From the NCBI GenBank assembly GCA_963836235.1, contig CAWIIP010000001.1, forward strand, positions 192,001 to 256,000: DNA of 64,000 nt, read 5' to 3'. Made by a program: the position numbers and the translations under genes. The notes beneath the pieces were generated by a model. It was not told where the DNA came from, ran no database searches, and worked only from the letters and a program-made list of their open reading frames with translations. The first letter of the stretch is position 1, and each line of letters starts with the position of its first letter. Shown here piece by piece: positions 1-64,000 of this stretch. The stretch is from an uncultured Pseudomonadota bacterium. GTDB lineage: Bacteria; Oederibacteriota; Muellerivitia; Muellerivitales; Muellerivitaceae.

Positions 1-1203
1 GGGGCTTCCGCCCGGGCGGACGCTCTGGGGGGCGCCTTCGTGGGGCTCGCGGACGACCCTTCCGCCCTTTTCTACAACGGCGCGGGTCTTTCCCAGCTGA
101 AGGCGGCCTCCCTTTCCATCAACCACAACAGCTATTTGGGGGGCTCCTTCGAAGAGACTCTTCTTTTCGGATTGCCCGCCGGGTCCTTAGGTGGCTTCGC
201 TGGAGCCCTGCAATATGTCTCCTGGGGGAACCTGGACGAACGGGACGCGAACGGAGCCTATCAGGGCACTTTCGCCGACAGCGACGCCGCCTTCAGCGTG
301 GGATGGGGCACCAACGTGGCAAGCGGACTTTCCCTGGGGGTGGCCTTGCACGGGATCCAGCAAAAGATCGTGGACTCGCTCTATGGAGGCCTTTCAGGAG
401 ACTTGGGCTTCCTTTGGATTCTAGATCCGGGCCTTCGTTTGGGCCTGGCCTATACGGGGTTGGGAACCACCCAGGCCGGATTTTCCCCGGCCCAGGACCT
501 GCACTGGGGCCTGTCAAGCTTCCTCGGCCTGGGCAAAAATTCCAATCTCCGGCCCCTTTTATCGGGTGACTGGGAGCCCAAGGGTGTGAGCCGGATTCAA
601 GGGGGACTGGAGGGAATCATCCAGAGGGATTGCTTCCTGCGGGTCGGCTACCAGGCCGCTCTGGAAAACAATCAGATCGGGGGATTGACGGGATTCACCG
701 CCGGAGCGGGTTTTCGAGTGGGGCAGTTCCAATTGGATTACGCCTTCGTTCCTTACGGGGATTTGGGGACGTCGCACCGCATCAGCGTGGGTTATGAATT
801 CCCCAATCCGACGCCTGTGGTCGCTAAGCCAGTAACGGTGATAGGAAGTCCTGTGACAGTTCAAGCCCCACCGGTGACGGTCGTGGCCACGCCCCAACCT
901 ATGGCGGTTCCCGCGGGGCCTCCGAAGTCAAAGGTTGAGGTACACTTCGAGCTGCCCACGGCCGCTGGAACCCCGATGGGGTTTTCCCAGGCCTCCACCC
1001 TGGTCGGACCTTACGAAAAAGCCGCCCAAGAGAATCCCGGAAGCAGCCAGGCCTGGCGGAATTTGGGGATTATTTACTTAAAAACGGGCCAAATTGCATT
1101 GGGCATCCAATGTTTGGAACAGGCCCTTCGTTTAAATCCAAATGACCAAGCTTTGAAAGAATGGTTGGAAAATTATCGGGCAAAACATCCATCTAATCCC
1201 TGA
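1..1203 (+). CDS. PorV/PorQ-like (FadL-fold) outer-membrane beta-barrel protein with Pro-rich linker and C-terminal TPR; 5'-truncated by the window edge
   Basis: Frame is open from base 1: GASARADALGGAFVGLADDPSALFYNGAGL is the typical PorV-family N-terminal motif. The barrel ends FQLDYAFVPYGDLGTSHRISVGYEF, followed by a P/V/T linker and a TPR (AWRNLGIIYLKTGQIALGIQCLEQALRLNPND). Confidence 0.8.
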   Translation, partial: GASARADALGGAFVGLADDPSALFYNGAGLSQLKAASLSINHNSYLGGSFEETLLFGLPAGSLGGFAGALQYVSWGNLDERDANGAYQGTFADSDAAFSVGWGTNVASGLSLGVALHGIQQKIVDSLYGGLSGDLGFLWILDPGLRLGLAYTGLGTTQAGFSPAQDLHWGLSSFLGLGKNSNLRPLLSGDWEPKGVSRIQGGLEGIIQRDCFLRVGYQAALENNQIGGLTGFTAGAGFRVGQFQLDYAFVPYGDLGTSHRISVGYEFPNPTPVVAKPVTVIGSPVTVQAPPVTVVATPQPMAVPAGPPKSKVEVHFELPTAAGTPMGFSQASTLVGPYEKAAQENPGSSQAWRNLGIIYLKTGQIALGIQCLEQALRLNPNDQALKEWLENYRAKHPSNP

Positions 1204-1408
1204 TTTTCTCCTGAAACCACCAGATTCCGTTCTTACGGGATCAAAAAACGTCCTTCCACGGGAATAAACCGACAACCCCAGACACCAATCAAGTAAGGAT
1301 TACTCCGCTTACCAAAACTTTGTCCTTTGCTTCAAACGATTTAATTGAAATTTGAATCGGAAATAAATTGAGTTGTATAAATTTTAGCGCTTTTGAGGAG
1401 GCGTATTC

Positions 1409-4108
1409 ATGGAGTTAAAACGAAAACTGAAAGTTTCGTTCATTCTGATTGCGGCATTATTGAGCCCGGCGATACAGGCCTTTGCCGGCACCTGTACGAT
1501 AAACGCCACCCAAACCAACCAATACATCCATTGTATCGGGGCGTCCAGCGCTTGGAGCGGCATCAACGGTTTGGGAACCCAGTTATTCGCGGACGACAAC
1601 GTGAACGGCCATATCGGACTTCAGTCCCTCAGGGCCCGGATCGATCCCACCAACAACTTTTCTTCCGAAGTGAGTACCTTGGTTTCCGCCAAGGCCGTCA
1701 ATCCCAATATCCTATTCTGGGCCACCGAATGGTCCCCTCCCGCCCAATACAAGGCCAACGATAACGTCGATGGCGGTGCCAGCAACGATACCTTCCTAGG
1801 AGCCAGCTCCGGAGCGGCCAATAGCGACGATACGGGATTGGCAAGTTACCAAGTCTCGTTTATCCAATATTGCAAGAACCAAGGCATTAACCTTTACGCC
1901 CTCTCGGTTCAGAATGAACCCAATTTCAATCCGACCTACGAGGCCTGTCTTTGGTCCGCGGGTCAGTTTGACGTCTACGCAAAGGCCTTTTATAGCGCCC
2001 TCCAGAGTGCCGGCCTTTCAACCAAAATCATGATTCCTGAGCCGGACAACCCGGGTGGCATGAACTTGGCCTCTACCGCCATGGCTGATTCGACCGCAGC
2101 CCCTGAAATCGGCATCATCGCCTCCCACGCATACGGCGAAAACCTTGCCCCTCTTTCTTCCTACGGCTTCAGTAACATCACGAACCAGGAGTGGTGGGAA
2201 ACGGAAGTATCTGGGAACACGACCGATGTGCCGGGCGCCTTGCAGGAAGCGGGTTGGATCCATACCAGCCTGGTGGATGCCAGCACGAACGCTTTCCATT
2301 ATTGGTGGATCCAGGACCTTTACAGCGGCAGTAGCCTCGACATCAAGGCTTTCGTCCTGGGCAATTACAGTAAATTCATACGCCCGGGCTATTACCGCAT
2401 GGGCGCGACTGAAGTTCCCTCGTCTGGCGTGTCAGTGAGCGCCTTCAAGAACACCAATACTTCCTCGCCCCAGACCATCGTGTTCGTGGCCATCAACAGC
2501 AACGGCTCATCGGTCAACCAGACCTTTACGATCAGCGGAGTCAATGTGACTTCGGTGACTCCTTGGGTGACCAACGGGAGCACCAACCTCGTTGCGCAAC
2601 CTGCTGTGGCCGTTTCAGGGGGGAGTTTTACCTATTCCCTGACTCCGAGCAGTGTTACGTCCTTCGTGGGCGTGGTCAGCGGAACCGCTGCTAACACCCC
2701 CACCTTCACTCCTGTTCCGCCAACGGCGACCCACACCAATACTCCCGTGCCGCCCACGGCCACCTTTACGCACACCAACACTCCCGTGCCGCCGACAGCC
2801 ACCAACACTTTCACGGCGACCCATACCAACACCCCAGTGCCTCCCACGGCCACTCTTACGAATACGCCGATTCCGCCGACGGCCACGAATACGAATAGCC
2901 CTGTGCCGCCAACCGCGACCCACACGGCTGTTCCGCCTACGTCCACGGGAACGAGTACCCCTGTGCCGCCTACAGCGACAATCACTAACAGCCCGGTTCC
3001 TCCGACGGTGACGAACACGCCATTGCCACCCACGGTGACCAATACTCCAGCGCCGCCGACGGTAACCAATACCCCGGTTCCGCCCACGGCGACGGCGACC
3101 ATTACCAACACGCCGGTGCCGCCAACGGCGACTAACACCTTTACTTTGACCAATACGCCGACTTTGGTGCCGCCAACCGCCACGCATACGCCGGTGCCGC
3201 CGACGGCAACATTCACTCTTACGCCGCTTTCACCAACCGACACTCCCACGGTGGTCGTCTCCAGTTCCAACTTCACGGTGAAGTTGTTAAGCGGTGTGAC
3301 TAGCAATACCACCAACAGCCCTCATCCCTTCATCCAAGTGGTGAACACGGGAACGGGGCCTTTAAGCCTGAACAACGTGGAAGTGCGTTATTGGTTCAAC
3401 TGTGATTGCACGACCCAATCTCTGCAAGTCTGGGTGGACTGGGCGGGTTTACTGCCCGCTGGGACATCAGTCACAGGGGATGTCGTGACCTCGGTGGTTC
3501 CCACCAGCTTGGGAGGCCAGACCGATTACATCAGCTACAAGTTCACCGGGAACTTGGTGCTACAACCGGGCCAGATGATCGAGATCCAAAGCCGCTTCAA
3601 CAAGAGCGACTGGAGCAACATGACCCAGGCTAATGACTGGAGCTTCGCGCCCAATACAAGTTACACCAACGCGCCACAGGTGACGGGATACCTGAGTGGG
3701 GCATTGGTATGGGGCGAACAGCCCGCGGGAGGTGCGGCATCAGCCCTGAAGGTGGCTAGCGTCATTTCCTTCCCGAATCCCTCAACGGGGACCGGCACAA
3801 CCCTTTCCTTCACCTTGGGAAGTTCGGGTTCAGGTGTGAGCGCGTCGGATTTGAGCGAAAGCAACCCGTTGTTGGTGGACCCCAACGCCAAGATCACCTT
3901 AAGTATCTACAGTCTAGGTTTCCGATTGATCTGGACCGAGACCTTGACGGGTGGGGGCTATGGGACGACCGGACCTCATGATGTTTATTGGAACGAGAAG
4001 GACCTAGGCGGAGCGAAATTGTCCAACGGGGTTTATTTCCTGCGGGTAACCGTTGAGTCGAACGGCCAGACCACATCCTCGGTTGCCAAGATTCTCATCC
4101 TCGGATAA
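1409..4108 (+). CDS. Secreted GH30 glycoside hydrolase (xylanase-like) + Pro/Thr linker + CBM3 + T9SS-like C-terminal domain
   Basis: GAGGAGG RBS; signal peptide; GH30 motifs WSPP, SVQNEP, WETE, NYSKFIRPGYYR; CBM3 ([23 protein letters not shown]); FPNP...NGVYFLRV...KILILG C-terminus. Confidence 0.88.
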   Translation: MELKRKLKVSFILIAALLSPAIQAFAGTCTINATQTNQYIHCIGASSAWSGINGLGTQLFADDNVNGHIGLQSLRARIDPTNNFSSEVSTLVSAKAVNPNILFWATEWSPPAQYKANDNVDGGASNDTFLGASSGAANSDDTGLASYQVSFIQYCKNQGINLYALSVQNEPNFNPTYEACLWSAGQFDVYAKAFYSALQSAGLSTKIMIPEPDNPGGMNLASTAMADSTAAPEIGIIASHAYGENLAPLSSYGFSNITNQEWWETEVSGNTTDVPGALQEAGWIHTSLVDASTNAFHYWWIQDLYSGSSLDIKAFVLGNYSKFIRPGYYRMGATEVPSSGVSVSAFKNTNTSSPQTIVFVAINSNGSSVNQTFTISGVNVTSVTPWVTNGSTNLVAQPAVAVSGGSFTYSLTPSSVTSFVGVVSGTAANTPTFTPVPPTATHTNTPVPPTATFTHTNTPVPPTATNTFTATHTNTPVPPTATLTNTPIPPTATNTNSPVPPTATHTAVPPTSTGTSTPVPPTATITNSPVPPTVTNTPLPPTVTNTPAPPTVTNTPVPPTATATITNTPVPPTATNTFTLTNTPTLVPPTATHTPVPPTATFTLTPLSPTDTPTVVVSSSNFTVKLLSGVTSNTTNSPHPFIQVVNTGTGPLSLNNVEVRYWFNCDCTTQSLQVWVDWAGLLPAGTSVTGDVVTSVVPTSLGGQTDYISYKFTGNLVLQPGQMIEIQSRFNKSDWSNMTQANDWSFAPNTSYTNAPQVTGYLSGALVWGEQPAGGAASALKVASVISFPNPSTGTGTTLSFTLGSSGSGVSASDLSESNPLLVDPNAKITLSIYSLGFRLIWTETLTGGGYGTTGPHDVYWNEKDLGGAKLSNGVYFLRVTVESNGQTTSSVAKILILG

Positions 4109-4170
4109 GAATGTGGCGGGGAAGTGAAGCCAAAAGGTCTGACTTTGCAGTAGTCGGAAAATGAACTAGG

Positions 4171-4240
4171 TGCCGCGGTTAATGGAAGGGAAAAACAACG
4201 GGCGTTGTTTGGGCCCCCTTCCAACCGCGGCATTTTTTTT
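4171..4240 (+). terminator. Long intergenic stem-loop followed by T8 (terminator or RNA-stabilising element), copy 1
   Basis: Nested pairings TGCCGCGGTT/AACCGCGGCA, GGAAGGG/CCCTTCC and AAACAAC/GTTGTTT, then TTTTTTTT. A second copy lies at 19601. Confidence 0.65.
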
Positions 4241-4313
4241 AGGTCGAACCGGCGCCGACCTATCGGGTTATCGTCGTACTTATCCTAGAATCGTTTGTGG
4301 GGTCTTCGAATTT

Positions 4314-7300
4314 ATGGTTCAGTCATCTAATTTTAAAAACCATTCGTTTCGAATTATCTCAATGGTGCTGGTCTTCCTTTCTCTAATTTTGGGTTTTACC
4401 GTTCGTTCTCATGCCCAAACCTACAACTGGCAAAATGTGGTCATTATGGGGGGCGGGTTCGTTCCGGGACTGGTCTACAGTCCGGTTTCGCAGGGCCTGC
4501 TTTACGCTCGAACCGACGTTGGCGGGTTCTATCGTTGGAATAATTCAGCCGGCCAATGGGTGCCCCTGACCGATATGTTCGGTCCCACCCAGGCGAACAA
4601 TTACGGGGGGGAGAGCATCGCGCCCGATCCCGTAAACCCCAACGTGGTCTACGCGGCGGCGGGGTCCTCGGGCACCGGCGTGATCCTCAGTTCGACGAAC
4701 CAAGGCGGGTCGTGGACGGTCAATTCCATTGCGGTTTCCATCGCGGGCAACAACGACGGAAGGGAAGCGGGCGAGCGCCTAGTGGTGGACCCTAATCTGA
4801 ACTCCAAGTTGTATTTCGGCTCCCGATGGCAAGGGCTTTGGGTGAGCACCAATTCAGCGTCCAGTTGGAGCCAGGTCACCTCCTTCCCGGTTTTGGGTGA
4901 CACCGGCTATGGGCTCTCCTGGGTTATATTCCCCCCTCCCGCGAATGGCTACGGCAATCCTTCGGGTTCGGCCTCGGCCACCATCTACGTGGGGGTTTTG
5001 GCCATGAGTTCGGGCAACAGCAACGTGTACCGGTCTACTAACGCAGGCGCCAGCTGGACGCTCATCCCCGGCGGGCCCTCCAACATGGTGACACCCCACG
5101 CTAGCCTGGGCACCGACGGAAATCTTTGGATCGTTTACGACAGTGGTGGCTATGGCCCGAACAGCATCTCGACCGGCCAAATCTGGAAGCTCAACACGGG
5201 CACTCTGGCTTGGTCCAACGTGACCCCTTCCAATGGGCCGCCCAGCGGAAGCGGCGGTTATGCCGGTATCTGCGTTGACCACGAGAACGCCAGCCATGTT
5301 TTGGTTACGACCATCGATTGGTGGGGCGGGCCTGATAGGCTCCTTTCGACCACCAACGGCGGCGGTTCCTGGTCGGTCATCGCCTTGGCTGGCTCCAGTT
5401 CCTCGGTCTTCAATGTCAACAGCGCCATCTACCAGGAGGGTTGCAGCGGCGGCTCGGGTGGGGCGGGTTGGGCGGGGTGCGTGGCCATAGATCCATTCAA
5501 TTCCAACAACGCCGTTTACCCATCCGGCGGGGCGGGTGGGGGTGGCGGGGTTTGGAGCAGCACCAATATCCAGGCGAGCCCCGTTTCCTGGACCTACAGC
5601 GACAACAACCTTGAGGAAACGGTGGCGATTTACATGAACCCCGCCACTGCGGGCGGCATTCTCTTTTCTTGCTTGGGCGACGTGGGCGGCATGCGCCACA
5701 CGAGCGTGACCCAATCTCCCGCCTCAGGCATGTACTGCAACCCCCAATATTCAAATACCAACATGCTGGACTTCGCCGAATCCAAGCCCAATACGGTGGT
5801 CCGGGTGGGGAACAGCACCAACCCCTCAGCCGTGAATAGCGACGTGGCCTATTCCACCAACAACGGGCAAACCTGGACGCCCTGGGGAAGCGCGCCCCCG
5901 GGCTACACTTCCACAGGCCAGATGGGATCGGTGGCGGTAGCGGCGGACGGTTCCCGGGTGGTGGTGTCGCCCTATAGCGACTATGGATCTCCGGCCTACG
6001 CTTCTTCCCTTGGTGGGAGTTGGACGACCTGCTCCGGCCTTCCCAGCGGCGCAATGGTGGCCTCGGACCGTTCGAACGCCTCAACTTTCTACGCCACCTA
6101 TCCAAGCGAGTGGGTTTACGGCAATTCCGTGACAATCTACGAGAGCACTAACAGCGGGGCCAGCTTCAGCCAGGTGAATACGATCCCCGTGAATTGGAGC
6201 GATGCCAACGGCAATGGACAATGGGTCATGCCCCGGCCCGTTTTTGGGGAGCCCGGAGAATTCTGGGTTTCCACTTACGGCAACCTCTACCGATTCACCA
6301 ACGGGGGTTCCAGCGTGACGGCCCTCGCCAACGTGTTTGAACCTATGGGGCCGGTAGGGTTCGGCAAGGCCGCCTCCGGGCAGACCCACCCGGCGGTCTT
6401 CCTGATCGGGACCGTCAACGGTACCTACGGGTTTTACCGAAGCGACGACGGGGCAGGAGTCACCTGGACCCAGATCATGAATCCCAACCAACAGTACGGT
6501 AAGCCGGGATGGGCGGAGGGGGACGAGACCATCTACGGGCGCTGTTATATCGGTGCCGGGGGCCGAGGGACCGTCTACGGGGATATCACCGCCGACACAC
6601 CTACCAATACGCCTAACTCCACGCCCACTAAAACAGTCACTTCGACCTCCACCGGAACGCCAATGGCTACCCATACTAACAGCCCAACGAGCACCCCGAC
6701 TTCCACCCCAACGAATAGTCCGACCCAAACTCGGACAAATAGCCCCACGAATACGGTAACAATTACCCCCACTAAAACGGCAACTCTTACGGCAACCAAT
6801 ACCGTTGCCAATACCTCCACCCCAACCAATTCGGTGACGACTACCCAGACATCCACCCCATCCAACAGTGCGACTAGTACAGCCACGGCTACTAGGACGA
6901 ATTCGGCAACGAACACCGCCACTTCCAGCCCCACCAGCACCGCAACAGCCACCCGGACCAATAGCCCCACTTACACGGCTACTTCCAGTGTCACCCCTAC
7001 AGCTTCCGCAACCCCTAGCCCGACAACCTCAAACAGCCCCACTAAAACAACGACATCTACCCCTACCAATACTTTAGCCAATACAGCCACTCCCACCGCC
7101 ACGATGACGCCTACGGATACATTTGGGAACACGGCTACGAATAGTCCTACTTTGACTAGTCCGAACACCCCGACAAAAACGACGACGTCTACTCCCACGA
7201 ATACCTTGGCAAACACGGCCAGCCCAACAGCTACTACGACGCCTACGAGTACCCTAGTCAACAGCGCCACCGACACCCCTTCCGCTACCGCTTCAAACAC

Positions 7301-8171
7301 GGCAACAATAACGACCACTTCTACTCCCACACACACCTTGGCCAACACAGCCACTCAAACCGCCACGGCGACGCCTACAGACACCTTTGCGAACACGGCT
7401 ACGAATACCCCCACTTCGACCACCTCAAACACCCCGACCCAAACAGCGACATCAACGCCTACCAACACATTAGCCAACACAACCACTCCAACCGCCACGG
7501 CCACCTCTACCAATACTTTGGCTAATAGTGCCACCGATACCCCGACGGCTACCGCTTCAAACACACCTACCCATTCGATGACCGCTACTGCCTCAAGTAC
7601 GGCAACTAAAACGACTACTTTCACCGCTACGAACACCTTCGCCAATACCGCTACAGCGACACCGACAAATACCTTGACCAATACGGTTACGAATACGACC
7701 ACTTCGACCACATCAAACACACCGACCAAAACGACAACTTCAACGCCTACCAAGACTTTGTCCAACACCGCAACCCAAACCGATACAGTGACAACAACCA
7801 ATAGCCCAACCCCTACTGAAACATATACCAACACTTTCACGGTTACGGCGGTTCCTTCCACATTGACCAGTACGCCAACACCCACGCCCGTAAGCACCAA
7901 GGGCTTAGTGATCTACCCAAACCCTGTCATGGGACCGAGCATGAACGTGCTACCGCCGGCCTACATTGGCAGCCAGAACGTCCAGGTTGAAATTTTTACC
8001 CTCAGTTTCCGCAAGGTCCTGGATGAGACCTTCCCCAATGTTCCTTCCGCAACGCCCATCAACCTGCCCTTGACCGATTCCTTCGGTCACCCGCTGGCCA
8101 ACGGGCTTTACTATTTGGTGGTTACGGTGGATAGGAAACATTCCATCGGGAAATTCTTGGTTTTGAAATAA
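4314..8171 (+). CDS. Secreted GH74 xyloglucanase + ~430-aa Thr-rich stalk + T9SS-like CTD
   Basis: GH74 motifs GGGFVPG, YARTDVGG (catalytic Asp), [13 protein letters not shown] (catalytic Asp) and BNR repeats; YPNP...LANGLYY...KFLVLK end. Start moved from 4170 to ATG 4314 (4362 is also possible) because the upstream frame overlaps the hairpin. Confidence 0.88.
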   Translation: MVQSSNFKNHSFRIISMVLVFLSLILGFTVRSHAQTYNWQNVVIMGGGFVPGLVYSPVSQGLLYARTDVGGFYRWNNSAGQWVPLTDMFGPTQANNYGGESIAPDPVNPNVVYAAAGSSGTGVILSSTNQGGSWTVNSIAVSIAGNNDGREAGERLVVDPNLNSKLYFGSRWQGLWVSTNSASSWSQVTSFPVLGDTGYGLSWVIFPPPANGYGNPSGSASATIYVGVLAMSSGNSNVYRSTNAGASWTLIPGGPSNMVTPHASLGTDGNLWIVYDSGGYGPNSISTGQIWKLNTGTLAWSNVTPSNGPPSGSGGYAGICVDHENASHVLVTTIDWWGGPDRLLSTTNGGGSWSVIALAGSSSSVFNVNSAIYQEGCSGGSGGAGWAGCVAIDPFNSNNAVYPSGGAGGGGGVWSSTNIQASPVSWTYSDNNLEETVAIYMNPATAGGILFSCLGDVGGMRHTSVTQSPASGMYCNPQYSNTNMLDFAESKPNTVVRVGNSTNPSAVNSDVAYSTNNGQTWTPWGSAPPGYTSTGQMGSVAVAADGSRVVVSPYSDYGSPAYASSLGGSWTTCSGLPSGAMVASDRSNASTFYATYPSEWVYGNSVTIYESTNSGASFSQVNTIPVNWSDANGNGQWVMPRPVFGEPGEFWVSTYGNLYRFTNGGSSVTALANVFEPMGPVGFGKAASGQTHPAVFLIGTVNGTYGFYRSDDGAGVTWTQIMNPNQQYGKPGWAEGDETIYGRCYIGAGGRGTVYGDITADTPTNTPNSTPTKTVTSTSTGTPMATHTNSPTSTPTSTPTNSPTQTRTNSPTNTVTITPTKTATLTATNTVANTSTPTNSVTTTQTSTPSNSATSTATATRTNSATNTATSSPTSTATATRTNSPTYTATSSVTPTASATPSPTTSNSPTKTTTSTPTNTLANTATPTATMTPTDTFGNTATNSPTLTSPNTPTKTTTSTPTNTLANTASPTATTTPTSTLVNSATDTPSATASNTATITTTSTPTHTLANTATQTATATPTDTFANTATNTPTSTTSNTPTQTATSTPTNTLANTTTPTATATSTNTLANSATDTPTATASNTPTHSMTATASSTATKTTTFTATNTFANTATATPTNTLTNTVTNTTTSTTSNTPTKTTTSTPTKTLSNTATQTDTVTTTNSPTPTETYTNTFTVTAVPSTLTSTPTPTPVSTKGLVIYPNPVMGPSMNVLPPAYIGSQNVQVEIFTLSFRKVLDETFPNVPSATPINLPLTDSFGHPLANGLYYLVVTVDRKHSIGKFLVLK
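7032..7600 (+). repeat. 132-bp (44-aa) tandem repeat inside the GH74 stalk
   Basis: Unit starts recur at 7032, 7164, 7296, 7428 and 7560 (N-[ST]-[PA]-T...[11 protein letters not shown]). Confidence 0.75.
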
Positions 8172-8187
8172 TGGAGGTAGGTAAAAA

Positions 8188-10752
8188 ATGAAAATCCAAA
8201 GCAGGCTTCAACTATTTTTATTCCCGTTTATTCTTGGCGCTGGTACCAACCTTTGGGCCCAAACCTGCACGGTGAACGCCACCGTTACGAACCAATACAT
8301 CCATTGCATTGGAGCGTCCAGTGCCTGGAGCGCCGTGGGAAACATGGGACAGGCGTTATTCGCCAATGACAACGTGAACGGCCATATCGGCCTGACCTCC
8401 CTTAGGACCCGTATCGACCCTACGGCCGTCGGCGGAAACACCGGTGCCTGGAACAGCGAGTTGAACAACATTACCGCGGCCAACGCGGTCAACCCCAACG
8501 TGCTTTTTTGGAGCACCGAGTGGTCACCCCCCGCCGAGTACAAAACCAACAACAGCGTCGATGGAGAGGTAGTGAACGCGGGGGTCACCAATGTTGGCGC
8601 CTTCACGGGCTCCGACACCGGCTCCGCCCCCAACAGCGCCGATACGGGCTATGCCCAATACCTGACCCAATATCTCCAATACTGCAAAAGCTACACCGGC
8701 GTGAGCCTCTATTCCGTCTCGGCCCAGAACGAACCTAGTTTTGAGGTCACCTATGAAGGCGCCAATTGGACCACGGGCCAGTTTGATGTTTTCATCCCTT
8801 GCCTGGCGGCATCCATTACCAGCGCGGGGCTTTCCACCAAGATCATGATGCCGGAGCCGCCGAATGAATGGGGCATGAACCTGGGCACCGCCACCATGTC
8901 CGACGCCAACGCGGCCCCCCTGGTTAGCATCATCAACACCCACCTGTATGGCACCTTTTACGACACCCTGGCCCAGATCGCCTCGAGTTACGGCTACACC
9001 AAACTGACGAACCAGGAATGGTGGGCGACGGAAATTTCCGGCTGTACCACCGGGCTCATTACGGCCCAGGATTCGGCTGCCATGTGCGTGGCGGGCTGGG
9101 CCCACCAGTCCCTGGTCGAGGGCCAGATGAACGCCTTCCATTACTGGTGGTTGGACGACCTGATCAGCGGCACATCCCTCACCGACGCGGCCTTCGCTTT
9201 GGGAAATTTCTCCAAGTTCATCCGGCCCGGTTACTACCGTATGGGGGCCACCGAGGGTCCCCAGGCCGGCGTGACGATCTCCGCCTACAAGAACACGAAC
9301 AATTCCGCGCCCACCACTTTCGTGATCGTGGCCATCAACTACAACGCAAAATCCGTGAACCAGACCTTCAACCTGACCGGCCTCACCTCTGCCTCGGTCA
9401 CGCCCTGGTTGACTGACTTGGGCAACGGACTGGTCCAACAGGCCGCAGTGCCCGTATCCGGAAACAGTTTCACCTATTCCATGCCAGTTTCCAGCATCCT
9501 AACCTTCGTAGGAGTCAACAACGCCGGTCCCACACCTACCTTTTCGACCACCCCCACGCCTACACCCACTTCCACCACCACGAAAACCCCGACTCGGACG
9601 CCGACTATGAGCCCGACCTCGACCCTAACTCTTACCGCCTCTTATACCCCTACTGCGACCCCGACGCAGTCCCATACCCCCTCGGCCACGCCCACCGTTA
9701 CATTGACGGCTTCGCCGTCAAATACTCCCTCGGGCACACCGACCCGCACCCCTACCAGTTCGATGACGGCTACGCCTTCCCTCACCCCCAGTAAAACGGC
9801 CACCGCTACAACAACGTTCTCCGCTACTAGTACGCTTTCCTTCACCACGACTGCGACGGATACCGAAACCCCGGTTAATACGCCGACGGCAACGCCTACC
9901 CATACTTTAGCCAACACCGCCACCCAAACCGCCACGGCGACAACGACCAATACTTTGCCCAATACAGTTACGAATACTCCCACTTCGTCCGCTTCCAACA
10001 CACAGACCCAAACAACGACATCAACACCTACCAATACATTGGCCAACACAGCCACTTCAACCGCCACCGCTACGCCTACTACTACTTTGACTAATACGGC
10101 CACCGACACACCCACCGTAACCAACTCAAACACACCTACCTATTCGACGACCGCTACCGCATCGAGTACGGCGACTAAAACGACTACATCCACCCCCTCG
10201 AACACCTTGACCAAGACCGTAACCGAAACTGCCACGGCGACATCGACCAATACCTTGGCCAATACGGTTACGAATACGCTAACTTCGACCACCTCAAACA
10301 CACCGACCAAAACAACGACATCAACGCCTACCAATACTTTAACCAACACCGTCACTCAAACCGCTACGGTGACGCCGACCAATAGCGCGACTCAAACCGC
10401 CACTTATACAGCCACTTTAACGGTTACGGCGGTTCCCCCCACTTTAACCAACACCGCAACACCCACGCCCGTAGTCAACAAGGGCCTGGTAATCTACCCC
10501 AACCCCGTCACAGGGACGACGGTGAACGTTCTTCCGCCTGAATACACGGGAACGGCGAATGTGAGGGTGGAAATCTTCACCCTGGCCTTCCGGAAGGTGC
10601 AGGAGGAGACTTTCGTGAACGTGCCGTCGGGGGTGGCGGTGACAGTGCAATTGACCGATAAATGGGGAAGACCCCTAGCCAACGGACTCTACTACTTGGT
10701 AGTGAAGACAAACGGCGGCCAGTCCATTGGAAAATTGCTGATTATCAAGTAA
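8188..10752 (+). CDS. Secreted GH30 glycoside hydrolase + Thr-rich stalk + T9SS-like CTD
   Basis: Paralog of 1409 (NQYIHCIGASSAW, WSPP, QNEP, WATE, NFSKFIRPGYYR); GGAGG RBS; YPNP...LANGLYY...KLLIIK. Confidence 0.88.
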   Translation: MKIQSRLQLFLFPFILGAGTNLWAQTCTVNATVTNQYIHCIGASSAWSAVGNMGQALFANDNVNGHIGLTSLRTRIDPTAVGGNTGAWNSELNNITAANAVNPNVLFWSTEWSPPAEYKTNNSVDGEVVNAGVTNVGAFTGSDTGSAPNSADTGYAQYLTQYLQYCKSYTGVSLYSVSAQNEPSFEVTYEGANWTTGQFDVFIPCLAASITSAGLSTKIMMPEPPNEWGMNLGTATMSDANAAPLVSIINTHLYGTFYDTLAQIASSYGYTKLTNQEWWATEISGCTTGLITAQDSAAMCVAGWAHQSLVEGQMNAFHYWWLDDLISGTSLTDAAFALGNFSKFIRPGYYRMGATEGPQAGVTISAYKNTNNSAPTTFVIVAINYNAKSVNQTFNLTGLTSASVTPWLTDLGNGLVQQAAVPVSGNSFTYSMPVSSILTFVGVNNAGPTPTFSTTPTPTPTSTTTKTPTRTPTMSPTSTLTLTASYTPTATPTQSHTPSATPTVTLTASPSNTPSGTPTRTPTSSMTATPSLTPSKTATATTTFSATSTLSFTTTATDTETPVNTPTATPTHTLANTATQTATATTTNTLPNTVTNTPTSSASNTQTQTTTSTPTNTLANTATSTATATPTTTLTNTATDTPTVTNSNTPTYSTTATASSTATKTTTSTPSNTLTKTVTETATATSTNTLANTVTNTLTSTTSNTPTKTTTSTPTNTLTNTVTQTATVTPTNSATQTATYTATLTVTAVPPTLTNTATPTPVVNKGLVIYPNPVTGTTVNVLPPEYTGTANVRVEIFTLAFRKVQEETFVNVPSGVAVTVQLTDKWGRPLANGLYYLVVKTNGGQSIGKLLIIK

Positions 10753-11174
10753 TACCGGTGGGATGGCATTACCGCTTCAAGAGACCCAATAAAGTATCGG
10801 CCTAGTGCGGATTTCAATCGCCGATGCTAAATCCTACGCCGAGTCACAGGCCTGTTCTGCGCCTACTTTTTCCAATAAAGTGGCTAAATCCTTGTCGTTT
10901 TTTTACTCCATTGGGAATAAATCCGCCGCACCAAACACTTATCTTAGAGGAATCATCCGCTTTCAAGTGGAACCGGTCCCGTCGGGGTTTTGGTTAGATA
11001 TGTTGAGAGAAAGTATCTAGAATTTTTTTTCGAGGCTGCCCTTTTCTTAAATCGTTTTGGGCGGGCCGGATTCAGGTGACCTTGGATCTGGATGATTTAT
11101 TTTCAGTTCGTGGCCCTTGGGAATTAGGTAAGGGCGTTTAAAAAGCGAACTTTTTAAACGTGAATTTAAAGGAG

Positions 11175-13949
11175 ATGGAATTGAAATTTCTAAAAGCGGC
11201 TCTGACAAGCTTAATCATTCTGTTTTTGGGGGCAAGTTTTTCCGCCCTTTCCGCCCAAACCATTCCCACCACGTTTTCATGGACATCGACCGGCCCCCTC
11301 ATCAGCGCCAAGAACGACTCCACCCATAACATGATCGCGGTTAAGGACCCCTCCACCGTTTACTACAACGGCCAATACATTGTTTATGCCTCTTCCGTCA
11401 ATTCCGCGGGAAACTATGGAATGGAATACCTGCATTTCACCGACTGGAGCACGGCTGGCGCTGCGACGCCGTATTTCATGGATAGCAACCCTAATATCGG
11501 GAGTGGTTATCACACGGCGCCCCAAGTGTTCTATTTCGCCCCGCAGAACAAGTGGTACCTGATTTTCCAGAGCGGCCAGCCGCAGTACTCCACCAATAGC
11601 GACCCCACCCAGCCCCAGAACTGGACCGCTCCGAAGAATTTCTTCGCGTCTCAGCCCTCCAGTGTGAGTAATTGGATCGATTTCTGGATCATCAGCGATT
11701 CCTCTAATGTCTATCTGTTTTTCGCCGGTGATAACGGAAATTTCTATCGCAGCTCGACCTCCCTCGCGAACTTTCCCAATGGTTTCAACACTCCCGTCAT
11801 CGTCTACACGGATTCCGAGTTCAATCTATTCGAGGCAGACAATGTCTATACCGTCGAGCAAACCGGTACCTATCTGGCCGACATTGAGTGCATCGGCAGT
11901 GATGGACACCGATTCTTCCGCGCCTTGAGTGCCACGACCCTCGGCGGAACCTGGACCTCGCTCGGCAATACGGCAAACCTCAATACTCCTTTTTTAGGGG
12001 CTCACAACGTCACCTTCCAATCCGGCGTCTCTAACTGGACCAGCGACTTCAGCAGCGGCGGGGCGGTGATCGACGGCTATGACTCAACCGATTCCATCAA
12101 CCTCAACAATCTGTCCTTTCTCTACCAGGGCGACGTTTCCAATAGTGATTCCTACAATCTGATTCCCTGGCAACTCGCCTTGGTGACCTCCAAGGCCAAT
12201 ACAACCACTAGCCCGACTGTCACCCCGACCCATACCAACACTCCAGTTCCACCAACGCCAACTCATACCAATACACCGGTGCCTCCGACCAGCACGCCCA
12301 CCCGCACCGCCACGTCTACTCCAACGAACAGCTTCACGATGACCCACACCAATACCCCCGTGCCGCCGACGGCTACGGCGACTTTGACACCGACTTCCAC
12401 GGCCACCTCGACCAAAACCAATACGCCGGTACCGCCGACCGCTACTGTCACCTCGTCAGCTACGAGTACGGCGACTTCGACAAAGACCAATACGCCAATT
12501 CCGCCGACTGCGACGGATACGGCCACCGCGACAAAGACCAATAGTCCTGTGCCTCCTACCGCCACTTTCACGGCGACTTCCACCAATAGTCCTGTGCCGC
12601 TCACGGCTACCAACACGAACAGCCCGGTACCGCCCAGTTCCACCAATACGCCGGTTCCTCCGACGGCGACGAGTACCAATAGTCCAGTACCGCCCACGGC
12701 TACGAATACGCCCTTTCCGCCGACAGCCACCAATACTTCGGTGCCTCCGACGTCCACGAGCACAATGGTGCCGCCGACGAACACATTTACTTCGATACCG
12801 CCCACGGTGACGAATACCCTTGTGCCTCCGACAGCAACAAACACGCCCGTGCCGCCGACTTCCACCGCTACTTTGACGGCAACGGGGACGCCAACGAATA
12901 GTCAGGTGCCTCCGACGGCAACCCTTACGCAAACGCCTTTGCCGCCGACAGCTACGAGGACCTTTACGCCGATACCACCTACGGCCACCTTTACCCTGAC
13001 GCCGGTACCTCCGACGGCAACTTTCACCCATACGCCCGTTCCGCCGACGGCAACATTCACTCTTACACCGCTTCCACCAACCGACACTCCCACGGTGGTC
13101 ATCGCCAGTTCCAGCTTCACGGTGAAGTTGTTGAGCGGCGTGACCAACGGCACAACCAATAGCCCTCATCCCTTCATCCAAGTGGTGAACACGGGAACTG
13201 GGCCCTTGAGCCTGAATAATGTGGAAGTGCGCTATTGGTTCAACTGCGATTGCACGACCCAATCCCTGCAGGTCTGGGTGGACTGGGCGGGATTGTTACC
13301 CGCCGGGACATCAGTCACGGGGGATGTCGTGACCTCGGTGGTTCCCACCAGCTTGGGAGGCCAGACCGATTACATCAGCTACAAGTTCACCGGGAACCTG
13401 GTACTGCAACCGGGCCAGATGATCGAGATCCAAAGCCGGTTCAACAAGAGCGACTGGAGCAACATGAACCAGGGGAACGACTGGAGCTTCGCGCCGTATA
13501 CCAGCTACACCAACGCCACGCAGGTGACGGGATATCTGGGTGGGGCACTGGTTTGGGGTGAACAGCCGGTGGCGGCCCCGGCGGCGCTGTCGGTTTCCAG
13601 CGCCTTGGTATTCCCGAACCCCTCAACGGGGAACGGTACGACCCTTTCCTTCAACTTTTCCGGAAGGCGCGGTGGGCCGAACGGATCCTTGTTGTCGGAT
13701 GCCAGCCCGCTGTTGCTGGATCCCAACGCCAAGATCACCTTGGGCATCTATAGTTTGGCCTGGAGGCTTATCTGGACACAGACCTTGACGGGCGGGGCCT
13801 ATGGGACGACCGGACCTCATGATGTTTATTGGAACGAGAAGGACCTAGGGGGAGCGAAATTGGCTAACGGGGTTTATTTCCTGCGGGTCACCGTCGAGTC
13901 GAATGGTCAGACTACTTCCTCCATCGCCAAGATTCTCATCCTCGGATAA
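11175..13949 (+). CDS. Secreted GH62 alpha-L-arabinofuranosidase + Pro/Thr linker + CBM3 + T9SS-like CTD
   Basis: GH62 motifs [42 protein letters not shown]; CBM3; CTD. Start is 11175 or TTG 11181. Confidence 0.88.
12981..13810 (+). repeat. ~830-bp near-identical linker-CBM3-CTD module shared with 18612-19441 (CBM3 part also at ~3185-3720)
   Basis: Constant offset of 5631 at both ends; the translated CBM3 is almost identical in three genes. Confidence 0.85.
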
Positions 13950-13978
13950 ATATAGTTAAGTAAACTATTTTATTTACC

Positions 13979-14013
13979 AAAAAGCCGTTTAGCACATCGC
14001 TAAACGGCTTTTT
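13979..14013. terminator. Rho-independent terminator (bidirectional)
   Basis: AAAAAGCCGTTTAGC-ACATC-GCTAAACGGCTTTTT perfect stem about 30 nt after the GH62 stop. Confidence 0.85.
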
Positions 14014-14157
14014 GCTTATAAAGGGACGGGCTTAGAACCATTGAAAATCACTAAAATTCAAGCCGTTCCCCAACGGACGGTTTTTCCCCCAGGGGGAAAT
14101 AGACAAGTTCACCTCAAACATTAACCCTTTTTTCCGAAAGGGGATTAACCTAAAGCT

Positions 14158-15960
14158 ATGGCCGCACGAACCCCAAACCTCCCTAGACCCCTTGATAAAA
14201 TTTTGGAATATAAAAGTTTTCTCACGATCCTCAGGTATTACGTCGACCTCAATTGTTTTGTCATTCCTTCAGACCCCGGATTCTTCGAATGGCTGGCCAT
14301 ACACTACCATCAAAGGGCGGACTCCCTGTTTGATTTCGAGAAGAAATATAATTTCAAATTCAACTGGGACAAACTCCGCGACCCTGATTATGAAAGGGGA
14401 AAGGGAAAAGGCCAGCCGCTCCTGCTGGAGACGCTGGGCTTTTATGACATCTTTATGCCGATTCGCCGTAGGGGAAAAAGGTTGGGAACCATTTTATCGG
14501 GCGCTTTCGCCGACCGGGAAGTGACCTACTCCCTGTTGCGGGAAAGTTGGGGCCGATTAACCGGCCAAAGCGCTTCGCCTGAAAACGGGGAATTCCGGCA
14601 ATTCGTACGCGTGATGCTGGAGGCGCCCGTCTTGGAAGGTCCCACCCTTCTGGCTTACCGCGAGGCCTTGGAGTTGTACGCTGGTGTTTTGGTCGATCAA
14701 AACAAGCCCGAAGCCTTTCGGCGGTGGGAGGAATTATTGACGCGGGTATTCTCAAAACAGGTTCCCCACAGCTATTTCATGGACTGGGCCCTAGGTCTTC
14801 CCACGCGGCAGACCGCGCCCATCTGGGACCGGGGTATCCAGGAAATGCCCTGGGTCCGATCCGAAATAGGCCTCAGCCGGGTTCCCACCACCGTGATCAC
14901 GGCCATTCCCTTGGATGTCGGTGGAAGACGGCATGACGCCGTTGAGGACATGCTGCGAATTTACCGTTTCCAGCGCCGGAGTTTTCATTTCGCCCAGACC
15001 CTGCCCCAAACCGTAGGGGGGAAGCTGGAGAACTACGGGGCTGTTTTCGTCACGTCGGCCGATCCCTCCCTAAGCCGGCCCCAACGCCGCAGGAAAATCC
15101 TGGAAGCCGCGGAACAAATACATCATTTTGCGACGAAGGAATTGGGGGGGCCGGCTTTGGTGGGAATCGGTGTGACGGTTGCGCCAGGGGAATCCTTGAA
15201 TGAATCCTACCGGCAAGCGTTGCTTGGTCTTCACTTGGGCCGGGGGGCCGGTAAAGAAGTGGTTTTCTTCGGCTCGGTGCACGCCGAAAAATCCGTAGGG
15301 ATACTGGAAATCATGCGTTTGTCGGAGAAGTTAAAACGCCTGGTCGAGACGGCTTCTTCCGCAGACCTGGGGAGCGCCCTGGACGGGTTCTTGAACCAAG
15401 TTCTTACCCTTTCCATGCATAACCCCGAGGAAATCCGATGGCATTTGCAGTACGGATTGATCCAGATGAAAGACGCGGTTGAGAAAAGGCTCTTCGCGGG
15501 GAAAGAGGAGGCGTCCAAGTTGCATGAAAACCTGGTTCTCTCACTGGAAAAAGCTGGTACCACGCAAGAAATTATCTTGGCCTTTAAAGACGCCCTGGAA
15601 AAACTACTATTCCTTGCGCAAGGCGGTGTCGCCCTGAAGACCGCTTTCTCCATGGAAAGGGTTCGGGATTATTTGGACCAACATTTCCGGGAACCCCTAC
15701 GAGCTGAAAAAATCGCGAAGCTTGCGGACGTATCGGTTGCCACTCTCAGTCGGCATTTCAAAAAATCCGCGGGAGTTGGTCTTGAAATCTATCTTCAGAA
15801 CTTAAGAATTGAAGAAGCGAAGCGCCTATTGAAAACCGGTAGCCTGCCGGTTTTCCAGGTCGCCCAATCGTGCGGGTTCAAATCCGCTTCGCACTTTGCC
15901 CGTTTTTTTCGACGAAAAACGGGAAGTTCCCCCGAAGAATTCCGTAAAAAATCCCATTGA
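14158..15960 (+). CDS. AraC-family regulator with N-terminal PocR-like sensor and CdaR/PucR-like middle domain
   Basis: C-terminal AraC double HTH (RIEEAKRLL...VAQSCGFKSASHFARFFRRKTGSSP); PocR-like DIFMPIRRRGKRLGTILSG; GGDEF-like LVGIG...LNESYRQA; no transmembrane segments. Confidence 0.8.
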   Translation: MAARTPNLPRPLDKILEYKSFLTILRYYVDLNCFVIPSDPGFFEWLAIHYHQRADSLFDFEKKYNFKFNWDKLRDPDYERGKGKGQPLLLETLGFYDIFMPIRRRGKRLGTILSGAFADREVTYSLLRESWGRLTGQSASPENGEFRQFVRVMLEAPVLEGPTLLAYREALELYAGVLVDQNKPEAFRRWEELLTRVFSKQVPHSYFMDWALGLPTRQTAPIWDRGIQEMPWVRSEIGLSRVPTTVITAIPLDVGGRRHDAVEDMLRIYRFQRRSFHFAQTLPQTVGGKLENYGAVFVTSADPSLSRPQRRRKILEAAEQIHHFATKELGGPALVGIGVTVAPGESLNESYRQALLGLHLGRGAGKEVVFFGSVHAEKSVGILEIMRLSEKLKRLVETASSADLGSALDGFLNQVLTLSMHNPEEIRWHLQYGLIQMKDAVEKRLFAGKEEASKLHENLVLSLEKAGTTQEIILAFKDALEKLLFLAQGGVALKTAFSMERVRDYLDQHFREPLRAEKIAKLADVSVATLSRHFKKSAGVGLEIYLQNLRIEEAKRLLKTGSLPVFQVAQSCGFKSASHFARFFRRKTGSSPEEFRKKSH

Positions 15961-16199
15961 GTTGAACGGGAAAGTTTCTTGTTCAGGTGTTTGAGGTTAA
16001 GTGAAATAAAAGTCAATACGTATGATGAAGACGGGGCATTGATTTGCTTCCCGCTATTGTGACCCGACTCACCCGCCTGTATCTTTCATCCATAGAAGAA
16101 CGTTATAAGTTTGATGTTTAGAAGGGATCGGCTGACACCGAATGAATTTGAGTTCTATTCCCATTCGGCCCGCCGCAATTAAACTTGGGAGTGGCAACT

Positions 16200-19100
16200 A
16201 TGGCTTTGAATAAAATGAAGGCTTTGACTTTAGCGCTTTGGGTTTTTTGTTTTGCCCCTGCCATTTGGGCGCAAAACGTTACGGTCACTTCCGGCACGAC
16301 CTATCAAACCATATCGGGTTTTGGCGCCTCCAGCCAATGGGACAACTCCTTCTCCTCCTCGCTCGCGGACACTTTCTGGTCGGACGATTCGAGCCAGCCT
16401 CCCTCCAGCCAGGTGAACGGTCATGCCGGCCTTTCCATCCTCCGCCTCGGCATTGACGACTCCGGCAACGGCAACTGGGGTTCCCAATGCGCCTTCGCGA
16501 CTCAGGCGCTGGGCATCAATAAAAATGTCAGGGTCTTCGGCAGCCCGTGGAGCCCGCCGGCCAAGTGGAAGAACAACAACAGCGTCGACGGCAACAACAC
16601 CGGCAGCGACAACTTCAACCCCGGTTCCAACAGCAACCAACTCAACAGCGGGAATTACGGCAATTACGCCTCCTACCTCACCAGCTTCGCCACGGCCTGC
16701 AAGAACACCTACGGCTTTACCCCCTACGCGATTTCGGTCCAGAATGAGCCTGACTACGACCCCAGCTATGATGCCTGCCTTTGGTCGCCGTCGGCCATCG
16801 ACACCTTTGTTGGCTCTTATCTTGGCCCGGACCTCAATGCCGCCGGCTTCAACAACATTGTCATGATCCCCGAATCCTTCGCGGACAACCTGACCGGGGC
16901 CAACACGGCCATGGGAGATTCGAACGCGGCGAAATACGTGAAGGTTATCGGGATGCACCTCTACGGCGGCGGCCCCAATACCATCCCTTCCAGCTACTCC
17001 ACCACGGCCGGCCACGCGGTCGAATCTTGGTGCACCGAAGTCTCGGAAAAAACCAGCGACAACAACATCGACAGCGGCGTTTTCTACGCTGGCGAACTTC
17101 ACAGCTGCATTGTGGACCACAACTACAACGCCTACTGCTACTGGTGGCTCGTCCCAACCGGAACCGACGACGAGGGCCTATGCGATAATTCAGGCAACCC
17201 CACCAAGCGCCTCTACACGATTGGCAATTACAGCAAGTTCATCCGCCCGGGTTACGTGCGCATCGGCGCCACCGAGGTGCCTTCGTCGGGAGTTTCGGTC
17301 TCAGCTTACTACAGCGCTACCGATGGCAAGGTTGTGATCGTGGCCATTAACGGCAATACCGGCTCCAGCGCGAACGTGAATTTCAACTACAGCGACCTGA
17401 ACGTTTCCACAGTTTATCCCTGGGTCACGTCCTCATCCCTGAATCTGGTGCAGCAGACGGCGGTGGCCGTCAGCGGGGGAAAATTTTCCTATACCCTGCC
17501 GGCGCAAAGTGTGGTTAGTTTCGTCGCCTCGGCGGGCGGCGGTACGCCGGTACCGACATTCACGCCGACGCCTGCTCCGCCCACCCCCACGCCTATTGTG
17601 GCCTCTACCTGGCGGGTGAACGCGGGTGGACCGGCTTACACCGATACACTGGGCAATGTCTGGGCAGCGGATGAGAACTTCAATGGCGGTACCACGGTCG
17701 CTAGCGGCGGGACCATCACCGGGACTTCCGATTCGACCCTTTATGACACTCAGCGCTATGGCACCTTCAGCTATAGCTTCAATGTCCCGGCCGGGAGTTA
17801 CCAGGTTACCCTCAAGCTGGCGGAGACCTACTCGGGCGATTTCTCGTCTGGGACCAGGGTTTTCAACATCGCCATCAACGGGACCACGGTGGCCTCGAAC
17901 CTGGATATCTTCGCCCAGGTGGGTTCCAACACCGCCGATGACAAGGTGTTCAACAACATCAGCCCCAGCGGGGGAGTGATCACCATCACCTTTACGGGTG
18001 GGACCAGCACCGACGTCAACGCGGTAGTGGAAGCTCTGCAGGTCATCCCTCAGCCGGCCACGCCCACAGCGACCAGAACCGCCACATCAACGGCGACGAG
18101 TACTTCAACCTCGACTGCGACAAGCACGCCGACGCGCACGAATACGCCCGTGCCGCCGACCGCGACATTTACCGTGACGTCAACCACCACCGCTACGCCA
18201 TCTTCTTCGCCTACTTCGACTTGGACGAGTACGGATACGCCCGTGCCGCCGACGGCGACGAAGACCAATACGCCGGTACCACCGACGCCTACCAACACGT
18301 CTGTGCCGCCCACTTTCACCGATACGCCGGCACCTCCAACGGCAACGGGAACCAATAGTCCGGTCCCGCCGACATTCACCAATACGCCTTTGCCTCCCAC
18401 GGCGACTATTACCAACAGTCCGGTACCACCTACGACGACCTTCACCCAAACGCCTTTGCCGCCGACCGCCACATGGACCAATAGTCCTGTTCCACCAACG
18501 GCTACGAATACGGCGGTACCACCGACAGCGACCAATAGTCCTGTGCCGCCGACGGCCACCTTGACCCATACCCCGGTGCCGCCTACTAGTACCTTTACGG
18601 CTGTCCCTCCCACGGCCACCTTTACCCTGACGCCGGTACCTCCGACGGCAACTTTCACCCATACGCCCGTTCCGCCGACGGCAACATTCACTCTTACACC
18701 GCTTCCACCAACCGACACTCCCACGGCGGTTATCGCCAGTTCCAGCTTCACGGTGAAGTTGTTGAGCGGCGTGACCAACGGCACAACCAATAGCCCTCAT
18801 CCCTTCATCCAAGTGGTGAACACGGGAACTGGGCCCTTGAGCCTGAATAATGTGGAAGTGCGCTATTGGTTCAACTGCGATTGCACGACCCAATCCCTGC
18901 AGGTCTGGGTGGACTGGGCGGGATTGTTACCCGCCGGGACATCGGTTACGGGGGATGTCGTGACCTCGGTGGTTCCCACCAGCTTGGGAGGCCAGACCGA
19001 TTACATCAGCTACAAGTTCACCGGGAACCTGGTACTGCAACCGGGCCAGATGATCGAGATCCAAAGCCGGTTCAACAAGAGCGACTGGAGCAACATGACC

Positions 19101-19580
19101 CAGTCCAACGACTGGAGCTTTGCTCCTAACACGAGTTACACCAACGCGCCGCAGGTAACGGGATACCTGGGTGGGGCACTGGTTTGGGGCGAACAGCCGG
19201 TGGGAGCTCCGGCAGCGCTGTCGGTCTCCAGCGTCTTGGTTTTCCCGAATCCCTCGACGGGGAACGGTACGACCCTTTCCTTCAACTTTTCCGGAAGGCG
19301 CGGTGGACCCAACGGATCCTTGTTGTCGGATGCCAGCCCGCTGTTGCTGGATCCCAACGCCAAGATCACCTTGGGCATCTATAGTTTGGCCTGGAGGCTC
19401 ATTTGGACTCAGACTTTGACGGGCGGGGCCTATGGGACGACAGGGAACCATGATCTTTACTGGAACGAGAGGGACTTCAATGGCGCGGGATTGGCCAATG
19501 GGGTCTATATCCTCAAAGTGACCGTGGAGTCCAAAGGACAGACCAGCTCGGCACTATCGAGGATTTTGATTTTGAAGTAG
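16200..19580 (+). CDS. Secreted GH30 + malectin + Pro/Thr linker + CBM3 + T9SS-like CTD
   Basis: YQTISGFGAS, SPWSPP, SVQNEP, WCTE, NYSKFIRPG; malectin (RVNAGG...LYDTQRYG...VTLKLAE...RVFNIAING); CBM3; CTD. Confidence 0.88.
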   Translation: MALNKMKALTLALWVFCFAPAIWAQNVTVTSGTTYQTISGFGASSQWDNSFSSSLADTFWSDDSSQPPSSQVNGHAGLSILRLGIDDSGNGNWGSQCAFATQALGINKNVRVFGSPWSPPAKWKNNNSVDGNNTGSDNFNPGSNSNQLNSGNYGNYASYLTSFATACKNTYGFTPYAISVQNEPDYDPSYDACLWSPSAIDTFVGSYLGPDLNAAGFNNIVMIPESFADNLTGANTAMGDSNAAKYVKVIGMHLYGGGPNTIPSSYSTTAGHAVESWCTEVSEKTSDNNIDSGVFYAGELHSCIVDHNYNAYCYWWLVPTGTDDEGLCDNSGNPTKRLYTIGNYSKFIRPGYVRIGATEVPSSGVSVSAYYSATDGKVVIVAINGNTGSSANVNFNYSDLNVSTVYPWVTSSSLNLVQQTAVAVSGGKFSYTLPAQSVVSFVASAGGGTPVPTFTPTPAPPTPTPIVASTWRVNAGGPAYTDTLGNVWAADENFNGGTTVASGGTITGTSDSTLYDTQRYGTFSYSFNVPAGSYQVTLKLAETYSGDFSSGTRVFNIAINGTTVASNLDIFAQVGSNTADDKVFNNISPSGGVITITFTGGTSTDVNAVVEALQVIPQPATPTATRTATSTATSTSTSTATSTPTRTNTPVPPTATFTVTSTTTATPSSSPTSTWTSTDTPVPPTATKTNTPVPPTPTNTSVPPTFTDTPAPPTATGTNSPVPPTFTNTPLPPTATITNSPVPPTTTFTQTPLPPTATWTNSPVPPTATNTAVPPTATNSPVPPTATLTHTPVPPTSTFTAVPPTATFTLTPVPPTATFTHTPVPPTATFTLTPLPPTDTPTAVIASSSFTVKLLSGVTNGTTNSPHPFIQVVNTGTGPLSLNNVEVRYWFNCDCTTQSLQVWVDWAGLLPAGTSVTGDVVTSVVPTSLGGQTDYISYKFTGNLVLQPGQMIEIQSRFNKSDWSNMTQSNDWSFAPNTSYTNAPQVTGYLGGALVWGEQPVGAPAALSVSSVLVFPNPSTGNGTTLSFNFSGRRGGPNGSLLSDASPLLLDPNAKITLGIYSLAWRLIWTQTLTGGAYGTTGNHDLYWNERDFNGAGLANGVYILKVTVESKGQTSSALSRILILK

Positions 19581-19600
19581 AAGAAAGGTAAAGGCTGGCG

Positions 19601-19659
19601 TGCCGTGGCAGGGAAGGGAAAACAACGGGCGTTGTTTGGGCACTCTTTCAGCCGCGGCT
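19601..19659 (+). other. Conserved intergenic stem-loop, copy 2
   Basis: Shares the core GGAAGGGAAAA(A)CAACGGGCGTTGTTTGGGC with the 4171 copy; outer-stem differences preserve pairing. Confidence 0.6.
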
Positions 19660-20079
19660 AACCCCAGACTTTTATCGAGGAAGATTTTCACCAAGAGGCC
19701 TGTGCTTTTCCAAGCTGAATTCCTGCCAAGACCTGCATAAGGCAAGTTTTTAGATAATGTCTCCAAGCAAACAATTCATTGCTTTGTGTTCCGCATCTGG
19801 TTTCACGATAAGTTGGAGAAAAGCTGAACTCGAAACGTTTTTTTATCGAAGGTTATGTTAATAAAAATTTATAACTCTTCCACCGTCAGATTTAATCTTC
19901 CCAAATCACGATTTTAAAAATCATCCGAAAATTCATTTATGGCAACATTTTTTTGTTAAACTCTTTACGCAAAAGAACCGACAAATTATTAGTGATAAGC
20001 AATTACAAAGGTCTGGGGATTATTTTAAAAATATTTTATTTTTTGACCCAAAAAATTTTTTGACAGCGAGGAGTCATCC

Positions 20080-20926
20080 ATGGGAACTGCCGTTCCACTG
20101 GAAAAAATAAGCTTTGACCGGCCCAAGGATCTGCCCGGCGTTGAAATTGTTCGTGCTGACCATACGACCCAATGCCTTCGACTTTTTAATCAAAATTACA
20201 TGGTGAACACGAATTTGTTTGTTGGCAATCCCCGTAAATATGGCAAGGGTCTCTATCGGGGGAAGATGCTTACGGGACAGGACGGTGACACCCTTTTTGC
20301 GGAACCGGGAGAAATTTACAATGTGAAATATATTTCGGATCCCGTATGCTTTCGGGCCCTATTCATATCACCCGAAACCTTCGAAAAAACCGCGCGGGAA
20401 ATGGGATCTCCCGGCCCGAGAGTCCATTTTAAAATGGCGATTACGGATCATCATGGCCTCTTCATGGTTTTTAAAAACCTTCACCTAAGCCTTGAAAAGC
20501 CGCACTCCGCATTGGAGCGGCAGAGCCGGTGGACCCATTGTTTGCACCTTTTGTTGGAAGTTGGCGCTGAAAAAGCCCCGCCCCCCAGTCCGAAAGGATT
20601 GCCCCGGAAAGCCATTTCGCGCGCGGTTGAATTTCTTCATGCCAATAGCACCGAGGATATCTCCTTAAAAGATATCGCCGCCGGCGGCTCGATTAAGCCC
20701 TTTCCACTTCTTGCGGGAATTCACGCGAGAAATGGGCGTGCCCCCCCATGTCTATCAAGTCCTATTGCGTCTCAAAAAGGCGCAGCAATTGCTCAGGTTG
20801 GGGATCAGTCCCTCACGAGCCGCGACGGACGAAGTCGCCAAGGTGTCCGTCTTCCTGGCCTCCAGCGCCGCGGATTACATGACCGGAACCACCCTGGTAG
20901 TGGACGGGGGGCGGCTCCTTACTTAA
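20080..20926 (+). pseudogene. Frameshifted AraC-family regulator fused to a short-chain dehydrogenase C-terminal remnant
   Basis: AraC ligand-binding-like N-terminus. HTH1 ([20 protein letters not shown]) continues only in another frame after ~20680. HTH2 is replaced by [27 protein letters not shown], a typical SDR C-terminus. Confidence 0.75.
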
Positions 20927-21094
20927 ATCACGGTTTGAATTCCATGTTACTTATAGCAATTTCGTCCAATAAACCGGGAATCCGATTCATTAAACTTTCC
21001 GACAATCAACTTTACTTCACTGATATGCGGTCCTTGAAAGGATTCGCGTTTGGCCGGTTTGAAATTGAAAAATTTTCTTAAATAAAGACCGAGG

Positions 21095-21460
21095 TTGAAT
21101 TTGGTGGTTCCGATGGATGAAAAGCGCCAGCAAGAGCGGCTTGATTTCCAAAAATGGGTTCAAATATTTCCGGTTCTTCCCTCGGGTCCGGGTTCCACTT
21201 GGGAGATTCAAGACAGTTCCATCGGCGCTTGGGCCAACAATATCAGCGAAGGGGGATTGCAGGTCGAGACCTGCCACCCCTTCAACCCGAATTTTCCCCT
21301 CAAATTAAATATCGAGTTCGAAAAAGGCCGTTTCGTGGAAACTTACGGAAAAATGATCTGGTCGCACGGCAACCATTGCGGAATTCGTTTTATGTGGATG
21401 GACGAGCGCCTGCGAAAATGCATCCAGTCGGTCCAAAAAATGAAAAATAATTCAAACTAA
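21095..21460 (+). CDS. PilZ-domain protein (c-di-GMP receptor)
   Basis: RxxxR (RQQER) and NxSxxG (NISEGG) motifs, GIRF near the C-terminus. Exact start uncertain (21095-21113). Confidence 0.8.
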   Translation: MNLVVPMDEKRQQERLDFQKWVQIFPVLPSGPGSTWEIQDSSIGAWANNISEGGLQVETCHPFNPNFPLKLNIEFEKGRFVETYGKMIWSHGNHCGIRFMWMDERLRKCIQSVQKMKNNSN

Positions 21461-21727
21461 TTAAAACTCCAACTCCACCTTTTCGGCCGGCTTTTCACCG
21501 CCCCTTTGACTGGCTAACAGGCCCGGGGAGGGAAAGAGGGAATCGGTAGTCACCTTTCAGTCGGAAAATAGTCAGATTTGATGCTTTTTTCGCTTTGAAA
21601 ATCCGGGTCATTTTTTTTCCATTGTGGCCATTCCTTTTGTTTTATCGATCAAGTTATTTTTGGCATTTGATATGCTTTTCTATTAGACCTTATCTATTTG
21701 GCTGTTTTTTTATGGAGGGCTTCACTT

Positions 21728-23305
21728 ATGGGAAAAGAATTGAAGGTTTTTGGCATTTGGATCGCCGGGTTATCGGCTTGCTTGATGGTGATGGGCGGTT
21801 GTGAAAAGACTTTTAAAACACCGACGGCGCCGGACCTTCCGGGAAGCCCCGCCGATATCTGGACCACTTCCGCAACTCCCCAAACTCCCAGTACCACCCC
21901 TACGATTATCGCCAGCCCCATCGCGACCAGTTCTTCAACGGGTTCTCCCACGGCGGCTGTCGGGACGCCCACGGTCGGAGCCCCCAGCCCCTCACCTACC
22001 CCGACTGTGGCTATCGTTCCACCCTCGGATACGCCATCACCCACTTCGGTCTTCACGAATACCCTGACGCCCACCCCGACAGCCACTCTAGCCGTTCCTT
22101 CTAATACTCCTTCGCCCACGAACACCGTCACGACGATTTTAACTCCCACTAAAACGAATACGGAGCTGTCGCCTTCGGTCTCACCCTCACTGGTCATCAC
22201 CGCGACGGCTTCCTCCACGCCAAGTGGAACGGCCTCCTTCACCCCCAGTTTGACCGCGACTTCCTCACCCACGGCAACGCCCACGGCCACGGCGACCTCC
22301 ACTTTTACACTGGTGTCGTCGGCGACGCCCACGGCCACATTGGGAACCTCCTCCTGGGTAGAGGCCGTCGCCTCCGCGCCCATGACCGACCGAATGTTCG
22401 CCGGGAACGTGGTCTACAACAATAAAATGTGGATTATCGCGGGGGGGAGTACTTGCGCCAAGGCGGGTTTGTGGAAGTCGGACGTTTGGTCCTCGCCGAA
22501 TGGAACCACCTGGACCCGGGCCACCAATGCCGCCGCCTTCGGTATCCGTTACGCCATGGGCGCGGTTGTGTTCAACAACCAAATGTTCGTCATCGGGGGT
22601 TACAACACCTCCTTGGGCTTCGTCAGCGACGTCTGGACATCCACCAATGGCTCCACATGGACCGAGATCCTGGCCGCGGCGCCCTTTACCCCCCGGTTTT
22701 TATTCGGCTGTCTGGTCTATAACAACCGCATCTGGGTCATCGGCGGGGACAACAACGACGGGGTGAACCCCCTGGCGGATGTTTGGAGTTCCCCGGACGG
22801 CATCAACTGGACCCAGGCGGGGAACCTGCCCACACCCCGGTCGGGCGCTTCCTGCGTGGTCTTTAACGGGGCCATGATGGTCATCGGCGGGGGTAACGCT
22901 AGCGGAGCTTTTAACGATGTCCTGACTTCCACCGATGGGGCCACTTGGACCGAAGCCAATCCCAGCGCGGCTTTTCCGCCCCGCTCCTATGCCGCTGCCC
23001 AGGTGGTCAATGGAACGGTTTGGTTGATGGGCGGGGCGGTTTCCTCGAACTTCAACGCCATCACCTCGTGCCTGGACGACGCCTGGAGTTCCACCGACGG
23101 CGTGAATTGGACCGAAAGAAACGCCACTTTGCCCTTTTGGCCCCGCTTCTCTCAAGAAAGCTTTTCCTTCAACAACGAATTTTGGGTGGTGGAGGGAGCC
23201 TGGTTCGCCGTGGGTGACTCGCAGACATGGAACGGCTCGACGGGCGGGAGCATGACCACCACCAACGAGGCCTTTTATCCCGACGACATTTGGCATACTC
23301 CCTAA
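21728..23305 (+). CDS. Lipoprotein with Thr-rich stalk and Kelch-like beta-propeller
   Basis: GGAGG RBS; lipobox-like MVMGGC; ~160-aa T/P/S linker; repeats of (V/I)IGG...DVWSSxDGxxW. Confidence 0.75.
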   Translation: MGKELKVFGIWIAGLSACLMVMGGCEKTFKTPTAPDLPGSPADIWTTSATPQTPSTTPTIIASPIATSSSTGSPTAAVGTPTVGAPSPSPTPTVAIVPPSDTPSPTSVFTNTLTPTPTATLAVPSNTPSPTNTVTTILTPTKTNTELSPSVSPSLVITATASSTPSGTASFTPSLTATSSPTATPTATATSTFTLVSSATPTATLGTSSWVEAVASAPMTDRMFAGNVVYNNKMWIIAGGSTCAKAGLWKSDVWSSPNGTTWTRATNAAAFGIRYAMGAVVFNNQMFVIGGYNTSLGFVSDVWTSTNGSTWTEILAAAPFTPRFLFGCLVYNNRIWVIGGDNNDGVNPLADVWSSPDGINWTQAGNLPTPRSGASCVVFNGAMMVIGGGNASGAFNDVLTSTDGATWTEANPSAAFPPRSYAAAQVVNGTVWLMGGAVSSNFNAITSCLDDAWSSTDGVNWTERNATLPFWPRFSQESFSFNNEFWVVEGAWFAVGDSQTWNGSTGGSMTTTNEAFYPDDIWHTP

Positions 23306-23441
23306 TAAGGCCCCCGTTTTTAAATCTTTATTCCTTTAGCAAAACTCAACGGAGCCGTTAGGTTAATCCGAACCCCGGCATGGGTGGTTTTTGGCCTCGT
23401 TTGAATATCTTGACGGCATCTATTATGAAAGCAATCCTCCG

Positions 23442-26400
23442 ATGAAACACTTAAAACGATACTTGGTTTTTCTCCTCCTGGCGGCAACATCGGGCGGCTG
23501 GGGTTTGGCCCAGGCCGCTTCTTCGAAACCGAATATTTTTGATAACGCCGCCCGCCCGCCCGCATTCCCATCCGATCCGAGAGCCAAACGCGACCGCTTC
23601 GTCAGGATGCACACCGAAATGCTGGATGCCATCAAGCCCCGGGATTTCCGTCCCGGTTTCCGTCCCCAAATCCATCTCAACTTGTTCGATGACGCGGATT
23701 ACACCATGGTCATGGAGCGTCAGGAAAATCGTCCCAAGGGCCGGGCGGTTTTTTCAGGCCACCTCCAGGGTATTCCGGGGAGCATGGCGGTATTGACCCA
23801 CCAAAAAGGCCTGGTGACGGGGCTTGTCTTCGTTCCGGGGCAGGGAACGTTTAAAATCCTGCCGGCGCCCAACGGCACCCACCGGATCATCGAAGTGGAC
23901 ATGGACAAGGGCACCTGTGGGGACGATCCTTCCCATCCTGACTTAGCTGACCCCAAGGTGGCGGCCGACATTCCCCAGGAGGGGATGCCGAACCTGATTC
24001 CCCTCAATTATCCCGCCGGATGCACTTTCGCCCTGAACCCCACCGTGGTGAACCTGGCCGTGGTTTACACGCCAGCGGCCTTGAGTGTCATGGGAAGCAC
24101 CGAAGTCATTGAATCCCTGATCGACACGGTGGTCTTTTACAACAACATGATCTATTACAACAGCGGCATCAACGCCCAGATGCAGTTGGTTTACACCGGG
24201 GAAGTGAATTACACCGAAAGCGGAACCATGTATACCGACTTGCCCAACATGGCGAATGGGAGCATTCCCGCCATCCAAACGATCCAATCCACTTATGGGG
24301 CGGTCCTGGTCAACATGCTGGTGGCGGGGACGGACCCGATCATGGGCCTGGGGGATTTGCCGGGTAATTACGCCATGGAACATGTAAGTTTCGCCGAAGC
24401 CATGCCCCACGAAATGGGCCATAACATGGGCTGTGGCCACGACACGGCTAACGGCGGGCCGGGAGTCTATCCCTACGCCTCGGGCAACCGATTCAACTCC
24501 CTTGGGGTCCAATACCGCACCATCATGGCTTACGCGCCGGGAGTCTATACCCCCTATTTCTCCAGCCCTTCCGCGGACTACCTGGGGGTGGCCACCGGGG
24601 TGGCCAATTCTACAGACAACGTCCGCACCATTAATACGATGGCCCCCTATATGGTTACCACCGTGCCGGCGGGAAGTGGTTTGGTCAGCCCTGCCGTCAG
24701 CATGAGTAGTCCTTCCGCTGGTTCGGTTTTTACCGGGCCACTCACCCTGGCGCTGACCGCGTCCGCTTCCGATATCACCGGAATCGCCCAGGTCGATTTT
24801 TTCGTGGACAGTCAGTACCTGGGTACTTCCACTTCCGCCCCTTATACCCTCAACTGGCCGCTGCCCTCATCGGGCAGCCATTTCCTCACCGCCCACGCTT
24901 TCAACGACGAGGGGACAGCCACTTTTTCCTGTCCGGTCAGCATCTATATTAACAACACCCTGCCTTCCCCTTGGGACGGCCAGGATATCGGCTGGCTGAT
25001 GCAACAGACCATCAGCCCATTGGAATTAAAGTACATGGGCAATTTGGGAAGCGAGACCTATTCGGGTGGGGTCTATACGGTCAATGGCGCGGGTGACGGT
25101 TTTGGAGTGGATTTGACCGGCGTTGAGTTGGACTCCTTTCATTTCACCAGCCAGCCTTCCTGTGGTTACACCAGCTTGACGGCCCGGGCGACGGGACTGC
25201 AAAACGGGGCTTCTTATGCCGAGGCTGGGCTCATGTTACGGGACAACAACACCAACGATTCGCCCTATTTTTTTGTGGGTTGGCTGAACGACGGCATTCC
25301 TGCCATTGCCTACCGGACCACCCAGGGTGGATCCACCAGCGCGAAGGGGGGAACCAACCCCGGAATCCCTGTTTGGTTCCAGGTTCAGCGGTCGGGGAAT
25401 AGCTTCACGGGCCTGGAATCGACGAATGGCTCCAGTTGGACCACCATTGGCACCGCCACCATTAACATGTCGGCCAATGCCGGTATTGGCTTTGCGGTTT
25501 CCAGCGCCAACAACGCCGCCTTGGCATCAGCTACTTTCGACAACGTCTCCTTGACCATTTCCTGCGTGCCTCCCACGCCCACCTTCACCTTAACCCCCAC
25601 CATCACCCTCACGCCGACGGTGACGCCCACGGTCACCAATACTCCCACCATCACCCTCACTCCCACGGTTACTTTGAGCCCCACCTTTACCACTACTCCT
25701 CCCACCCCCACCGCCACTTGCCCGGCTGGTACGGGCCCCAATCTGAATTGGAGCACCATAGCCCCCATGCCGGGAGGCTTATCCTCCTTGGCTATCGGCG
25801 GTGTGAATGGAATCATGTACGCCGTGGGAGGCTTTAATAGCGTCTTTCCCGGGGATGATCATTCCAATCTTTTGTACGCTTATAACCCTTCGACGAATAC
25901 CTGGGCTACCTTGGCATCCATGCCTACGGAGCGGGCGGAATTGGGGGTGGGAGTAGTGAATGGGATTTTATACGCGGTGGGTGGATACAATGGCTACACC
26001 GCCTTGAGCACGGTGGAGGCTTATGATCCGTCTACCAATACCTGGTCCACCAAAGCGTCTATGCCCATCGCCCAAGCGCAATTCGCGGTGGGCGTCATTA
26101 ACGGCATTTTATACGCCGTGGGAGGACAGAATGGCAGTTTTGTGAATTCCGCGGCGGTGCAAGCCTACAATCCAACGACCAATACTTGGTCTTCCGAAGC
26201 CTCTCTTCCCACGGCAACTGCAGATTTAGCCGCAGGCGTCATCAACGGCATTTTATATGCCGGCGGTGGATATATCACCACCAGCTCAGGAACAGTGGTT
26301 ACGAACGCCTTTGAGGCTTACGACCCCTCGCTCAATACTTGGATCGCTAAGGCTCCTTTGCCGATGGACATTGCCGGCCATGGAATGGGGGCGATCAGCG

Positions 26401-27491
26401 GGATTCTATACGTGGTGGGTGGCGGTGGGGATGTCATCCCCTACTGGAATATGGTGGAGGCTTATGACCCATCCGCCAACAGTTGGAGCTATAAAAATTC
26501 CATGCCTACCATTCGATCAGCTTTAGCGGTAGGAGTTGTCAATGGAACGATCTATGCCGTCGGGGGTGAAAATACCACCTCAAACACCTTGACCACGAAT
26601 GAAGCGGCGACCATCGCCTGTACGGCCTTTACCCCGACCGGCACCCCGACAGCCACCAATACCAACACGCCTTTGGGTAACCCAACAGCGACACCGACCT
26701 CAACGCCAACCGTAACACCTACAGGCACTCCCACCGGAACCTCCACTATGACAGGGACATTCACACCCTCATGGACTCCCACACTTTCGCCTACCTTTAC
26801 CACCACCTCCACTTCGACCCAGCAGCTGGACGCCCCCTTGTCGACCGTCACGCCCCTGCCTACCAACACGCCTACTCTTACGGCCACTAATAGCCCGACC
26901 TCAACGGTGACTTCCACCTTCACCCTGACCGCCAGCGTTACATCCACTCCCAGCCCCACGCTCACCGGTACGCCGACCTCCACCGTAAGCATTACCCCCA
27001 CTTCCACCCAAACCGGAACCCCTACGCCCACCCTGACCGCGACTATCACGCTCACCGCCACCACCACGCCGACCTTTACCTCGTCCTTCACCCCAACCCT
27101 TTCGCCCACCGTAACTTCAACCGCGACGGCCACACCCACCGCCACTGCCACCTCCACCGCCAGCATCACTTCGACGCCCACGAATAGCGCGACTCCGGTT
27201 GAAACGGGTGTCGTCATCGGGCCACCCTATCCCAACCCGGTCATCGGCTCAGGCCCGGTGTCCATCCAGGTGCAAGCTCCCCCCGGCTCCGAGGTTGCTT
27301 GGAGCGTTTTCACGACGGCTTTCCGAAAAGTTTGGGATCCCGATCCCGTTCCTGGGAATAACCCGGTCCTGGTTTGGAACCTGAAGGACAATTGGCAAAA
27401 CCCCGTGGCCGACGGGCTGTACTATATCAAGGTCGAAATTACGGGTCCGGTCAAGGAAACCAAAGTTTTGAAAGTGCTCTTGATCCGCTGA
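23442..27491 (+). CDS. Secreted reprolysin-like (M12B-type) Zn metallopeptidase + Ig-like + lectin-like (DUF1349-type) + Kelch + Thr stalk + CTD
   Basis: [11 protein letters not shown] (HExxHxxGxxH) and Met-turn RTIMAY; Ig-like VDFFVD..APYTLNW; [15 protein letters not shown] domain; six YAVGG-type Kelch repeats; YPNP...ADGLYYI...KVLLIR. Confidence 0.82.
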
Positions 27492-27610
27492 TGTAATTAC
27501 GGCATAGAGTGCTCAACCACGGATGGATGAGCGATCCTTTTTAAAAACCCGCTGTAGTGTTTAAAACACCTTTATTTTAAATGTCCCTTAAAAATTGTTC
27601 GCAAAAAAAC

Positions 27611-27645
27611 TTGAATTACATTACACCTTATGGTGTAATATATAC
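27611..27645 (+). promoter_or_regulatory. Sigma70-like promoter overlapped by a palindromic operator; probably leaderless
   Basis: TTGAAT-17nt-TGTAAT; inverted repeat ATTACACC-TTAT-GGTGTAAT (27620-27639); ATG 6 nt after the -10 box with no SD. Confidence 0.65.
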
Positions 27646-27978
27646 ATGGATCAACTGACGGATGTGCTGACGGCTCTTTCTCACCCTACCCGTCGGGCCA
27701 TCATTGGGCGGCTGGCGAAGGGGCCGGCCCGCTTTTTGGATGTGGCGAAGCCATTTGACACGGCGCTGAATTCGGTGACCAAACACTTGAAGCTGCTGGA
27801 AAGGGCAGGGCTGATCGAGCGCAAGAAACGGGGGAGGGAAGTCCTCATTTCTTTCCGGGGCGAACCCCTTCGGGAGGTGGCGATGTTGACGCATGAATAC
27901 GAGCGGTTCTGGAACAAAAAGCTCGACCAGTTCGAGCGGCATTTCAGGGACAAAAAGAAAAAGGAGAAGAAAAAATGA
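27646..27978 (+). CDS. ArsR/SmtB-family transcriptional repressor
   Basis: ALSHPTRRAII...KHLKLLERAGLIERKKRGRE...FWNKKLD. Confidence 0.9.
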   Translation: MDQLTDVLTALSHPTRRAIIGRLAKGPARFLDVAKPFDTALNSVTKHLKLLERAGLIERKKRGREVLISFRGEPLREVAMLTHEYERFWNKKLDQFERHFRDKKKKEKKK

Positions 27979-28430
27979 AGAAATCCAAGAAGACGATTGA
28001 GCTGAAATTTGAAAGAATGATTCCGGCCCCTCCGGGCGAAGTGTTCGATGGGTGGTTGGACCCCAAAACCCCGGGCACTCCCTGGCACGAGAACGACAAG
28101 CTGCTCTTAAATCCGAAAGTGGATGGGTTCTTTTATTGGCTCACCCAGGGTACCTCCCATTACGGCCGCTTCATTAAGGTCCAGCGGCCGGCCCAGGTCC
28201 AGCATACCTGGATGTCCTGGTACACCTCGGGGGCGGAATCCATGGTCACGGTGACCTTCAAGAAAAAAGGAAAAGACACCTTGATGAAGCTCGTGCATTC
28301 CGGCCTGCCCAATAATGAATTGTCCAAGGCCCATAAGGACGGCTGGAATTATTTCCTCGATAAATTGGTGCAAACTTTCGTGGGTGGGTCGCCGGAGAGT
28401 GTAAAAGAACCCAAGGGGTGGCGTAAGTAG
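27975..28430 (+). CDS. SRPBCC/AHA1-like domain protein
   Basis: ERMIPAPPGEVFDGWLDP...VTVTF...LVHSGL...HKDGW; ATGA overlap with the ArsR gene. Confidence 0.88.
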   Translation: MKKSKKTIELKFERMIPAPPGEVFDGWLDPKTPGTPWHENDKLLLNPKVDGFFYWLTQGTSHYGRFIKVQRPAQVQHTWMSWYTSGAESMVTVTFKKKGKDTLMKLVHSGLPNNELSKAHKDGWNYFLDKLVQTFVGGSPESVKEPKGWRK

Positions 28431-28487
28431 GCCCAGCCTCTTTGTTGTCAGTGTAACCTGATGAGAAAAACGTAAAAGGGGGACAAC

Positions 28488-29492
28488 ATGAGACAAGTTA
28501 GGCTGATTGCCCCTGGGGGCTTGGAAAATCTTAAATTGGTTGAAGAAGACCAGCCCAAACCAAAGCCGGGTGAAATCCTGGTCCGGATACGGGCAAGCTC
28601 CATAAATTTTCACGACGAAATGGTGGTGCGGGGAAAGATCCCTTGTGCCGACGGCCGGATCCCGATGACCGATGGCGCCGGGGAAGTGATCGCGATCGGG
28701 GACGATGTCGGGGAGTTCAAGATCGGAGATGCGGTCGTCAGCGTTTTTTTGCCCAATTGGCTGGGGGGTGAACTGTCGCCCGTTACCCGGCGGGACGTTC
28801 CGGGAGAGACAATTGACGGTTATGCCAGCGAATACGTATGCAAACCGGCGCAAGCCTTCACGAAAGCCCCCGCGGGTTACAAGCATTTGGAGTCCGCCAC
28901 GCTCCCCTGCGCGGCAGTCACCGCTTGGAGAGGTTTGGTGGTCAACGGCAAGGTGAAGCCCGGCGACACGGTGTTGATCCTGGGCACAGGCGGAGTATCG
29001 CTGTTTGCCCTGCAATTCGCGAAAGCCGCGGGCGCCAAGGTCATCGCGACGTCTTCCTCAGAGGAGAAACTGGAAAAGCTCAAGTTGCTTGGAGCCGATG
29101 CCGTCATTCATTACAAAGCCGTTCCGGAATGGGGTCAAAAGGCCAAGGACTTGACCGATGGACGGGGCGTCGACCATGTGATCGAGGTTGGCGGTCCCGG
29201 CACCTTGCCGCAATCGATCACGGCATGCAGGTTGGGTGGCCATATCGCCTTGATCGGCGTTTTAACCGGTTTTGTGGGGGAAGTGGCGATCCCGGCGCTT
29301 TTCGCGAACCAAATCCGTACCAGCGGGGTCTTTATTGGCAGCAGGGCAGACCAAGAGGACATGATCCGGGCGATAACGGCCAATCACATAAAACCCGTCA
29401 TCGACCGCAGTTTTCAGTTGCAGGAAATTGGCGCGGCTTTCAAGTATTACGAATCTCAAAAGCACTTTGGAAAGGTTTGTCTGGAAATTTAA
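28488..29492 (+). CDS. NAD(P)-dependent medium-chain dehydrogenase/reductase (Zn-independent, quinone-reductase-like)
   Basis: DGAGEV, LPCAAVTAW, GTGGVS, GVDHVIEVGG, PVID, HFGKV. Confidence 0.9.
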   Translation: MRQVRLIAPGGLENLKLVEEDQPKPKPGEILVRIRASSINFHDEMVVRGKIPCADGRIPMTDGAGEVIAIGDDVGEFKIGDAVVSVFLPNWLGGELSPVTRRDVPGETIDGYASEYVCKPAQAFTKAPAGYKHLESATLPCAAVTAWRGLVVNGKVKPGDTVLILGTGGVSLFALQFAKAAGAKVIATSSSEEKLEKLKLLGADAVIHYKAVPEWGQKAKDLTDGRGVDHVIEVGGPGTLPQSITACRLGGHIALIGVLTGFVGEVAIPALFANQIRTSGVFIGSRADQEDMIRAITANHIKPVIDRSFQLQEIGAAFKYYESQKHFGKVCLEI

Positions 29493-29565
29493 GATTTTTC
29501 CATTCATCGGATGGAAAGCGATTTGATCGGTTTTTAACGACATGAAAAGCAAAGGAGGAAAAGCG

Positions 29566-29997
29566 ATGACAGACCCGAAGAAGACCTTGGAATTCAAGTT
29601 TGAACGGACGATCCCCGCTCGTCCCGGGGAGGTGTTTGACGGGTGGCTGAATCCAAAGGTCCCCGGCAATCCTTGGAATATGGCTGAAAAGCTGCTCTTG
29701 AACCCTAAGGTGGACGGGTTCTTTTACTGGCTGTTCCGGGGGAATTCCCATTATGGGCGGTTCACCAAGGTTGAGCGGCCCGGCCGAATTGAACATACTT
29801 GGATGTCCCGGTCCACCTTGGGGGAAGAAACGACGGTGACCGTGACTTTTCAGAAAAAGGGGGAAGACACCCTGATGACCTTAGTGCATTCCGGCCTTCC
29901 CGATACGGATGGCGGAAGAGGGCATGAGAAAGGCTGGAATTACTTTTTGGATCTATTCCCTGGGCAATTTGGGGTTGCCCCGGCCAAGAAAGAATAA
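29566..29997 (+). CDS. SRPBCC/AHA1-like domain protein (paralog of 27975)
   Basis: Same motifs as 27975; AGGAGG RBS before ATG 29566. Confidence 0.88.
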   Translation: MTDPKKTLEFKFERTIPARPGEVFDGWLNPKVPGNPWNMAEKLLLNPKVDGFFYWLFRGNSHYGRFTKVERPGRIEHTWMSRSTLGEETTVTVTFQKKGEDTLMTLVHSGLPDTDGGRGHEKGWNYFLDLFPGQFGVAPAKKE

Positions 29998-30006
29998 GGA
30001 GGAGCC

Positions 30007-30831
30007 ATGAAAGAAGGCAAAGGCAAAAGGGGGGACACCCGCGGATACGCGCCCGTTAACGGCCTGGGGATGTATTACGAAATCGAGGGGACTGGCGACC
30101 CGCTGGTTTTTATTCCGCCCGCCTTCGGATTCGCCGGGCGGCAATCCTTTCCCGCGCTGGTTCAAAATCATTCGGTCCTAACGGTCGATCTCCAAGGAAA
30201 TGGCCGAACGGCGGACATCCCGGAACGCCCCATCTCCATTGAACAATACGCCAAGGATGTGGTTGCTTTGCTAGAATATCTTGGAATCCCCAAGGCCGAC
30301 TTCCTGGGGGAGAGCTATGGCGGCGATACGGCGGCCGTGATCGCCCTTCACTATCCGGAGCTTGTACGTCGTGTGGTTACCTATTCGGCAACTTTTGCCC
30401 CACCCCCGGACACCCTAAACCCCGGGACCACGCGATTTGACCATCCGCCCACCGCTGAGACCAGGGACATCCAATTCCAGAGGGAAAGTTACAAGAAAGT
30501 CGCGCCGGACCCGGATTACTGGCCCAAGATTTATGAAAAAGTCGTCGGCATCCAGTGGAAGGGCTTTTCGAAAGAAGAATTGGCTTCCATCCAAGCGCCG
30601 TTCCTGATCATCCAGGGAGACCAGGATTTTGTCCGCCTCGAGCATTCCGTCGATACCGCCAAGCTTATCCCGCAAGCGGAGCTCACGGTGATTCCGAGCG
30701 CCAGCCACTTCGCCTTATTCTCCGAACCAGAGAGGGTGGTCCCCATCATTAAACACTTCCTGGAAAAGCCCGTGAAGCAAATCCCCCTGGCAACCGCCAA
30801 CATTGGCTATCACCCCGGTGAAACCAGATAA
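30007..30831 (+). CDS. Alpha/beta hydrolase
   Basis: DLQGNGRT, nucleophile GESYGG, GDQD, SH. Confidence 0.88.
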   Translation: MKEGKGKRGDTRGYAPVNGLGMYYEIEGTGDPLVFIPPAFGFAGRQSFPALVQNHSVLTVDLQGNGRTADIPERPISIEQYAKDVVALLEYLGIPKADFLGESYGGDTAAVIALHYPELVRRVVTYSATFAPPPDTLNPGTTRFDHPPTAETRDIQFQRESYKKVAPDPDYWPKIYEKVVGIQWKGFSKEELASIQAPFLIIQGDQDFVRLEHSVDTAKLIPQAELTVIPSASHFALFSEPERVVPIIKHFLEKPVKQIPLATANIGYHPGETR

Positions 30832-30848
30832 ATTCGGGAGGAGCGTTC

Positions 30849-30947
30849 ATGGAAAAAGTCATTGTGGGAAACGCCACTGCGATCACGTTTCCACGCTCTG
30901 GGGTCAATCTGACAGGGCACTTTAACCTAGAATCTCCGCACTCGTAA
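30849..30947 (+). pseudogene. Short ORF, probably the truncated next gene of the ArsR operon
   Basis: Strong GGAGGAG RBS and MEKVIVG start (resembles dihydrofolate-reductase-like N-termini); stops after 32 codons. Confidence 0.35.
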
Positions 30948-31547
30948 TCCGTTAAAACAAGTTTCCGTTGAAAATTAGTGTAATTTTTCGGTTGTCTATT
31001 TTTTGAGAGCGTAAAATGAGTGGATTGTTTTGTCCACGACGGGGACCCAGCGCGCCAAGAAAGCTGTTGCTCATCCAGTCGGCTGAAATGTGCCGACCCA
31101 GACAAAATTTGGCAGTCTGGTAGCAGGGAGCCGAATCGGGCAGGGTAACCTGCCAGGTTCAAGCGGCTCGACAAAGGGCGGCAAAGCGCCCGATGCGAAA
31201 GGACGGGTCGTAACACGTGTGAACCTAGGTGTAACCTCGTAACGTCGAGATTGAGGAGGGTGACCCTTTTGGGTCTTGGGGAAACCAGTATTCCATGCGG
31301 GAGCCAGAAATACGCATGGGACTGCTTCGGGGTAACAGGGGCGACACGTCCAGACGGAGAACAACGGAACTTGGGAGACCCATAGGGAAGCACAAGGTAC
31401 CTGCCTATAAGTCTAAGCGGCGAAATGGCAGGGAGAGCCTATGGGAGTCAGACAAGCCTACAGTAGCTATGAGGGCTAGGACTAAACCTAGTCAGAGCAA
31501 AGGGGCTTGACCTGGGTAGAGCTTGGCCAGGAGAGAGGGACAAGGGA

Positions 31548-32858
31548 TTGGCGATGAGCCTAGTAACCCTACAAAAAGTTCAGGATCTTCAGCACAAGCT
31601 AGCTGGGAGGAGTAAGTCAAAGCCGAAAGAACGTTTCTACAGTCTCTACGACAAGGTGTGCCGGAAAGAGGTTCTGTGGGAAGCATGGCAGAAGGTGAAG
31701 GGCAATGGAGGTTCCGGAGGAGTGGACGGGGTAACGGTGGAAGGTATAAAGGCCACCGGAGAGAAGGAATACCTGCGGGCACTCTGGACGGAGCTGAAGG
31801 AAAAGGAATATAAGCCATTGCCGCTCAGGCGGGTTTGGATACTAAAGGCCAACGGGAAGAAAAGGCCCTTGGGGATACCGACGGTGAAAGACCGGATTGT
31901 ACAGCAAGCGGTACGATTCGTTATGGAGCCGATCTTCGAGGCGCACTTCTCGGAAGTGTCCTTTGGATTCAGGCCAGGCCGGGACTGCCATCAGGCCATC
32001 ACCAGAGTGGTGACATACCTAAATTGGGGTATGGTGAACGTGGTTGAGACGGACATTGTGGACTGCTTCGGAAGTATCCCACATGGAAGGCTGTTGAAAG
32101 CGGTGGCTCGCAGGATAGCCGACAAAGGTATCCTGAGGGTGATCCGGCAATGGCTGAAATGCGGGGTGATGGAAGAAGGGCAGTTCCAAGAAACGACCAC
32201 GGGAACGCCTCAAGGAGGGGTGATTTCGCCGCTTCTGGCGAATATTTACCTGGATGCGCTGGATCAACTTTGGAAGAAGCGGAAGATGGATTCCAAAAGC
32301 GGATACAACGCCCAAATGGTCAGATACGCCGATGACATGGTAATTCTCACGGATCGGAGCCCCCGGGAGGCGGAAAGGCTGCTGAGGGAAACCTTGGGCA
32401 GACTGGATTTGAAGCCTCACCCGGAAAAGACGCGGGTGGTGAACGCAAAGGCAGGGGATTTTAACTTTCTGGGGTTCAATTTCCGACAGCGGAAGAATCC
32501 CCGAACAGGGAGAAGCCAATGCCTGTTTCAACCCTCGCAGAAGGCCCAAAAGAATGTGCGGGAGAAAATCAGACTGGCTACAGCAAGCCCGGAGTTAAAT
32601 GAACTGGGTAAGGTGGTCAGAGAGAAAGTTAATCCCATTCTGAGAGGGTGGGTGAATTACTTTCGGATCGGAAACTCCAGCAAAACTTTTAATAATCTCC
32701 GGAACTTTGCAAAGAAGAGAGTCCTGCGATTTATTCGCAGGAGGAAGAAACAAAGCGGGCCAGGTTGGGACAGGATCAGCGAGGATTTCCTTTATGGGAA
32801 GCTGGGCCTGTTTAAGGAATACCGGGTGAAATGGTTTTCTCAACCCGCTGTGGCTTAG
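31548..32858 (+). CDS. ltrA: Group II intron reverse transcriptase/maturase (no HNH domain)
   Basis: GVDG, RPLGIPTVKDR, SFGFRPGR, GTPQGGVISPLLANIYL, RYADD, FLGF and domain X (LRGWVNYF). Confidence 0.95.
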   Translation: MAMSLVTLQKVQDLQHKLAGRSKSKPKERFYSLYDKVCRKEVLWEAWQKVKGNGGSGGVDGVTVEGIKATGEKEYLRALWTELKEKEYKPLPLRRVWILKANGKKRPLGIPTVKDRIVQQAVRFVMEPIFEAHFSEVSFGFRPGRDCHQAITRVVTYLNWGMVNVVETDIVDCFGSIPHGRLLKAVARRIADKGILRVIRQWLKCGVMEEGQFQETTTGTPQGGVISPLLANIYLDALDQLWKKRKMDSKSGYNAQMVRYADDMVILTDRSPREAERLLRETLGRLDLKPHPEKTRVVNAKAGDFNFLGFNFRQRKNPRTGRSQCLFQPSQKAQKNVREKIRLATASPELNELGKVVREKVNPILRGWVNYFRIGNSSKTFNNLRNFAKKRVLRFIRRRKKQSGPGWDRISEDFLYGKLGLFKEYRVKWFSQPAVA

Positions 32859-32886
32859 ACGAAGGGCCTCCGGTGAATACCCTTGG

Positions 32887-32920
32887 AAAGCCGTATGCGG
32901 GAAAACCGCACGTACGGTTT
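32887..32920 (+). ncRNA. Group II intron catalytic domain V
   Basis: AAAGCCGTATGCGGGAAAACCGCACGTACGGTTT with the AGC triad and AC bulge. Confidence 0.9.
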
Positions 32921-33050
32921 GATGAGGAGGCGTTGGAAACGTGCCGGTTATCCGGTGACGCGCCAGTGCTTTACTCTATTCGTGGACAAAGAAAAAAGGA
33001 TAATGGACCTATATTTTGATGTGCCTAAAATAAATCAAGAGGAGGTCATT

Positions 33051-34835
33051 CTATCCTTTCCTGATATATTTCCTTGGGGAAGTTCCGAAAGCTCTACGGA
33101 ATATGATGGAAAAGGTACTGGCCGAAGCGAAGCCGCATTCCTGCGCGATCCTTTCCAATGTCAAGTCACCCTCCTTCAAGAGAGATTCAGCTTTCGATAA
33201 CCGGGCTTTACGCACATAGCGCCCGAAAGATTGTCCCGAAACTTTCATGAACCATTTCAGGAAAGTCGGAGGCGACAGTTCGGCTCTTCGACTGAGCTTT
33301 GAAAGACGCCAAGGTTTGTGCGGCTCCTTGTTGATATCAAAGAGAATGGTGTTCAACCGAGCCGTGACCGAGGCATCCCTGGGCTTATCCTGGTAACGGA
33401 CTAAGCTGTCAATGGATTCCTTAAAGGCGTTGACGAGGTCCGGCAGGGTGTTGGCCGAATCCAAACGATCCATCAATTCCGTACCCAGGGTCCTTACCGC
33501 GGACTGACCTATTCCCGTGCGGCGCTCGAATTGTTCCAAAAGGACATAAAGGGCGGAAAGCATATAGGCTTTTGTTATTTCCGGGCCATAGCCGGTATAA
33601 AGAAGCTGGTAGATGAAATTTTCCCTTGAGCGGGCCAGGCGGGCCGGAGATGAATGGGCCATGGATAAGCTAAGTTCCCGGATGAGGTTCTGAATTTTGG
33701 GCATGGACATTACCATCGGCGGGGACGAGTGGGTTCCGGAGAAGAGAATGTTTTTTCCCTCCTGTACGGCGGTGTGCATTGAAGCCACAGCCTCATTATA
33801 AGAATGGAGTAGGTTAGTCCCTTGGGGCATGAGTGGTCCGACACCGGCAATAATGGGTATTTGAAGTTTCTGTTCGAGGGTTTTACAAAGGGCCTGGATT
33901 TTTTCCCTAATCTCGATCCTGGCCTGGGCGGATGGCTGATTGGGCTTGGCGGAAGTCAAGACAGTGGCTGCGTAGTCACCAAGGGGAGAGCAAGCGATTT
34001 CTCCCAATTCGCGGGTGGTTAGGTAACATTCATGCTGGAATTTCCGGGCCTGGCTGAGGACCTCCAGCGATCCCACGTTGAGTCCGGGTTTTCGGGGCAT
34101 GAGGGCCGCCACAATTGTTGGAACGCGGCTGACGCCGACTTCCTCTTTGATCCATTGGGGTATGACATACCCCTTGTCGGGCTTGGCGAAGAATTTCTCC
34201 TTCCCCACGGCCCAATCCACCCAATAGGGATGGGGCAGTTGGCGAGAAAATACCTCCACCCTTAACCGGTCCAGTTCCCGTCCGATCCCTGGCGCCTGCC
34301 TTTCGTTAATCCAAAGCACTAAAAGTTCCATCAGGCGGATATAGCCTTCCAGCCCTTTCTGGTTCAGGACAGGTGAGTTCAAGGCCACCCGGGTAAAGTG
34401 CAGGAAATCCCGGTCCAAATCCGAACCTTCCACCCCGGTCCAGGCCTTCCATTGCAATCGGAGGTTGTCAACGGTCAAGCATTTTTCCAAAACGGGCCCG
34501 GAAATCAGGCAACCCCTGTACCGGCCTTTCTCATGGAAAGGAACAAACAGGTCGATGTAATCCCCGAAACGCCCGGCAAAGGGGCGTTTTTCGTTCCGCG
34601 CCTTTTTGAAGTTGGACCGCATGTAGCGGTCATGACCGGCCGACTTTCCGAAAAAAATTCCGAAAGTGGAGGGATAGAGATGACCCTCGGGCGTGAAGAG
34701 AAACCACCATTCGGTGACCTCGGCGTTCACGAAATAACAGGGCCGCCCGATAAAACGTTGGAATAGGACCTGGAATTTGGAAAAAATTTGAAATTCGTTC
34801 AATGGTTCATTCGGCGAATTTTTTTTCCTGGTCAT
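33051..34835 (-). CDS. AraC-family regulator with PocR-like sensor (paralog of 14158)
   Basis: Colinear with 14158 (DLFVPF...CLISG, HPYWVDWAVG, GVSRVPT); C-terminal AraC HTH; divergent from the GH74/GH44 genes. Confidence 0.8.
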   Translation of the reverse strand: MTRKKNSPNEPLNEFQIFSKFQVLFQRFIGRPCYFVNAEVTEWWFLFTPEGHLYPSTFGIFFGKSAGHDRYMRSNFKKARNEKRPFAGRFGDYIDLFVPFHEKGRYRGCLISGPVLEKCLTVDNLRLQWKAWTGVEGSDLDRDFLHFTRVALNSPVLNQKGLEGYIRLMELLVLWINERQAPGIGRELDRLRVEVFSRQLPHPYWVDWAVGKEKFFAKPDKGYVIPQWIKEEVGVSRVPTIVAALMPRKPGLNVGSLEVLSQARKFQHECYLTTRELGEIACSPLGDYAATVLTSAKPNQPSAQARIEIREKIQALCKTLEQKLQIPIIAGVGPLMPQGTNLLHSYNEAVASMHTAVQEGKNILFSGTHSSPPMVMSMPKIQNLIRELSLSMAHSSPARLARSRENFIYQLLYTGYGPEITKAYMLSALYVLLEQFERRTGIGQSAVRTLGTELMDRLDSANTLPDLVNAFKESIDSLVRYQDKPRDASVTARLNTILFDINKEPHKPWRLSKLSRRAELSPPTFLKWFMKVSGQSFGRYVRKARLSKAESLLKEGDLTLERIAQECGFASASTFSIIFRRAFGTSPRKYIRKG

Positions 34836-35082
34836 AGAATCTCCACCCGCGCGGCATAAGAGTTTAAAGCGGTTTAGTATAACGTGTTAATGATTTTATT
34901 ATTATAAAACAAGTATTTAACTGAAATAAAATCTAATTTTTTCCGCTCTGGTATCCTTCATCAATAATCCTAAAACTTCTTTGAGGGATTTTTGATGGAT
35001 CGAAGTGAACCGGGTTACATGAGTTGTTTCATTTTACTTAAGGGTTGAAACTCATAACGTTTGATAAGGCGAATTTCTTGAA

Positions 35083-38000
35083 ATGAAAATTCGAACATTT
35101 TCCCTATTAGTAAAAGCGCTTCCGCTCTGGCTGGTGTTTGCCTGCTCCCAAGCCTTAGCCCAAACCTACACCTGGCAAAACGTCCCCGTCCCGGGAGGCG
35201 GGTTCGTCGCGGGGCTCGTCTATAGCCGCGCCGTCTCGGGCCTGATCTACGCGCGCGCCGACATAGGCGGTTTCTACCGATGGGACAGCGCCACCAGCCT
35301 GTGGATCCCACTGATCGACATGTACGGGATCAGCCAAGTCACCTACTTCGGGGGGGAGAGCATCGCACCGGATCCGACGAATGCCAACAATGTCTACGCG
35401 GCGGCCGGAATGTATGAGGGCAGCGGAAATGGGGTGATCCTTTCCTCTACCAACCAAGGCAACACCTGGACCATCAATTCCATCCCAGTCCCCATGGGTG
35501 GCAACGAGGACGGCCGCCAAGCGGGGGAGCGGCTGGTGGTGGACCCGAACTTAAACAGCATCCTCTATTTCGGCTCCCGCGACAACGGACTTTGGAAAAG
35601 CACCAACTCGGCGGCGAGCTGGAGCCAGGTAACTTCCTTTCCGACCAACGGGGACGCGGGTTATGGCATTACCTATGAGATTTTCCTTCCGGGCGGAAAC
35701 CCAGGCGCCGGAGCTGAAACTATTTTTGTGGGCGTGGATTCCATGAACGCCGGGAACAGCAGCCTATACCGTTCCACCAACGCCGGCGGCACTTGGACTG
35801 TGGTTCCAGGCGGACCCACTAACATGATTACACCGCATGCGTCCCTAGGAACCGACGGAAATTTGTGGGTGGCCTATGACAGCGGCGGCTATGGTCCCGG
35901 AGGAATCACGAACGGCCAAATTTGGAAACTCAATACCTCGACCCTCGCCTGGACCAACGTGACTCCCGCCGGCGGGCCGGCCTCCCCCAACGGCGGATAT
36001 GGCGACGTTAGCGTGGACGCCGAGAACCCCCAGCACGCCGTGGCCTCCACACTGGATTGGTGGAGCGGTCCGGACAAGGTCTTCCAGACGGTCAACGCGG
36101 GGGCAAGCTGGACGATCATCGCCAACATTACCGAGGGTTGGAATGCCGGGCCTTTCTCGGTCTATAACGACAACGGCGCCATTTGGACCCTGGGCTGCGG
36201 CACCGAAGCCGGAGGGACGGGTTGGGCGGGGAACTGCAAGATCGATCCCTTCAATTCAAACAACGCCTTTTACACGTCGGGGGGTGAACCGGGGGGCGGC
36301 GGGCTTTGGTTCAGCGGCAACATCAATGCCGCCACGCAGCCCGCGGGGGTCACCTGGACTTTCGACACCTATGGCGAGGAGGAAACGGCGCCCATTTTCC
36401 TGCCCGCTTCCGCGGCGGGCGGGGTTTTCTTCAGCGCCGTGGGTGACATCGCCGGTATGCGCTACACCAACGTCACCCAGCCTTCGACTTCAGGAGCTTA
36501 TTGCAACCCGCAATTTGGCAGCATGACCGGCGTGGATTTTGCCGAGCTGAACACGAACGACGTGGTGCGGATAGGCAGCAGCAACACGACCACTTCGGAC
36601 GTGGCCTATTCCACCAATAACGGCCAGACATGGAGCCCCTGGGGTAGCGCCCCGCCGGGTTACGGCACGGCCAACCAGATGGGTTCGGTCGCTGTCGCGG
36701 CGGACGGGTCCCACGTGGTGGTCAGCCCTTATAACGGATACGGCTCGCCGGCTTACGCCTCCTCTCTCGGGGGGGCCTGGACCACCTGCGCGGGGCTTCC
36801 CAGCGGTTCCATGCTGGCCGCCGACCGGGTCAGCCCCGCCACGATCTACGCCACCTATCCCCAGGAGCCGGGAAACGGCCCTTTGTCCGTTTACGTGAGC
36901 ACGAATTACGGGGCGAGTTTTACCCTGGTGAATACGATCACGAACACGGGCGCGATTCCGGCCCCGGGCTGGTACGAAGTATTTCCCCGGGCCGTTTTCG
37001 GCCAGGCCGGGGAATTTTGGGTCAACTCGATGAATCTGTACCGCTACACGAACGCCGGGGCCACCAGAACCCAGATCGCCAACGTCACCGGCGCCCTCGG
37101 TGTTGGGTTCGGCAAGGCCGACAGCCCCACCTACACCCATCCGGCGGTTTACCTGATCGGGACCGTCGGCGGGACATACGGATTCTTCCGCTGTGATGAT
37201 GGGGTCGGCACCACCTGGACCCGGATCAACGATGCCAACCACCAGTACGGGGACGCGATGGGTATTGAAGGGGACGAAACCGTTTACGGCCGCGCCTATG
37301 TCGGAGCCGGGGGCCGGGGTATTCTTTACGGGGATATTCCGGCCGGCACACCAACGAATACCCCCACCTCCACGCCCACGAAAACACCAACCAACACTCC
37401 CACCAAGACTCCTACAAACACTCCCACCAATACGCAAACCAATACCGTGACGAATACCCCTACTAAAACGCCTACCAATACCCCAACCAACACCTCTACT
37501 TTGACGCAAACCAATAGTCCTACCATGACACGAACGAATAGTCCCACGAATACGGCGACCGCTACTCCTAGTTCGACCGCGACCTCCAGCCCAACGGCCA
37601 CTCGGACCAATTCGGCCACGAATACCGTTACCTCCACAGCCACTTCCGCCCCTTCCAACACGGTGACGGGCACGACAACGGCCACCAGGACCAACACGGC
37701 TTCGGCTACCGCAACAAGTACAATGGCGAACACTTCAACGTCCACCCCGTCAAATACCGCCACTCGAACCATCATGGCGACAGCTACCAATACTTTAGTC
37801 AATACAACCACCAACACAGCCACCAAAACGGCAACTTCCACTCCCACCAATACTATGACCAACACGGTGACCAATACCGTCACTTCCACGGCCACCCCTA
37901 CCGAATCCAACACGTACACCAACACACCCACTTCCACCTCTTCCAACACAGCGACGGGCACGACAACGGCCACCAGGACGAACACGGCCTCGGCTACCGC

Positions 38001-39111
38001 AACAAATACAGTGGCGAACACTTCAACGTCCACCCCGTCAAATACCGCTACTCAAACCATCACGGCGACAGCTACCAATACTTTAGTCAATACAACCACC
38101 AACACAGTCACCAAAACGGTAACTTCCACTCCCACCAATACTATGACCAACACGGTGACCAATACCGTCACTTCCACGGCCACCCTTACCGAGTCCAACA
38201 CGTTCACCAGCACACCCACTTTCACCCCTTCCAACACCGCCACCCCAACCCCCACGAATACAGTCACCAATACCGATAGCCCCACCATTACTTCCACGCC
38301 CACTAATACCAATGTGATTACGCCGACTTATACCGGTACGGCCACCAACACACCTACCTCCACAGCCACTAACACGGCCACCAAGACCGCCACTTCCACC
38401 CCAACCAATAGCTTGACGGACACGGCCACTCCAACCGCCACAGCCACCGCGACGGCTTCCACTACACCGACTCCGTCCCCCACGGAAACTCCGTCGGCTA
38501 CTCTCACCGCTACGCTTTCAGCTTCGCCAACGGCCACCACGACCGCCTCGAACACGGCGACTAAAACAACGACTCCCACAACCACCAGCACTTTGACCCC
38601 AACGGTAACCACCACGCCCACCGATACCCTGGTGAACACGGCCACCCAAACCGCCACGGCTACTCCCACCAGCAGCTGGACGAATACCGCCACTCATACG
38701 GCGACCGCCAGTGCCACTTCCACACTCACCCCAACCCCTTCCAGCACGTCCACGAACAGCCCGACCCCCGCCTTGACGGCGATAGCCACTGCGACCTCAA
38801 CGGTACTTCCATCCTCCACTTCCACACCTTCGGGAAACAAAGGGGTGGTGATTTACCCCAATCCGGTCACGGGTCCTACGGTGAATGTGCTTCCACCGGC
38901 CTATACGGGGGTTTCGAACGTGGAGGTGGAAATCTTCACGACGGCGTTCCGGAAGGTGCAGGAAGAGACCTTCCCGAACGTGCCATCGGGCACGGCGGTG
39001 AGGGTGCAATTGACCGACAGATGGGGAACGCCCCTGGCCAACGGGCTTTACTACGTCGTGGTCATCGTCGACGGCCATCGTTCCTTCGGCAAACTTCTGG
39101 TTTTGAGATAA
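35083..39111 (+). CDS. Secreted GH74 xyloglucanase + ~495-aa Thr stalk + T9SS-like CTD
   Basis: [28 protein letters not shown]; paralog of 4314; YPNP...LANGLYY...KLLVLR. Confidence 0.88.
37640..38240 (+). repeat. 288-bp (96-aa) tandem duplication in the stalk
   Basis: GCCACCAGGA occurs at 37681 and 37969 with near-identical flanks; boundaries approximate. Confidence 0.75.
38338..39074 (+). repeat. 737-bp direct repeat (stalk + CTD), second copy at 41432-42168
   Basis: Offset of 3094 at both ends; no differences seen by eye. Confidence 0.9.
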
Positions 39112-39115
39112 GTGA

Positions 39116-42100
39116 ATGGGAAGAATTCTAAATTTTTACTCTTGGACGATGCTGGCTTTTCTTGCCGCGGCGGGAAACGCCTATTCGCAGGTTACCGTCA
39201 CCTTCACGGTTGACCCAAGCCAGAACAACAACCCCATTTCCCCCTATATCTACGGTTCCAATTTCACTATCCCCGGCGTCACCAATACGCTTTACCGTCA
39301 GGGAGGAAACCGGCTGTCCGCCTATAATTGGGAAACCAACTGGTCCAATGGCGGATCGGACTGGTATTACGAAAACGACACCAACATGGGAAACAAGGCC
39401 GACGGCGCCTCCTGGGCTGTTACTAATTTCGTCGGTCAAAATAAAGCGTTAGGCGCCGATTCACTGGCGACCCTTCAGCTGGTGGGTTACGTTTCGGCCA
39501 ACGGCGAGCCGTCCGTGCAGGTTCCCGCGGCCGACTTTATGACAGCCCCCGGCCTCACCGATCCCAACGGCAATTTTTTCCAAACCATCCTCGCCAAACC
39601 CGGGGCGCCCGCTTCCTATTCCACCCCGCCCGCCACCGTCGGCCCGGTGGTGTATACCGACGAGATGGTCAACGATGTGGTCAAACTCATCGGCAGTTCT
39701 ACCAGCGGCGGAGTCAAATTCTGGGATTTGGACAACGAACCAGGGGTCTGGCCAGGTACACACAAGGAAGTCCACAACTACCCGGTGAGCTATGTTGAGG
39801 TCGCGGGCAAGGGGATTACGGAAGCCACGCAGGTCAAGGCCATCGACCCCGGCGCGAAAATTTTAGGGCCGGTGGCCTACGGGTGGGGGGATTTCATGAG
39901 TTTGGGCGGCGCGCCCGACCAAAACGCCTCCTATGCCACCCCCTACAAAAACGGCTGGACCCCGTGGGTCAACTATTACCTGGCCATGATGAACCAGGCC
40001 TCCGTGTCCCAGGGGGTCCGGCTACTGGACTACCTGGATTTGCACGTCTACTCGGAAGGCACCGACGCTGCGGGCAACCGGATCAATAACACCGACGTTA
40101 GCCAGGACGCGGCCACCACCCGCATGCAGCTTCCCCGCGAAATGTGGGACTCGACCTACACTGAGAACAACTGGATCTCCTGCTGCGTGCCCAGCTACGG
40201 GCCCATGACCCTGATACCCCGACTGGAAGCGACCATTAACCAGTATTACCCAGGCACCAAGATCGCCTTCTCCGAATACGGTTACGGGGGGAATGGGGAC
40301 ATCTCGGGGGGAATCGCGGAGGCGGATTTCCTGGGCATCCTGGGCAAATACCCGAACATGATGGCCTGCATCTGGCCTGGGGGAACCGAAACCTACCTCA
40401 CCTGCGCCTTCAACTTTTACCTGAATTACGACGGAAGCGGCTCCAAGTTCGGGACTACTTCCGTCCTGGCCAATTCCAACAACGTACCTGAGGCCACCAT
40501 TTACGCGGCCACCAACAGCGCCAAACCCAACCTCTTAAACGTCATCGTCCTCAACAAGGACTACAGCAACAATACTACGGCCAACGTGAGCCTCTCCAAC
40601 TTAAGCGGGGCGATTGCTTCTATTCGGGCCTTCCGGTTCGATTCGGCCATTTCGGTTATTTCCCCCTCTACAGTGCCAGCCTTCACCGCCAACACCTTCA
40701 CCGACACCCTGCCCTTCCGATCCGCCACCCTCTATGAGCTCACCTTGAGCCAGGCGACCTCCACCCCCACCAACAGCCTTACGTATACCCCTACCTCAAC
40801 TCCAACCCCCACCCGGACCAATACCGCCACCAACACGGCAACCAATAGTCCCACAAAAACTCAGACCAATACTCCAACCAGTACACTCTCATTTACTCCT
40901 ATTAATACGACGGCAAATACGTCGACAACAACACCATCAAGTACCGCTACGCGCACTTCTACGAACACACCTACCAATACCGTAATTCCCAGCGCGACTT
41001 CAACCCCCACCCTCACCGCCACGGCGACACCAACGAAAACCTTAACCAATACCACGACCCTCACCAATACGCCGGCCAATACGGGGACTCCCACCACTAC
41101 CCAAACCGCCACGTTGACACTTTCCAATACCGTCACCAACACGGCTACTTCCTCCGCTACGCGCACCGAAACCTCCACTGCGACCATGACGCCCACTAAT
41201 ACGCTGGCCAATTCTCCCACCAACACCGCTACATCCACAGCCACCTTTACCTCTACCAACACCACCACCCGCATCCCAACGGCGACAGCAACCTATACCG
41301 CCACGAACACAACGACTTCCACGATCACGAACACGGTCTCCAACTCCGGCACGCCGACGCCGTCCGCCACCGGAACTCTTCCAACCTTCACGGATACCCC
41401 AACCTTGACGCCTTCTTTTACGCCGACCGCGACGGCCACCAACACACCTACCTCCACAGCCACTAACACGGCCACCAAGACCGCCACTTCCACCCCAACC
41501 AATAGCTTGACGGACACGGCCACTCCAACCGCCACAGCCACCGCGACGGCTTCCACTACACCGACTCCGTCCCCCACGGAAACTCCGTCGGCTACTCTCA
41601 CCGCTACGCTTTCAGCTTCGCCAACGGCCACCACGACCGCCTCGAACACGGCGACTAAAACAACGACTCCCACAACCACCAGCACTTTGACCCCAACGGT
41701 AACCACCACGCCCACCGATACCCTGGTGAACACGGCCACCCAAACCGCCACGGCTACTCCCACCAGCAGCTGGACGAATACCGCCACTCATACGGCGACC
41801 GCCAGTGCCACTTCCACACTCACCCCAACCCCTTCCAGCACGTCCACGAACAGCCCGACCCCCGCCTTGACGGCGATAGCCACTGCGACCTCAACGGTAC
41901 TTCCATCCTCCACTTCCACACCTTCGGGAAACAAAGGGGTGGTGATTTACCCCAATCCGGTCACGGGTCCTACGGTGAATGTGCTTCCACCGGCCTATAC
42001 GGGGGTTTCGAACGTGGAGGTGGAAATCTTCACGACGGCGTTCCGGAAGGTGCAGGAAGAGACCTTCCCGAACGTGCCATCGGGCACGGCGGTGAGGGTG

Positions 42101-42205
42101 CAATTGACCGACAGATGGGGAACGCCCCTGGCCAACGGGCTTTACTACGTCGTGGTCATCGTCGACGGTCGGCGTTCCTTCGCCAAATTGCTCATTCTTC
42201 ACTAA
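39116..42205 (+). CDS. Secreted GH44 endoglucanase/xyloglucanase + Thr stalk + T9SS-like CTD
   Basis: [51 protein letters not shown]. Confidence 0.88.
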
Positions 42206-42276
42206 ATTTTCATATTCCTGTATTTTTCCTGAGTAAAAAAAGTTGAAATGATGCAGTTGGTCTGAGTATAAAACCT

Positions 42277-42303
42277 TGTCCACGGTGGGACCCGTTTTGG
42301 ACA
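42277..42303. repeat. TGTCCA...GA...TGGACA palindromic site, copy 2
   Basis: TGTCCACGGTGG-GA-CCCGTTTTGGACA; related to the intron target and to 44010. Confidence 0.6.
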
Positions 42304-42330
42304 GGTGAAGAATAGACGTCGGGAGGCCGC

Positions 42331-43971
42331 ATGAGAAGAATAAAGGCTATTTCCATCCTGATGTTCGTTTTTTCCATTCCCCTATTCGCGCTCGCCGAAG
42401 GCCTGGCCCCGGTCCCGCCCATGGGCTGGAACAGCTGGAATGCCTTCGGCATGGACATCAACGAAACCGTCATCCGAAAGACGGCCGATCTCATGGTGAG
42501 TTCAGGTCTTCGAGACGCGGGCTATGTTTATCTCAACCTGGACGATGGCTGGCAGGCAAGCCGGGACGCCCAGGGCGTAATCCAGCCGGACCCGGCCCTG
42601 TTTCCCTCGGGCATGAAGGCCTTAGGGGACTATCTCCATGCCAAGGGACTCAAGTTCGGCATTTACACCTGCGCCGGAACACAGACTTGCGGTAATAGAC
42701 CCGGAAGCAAAGGCCATGAAAAGCAGGATATGGCCACCTATGCCTCCTGGGGCGTGGATTATGTCAAGGTCGACTGGTGCAATACTCAGGGCCTTAATTC
42801 AAAGACCCAATATGCCCTCTTCCGTGAAGGTATAAAGGAAAGCGGGCGGCCCATGGTACTGTCCCTTTGCAACTGGGGCGTGGACAAGCCCTGGCTTTGG
42901 GGAAGAGGGACAGGCCAGCTATGGCGCACCACCAGCGACCTGGTTTCCTGCTGGGATTGCGTGAAGGATTGGGGCGGTGCGGGGATCCTGCCAACGTTGG
43001 ACAAGCAGGTGGGGCTGGAATCCTACTCGGGGCCGGGTGGGTGGAACGACCCGGACATGCTCCAGGTCGGCAACAGTGGCCTGAGCTTGGAAGAGTCCCG
43101 CGCCCATTTCAGCCTTTGGTGCATCCTTGCCGCGCCCCTCATCGCGGGCAATAACCTAGGGGCCATGAAGCCAGGGGTGAGGGAAATTCTCCTGAACCAG
43201 GAGGTCGTCGCAGTGGACCAGGACCCCGACGGCAAACCGGGAACCCGGGTCAAGGATGGGGGAAAGGGCGGGGAGATTTGGGCCAAGCCCCTGAAGGACG
43301 GAGCCTGGGCGGTCTGCCTTTTAAACCGGGGTTTGAAATCCGCCGATGTAGGAATGCTTTGGAAGGGCCTGGGCTTGAAGGATGATCAAATGAAAGTGCG
43401 CGACCTTTGGGCCCACCGGGATTTGGGTGTTTTTGACGGGGGTTATTCGGTCAGCCTGCCTTCCCATGGTGTGGCTTTGCTGAAAGTGAGTAGTAACCAG
43501 CCGGTGCCACTGCCGGTTTTGGACACTTGGAGAATTCGGGCCGGGGGCGAGGACTTCACCGATCACGCTGGCCATGCTTGGTCCGAGGACAAGGCTTTTG
43601 ATGTAGGGGACACCGCGCAAACGGGTCTTACCATCGCCGCAAAGGAGGACCCGGAACTTTACGAAACCGAACGCTGGGGCCCGGACTTCAGCTATGCCTT
43701 CCCGGTTCCACCAGGCAAGTACAAAGTCAACCTCAAGTTCGCCGAAACCTACGTGAAGGAACCCGGCCAGAGGGTTTTCGACGTGGTCATCAATGGGAAA
43801 AAGGTTTTGGACCATTTCGATATCCTCAAGGAAGCCGGGGGGTTCGGAAAGGGAATCGAGAAAAATTTCGCAGAAGTCGAGCCCGATCGCGGGGGCCTGA
43901 TTAAAATCCGGTTTGTTTCAGAAGTCCAAAACGCGAAAGTTTGCGCCATCGAGGCGATCCGGCAGAAGTAA
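42331..43971 (+). CDS. GH27 alpha-galactosidase + C-terminal malectin domain (signal peptide, no stalk or CTD)
   Basis: PPMGWNSWN, LDDGW, GVDYVKVDWC, WRTTSD, WNDPDML; malectin LYETERWG...LKFAE...RVFDV. Confidence 0.92.
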   Translation: MRRIKAISILMFVFSIPLFALAEGLAPVPPMGWNSWNAFGMDINETVIRKTADLMVSSGLRDAGYVYLNLDDGWQASRDAQGVIQPDPALFPSGMKALGDYLHAKGLKFGIYTCAGTQTCGNRPGSKGHEKQDMATYASWGVDYVKVDWCNTQGLNSKTQYALFREGIKESGRPMVLSLCNWGVDKPWLWGRGTGQLWRTTSDLVSCWDCVKDWGGAGILPTLDKQVGLESYSGPGGWNDPDMLQVGNSGLSLEESRAHFSLWCILAAPLIAGNNLGAMKPGVREILLNQEVVAVDQDPDGKPGTRVKDGGKGGEIWAKPLKDGAWAVCLLNRGLKSADVGMLWKGLGLKDDQMKVRDLWAHRDLGVFDGGYSVSLPSHGVALLKVSSNQPVPLPVLDTWRIRAGGEDFTDHAGHAWSEDKAFDVGDTAQTGLTIAAKEDPELYETERWGPDFSYAFPVPPGKYKVNLKFAETYVKEPGQRVFDVVINGKKVLDHFDILKEAGGFGKGIEKNFAEVEPDRGGLIKIRFVSEVQNAKVCAIEAIRQK

Positions 43972-44009
43972 GGATGCTTCCCCATGCCGCAGCGTGTTTT
44001 TGTTGGGGG

Positions 44010-44037
44010 TGTCCACGACGGGGAGGCGTAGTGGACA
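44010..44037. repeat. TGTCCA...GA...TGGACA palindromic site, copy 3
   Basis: TGTCCACGACGGG-GA-GGCGTAGTGGACA; the first 15 nt are identical to 31031-31045. Confidence 0.7.
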
Positions 44038-44169
44038 GCTGTAAATGGTTCGACTAAAGACATTTCCAAGACGGCCCCAGGGAGAAGTAAAGACTTTCAA
44101 CTCGTTTGAAAGTTTTGAAAATTATGGCCTTGAGGCGTTAAGCTCTGAAATCTCGTGGTTCTCCAAAAC

Positions 44170-44201
44170 AAAAGCCCTTGGGTGATGGTCCAAGGGCTTT
44201 T
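44170..44201. terminator. Terminator-like hairpin downstream of the ParB-like remnant
   Basis: AAAAGCCCTTGG-GTGATGGT-CCAAGGGCTTTT; a decayed copy lies at 59221. Confidence 0.7.
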
Positions 44202-44231
44202 AACTTCAACGGCATTCAACCACCCGAGAAA

Positions 44232-44339
44232 TTACAGCTTAAATATATCGGTAACGAGGTGCCGCATCCCCTTGCGTTCCTCGTTGCTGGCGGTCTATTT
44301 GGCGTTCTTGATGGTCATGCCTAAGATGGGTCCAAGAAG
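44232..44339 (-). pseudogene. 3'-terminal remnant of a ParB-like paralog
   Basis: Minus strand reads LLGPILGMTIKNAK*TASNEERKGMRHLVTDIFKL*, colinear with LLGTVVEMTLKNAKQTANYEERKGMRKLFKDVFDR* of the 59286 gene. Confidence 0.8.
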
Positions 44340-44436
44340 TTATGGGAACGGGCCGTTATTTTTTTAGATATTTTTTTGATTTTTAGTGATTTTGGAATAT
44401 TTTTTAAAGACGATGCTTTATGAAATTTGAGTAATT

Positions 44437-44877
44437 CTAAGAACGATCTTTCTTTAGCCAAGTTTCTTCCAAATAATTTATAAGGGCTTCAAAATGAAGA
44501 ATATCAAGGGGCTTCATGAGATAATCATCGGCAAAGGAGAACCGGGCTTTTAGCAAATCATGATCGCTTCGTGATCCAGTTAAAATAAGGACAGGAATCT
44601 TTTTTAAATTAGAGTCTTCCTTGATAGCAGAAAGGACTTCCCAGCCGCTTTTGTGGGGAAGACCCAAATCCAACAGGATGAAATCGGGTGCGAGATTGTG
44701 TGTATAAATATTCGTGGGCCGGAGATAGTCTAACGCACCTTCGCCGTCAGACACGACGGTTACATGAATCGAACGTTTTGAATGTTCCAACGCGTCTTTC
44801 ATCAACTCCGCATCCGCTGAATTGTCTTCTACTAAGAGAAATTCAACCGGTCTCGTTTGACGGGTTTCCGTTTTCAT
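44437..44877 (-). CDS. Single-domain response regulator (Rcp1-like)
   Basis: LLVEDN, ILLDLGLP, IPVLILT, YLMKP. Confidence 0.9.
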   Translation of the reverse strand: MKTETRQTRPVEFLLVEDNSADAELMKDALEHSKRSIHVTVVSDGEGALDYLRPTNIYTHNLAPDFILLDLGLPHKSGWEVLSAIKEDSNLKKIPVLILTGSRSDHDLLKARFSFADDYLMKPLDILHFEALINYLEETWLKKDRS

Positions 44878-44934
44878 AAAATGCCTCCTTTAAAAACATT
44901 TATTATTGTTTTCAAGCCCAAACCCTCTGGTGCC

Positions 44935-45426
44935 CTAAGGATTCAAATTTCTCAGGGCACCAGGAGGAAGATCCAACCTTATGTCCTTGATCCAATTCTC
45001 CTCGAGATAATTCAACAAAATATTGTATTGAGACCACTCTGTGGGTTTTAAGAGATAAGCGCTCACTCGGGTTTGATAGGCGTTCCATTTGTCGTTGTCA
45101 TGGTTTGAACTTGTCAGGATAAGGGTGGGTATGTCACTTAAGTGATAGGAGTGTTTAATTTCCTGCGCGACTTCGTGGCCATTTTTCCGCGGGATGTTCA
45201 AATCCAAAAGGATAAAATCCGGCCGGAGTGATGATAAATAAGGATTCCTATGGCGCAAATAGTTGAGGGCCTGCTCTCCGTCTTGGACTACATTTAAATT
45301 GATTGTAAATCTTGAATTTTTAAAACTTTCTTTTAGAAGGATCGCGTCACCTGGATTATCCTCGACAAGCAGGATTTCCACAGGTCTTTGCTTCGCGTTT
45401 GATCTGGATTTCTGGATGGTTTTCAT
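44935..45426 (-). CDS. Single-domain response regulator (Rcp1-like)
   Basis: LLVEDNPGD, ILLDLNIP, LILTSS, YLLKP. Confidence 0.9.
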   Translation of the reverse strand: MKTIQKSRSNAKQRPVEILLVEDNPGDAILLKESFKNSRFTINLNVVQDGEQALNYLRHRNPYLSSLRPDFILLDLNIPRKNGHEVAQEIKHSYHLSDIPTLILTSSNHDNDKWNAYQTRVSAYLLKPTEWSQYNILLNYLEENWIKDIRLDLPPGALRNLNP

Positions 45427-45689
45427 TAGGCCTCCGGTTTTCTTTTGTGAAAAAAGTTTAGTGCCGTTGCAAGGCGAAGAAGCTGGAAGGTGGTTTGGAT
45501 CAGTTACTGTTACACAAAAGGATCGGCGTATCCAGCTTCAGTCCATAGAAACTAGGGTAAACCCTAGTTAAAAATATTTTCAATCCCCTGGCGGAATTCC
45601 AATCATTTTTTTCGACCATATAATTATTCGTCGAGAAAGTATGGTAAAAATAGCTCGTGAGGGTTTGGCGTCTCTAGACACCCTTAAAA

Positions 45690-46160
45690 TTAAGTGTTAT
45701 CCATTGCCCTATTAGCTTCGGTTAGAAATCCTTTGAGCCAGATATCTTCGACGTATCTCACTAATCCCAAAAAATCATTCATTTCGGTGGGTTTGACCAT
45801 GTAAAAATTCGCTTTGGATTCATAAGCCTTCCGTTTATCCATATCCGCCAGTGAGGAAGTGAGGACGAGAACGGGTATTTCTCTTAATTTTTCGTCGTTT
45901 TTAATGGCATGAAGGACTTCCAGCCCGCCCATACGAGGCATTTTGAGATCCAAAAGAATCAGGTTGGGCAAAGGCTCAACCCCGTATTCACCAATGTTTT
46001 TGAGGTACTGGACCGCCTCCTCTCCATCCTTTACCCGGGTTATTTCGAGGGGGACTTTTGAGGTCTTAAAAACTTCAAGAGCCATATGGGCATCGGCCAA
46101 ATTGTCCTCGACAAGGAGGATTTTAACCTGATTTTCTTTTTTTAGGGTTGGAATGGCCAT
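45690..46160 (-). CDS. Single-domain response regulator (Rcp1-like)
   Basis: LLVEDN, ILLDLKMP, VLTSS, YMVKP. Confidence 0.9.
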   Translation of the reverse strand: MAIPTLKKENQVKILLVEDNLADAHMALEVFKTSKVPLEITRVKDGEEAVQYLKNIGEYGVEPLPNLILLDLKMPRMGGLEVLHAIKNDEKLREIPVLVLTSSLADMDKRKAYESKANFYMVKPTEMNDFLGLVRYVEDIWLKGFLTEANRAMDNT

Positions 46161-46619
46161 AAGTACTCCCGATTTTTGAATTTTTGATCATCGAAAGGCC
46201 CCAATGAACAGACGTTCATCGGGAATAAAATTTTATCTTTCTCAAGTCAATTTCGCCTCGAAAAAAACAGCTTCGTAAGGAAAAGCGTTTACCGGAGCCG
46301 TGCAAGTTTTTCACAACCGTAATTCGGGGACCAAGAGGATGGTACGTTTAATGCTTATGTCGAATTTAAAGGAATGGAAATGTTTTCCCAAAAAATCAAA
46401 ATGATCAAAATCGTTATTTTCCAACGAAAAAGCATTGAAATCGGTTTTCGCGAAACACCTAAAAATATTTTTTAAAAAATTCGGTCCTTCGCAGTGGAGA
46501 CGTCAAAAGATCAGGGTGTAAGATTGAATAAAGAGATAGTTGAGATTCGAACTCTTTCGGGAATATTTTCGCCGACGTAATCCCGGCCAAATTCAACTCT
46601 TGTTGTTCCGATCAAAAGA

Positions 46620-51983
<5,364 letters not shown>

Positions 51984-52028
51984 CAGTTCGTTTTTTCCGC
52001 CGGGTCCCGGATCCGGAAGGAGGCTTCA

Positions 52029-53360
52029 ATGGTTTCAAGTGAAAACCCCGTCAACATCCTCATCGTGGACGATGAACCCGCCAACCTGTTGGCCCTTGAA
52101 GCCGTTTTGGGCGGCTTGGGCCATCACTTGGTGAAAGCCCGTTCGGGTGAAGAAGCCCTTCGGAACCTGATCCGGTTGGATTTCGCCGTCATCCTATTGG
52201 ACGTACTCATGCCGGGAATGAGCGGGTTCGAAGCGGCGACCCTTATTCGGCAAAGGGGCCGGAGCCGTTACACGCCCATTATTTTCCTGACGGCGGTCGG
52301 CAAAACCGAGGCGGAGATGTTCGAGGGTTATGCCGTGGGAGCCATCGACTATCTTTTCAAGCCTTTCCATCCGGAAGTCTTGCGGTCGAAGGTCTCGGCC
52401 CTGGTCGATCTTTACCTTAAAACCCAGCAAGTGCACAGCCTCAACGTGGAAATCAGCCGCCGGGCGGCGGAACTGGAATCGGTGAACCTGATGCTGAGGA
52501 ACGAAAACGACACCCGCAAGCGGGCCGAGGAGGGGCTTCGCCGTTCCGAGGAGGAACTCAAGGAACTCAATGCCAGCCTGGAGGCCCAGGTCCTGGAACG
52601 GACCGCCGCCGTCGAGGAACGCAGCCGCCAGCTTCTTCGTTCCAACGAGGAACTGCAACAGTTCGCCTATGTGGCCTCCCACGACCTGCAGGAGCCATTG
52701 CGGACCATCATCAGCTACCTGCAGCTTCTTGAGATGCGCCACAAGGACCAATTCAACGCCGAGTCCCGGGAGTTCATGGATTTCGTGGTCAATGCCTCCA
52801 AGCATATGCGGGATTTGATCCTGGGTTTGCTGGAATATTCCCGAGTCAGCTCCCAACGTAAATCTTTCCAGCGGGTCGATTGCGGTTCGGTAGTCGGGAT
52901 GGTCCTGGATAACCTGAAGACCTCTTTGGCTGAAAAGAGCGCCGTGGTGGAGTGCGAGACCTTGCCCGAGGTTTATGGCGACCCCCTGCTGTTGGAATTG
53001 CTTTTTCAGAACCTGATCGGAAACGCCCTGAAGTTTTGCGGCAACCGGCCGCCTCAGGTGCGGGTGGGTGCCGAACGAAAGGATGGAGAATGGCTTTTTT
53101 GGGTGAAGGATAACGGCATCGGAATCGACGCGCAATATTTCGAGAGGATTTTCGTCATATTCCAAAGATTGCACAGCCGGGAGGATTATCCGGGCACGGG
53201 ATTGGGCCTGGCGGTCTGCAAAAAAACCGTTGAGCGCCACGGTGGGCGGATTTGGTGCGAATCGGAATTAAACAAGGGTTCCAGTTTTTATTTTACGATA
53301 CCCGTTCTTCAGGAAGCCGCGGGTTCGCCGACTTTGACGGCTTCATCCAAGGAAAAGTGA
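52029..53360 (+). CDS. Receiver-histidine kinase hybrid (bacteriophytochrome-type kinase core)
   Basis: N-terminal REC; FAYVASHDLQEPLR; NLIGNALKF; DNGIG; GTGLGL. Confidence 0.92.
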   Translation: MVSSENPVNILIVDDEPANLLALEAVLGGLGHHLVKARSGEEALRNLIRLDFAVILLDVLMPGMSGFEAATLIRQRGRSRYTPIIFLTAVGKTEAEMFEGYAVGAIDYLFKPFHPEVLRSKVSALVDLYLKTQQVHSLNVEISRRAAELESVNLMLRNENDTRKRAEEGLRRSEEELKELNASLEAQVLERTAAVEERSRQLLRSNEELQQFAYVASHDLQEPLRTIISYLQLLEMRHKDQFNAESREFMDFVVNASKHMRDLILGLLEYSRVSSQRKSFQRVDCGSVVGMVLDNLKTSLAEKSAVVECETLPEVYGDPLLLELLFQNLIGNALKFCGNRPPQVRVGAERKDGEWLFWVKDNGIGIDAQYFERIFVIFQRLHSREDYPGTGLGLAVCKKTVERHGGRIWCESELNKGSSFYFTIPVLQEAAGSPTLTASSKEK

Positions 53361-53600
53361 GGAAAATCCGATAGGAGGCTCAGGTTAATAGATTTACCTT
53401 AAAAGGTGACTTCATTGGCGGCTATTTGAAATAAGTAGAGGTAAAATTAAATTAACAGAAACAGCCTGATGGTTGGGGTTGACGCGCCAACGATTATCCT
53501 TTCCCTTCGCCTTTTCAAAACAATTGAAAATCGGCATTGAACATCCGGGACAGCTTTTTCAACACATTTTCCATTCCCGAAAAAATCGTTAGGAGGCGTT

Positions 53601-54053
53601 ATGGTTTCTTTAGTTCATAAGTTAAACCGGTCTATCCATGTCCTGCTGGTCGAGGACAATCTCGCGGATGTCACCCTCATCATGGAAGCCTTCAAGGGCT
53701 GCCAAAAGCCCATCCAGGTAGCCCGCGTTAAAGACGGGGAGGAGGCTCTCCGTTACCTCAGGGGCGAAGAGCGTTACAGCAAGGCCCACAGGCCCGATCT
53801 CATTCTCCTGGACCTGAACATTCCGAGAAAAACGGGTTTGGAAGTGTTGAACGAGGTTAAATCCGACCCGAAACTTCAGGAAATTCCCGTGGTGATCCTG
53901 ACCAATTCCAAAATGGAAACGGATGTCCAGAAGGCCTACGAGTCCCGGGCCAACTTTTATATCGTCAAGCCGACGGATTTGGAGGAACTCTACGCGGCCG
54001 CGCGGTACGTGGAGGATATCTGGCTGAAAAGCGTGGGAACTCCCGATGATTAA
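53601..54053 (+). CDS. Single-domain response regulator (Rcp1-like)
   Basis: AGGAGG RBS; LLVEDN, ILLDLNIP, YIVKP. Confidence 0.9.
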   Translation: MVSLVHKLNRSIHVLLVEDNLADVTLIMEAFKGCQKPIQVARVKDGEEALRYLRGEERYSKAHRPDLILLDLNIPRKTGLEVLNEVKSDPKLQEIPVVILTNSKMETDVQKAYESRANFYIVKPTDLEELYAAARYVEDIWLKSVGTPDD

Positions 54054-54123
54054 GGGCCGCCATTTGAGATGAAAGGAAAACCTTCGTCGATCAAGTTTTT
54101 ACGGTGGTTTGCAGGGGGTGGTT

Positions 54124-55452
54124 ATGAATTTAACACCAACCCGGATTTTATTGGTAGAAGATAATCCCGGAGACGCACGGCTGCTCAAAGAGACCCTCGG
54201 GGAAACAAGGGAATCCCCGTACTTGTTGGAAAAAGCCCAGAACCTCCATGACGGCCTGAGCCGCCTTTCCAAGGGCAACTTGGATATCCTCCTGCTGGAC
54301 TTGTTCCTTCCTGATTCCTCCGGCCTTTCCACCTTAGAATCAGCCATAAAAGCGGCAACCCAAGTTCCCATTATCGTGTTGACCGGTCTCAACAACAGTG
54401 AAACCGCCGTCAAATCCCTCCAGGAAGGCGCGCAGGATTTCCTGGTGAAGGACCACTTGAGCCGGGAACTTCTCACCCGTTCCATCAGCTATTCCATCGA
54501 ACGCTTCCGGCTCCATAAAAAATTGCAAGAGGACGAGGAGCGCTATTACCTCGTCGCCCAAGGTTCGCATGACGGGCTTTGGGACTGGGACCTTCAATCA
54601 GACCGGATTTACTTTTCCTCCCGCTGGAAGCTCATACTGGGCTATTCGGAAGGGGATATTGGGGAAGAACCACGCGAATGGTTTAACCGCGTCCATCCGG
54701 AGGATTTGGAAAGGGTGAAAAGGGACCTTTCCGAACACCTGGCGGGTAAGACCGCCCATTTCTTGAACGAACACAGGCTTCAACATAGGGACGGCCGTTA
54801 CCGATGGGTCTTGAGCCGGGGGCTGGCCAGTAATTCTGGCCAGGAAAAACCCACCCGCGTGGCGGGATCCTTCACGGACATCACCCATCACAAGGACATG
54901 GAAAAAAAACTGGCCTTGCGCGCCTTTTACGACCCTTTGACCGGCCTTCCCAACAGACTCCTTTTCATGGATTGCCTCAGCCGCGCCTTTACCCGCCTGG
55001 AACGCCATCCACGGGCGCTTTTCGCGGTTTTCTTCCTGGACTTGGACCACCTCAAACAGATCAATGACCTTATGGGGCACCAGGCCGGGGACGAGCTTTT
55101 GATCGAGTTTGCCCGCAGGGTGAAATCCTGCGTCAGGCCCAACGACCTGGTGGCCCGGATGGCCGGGGATGAATTCACGGTCCTTTTGGACGACATTAAG
55201 GATTTCCAAGAAGCCACGGAGGTGGCCGACCGAATCCTGGAAACAATGCGAACGCCCCTGCTATTGGGAGGGCAAGAGATGATTTCCACGGCCAGCATCG
55301 GCATCGCCTACTCCAACTGCGGAAAGGAAGAACCCGACAGTCTCCTCAAAGCCGCCGACTCGGCCATGTATCGGGCCAAGGTCGCGGGCAAAGCACGCTA
55401 TGAGGTTTTCGGAAAAACCGAAAATCCCAACGAACCCGGTTCGAATTTTTAA
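54124..55452 (+). CDS. REC-PAS-GGDEF diguanylate cyclase (AGDEF variant)
   Basis: REC; PAS (GLWDWD, VHPED); DPLTGLPNR; I-site RPND; A-site AGDEF. Confidence 0.9.
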   Translation: MNLTPTRILLVEDNPGDARLLKETLGETRESPYLLEKAQNLHDGLSRLSKGNLDILLLDLFLPDSSGLSTLESAIKAATQVPIIVLTGLNNSETAVKSLQEGAQDFLVKDHLSRELLTRSISYSIERFRLHKKLQEDEERYYLVAQGSHDGLWDWDLQSDRIYFSSRWKLILGYSEGDIGEEPREWFNRVHPEDLERVKRDLSEHLAGKTAHFLNEHRLQHRDGRYRWVLSRGLASNSGQEKPTRVAGSFTDITHHKDMEKKLALRAFYDPLTGLPNRLLFMDCLSRAFTRLERHPRALFAVFFLDLDHLKQINDLMGHQAGDELLIEFARRVKSCVRPNDLVARMAGDEFTVLLDDIKDFQEATEVADRILETMRTPLLLGGQEMISTASIGIAYSNCGKEEPDSLLKAADSAMYRAKVAGKARYEVFGKTENPNEPGSNF

Positions 55453-55862
55453 CCGAAGTGGGATTCTTTCTTTAGGTTGAGCCGGAATCCGTTGTCTCCG
55501 CGGAAAATCCCCGGCTGTTTTTTTGAAAATAAAATTCAGTTATTTATTGTTCAAAATAAATTTGAGTTATCTTGAGATACATCATCTAATTTTCATCCGC
55601 ATCAACTTGACAAGGTTTGCCTGAATCGATTTCCGGAAATTGATTTGGGCGGCTTGAACCGATTTTTAAAATAAAAATTTTCCATAAAAAAATTATTTGA
55701 GTCACCTTTACATATTCTTTACCTGTTGCGCACTGGATTTTTAAAAGTGGCGGGAGTATTTAAGTGAGGTGTTCAAATTTTTTTTAATTTTCGGCCCGCT
55801 TTGGCGGACGGGACGAAAAAATGGGTGTGGTGAAATTGCTAAAGCCTTGCGGGGGGTGATGA

Positions 55863-58800
55863 ATGACCACCGAAAAGAAGCTTGGAAGTTGGCGGAGTGC
55901 CGGCCTTTATTTTCCTTTCGTTAAAAAATTCTTTTCCCGATTCGATGGCAGCGGACAGACTGCCATAATTTTTTCCGTTACCAAGTCAACCCTTCAGCCG
56001 AAGTTTTGCTTCCGGTTATTGTTTGGTTTTGTTTTTTTCTTCTCCTCCATTGAAGCCGGCCGGGCCTGGGTGAATCCCGGCTTTACCGCAGGGCTGACGG
56101 GCTGGACGACCTCCTTTGCTAACCCCGGCCTGGCGAATGGTTGCGCCAATCCTTCGGCGACGGTGGTCAACGCGACCACGGCATCGGCGGTAGGCACCGG
56201 TGTTGCCCCTAACACGGATGGTTTACTACCGGACCATCCCGCTTGTAGTCCGGATGCGGTCCAACTTTGGCCTTCCCACGGGGAATCCAACCATGGGGAT
56301 TGGGTCCAGATCGAGCAGACCGATACGGTTCCCACTAACGGGGACACCTGCTTCAGCTTCTGGTTCGCGGGGGTTTTTGAGAACTTCCATTATTTGCAGG
56401 GCGAAACCACCAATAATTCAGACAGCTACCTGCTGATCAATATGATTGTCGGCGGTACGGTAGTGGCCAGCCTCAATTACAGCTGGGAAACCACGCTACC
56501 CCAAATCACCCAACTCACCAATGCCCAAGTCCCCGCCAACGGCGATGGTACTGTTTGTGATATCAACGGAACCCCCAATAATTGGGGTTATGTGCCTTGG
56601 ACCCCCTACGTTATCAACCTTTGCCAATACGCGGGCCAGGAAGTCACCTTTCAGGCCACTTTTTACGATTGCGACGCGGGTGGTCATTACGGTTTTGGGT
56701 ATATCAGCTGCCTGAACTGGGAGTCCTGCCCGCCGCCCGCGATGAAAATCTCCAAATCCAACAATCCTTCGGGTCTGGTCAGCGCGGGCCAGACGATCAC
56801 CTACACCATCAACTATTCAAACGCCGGAACCGGTCCCGCGGACGGGGTCGTGGTGAACGACACCCTTCCCGCCGGGACCAACCTGGTGCCGGGATTGATG
56901 ACCAGCAATCCCATCGCCTATTTTACCAGCCAAGTGGGGAACGACATCAGTTGGGACGTGGGATACGTGGCGGCGGGAGCCACCGGCAGCCTTTCCTTCA
57001 AAGTCACCGCTCCGGACAGCCAATGCGTGACCTTCACTAATGTCGCCTCGGAAACCGACCTCGCCGTAGCTTGCGGCACCGCGCCGCCGCTCTCCAATCC
57101 CGTGACGAACTGGCTGGGGGGATGTACTCTAACGCCGTCACCCACCCGTACGGCTTCGGCTACGTCCACCGCCACGAAAACCAGGACGCCATCACCCACT
57201 TATACCGCATCAAACACGACCACTAACACGGCCACTACCACGAGTACGGCCACGACCACCGCCACGAGCACGGCCACTCACTCACCGACGCCCACCTATA
57301 CGCATACGGCTTCGGCCACGGCAACGCGAACCCCCACCCCCACGGCCACCCTAACGAACACAAGTTCCGCTACCGCCACGCCGTCTCCCACTGCGACCTC
57401 CACTCCGACCTTCACTCCTACCAGCACGGACACGGCTACGCCTACCAATACTCCCACCATCACGGACACCTCCACGCCCACCCCTACGAATACCCCGGTT
57501 CCAACCCACACACCCACTTACACCTTCACGCCGGTAAACACCATTGTCGCCACGGCGGTGACAGGTCCCAGCGATACGCCGACAACAGACCCAACGCCCA
57601 TGAACACGATTGTTTCCACGGCGATAGCCGGACCGACGAACACATCGACCAATAGCTTTACGCCAATGAACACCCCGACGATTACTTATACCTACATCCC
57701 CACCAGCACCCCGGCCGCCACTAATACAGTGACATCGACAAACACGGGCATACCCACTCGAACCTACACGGATACGCCCACGCCGACTTTCACTTTCACC
57801 ATTACCAGTACGCCGACAGCGACCTTTACGGTGACGCCCACTCCGCCCTTCCAAGTGACCATGAATAAGACGGTGTCCTCCTCCACGGCGGAGTCGGGGA
57901 ACATACTGACTTATTTCTTGAGTCTTGTCGTTACGGGGAATACCGCTTACGGAGTCGTCGTAACGGATACCCTCCCGGCCGATGTAACTTATGTTGGTTC
58001 AGGGCCCAACAGCCCCTCAAGCCTCCCCACGCCGGTGGTGAACAGCACTGTGGGTCAATTGACTTGGGCCTTACCCCCCCTTAATCCGGGAACCTACCAA
58101 CTGAGATATCAAACCCAAGTCAATAATTTCCTGGTGAATGGAACCCAAATCCTTAACCAAGCGGTCATGACTTATCCGGGGTCGGTCCCGGTGACAAGCG
58201 TCGTGCCCGTGGTGGTAGCGGCGAACGACGTCGTGATTATCGCGGTGTACAACGAGGCGGGTGAACTGGTTAATCAGATCCTCGATGAAAATCAGTCCCA
58301 GCCGATCCTGAATGTTTCCCTGGGAGGCGGCAACGCCGTCACGGCAATCAACGGCCCAGGCGGGGCGGTAACGGTTTATTACGCAGGCACACCCATCGCG
58401 GTTTGGAACGGGATGAATTCCAACGGAACGCCCGCTTCCAACGGCACCTATTATCTTAAAGTGGACAATATCAACAGCCTCGGTTCGGTCGTCAGCCAAA
58501 CCCTTCCGGTGGTCGTGACCCGAAGCCTTTATCAGATAACGGTGCTGATTTACAACGAAGCGGGAGAGGTGATCCGGCATCTTTACGCTTATGTCTCCAA
58601 TCTCGGGCAGGCTTCCATCTCGGGCATGAACCTTTCCGCTTCGACCATAGCCCCCTCCGAGATGAATTCGGGTGGCGGAATGCCGACCCAATTGGACATC
58701 CTCTTAAGCAACGGGACGACGATCCTTTGGGATGGGAGGGGCGATAACGGCAATTTCGCGCAAAGCGGCCAGTATTTCGTGGAAGTCACCAACCAGGGCG

Positions 58801-59150
58801 GCGGCGCCGGCGCGGGGTCGGTCATCACCCAGCGCGTGTTCGTGGAGGACCGCAACAGCTCCGCGGGGGCCGGCGTGGTCACCGCTTGGCCGAATATCTT
58901 GAAGGTTTCCAGCGGCCCACTCGTAACGACATTCCATACCGACTCTTCCATAAGCCTGACCTTGAAGGCGTCGATTTTCACGATGGCGGGTGAGCTCGTC
59001 CAGGTGATACAGGGTACGCAGGGAAGCGACCAGGCCGCCTGGAATGCGGCCGGATTGGCCAGTGGAATCTATATCGCGGTCGTAGAAGAAACAGACTCCA
59101 GCGGCGGCCTGCTTAGCCGCCAGATGATCAAGGTCGCGATCCTCCATTGA
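55863..59150 (+). CDS. Secreted surface protein: Cys-rich unknown domain, two DUF11-like domains, Thr stalk, FlgD-like Ig domains, CTD-like end
   Basis: GQTITYTINYSN...VVVNDTLP and GNILTY...VVVTDTLP; two YNEAGE...W(N/D)G...G.Y modules; WPN...LASGIY...KVAILH. The true start may be downstream. Confidence 0.7.
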   Translation: MTTEKKLGSWRSAGLYFPFVKKFFSRFDGSGQTAIIFSVTKSTLQPKFCFRLLFGFVFFFSSIEAGRAWVNPGFTAGLTGWTTSFANPGLANGCANPSATVVNATTASAVGTGVAPNTDGLLPDHPACSPDAVQLWPSHGESNHGDWVQIEQTDTVPTNGDTCFSFWFAGVFENFHYLQGETTNNSDSYLLINMIVGGTVVASLNYSWETTLPQITQLTNAQVPANGDGTVCDINGTPNNWGYVPWTPYVINLCQYAGQEVTFQATFYDCDAGGHYGFGYISCLNWESCPPPAMKISKSNNPSGLVSAGQTITYTINYSNAGTGPADGVVVNDTLPAGTNLVPGLMTSNPIAYFTSQVGNDISWDVGYVAAGATGSLSFKVTAPDSQCVTFTNVASETDLAVACGTAPPLSNPVTNWLGGCTLTPSPTRTASATSTATKTRTPSPTYTASNTTTNTATTTSTATTTATSTATHSPTPTYTHTASATATRTPTPTATLTNTSSATATPSPTATSTPTFTPTSTDTATPTNTPTITDTSTPTPTNTPVPTHTPTYTFTPVNTIVATAVTGPSDTPTTDPTPMNTIVSTAIAGPTNTSTNSFTPMNTPTITYTYIPTSTPAATNTVTSTNTGIPTRTYTDTPTPTFTFTITSTPTATFTVTPTPPFQVTMNKTVSSSTAESGNILTYFLSLVVTGNTAYGVVVTDTLPADVTYVGSGPNSPSSLPTPVVNSTVGQLTWALPPLNPGTYQLRYQTQVNNFLVNGTQILNQAVMTYPGSVPVTSVVPVVVAANDVVIIAVYNEAGELVNQILDENQSQPILNVSLGGGNAVTAINGPGGAVTVYYAGTPIAVWNGMNSNGTPASNGTYYLKVDNINSLGSVVSQTLPVVVTRSLYQITVLIYNEAGEVIRHLYAYVSNLGQASISGMNLSASTIAPSEMNSGGGMPTQLDILLSNGTTILWDGRGDNGNFAQSGQYFVEVTNQGGGAGAGSVITQRVFVEDRNSSAGAGVVTAWPNILKVSSGPLVTTFHTDSSISLTLKASIFTMAGELVQVIQGTQGSDQAAWNAAGLASGIYIAVVEETDSSGGLLSRQMIKVAILH

Positions 59151-59285
59151 AATTCCGGCTATTTTTTTGTGTTGGCTTGTTTTGGACAGGCTCAACCCTT
59201 TGAAGCCGTTCGAGAAAAAGAAAAGCCCTTGGGGGTACCAAAGGCGTTATTACCTCAGAGTTTTTCAACCTCATCAGGAGAAGGC

Positions 59286-60968
59286 TCATCGGTCAAAAAC
59301 ATCCTTGAACAACTTCCTCATCCCCTTGCGTTCCTCGTAGTTGGCGGTCTGCTTTGCGTTCTTGAGGGTCATTTCCACGACGGTCCCGAGTAGGGAGCCT
59401 GACTCCACGTTTTCGGCTACCTTTTCCACCGCTCCCTTGACGATGTCCAATAGGCCGGAGCCATGAGGTTGAGGCGCCTGCGAGTGACCCCCAAGGTCAT
59501 TTGCGTGGTTTGGCTGTGCTAGTCCCACGGGGGGATTAGCAACCGTTTCCGGAAGGGGAGCCCCGGCTTGGGTTTTCTGTTCCGGTTTTACCCTGGCCAA
59601 TTTGCGGGGACTCACTGCCGGTTTCTGGGGATTCAACCTGGACAAGCGGCTTAACTTGACCTTGAAGTCTTTCATAAAAGTTTCTTGTTCTTCAGGGCTT
59701 TTTCCAACGACCGGCAAGGTCGTTTTAATGGCCTTTAACGCGGAAGTCTTTTCGCCCGCCAGGGCTTTTTGGTAGATGCCATCCGCCAAGGGGCCAGGGC
59801 CAAAGGCCGTTTCAAGGTGGGTTTTGGCGTCGAGTTTGGAATTTTCAAAGGCCTCCCGCTTTTGAGCCTCTTTTTGAGTCTGGGCTTGAGCTTTCCCCTC
59901 GGCTTTTTGGGCTTGCAGGGCCTTGGCTTGTTCCTTAGCGGCGGCTTTTTGGGCCTTTTGCTGATCCTTGGCCTCTTGGGCCTTCCGGGCTTCTTCCGCT
60001 TGGGACGCCTTGGCGGCGCTTTCCCCCTGATAGGCTTTGGCACACTCCTTTAATAGGTCGGGAAAGGCTTTACGGTAAGCTAAGTTCTCCTGGGCTACCC
60101 CCGCCTTTTGTTTCATGTGTTCCAGCCAAACCATGCCCCCGTAAGCCGCAACCGGGGCTTCGGCTTCTGTCAAGGTCCAGGTGAGTTTGTAGCCCTTGGG
60201 GGTTTTCTGCATTTTTAGGGTAGGGGGAAGACTTGGCCAAAGGGCCGCATGGGGGTCATTTGGGTCTTGGCTTGGGTTTTTGGCTACCTTCTCCCCGAAG
60301 CTCTCAGGGCTATTGCCCTTTTTGACCCAAGCCACCAGCTTTTGGGCCTCGGGTTCGTTCATTTGCCGGTCAATGACGACCTTGATGGTATCCAAGACCT
60401 TTTGTGGGTCTTCAAGGCTGGTCAGGGAAAAAACAATATTTTCGAGAGCTTGATAAGGATCTGTATTTATAAAAGTTTTATAAATTAGATCCCTGGAAGC
60501 TTGGTTTAAAACCGATAAAAGCTTTAAAGCCCTACTAACGGTCGGCTGTTTAATGCATAGTTCATCCGCCACCTGTTGTTGGGTCGGCTTTTGGGGGTTA
60601 TTGATGCGTCTTTCAATGGCTTGGTACCAGTCCAGCCAGTTCATGTCCTGGCCCTGGTTATCCATAATCGAGACCAGCTCAGCCTCTTCGGGGGTAAGGT
60701 TGCCGATGACCAGGGCGTCCAATTCCTCCCAGCCCAGCTCTTGGGCGGCCCGGTAGCGCAACTCGCCTCCCAGGATCAGGTAACATGGGGAGGGATTGTT
60801 GTCCGGTCCCTCGGCAGGCATCGTGCGGAGTTTGACGGGGGTCAATTGGCCGTCGGCCTTCAGGGAAGCTTTCTTCTGGTCTACCATTTCCTGGGTGATG
60901 ACCCGGCGGGGGTTTTCGGGGTTCGACCGAATCTGCCGGATGGGGATTCGCATGTAATAAGAAGTCAT
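59286..60968 (-). CDS. Orphan ParB/Spo0J-like protein (ParB N-domain, HTH, charged coiled-coil C-terminus)
   Basis: NPENPR, SLKADGQLTP, GGELRYRAA; HTH TQQQVADELCIKQPTVSRAL; AGGAG RBS before ATG 60968. Confidence 0.8.
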   Translation of the reverse strand: MTSYYMRIPIRQIRSNPENPRRVITQEMVDQKKASLKADGQLTPVKLRTMPAEGPDNNPSPCYLILGGELRYRAAQELGWEELDALVIGNLTPEEAELVSIMDNQGQDMNWLDWYQAIERRINNPQKPTQQQVADELCIKQPTVSRALKLLSVLNQASRDLIYKTFINTDPYQALENIVFSLTSLEDPQKVLDTIKVVIDRQMNEPEAQKLVAWVKKGNSPESFGEKVAKNPSQDPNDPHAALWPSLPPTLKMQKTPKGYKLTWTLTEAEAPVAAYGGMVWLEHMKQKAGVAQENLAYRKAFPDLLKECAKAYQGESAAKASQAEEARKAQEAKDQQKAQKAAAKEQAKALQAQKAEGKAQAQTQKEAQKREAFENSKLDAKTHLETAFGPGPLADGIYQKALAGEKTSALKAIKTTLPVVGKSPEEQETFMKDFKVKLSRLSRLNPQKPAVSPRKLARVKPEQKTQAGAPLPETVANPPVGLAQPNHANDLGGHSQAPQPHGSGLLDIVKGAVEKVAENVESGSLLGTVVEMTLKNAKQTANYEERKGMRKLFKDVFDR

Positions 60969-61150
60969 AATTTTCTCCTTTTGCTGAAATAGGAGCCCTT
61001 TTATCTTTCTTGGACCCTTGATGGGCAAAAGATATTTCGGGAGAATGCGTCCGTCAAATAAAAAACGAGGGGAAAAAGGTTTCCGGTTTAACCTTGCTGA
61101 AGCATAGCCTAAAAAATGACCGATTTTGATTTAAAGTCAACGGCAAAGGC

Positions 61151-61273
61151 GGGTTGAACCACCAAGGCACCAAGGGCACCAAGTACAGCGAAAGACTTGG
61201 GTGTTTAAAGGAATGGATTTTGATATTTTCTTTTTCTTTCTTGGTGTTCTTGGTGCCCTTGGTGGTTCAACCC
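61151..61273. repeat. Long inverted repeat built from CACCAAG subrepeats (REP/attC-like element)
   Basis: GGGTTGAACCACCAAGGCACCAAGGGCACCAAG ... CTTGGTGTTCTTGGTGCCCTTGGTGGTTCAACCC. Confidence 0.85.
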
Positions 61274-61295
61274 TATTTTTGAGATTGGAAAATAA

Positions 61296-62030
61296 TTGAT
61301 TTATCACCTGACGCCGGAACAAGAAGCGAAAAACAAATCCACGGAAAAGAACGCGACGATTTTTTCCCTGGTGATGGCCGTGACCGCGATGGGCTTTTTC
61401 AGCCTTCCCAGCCTCTCCCAGGGCCCCCAAGCCTATCCCAAACTGCTGATCCTTTGGGCCGTCCTCTTGGGTCTTTTCGGGCTGGTGATTTTCGCGGCGA
61501 GGAAGAACGGGCAAAGCAAAAGGGTGGTCCAATTGGAGACGGGGGATATGGCCTTGGTTCTCAACTCCGCCACCCGGAAGGAAATCATACCTTACACCTC
61601 GATCCTCAGGATGGGCGTCCATAACGACTTCGTGGGTAATGTCATGACGATTTATTTGAGGACCAAGGTCAAACCCTTGATTCTTCTTTATGGTTTTGGG
61701 GAGATGACCGCTTTAGCGGACGATTTGGAAAAACATATTTCCGATCCCCTTTTGGTGGATTGGAAAAGGGGAATTCCGGGAGCCCAAAGAAAGTTCGGCG
61801 GAAGGATTCCGATTATCGGGGTCGGCTTCGCCGTTTTGGGGACCATTGTGGGATTGTCCTACTTCCTGTTCAAATTAGGCTTGGGGAGCTTGTTGATTCC
61901 GATCAGTTTCATTTTCATGGGAATTTCCAGATTCGCCATGAACCGGTACGACCGTGGCTCGAGAATCCTGGGGATTTTGTTTATCCTGGGGGGGATTGTC
62001 TACGCGGTCTTCCAATTTTTGACGCCCTAA
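61296..62030 (+). CDS. Hypothetical membrane protein
   Basis: Two N-terminal and about three C-terminal hydrophobic segments around a soluble domain; start uncertain. Confidence 0.65.
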   Translation: MIYHLTPEQEAKNKSTEKNATIFSLVMAVTAMGFFSLPSLSQGPQAYPKLLILWAVLLGLFGLVIFAARKNGQSKRVVQLETGDMALVLNSATRKEIIPYTSILRMGVHNDFVGNVMTIYLRTKVKPLILLYGFGEMTALADDLEKHISDPLLVDWKRGIPGAQRKFGGRIPIIGVGFAVLGTIVGLSYFLFKLGLGSLLIPISFIFMGISRFAMNRYDRGSRILGILFILGGIVYAVFQFLTP

Positions 62031-62047
62031 ACCTGAAAGGAAACCCC

Positions 62048-62863
62048 TTGCCCAAGAACGATGGTCCCATCCTCGAACGAAAATATTCCATTTGGAAAGC
62101 CTTCCCCTATTCCTTCTTCTCCAAAGACCTTTACGCCGACATTGGCAAAAACTGGAGGGGAACCGGCTACCGTTATCTTTTTTTGACCCTGGCCCTGGTG
62201 GTCTCTTGCCGGGCCTTGGTGTTTCAGGAATATGCCGCCGAAAATTTTCCGGGTTTCATCGCGAGCGTCCCGGAATTTAAAGTCGAAAAGGGGGTCTTTT
62301 CCTCCAGCGTATCCCAACCTTACGTCCGGAATTATGCCTCGACCCTTTTCGCGCTGGATACCACGGGAAAGATCGCTCAATTGGCCCAGGTGCCTGGCGT
62401 TGAAAAGGCCGATACCTGCCTGCTGATTACCCAGACCCAGTTCATGACCCGCAGAGTCCGTTTGGGCCATGTGGATGACAAAACCGAAAGCCTGGCGAAA
62501 ATCCCTTCCTTCAATTTTGATAAAGACAAAAAGCAACGATTGAGCGATTTCTTTGTCCGGTGGTCGGGGACCTTTTTTTTCCTGTTTTTCCTGTTTTTGG
62601 GTTTTCCGGTTTACGGGATTGTCCTATCCATCTATGGTCTTCTCGGAGTGCTTATTTCGGAAATTCGCGGTAAGGGCCTGGACTATATCGTGGTCCTGCG
62701 ATTGGCCATCATCAGCCATATCCCGCCCTTCCTTTTGACCACCCTCATGGTGATTTGTGGGCTTCAACTGCCCATGCCTATTGTCTGGTCCTTCTTCCTC
62801 TCGATGGGTTTCCTTCATTTCGCGATCAGCGCCCAGGAGCCGGTCGATATCCAAGCCGCTTGA
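62048..62863 (+). CDS. DUF1189-like membrane protein
   Basis: SFFSKDLYADIGKNWRGTGYRYL motif and several transmembrane helices; TTG start after GAAAGGA. Confidence 0.65.
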   Translation: MPKNDGPILERKYSIWKAFPYSFFSKDLYADIGKNWRGTGYRYLFLTLALVVSCRALVFQEYAAENFPGFIASVPEFKVEKGVFSSSVSQPYVRNYASTLFALDTTGKIAQLAQVPGVEKADTCLLITQTQFMTRRVRLGHVDDKTESLAKIPSFNFDKDKKQRLSDFFVRWSGTFFFLFFLFLGFPVYGIVLSIYGLLGVLISEIRGKGLDYIVVLRLAIISHIPPFLLTTLMVICGLQLPMPIVWSFFLSMGFLHFAISAQEPVDIQAA

Positions 62864-62873
62864 AAGGGTAAGC

Positions 62874-63494
62874 ATGAAAGCTTTCGCCGGGATCAACTTA
62901 GCTTTAATTTTTTCGATGATTCTTTGGGGCGGATCCCAGGCCATGGGCCAAACGGCAGTTTCGGGCAACCCACCGTCCGTTTCGACGCCGACCCCATCGG
63001 AAAAATTTTTTATTAAAGCCGGGGCAGGGACTTACCTTTTCCAGTTTTTTTCGACGAGTTACGATCGCTTTGTCCGTAACGGGATTGTTCCAGAAATAGA
63101 TAATCAAATTATTTCCGTGACCGGATTGACCGGGTCCGCGGCGGCGGGGATTGACTGTCCCGACCATTTTTCCTTTTTTGCCAGCGTGGAAGGGCTATCC
63201 AAAGATTGGTCGATCATGGCCAATGCCCAATGTATGGATACGGATTTTAAATTCATGAAACCCTATATTTATTTCGGGGCGGGGTTGGACTTTATCAACT
63301 ATTCGGCTATTGGGCCGGGGGTACAATCGGGACTCGGATTAAGTTTTCCTTTGGACCTAAAAACAGAAATTTTTATTGAAGGTAAAATATATGGTGCCAT
63401 GAACCTTTGGTCCGGGCCTTACCATTACGACGCGCCTTACCGTTGGGCCGATTTCTATGTACCTTTATTGGGAGGATTGAAATTCACCTTATGA
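62874..63494 (+). CDS. Putative small outer-membrane beta-barrel protein
   Basis: Signal peptide; KPYIYFGAG; alternating strands; ends GGLKFTL. Confidence 0.6.
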   Translation: MKAFAGINLALIFSMILWGGSQAMGQTAVSGNPPSVSTPTPSEKFFIKAGAGTYLFQFFSTSYDRFVRNGIVPEIDNQIISVTGLTGSAAAGIDCPDHFSFFASVEGLSKDWSIMANAQCMDTDFKFMKPYIYFGAGLDFINYSAIGPGVQSGLGLSFPLDLKTEIFIEGKIYGAMNLWSGPYHYDAPYRWADFYVPLLGGLKFTL

Positions 63495-63504
63495 TAGGTC
63501 TGGA

Positions 63505-63861
63505 ATGTTAGTGAAAGCTCTGGCCTGGATCAACTTAGCTTTGGCATTCGTCCTGGAAATGATCGCCCTTTATATCCTGGGGATTTTTGGGTTTCAGATG
63601 AATCTTCCGGATATGGGGAAGTGGTATTTCGCTTTAATCATCCCTTTTGTTTTCATTTGCGCCTGGGCCATCTTGGCGGCGCCCAAAGCCCAATGCCGGC
63701 TCAAGGGTTGGAAGTTGTATGGTTACAAATTCGTTAATTTCACATTAGCCGCCTGGGCCCTTTCGGCCATCAGCCAAGCCCAATGGGCGATGCTATTTGA
63801 GGTGGTTGTTGCGGTGAATCTAGTCCTTTTATGGGTTTGGAGGCGGTTTGAACCGGGTTGA
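63505..63861 (+). CDS. YrdB/DUF2568-family membrane protein
   Basis: NLALAFVLE...W...AAPKA..RL pattern with four transmembrane helices. Confidence 0.75.
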   Translation: MLVKALAWINLALAFVLEMIALYILGIFGFQMNLPDMGKWYFALIIPFVFICAWAILAAPKAQCRLKGWKLYGYKFVNFTLAAWALSAISQAQWAMLFEVVVAVNLVLLWVWRRFEPG

Positions 63862-64000
63862 ATGATCAATGGCGAGGCTCAATTAGTCCGGATAAAACGA
63901 ATAATAATCAAAAACATAGAAATTTTCGAAAATTCGCACTATTTTTGACCACCTCGGCGTAAAAAAAACTTTATTTTGTTTGAAAATAATAGAGTTTTAC

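Follow-up and report, generated by a model that had tools for sequence, protein, structure and literature searches.

Putative recombination sites of 28 bp around gene cassettes, and a linked short serine recombinase, in an uncultured bacterium

A 28-bp palindromic site recurs in arrays around gene cassettes in the genome analysed here (G000) and in related genomes. Cassettes have been exchanged with breakpoints at the centre of this site, a gene for a short serine recombinase is linked to the ends of arrays, and group II introns are targeted to the sites. These are probably recombination sites that delimit mobile gene cassettes, which a dedicated short serine recombinase would move. The window, that is, the whole stretch of 64,000 nucleotides that was analysed, holds three members of this family.

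The site family and its members in the window

The family consensus is TGTCCACGACGGG-GA-CCCGTCGTGGACA, in which 13-bp inverted arms surround an asymmetric GA. This layout has the geometry of a serine-recombinase site, with inverted half-sites of 12-13 bp and an asymmetric centre of 2 bp. With up to seven mismatches, there are 76 sites in this genome; a 954-kb contig has 22 sites, against none after shuffling. GA occupies the centre of 350 of 367 oriented sites. The site is present in 18 of the 24 other genomes of the same family, in none of the 15 genomes from other families of the phylum, and mostly in records assigned to candidate division FCPU426. It is kept across the family although the synonymous sites of the recombinase gene are saturated.

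In the window, the motif TGTCCA-N14-18-TGGACA has two matches where 0.04 are expected, and none of 100 shuffles reaches two. The three palindromes that the earlier note had described (at 31031 plus 32980, 42277 and 44010) are real; all are intergenic and share the GA orientation. Its gene names also hold, by Pfam for AraC, GH44 and GH27 and by solved xyloglucanases for GH74. The features are as follows.

31031..31049, plus strand: 5′ part of site 1, TGTCCACGACGGGGACCCA, made up of the left arm TGTCCACGACGGG, the central GA and CCCA of the right arm
31050..32979, plus strand: group II intron in site 1, 1930 bp; Rfam RF02005 at 31087-31342 (60.4 bits) and RF00029 at 32886-32979 (51.5 bits)
31548-32858, plus strand: intron protein ORF; Pfam RVT_1 and GIIM (reverse transcriptase, maturase), no endonuclease domain
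32980..32988, plus strand: 3′ part of site 1, TCGTGGACA
33051-34835, minus strand: AraC regulator (Pfam)
35083-39111, plus strand: GH74 xyloglucanase (solved GH74 structures, E 2e-134)
39116-42205, plus strand: GH44 (Pfam)
42277..42303, plus strand: site 2, TGTCCACGGTGG-GA-CCCGTTTTGGACA, 27 bp, with a degenerate left arm that is one base short
42331..43971, plus strand: GH27 alpha-galactosidase with malectin domain (Pfam Melibiase_2, E 1.5e-65), putative cargo of a single-gene cassette
43983..44006, plus strand: small hairpin resembling a terminator, with a T-run, located after the stop of GH27 and before site 3
44010..44037, plus strand: site 3, TGTCCACGACGGG-GA-GGCGTAGTGGACA, of terminal type; left arm as in the consensus, right arm degenerate

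The left half of site 1 matches without mismatches, and the two parts (31031-31049 and 32980-32988), once joined, form a 28-bp site whose exact sequence is found uninterrupted elsewhere in the genome, for instance, at contig C4 57529 and contig C2 1196597. Site 2 is the upstream boundary of the GH27 cassette, with 27 bp from its end to the ATG. The right arm of site 3 is near-identical to GGCGTAGTAGACA, which is the right arm of a recombinase-adjacent terminal site in G022, a genome of another genus. Site 3 itself is not the terminator of GH27; the terminator-like hairpin at 43983..44006 precedes it. Two further suggestions of the earlier note did not last: neither 15-base half-site matches near 59180 with up to three mismatches, and the apparent swapping of arms, literally true, carries no information, since sites 1 and 3 both have the consensus left arm of the family.

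The intron has a second copy at C2 1476563-1478492, 99.9% identical over 1930 bp and at the same position within a site (C2 1476544); both copies in this genome are thus inside sites. Introns of the window type (Rfam D1-D4-6) insert inside the right arm, at CCCA|TCG, while a second type present in relatives (Rfam D1-D4-4) inserts directly after the site. The proposal that introns home to these sites is therefore well borne out, and group II introns devoid of an endonuclease domain use them as homing targets. Class C group II introns are described in a review (PMC4424553) as directed to the stem-loops of terminators and to attC sites. The introns considered here are similar to them in protein domains, having no endonuclease domain, and in place of insertion, which is a palindromic motif or the position just behind it, with a fixed orientation (behaviour also described in PMC4424553); their Rfam matches are to D1-D4-6, D1-D4-4 and domain V/VI. 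They differ in that the target is a 28-bp site.

Arrays, exchanged cassettes and the position of the crossover

Most of the sites lie in co-oriented arrays around cassettes of 0.2-5 kb that carry unrelated genes, and the copies are grouped in about a dozen arrays instead of being dispersed. Of the pairs of neighbouring sites, 53 of 55 in G000 and 208 of 210 from 80 loci of other genomes share one orientation. Most ORFs of 80 aa or more point the same way as the sites (68/76 in G000, 267/305 in the loci of other genomes), and the median length of a unit is 829 and 837 bp, respectively. The distance from site to site ranges from 234 to 5793 bp and the intervals hold whole ORFs, not the short spacers of tens of bases of a CRISPR array, a candidate that was consequently discarded. 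The 74 cassette ORFs match 107 Pfam families, including BrnT, PIN and PemK toxins, so the system is not, as had been suggested, specific for the acquisition of CAZymes.

By contrast, the suggestion that sites mark the boundaries of cassettes is supported by homologous cassettes that end at sites in unrelated contexts. For instance, the copies of a ~1.27-kb cassette at C2 1195352-1196624 and C4 57529-58801 have 100% identity, which begins and ends at the outer edges of the flanking sites. Among 69 homologous pairs of non-neighbouring cassettes, 16 end at sites on both sides, 28 on one side and 25 on neither, and 10 extend at least 150 bp beyond a site. Similarity between cassettes is, in effect, not always bounded by the cassette.

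Some pairs help to locate the crossover. In a pair with 96% identity (C4 135627 and L066 3282), the rare right arm CCCGCATTGGACA travels with the cassette. The left arm of that site shows differences as far as position 11, and the downstream sites disagree from position 18 onwards. A second pair, 100% identical (C4 856661 and L039 1016), agrees with this segregation of half-sites. Since half-sites travel with their own cassette, the crossover falls within positions 12-17, around the central GA. The outer arms of arrays tend to be degenerate: mismatches in the right arm average 2.78 in the last sites of arrays against 1.79 in internal sites. For first sites the effect is modest, with 1.08 against 0.75 mismatches.

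In the window, GH27 behaves as a one-gene cassette. Its homolog in G022, with 84-85% nucleotide identity, has a site upstream and a degenerate site downstream, and the gene upstream is different from that in the window. The partition into [AraC-GH74-GH44] and [GH27] put forward by the earlier note is thus credible for GH27, while the movement of the 11-kb block as a unit is without support; the block between sites 1 and 2 (33051..42205) has an orthologous block in G042 that is 82-87% identical.

A short serine recombinase at the ends of arrays

As the earlier note stated, no recombinase is encoded in the window. The linked serine recombinase gene that it called for lies elsewhere, at C2 163827-164663, with 35 bp between its end and a terminal site. 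No other recombinase gene of G000 adjoins a site, the next nearest being 6.5 kb from one. The encoded enzyme has 278 aa, with Resolvase and Recombinase domains and the catalytic motif YVRVSS. All of its closest clusters (n=19, at least 74% identity) are 275-283 aa long, whereas the next relatives, at 61% identity or less, are often longer and many have a zinc ribbon. A domain search gave no match to the zinc ribbon PF13408 in the short recombinase, which has no coiled coil either. The predicted structure ends in one helix after the recombinase domain; its best matches are large serine recombinases, among them 4kis, whose recombinase domain aligns with an rmsd of 2.9 over 128 columns. The dN/dS of the recombinase is 0.04-0.16.

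The junction between gene and site recurs. In four genera (G000, G022, G042 and G045), the stop codon is 8-37 bp from a terminal site and the gene is convergent with the cassettes; the same junction is found in metagenome contigs L127, L128, L131 and L132, and contig L129 ends inside the recombinase-adjacent site. Other arrangements are a recombinase followed by only a half-site in G001 and a site 111 bp from the recombinase, in the opposite orientation, in L130. Partial recombinase genes or decayed remnants are located at array ends in L024, L033, L065, L056 and L073, and also at C1 399281-399358 of G000, in G018 and, weakly, in G021 (E 0.002). Contigs with the recombinase in metagenomes are often just 1.2-3 kb long.

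Some site-rich relatives lack such a gene. A search for the Resolvase domain had no match in G005 (98% complete), G010 (99%), G021 (90%, 20 contigs) or G023 (89%), and G018 possesses just a fragment and two small serine recombinases that are unrelated and lie away from sites; yet perfect sites are retained in these genomes. This could mean that arrays outlast the enzyme, that the gene was lost from these bins or that another protein reads the sites.

The linked gene supports the reading of the sites as targets of a serine recombinase, and the activity of this enzyme, with cuts at GA and circular intermediates, is what we infer. A cassette would consist of a right arm, a short leader, one or a few genes and a left arm. 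A recombinase dimer would bind each site, with one recombinase domain per 13-bp arm; two sites would then synapse, the four strands would be cut with a 2-base stagger at GA, and rotation of subunits would swap half-sites. As GA is not self-complementary, rejoining would be restricted to sites of like orientation. Direct repeats would release the cassette as a circle with one site, and circles could re-enter any site or pseudo-site in a fixed orientation; such oriented excision and re-entry would therefore produce co-oriented arrays. The GH27 cassette would sit in a former pseudo-site, made up of the degenerate left arm of site 2 and the degenerate right arm of site 3. We know of no demonstrated activity for a serine recombinase with just a catalytic and a recombinase domain.

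It is rather unlikely, but conceivable, that these are true cassette recombination sites of another enzyme (an Xer-like tyrosine recombinase, an unrecognised protein or a solo Cas1) and that the serine recombinase gene just marks a favoured array terminus. Dif-like sites, which are recombined by Xer tyrosine recombinases, have an 11-6-11 layout. Alternatively, the 28 bp can be taken as two 11-bp arms on either side of GGGACC, exactly the interval of positions 12-17, which fits a 6-bp tyrosine-recombinase overlap as well as it fits a 2-bp serine-recombinase stagger. The four site-rich genomes with no Resolvase domain point in the same direction, and G000 has eight tyrosine recombinases, six of which are paralogs at 57-70% identity and one of which is 6.5 kb from the largest array. 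Nevertheless, no tyrosine recombinase abuts a site in G000, the nearest distances being 6.5 to 263 kb, and tblastn over 80 site-centred loci of other genomes detected serine-recombinase pieces at six loci, a tyrosine recombinase at one and a Y1 transposase at two. The integron integrase is absent from the whole genome (best TIGR02249 score 40.9 bits, cut-off 265), and unbiased clustering of 908 ORFs near sites gave no other recurrent enzyme except the intron protein. Regarding Cas1, a solo cas1 gene is placed 44 bp after a terminal site at five loci of three genomes, but the protein is 96-100% identical across four genera and occurs in only 5 of 31 genomes. Being near-identical and rare, it is therefore a recent spreader and not the agent of a family-wide site.

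Other readings and known systems

The sites might instead be bound by a regulator or nucleoid protein, as operators or REP-like elements, and be reshuffled as a by-product of homologous recombination between 28-bp repeats; we consider this improbable. The distance to the next start codon is fairly regular (median 48-53 bp, interquartile range about 27-140), a TATAAA box is immediately 5′ of site 2, and sites are perfect even in genomes without the recombinase. However, the median gap between the site and the upstream stop codon is 17-22 bp, a tighter association than that with the next start, its copies are clustered, and a symmetric operator needs neither an asymmetric centre nor 261 co-oriented pairs of neighbours out of 265. 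In REP elements with RAYT, the gene for a Y1 (HUH) transposase is flanked by repeats and extragenic copies are dispersed; the three Y1_Tnp (RAYT-like) genes found here have no site within 1.5 kb, except for one match with 10 mismatches. In addition, 28 bases is about the lower limit for RecA-dependent exchange, which counts against homologous recombination, and the recurrent recombinase-site junction is left without explanation.

That the palindrome works as a hairpin in RNA or single-stranded DNA, be it a terminator, a processing site or a folded substrate like attC, is highly improbable. The consensus does fold, with a 12-bp stem (-17.7 kcal/mol, z-score -7.3), and class C introns do target terminator stem-loops and attC sites (PMC4424553). 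However, compensatory arm changes are not seen, the sites lack a T-run behind them and are not called in the terminator scan, and GH27 has a small terminator of its own ahead of site 3. In addition, the fold of site 2 does not surpass that of shuffled sequences (z-score -1.3), and sequence rather than structure is conserved, which is the opposite of attC sites. Right-arm variants at positions 19-22 are compensated in 11/88, 2/89, 2/106 and 0/72 unique sequences. Because the arms lack compensatory changes, the 28-bp site is best seen as a putative protein-binding site and not as a selected hairpin.

The solo cas1 gene belongs to a cas1-cas2-like unit that is linked to a second kind of kilobase-spaced array. 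The match of Cas1 to TIGR00287 is strong. Behind its gene come an ORF that weakly resembles Cas2 and then an invariant 37-nt direct repeat, duplicated and in uniform orientation; in the arrays examined, these repeats are 0.7-4.3 kb apart and enclose whole genes. Cas1, the Cas2-like ORF and invariant direct repeats beside the unit are reminiscent of CRISPR arrays and casposons. In contrast to CRISPR arrays, the repeats are kilobase-spaced around genes and there are no effector cas genes, and unlike in casposons, no PolB was seen beside the unit. It is a tentative and rather doubtful idea that two non-integron gene-capture platforms are interleaved within the same arrays, one old and family-wide (the 28-bp site and the minimal serine recombinase, which would shuffle cassettes) and one recently spreading (the Cas1-Cas2-like unit) that would insert whole genes between exact copies of the CRISPR-like 37-nt repeat. 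If true, CRISPR adaptation machinery would be serving as a gene-cassette integrase.

The short serine recombinase and its sites, the reading preferred here, can be compared with several known systems. In serine-recombinase sites, two inverted half-sites of 12-13 bp flank a 2-bp crossover dinucleotide, whose asymmetry sets polarity. The linked enzyme shares the catalytic serine motif and the recombinase-domain fold with the systems that use such sites (res site I, hix/gix, att cores of large serine recombinases). These systems, though, resolve, invert or integrate one element; we know of none that builds arrays of many gene cassettes, and literature searches found none. Large serine recombinases, the group of Bxb1, phiC31 and the Listeria innocua prophage integrase, include the nearest relatives in sequence, with 55-61% identity over about the first 270 residues, and also provide the best matches to the structure model. 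In this group, recognition of the outer half of att sites and control of directionality fall to the zinc ribbon and the coiled coil. The protein described here stops after the recombinase domain (275-283 aa) and has neither, and its site is correspondingly short.

As in integrons, the cassettes are co-oriented, mostly single-gene and of unrelated function, including toxin-antitoxin genes, with a median near 0.8 kb; the recombinase gene is at one end of the array and some arrays have none; group II introns target the sites; and cassettes are common to several genomes. The differences lie in the components. This genome is without IntI and the candidate enzyme is a serine recombinase, encoded at the downstream end of the array and convergent on the cassettes. 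The 28-bp site is conserved in sequence and shows no covariation, whereas attC sites are imperfect palindromes of 57-141 bp in which structure is conserved rather than sequence. The crossover is at the site centre, so that each cassette has two half-sites, while in integrons the cut is at one edge and nearly the whole site goes with one cassette. The system resembles an integron assembled from different parts.

The 28-bp site and its arrays

Three copies of a near-perfect palindromic site, in which 13-bp inverted arms surround a central GA, are carried by the window. One of them (site 1) is split by a group II intron whose ORF encodes reverse-transcriptase and maturase domains and nothing else.

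31031-31049 and 32980-32988: the two parts of site 1
31050-32979: group II intron, 1930 bp, splitting site 1; Rfam domains I-IV at 31087-31342 and domains V/VI up to 32979
42277-42303: site 2, 27 bp
44010-44037: site 3

Joining the flanks of the intron yields a complete 13-GA-13 site, TGTCCACGACGGG-GA-CCCATCGTGGACA, as the earlier note had described. Sites 2 and 3 match the pattern TGTCCA-N14-18-TGGACA, for which 0.04 occurrences are expected in the window against the two observed. The identities which that note gave to the neighboring genes, namely AraC, GH74, GH44, and GH27, were borne out; the possible half-site that it placed at ~59180 has to be dropped, as neither half-site has a match there within 3 mismatches. 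A small terminator that belongs to GH27 precedes site 3. Directly 3′ of this site lie three tandem stand-alone response-regulator receiver genes (44437-46160, minus strand), and beyond them a 1787-aa ORF (46620-51983). Separately, GH44 and GH74 share a 3′-terminal stretch of ~250-370 bp (41934-42303 and 38840-39093; 84-85% identity) with C2:416543-416915 of the same genome (G000, contigs C1 to C5), which is the end of another gene, likewise with a site after it. This stretch probably represents a common C-terminal domain.

In this genome, of which the window is C1:192001-256000, a scan of the kind suggested in the earlier note returned 76 sites in the five contigs (3.97 Mb) at up to 7 mismatches to TGTCCACGACGGGGACCCGTCGTGGACA, most of them grouped into roughly a dozen arrays, the largest with 14 sites. 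As a control, shuffling of a 954-kb contig left 0 sites, against 22 in the real sequence. Neighboring sites are co-oriented in 53 of 55 pairs in G000 and in 208 of 210 pairs in 80 loci of other genomes. Of the ORFs of at least 80 aa, 68 of 76 in the former and 267 of 305 in the latter follow the polarity of the site. The units between co-oriented sites, here called cassettes, have a median length of ~830 bp. A median of 17-22 bp separates the stop codon from the start of the site, and the next ORF begins ~50 bp past it. Regarding cargo, the 74 ORFs scanned gave matches to 107 different Pfam families; hydrolases, repeat proteins, and toxins (BrnT, PIN, and PemK) are among these. Within the site, the left arm and the GA are conserved at 79-100%, while positions 19-22 of the right arm reach merely 57-79%, a pattern that is the same in G000 and in other genomes.

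Of 24 other genomes from the same family, 18 carry the site. The single genome of a sister family has one copy, at 3 mismatches, and 15 genomes from eight other families of the phylum have none; a reversed control pattern gave 0 matches in every genome scanned. When one genome per species was scanned for exact matches, 89 stretches were returned, all from metagenome-assembled genomes, of which most have candidate division FCPU426 in their titles; viral contigs contained 0 exact matches.

Intron targeting of the sites, also proposed in the earlier note, extends beyond the window. Both G000 copies of the window intron interrupt a site at CCCA|TCG and share the orientation of that site. Relatives have a second intron type (Rfam D1-D4-4), which adjoins complete sites on their 3′ side (L045, L048, L061, and L090). 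Introns of this second type occupy three sites in one 8-kb locus and include ORF-less derivatives of ~0.8 kb; a domain-V match is found in 16 of the 80 loci. In another genome, G042, the block orthologous to the AraC side of the window ends in the 3′ remnant of a D1-D4-4-type intron that abuts the conserved flank, with no site at this boundary. A parallel behavior, at terminators and attC sites, is described for class C introns in the review PMC4424553. Insertion sequences also occur in or beside the arrays. A DDE_Tnp_1_4 element of ~1.7 kb is seen in six places, including G000 C1:372133-373512; of the further copies, four are full-length (99.5-99.8% identity), one is truncated, and one is 88% identical. 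An IS66 transposase element is present in two copies (C2:1203253-1204677 and C5:2875-4299).

Cassette mobility and the position of the crossover

That the 28-bp sites are cassette boundaries, and that the cassettes are mobile, is well supported and very probable. For instance, C2 1195352-1196624 and C4 57529-58801 carry a ~1.27-kb cassette for an NHL-repeat protein at 100% identity, and the flanks of the two copies are unrelated past the outer edges of the two sites. Among 69 non-neighbor homologous cassette pairs with at least 85% identity (G000 and the 80 loci), homology is bounded by sites at both ends in 16, at one end in 28, and at neither in 25, and 10 run past a site. In high-identity pairs, the cassette keeps the right arm of its upstream site and the left arm of its downstream site, and the other arms differ. 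When C4 135627 is compared with L066 3282 (96% identity), the differences end at position 11 of the site and restart at position 18; thus, the crossover lies within positions 12-17, which include the GA. The pair C4 856661 and L039 1016 (100% identity) agrees with this segregation of the arms.

Weak outer arms at the ends of arrays are expected if a circle inserts into a pseudo-site. Right arms have 2.78 mismatches at the last sites of arrays against 1.79 at internal sites; for left arms, the difference at first sites is slight (1.08 against 0.75). Sites 2 and 3 of the window, with GH27 as a single cassette, fit this picture of pseudo-site insertion. A GH27 homolog at 84-85% nucleotide identity is found in G022, from another genus, with a site just upstream and a degenerate site downstream, and the gene upstream of that cassette differs from the one in the window.

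An interval of positions 12-17 is equally compatible with a tyrosine recombinase with a 6-bp overlap, and adjacency of such enzymes to the sites was tested in G000 and not found. As an observation in its own right, this genome encodes six paralogous tyrosine recombinases of 366-386 aa with 57-70% mutual identity (C2 508543, C5 272301, C4 244739, C4 195984, C2 1373842, and C2 1185612), of which five are 19-102 kb and one 6.5 kb from the nearest 28-bp site. Palindromic arms might also be read as a hairpin or terminator. This reading was rejected, given missing covariation, as right-arm variants at positions 19, 20, 21, and 22 are compensated in 11/88, 2/89, 2/106, and 0/72 cases among 211 unique site sequences, and given a terminator scan that did not call the sites and the lack of a T-run at them. 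A RAYT/REP reading was tested in G000 and failed.

Public sequencing reads were also consulted. Of the words sampled from the C4 array, no more than 38% were present in the 20 runs consulted, which were from peat, from moss, or unlabelled. In contigs of four runs, every listed joint falls at site coordinates, with sides of only 20-31 letters; since such sides are the repeated site itself, these joints are no evidence of recombination. Read contigs end at sites. The coverage of a 4-kb block (L003 10625-14599) alone is no sign that its neighbors are absent.

A short serine recombinase at array ends

The earlier note had proposed a search for a linked serine recombinase, and one of the two serine recombinases of G000 is indeed found next to an array.

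C2 163827-164663: short serine recombinase, 278 aa, with Resolvase and Recombinase domains and no zinc ribbon; convergent with the cassettes

Its stop codon is 35 bp before a terminal site, and the catalytic motif YVRVSS is present. The best matches of its predicted model (pLDDT 76.6) are large serine recombinases, and the structural matches include the crystal of the phiC31 integrase N-terminal and recombinase domains and the DNA-bound recombinase domain of 4kis. In comparison with large serine recombinases, the candidate enzyme is cut down to two domains. A length of 275-283 aa is common to all 19 protein clusters at 74% identity or more; identity then drops to 61% or less for the next relatives, many of which have a zinc ribbon. 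This uniform length, together with a common end position in the alignment of 10 orthologs and a dN/dS of 0.04-0.16 where dS is measurable, indicates a maintained gene rather than debris.

The junction between recombinase and array is recurrent: the stop codon is followed by 8-37 bp, a degenerate arm, the center, a consensus arm, and cassettes on the opposite strand. It is repeated in G022, G042, and G045 and in the metagenome contigs L127, L128, L131, and L132, while L129 ends inside the site. Partial recombinase genes are located at array ends in L024, L033, and L065, and remnants of the recombinase C-terminus at those of G000 (C1 399281-399358), L056, L073, G018, and, weakly, G021 (E 0.002). 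Some observations, the crossover interval among them, weigh against this enzyme as the one that acts on the sites. G001 has only a half-site after the recombinase gene, and in L130 the site is 111 bp from it in the opposite orientation. No Resolvase domain was found in the site-rich genomes G005, G010, G021, and G023, all with perfect sites among theirs, and the serine recombinases of G018 are all small, unrelated, and distant from its sites. Bins may miss the gene because the metagenome contigs that carry it are often 1.2-3 kb. Integron arrays without an integrase exist and, by analogy, the arrays described here may outlive their recombinase.

No other recombinase of G000 is close to a site, and an integron integrase was looked for in this genome and is absent. 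When 908 ORFs near sites were clustered, the only recurrent enzyme besides the recombinase was the intron protein. A 474-aa ORF beside the largest array, considered as a recombinase, is an IS66 transposase. In 73 loci of related large serine recombinases, the scan gave a 7-mismatch look-alike in L140, L160, and L168, 1209 bp upstream of the recombinase match; the three are the same element, inside an ORF, and were thus taken as chance. Altogether, the whole mechanism, with the short serine recombinase as its enzyme, is favored with moderate confidence.

A cas1-associated repeat and the relation to integrons

A second type of unit adjoins some of the arrays, and the arrays of its 37-nt repeat, together with cas1, are a separate, younger layer than the 28-bp-site cassettes.

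G000 C1:431426-432930 (L009, L213): cas1 unit, 1.5 kb; also in L214, L215, L219, and L222
G000 C4:58813-60814, C2:917797-919302, C1:380527, and C1:405292: 37-nt repeats
G045:C3 60721-77825 (L229) and G012:C6 78386-82698 (L230): 37-nt repeats in relatives

The solo cas1 (346 aa, TIGR00287 251 bits), the sole cas1 of G000, starts 44 bp past the terminal site at C1 432902, and the same junction is found in three G045 loci and one G012 locus. Cas1 proteins from four genera share 96-100% identity. A Cas2 family search of G000 gave no match; the 111-aa ORF after cas1 has a weak, full-length Cas2 match (E 0.018). This ORF is followed by a single invariant 37-nt repeat, CCTGCACATGCCTGTCGCAAAAAGGATAGTGTGCAAC, at which the unit ends sharply in five loci. 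There are 10 copies of the repeat in G000, 9 of them exact, and within the family it is confined to the five genomes with the solo cas1, all of which have it, and one more; Rfam gave no match to it. The repeats are co-oriented and delimit gene-bearing intervals of 0.7-4.3 kb, with one pair just 68 nt apart, and in L231 they are interspersed among 28-bp sites. G000 and G045 share one 885-bp interval at 100% identity, which ends at 37-nt repeats. These arrays may bear on the relation of CRISPR adaptation modules to mobile elements. Separately, G000 (C2:1355284-1363006) and a genome placed in another genus (L232 4301-12023, in G045:C3) share a 7.7-kb segment at 100% identity, with neither repeat at its bounds within the locus examined.

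To our knowledge, integrons alone are well understood among the platforms that stockpile single genes and reshuffle them. The 28-bp system behaves like an integron and has the cassette array in common with integrons, but all other defining integron features are missing here, and the geometry of its site is that of serine-recombinase crossover sites. In the literature searched, no cassette arrays that rely on a serine recombinase are described. If the proposed mechanism is true, an integron-like solution arose independently from unrelated parts, namely a stripped-down serine recombinase and a 28-bp double-stranded site cut at its center. It would have acquired parasites of the integron kind (site-homing group II introns and insertion sequences) and cargo of the integron kind (toxin-antitoxin pairs, enzymes, and CAZymes), and the convergent evolution of gene-capture systems would become directly testable. 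The recombinase, given its very small size and its short, polar site, would then also be a possible tool for genome engineering. Finally, the mechanism would explain the turnover of accessory genes, such as GH27, in this uncultured peat and soil lineage.
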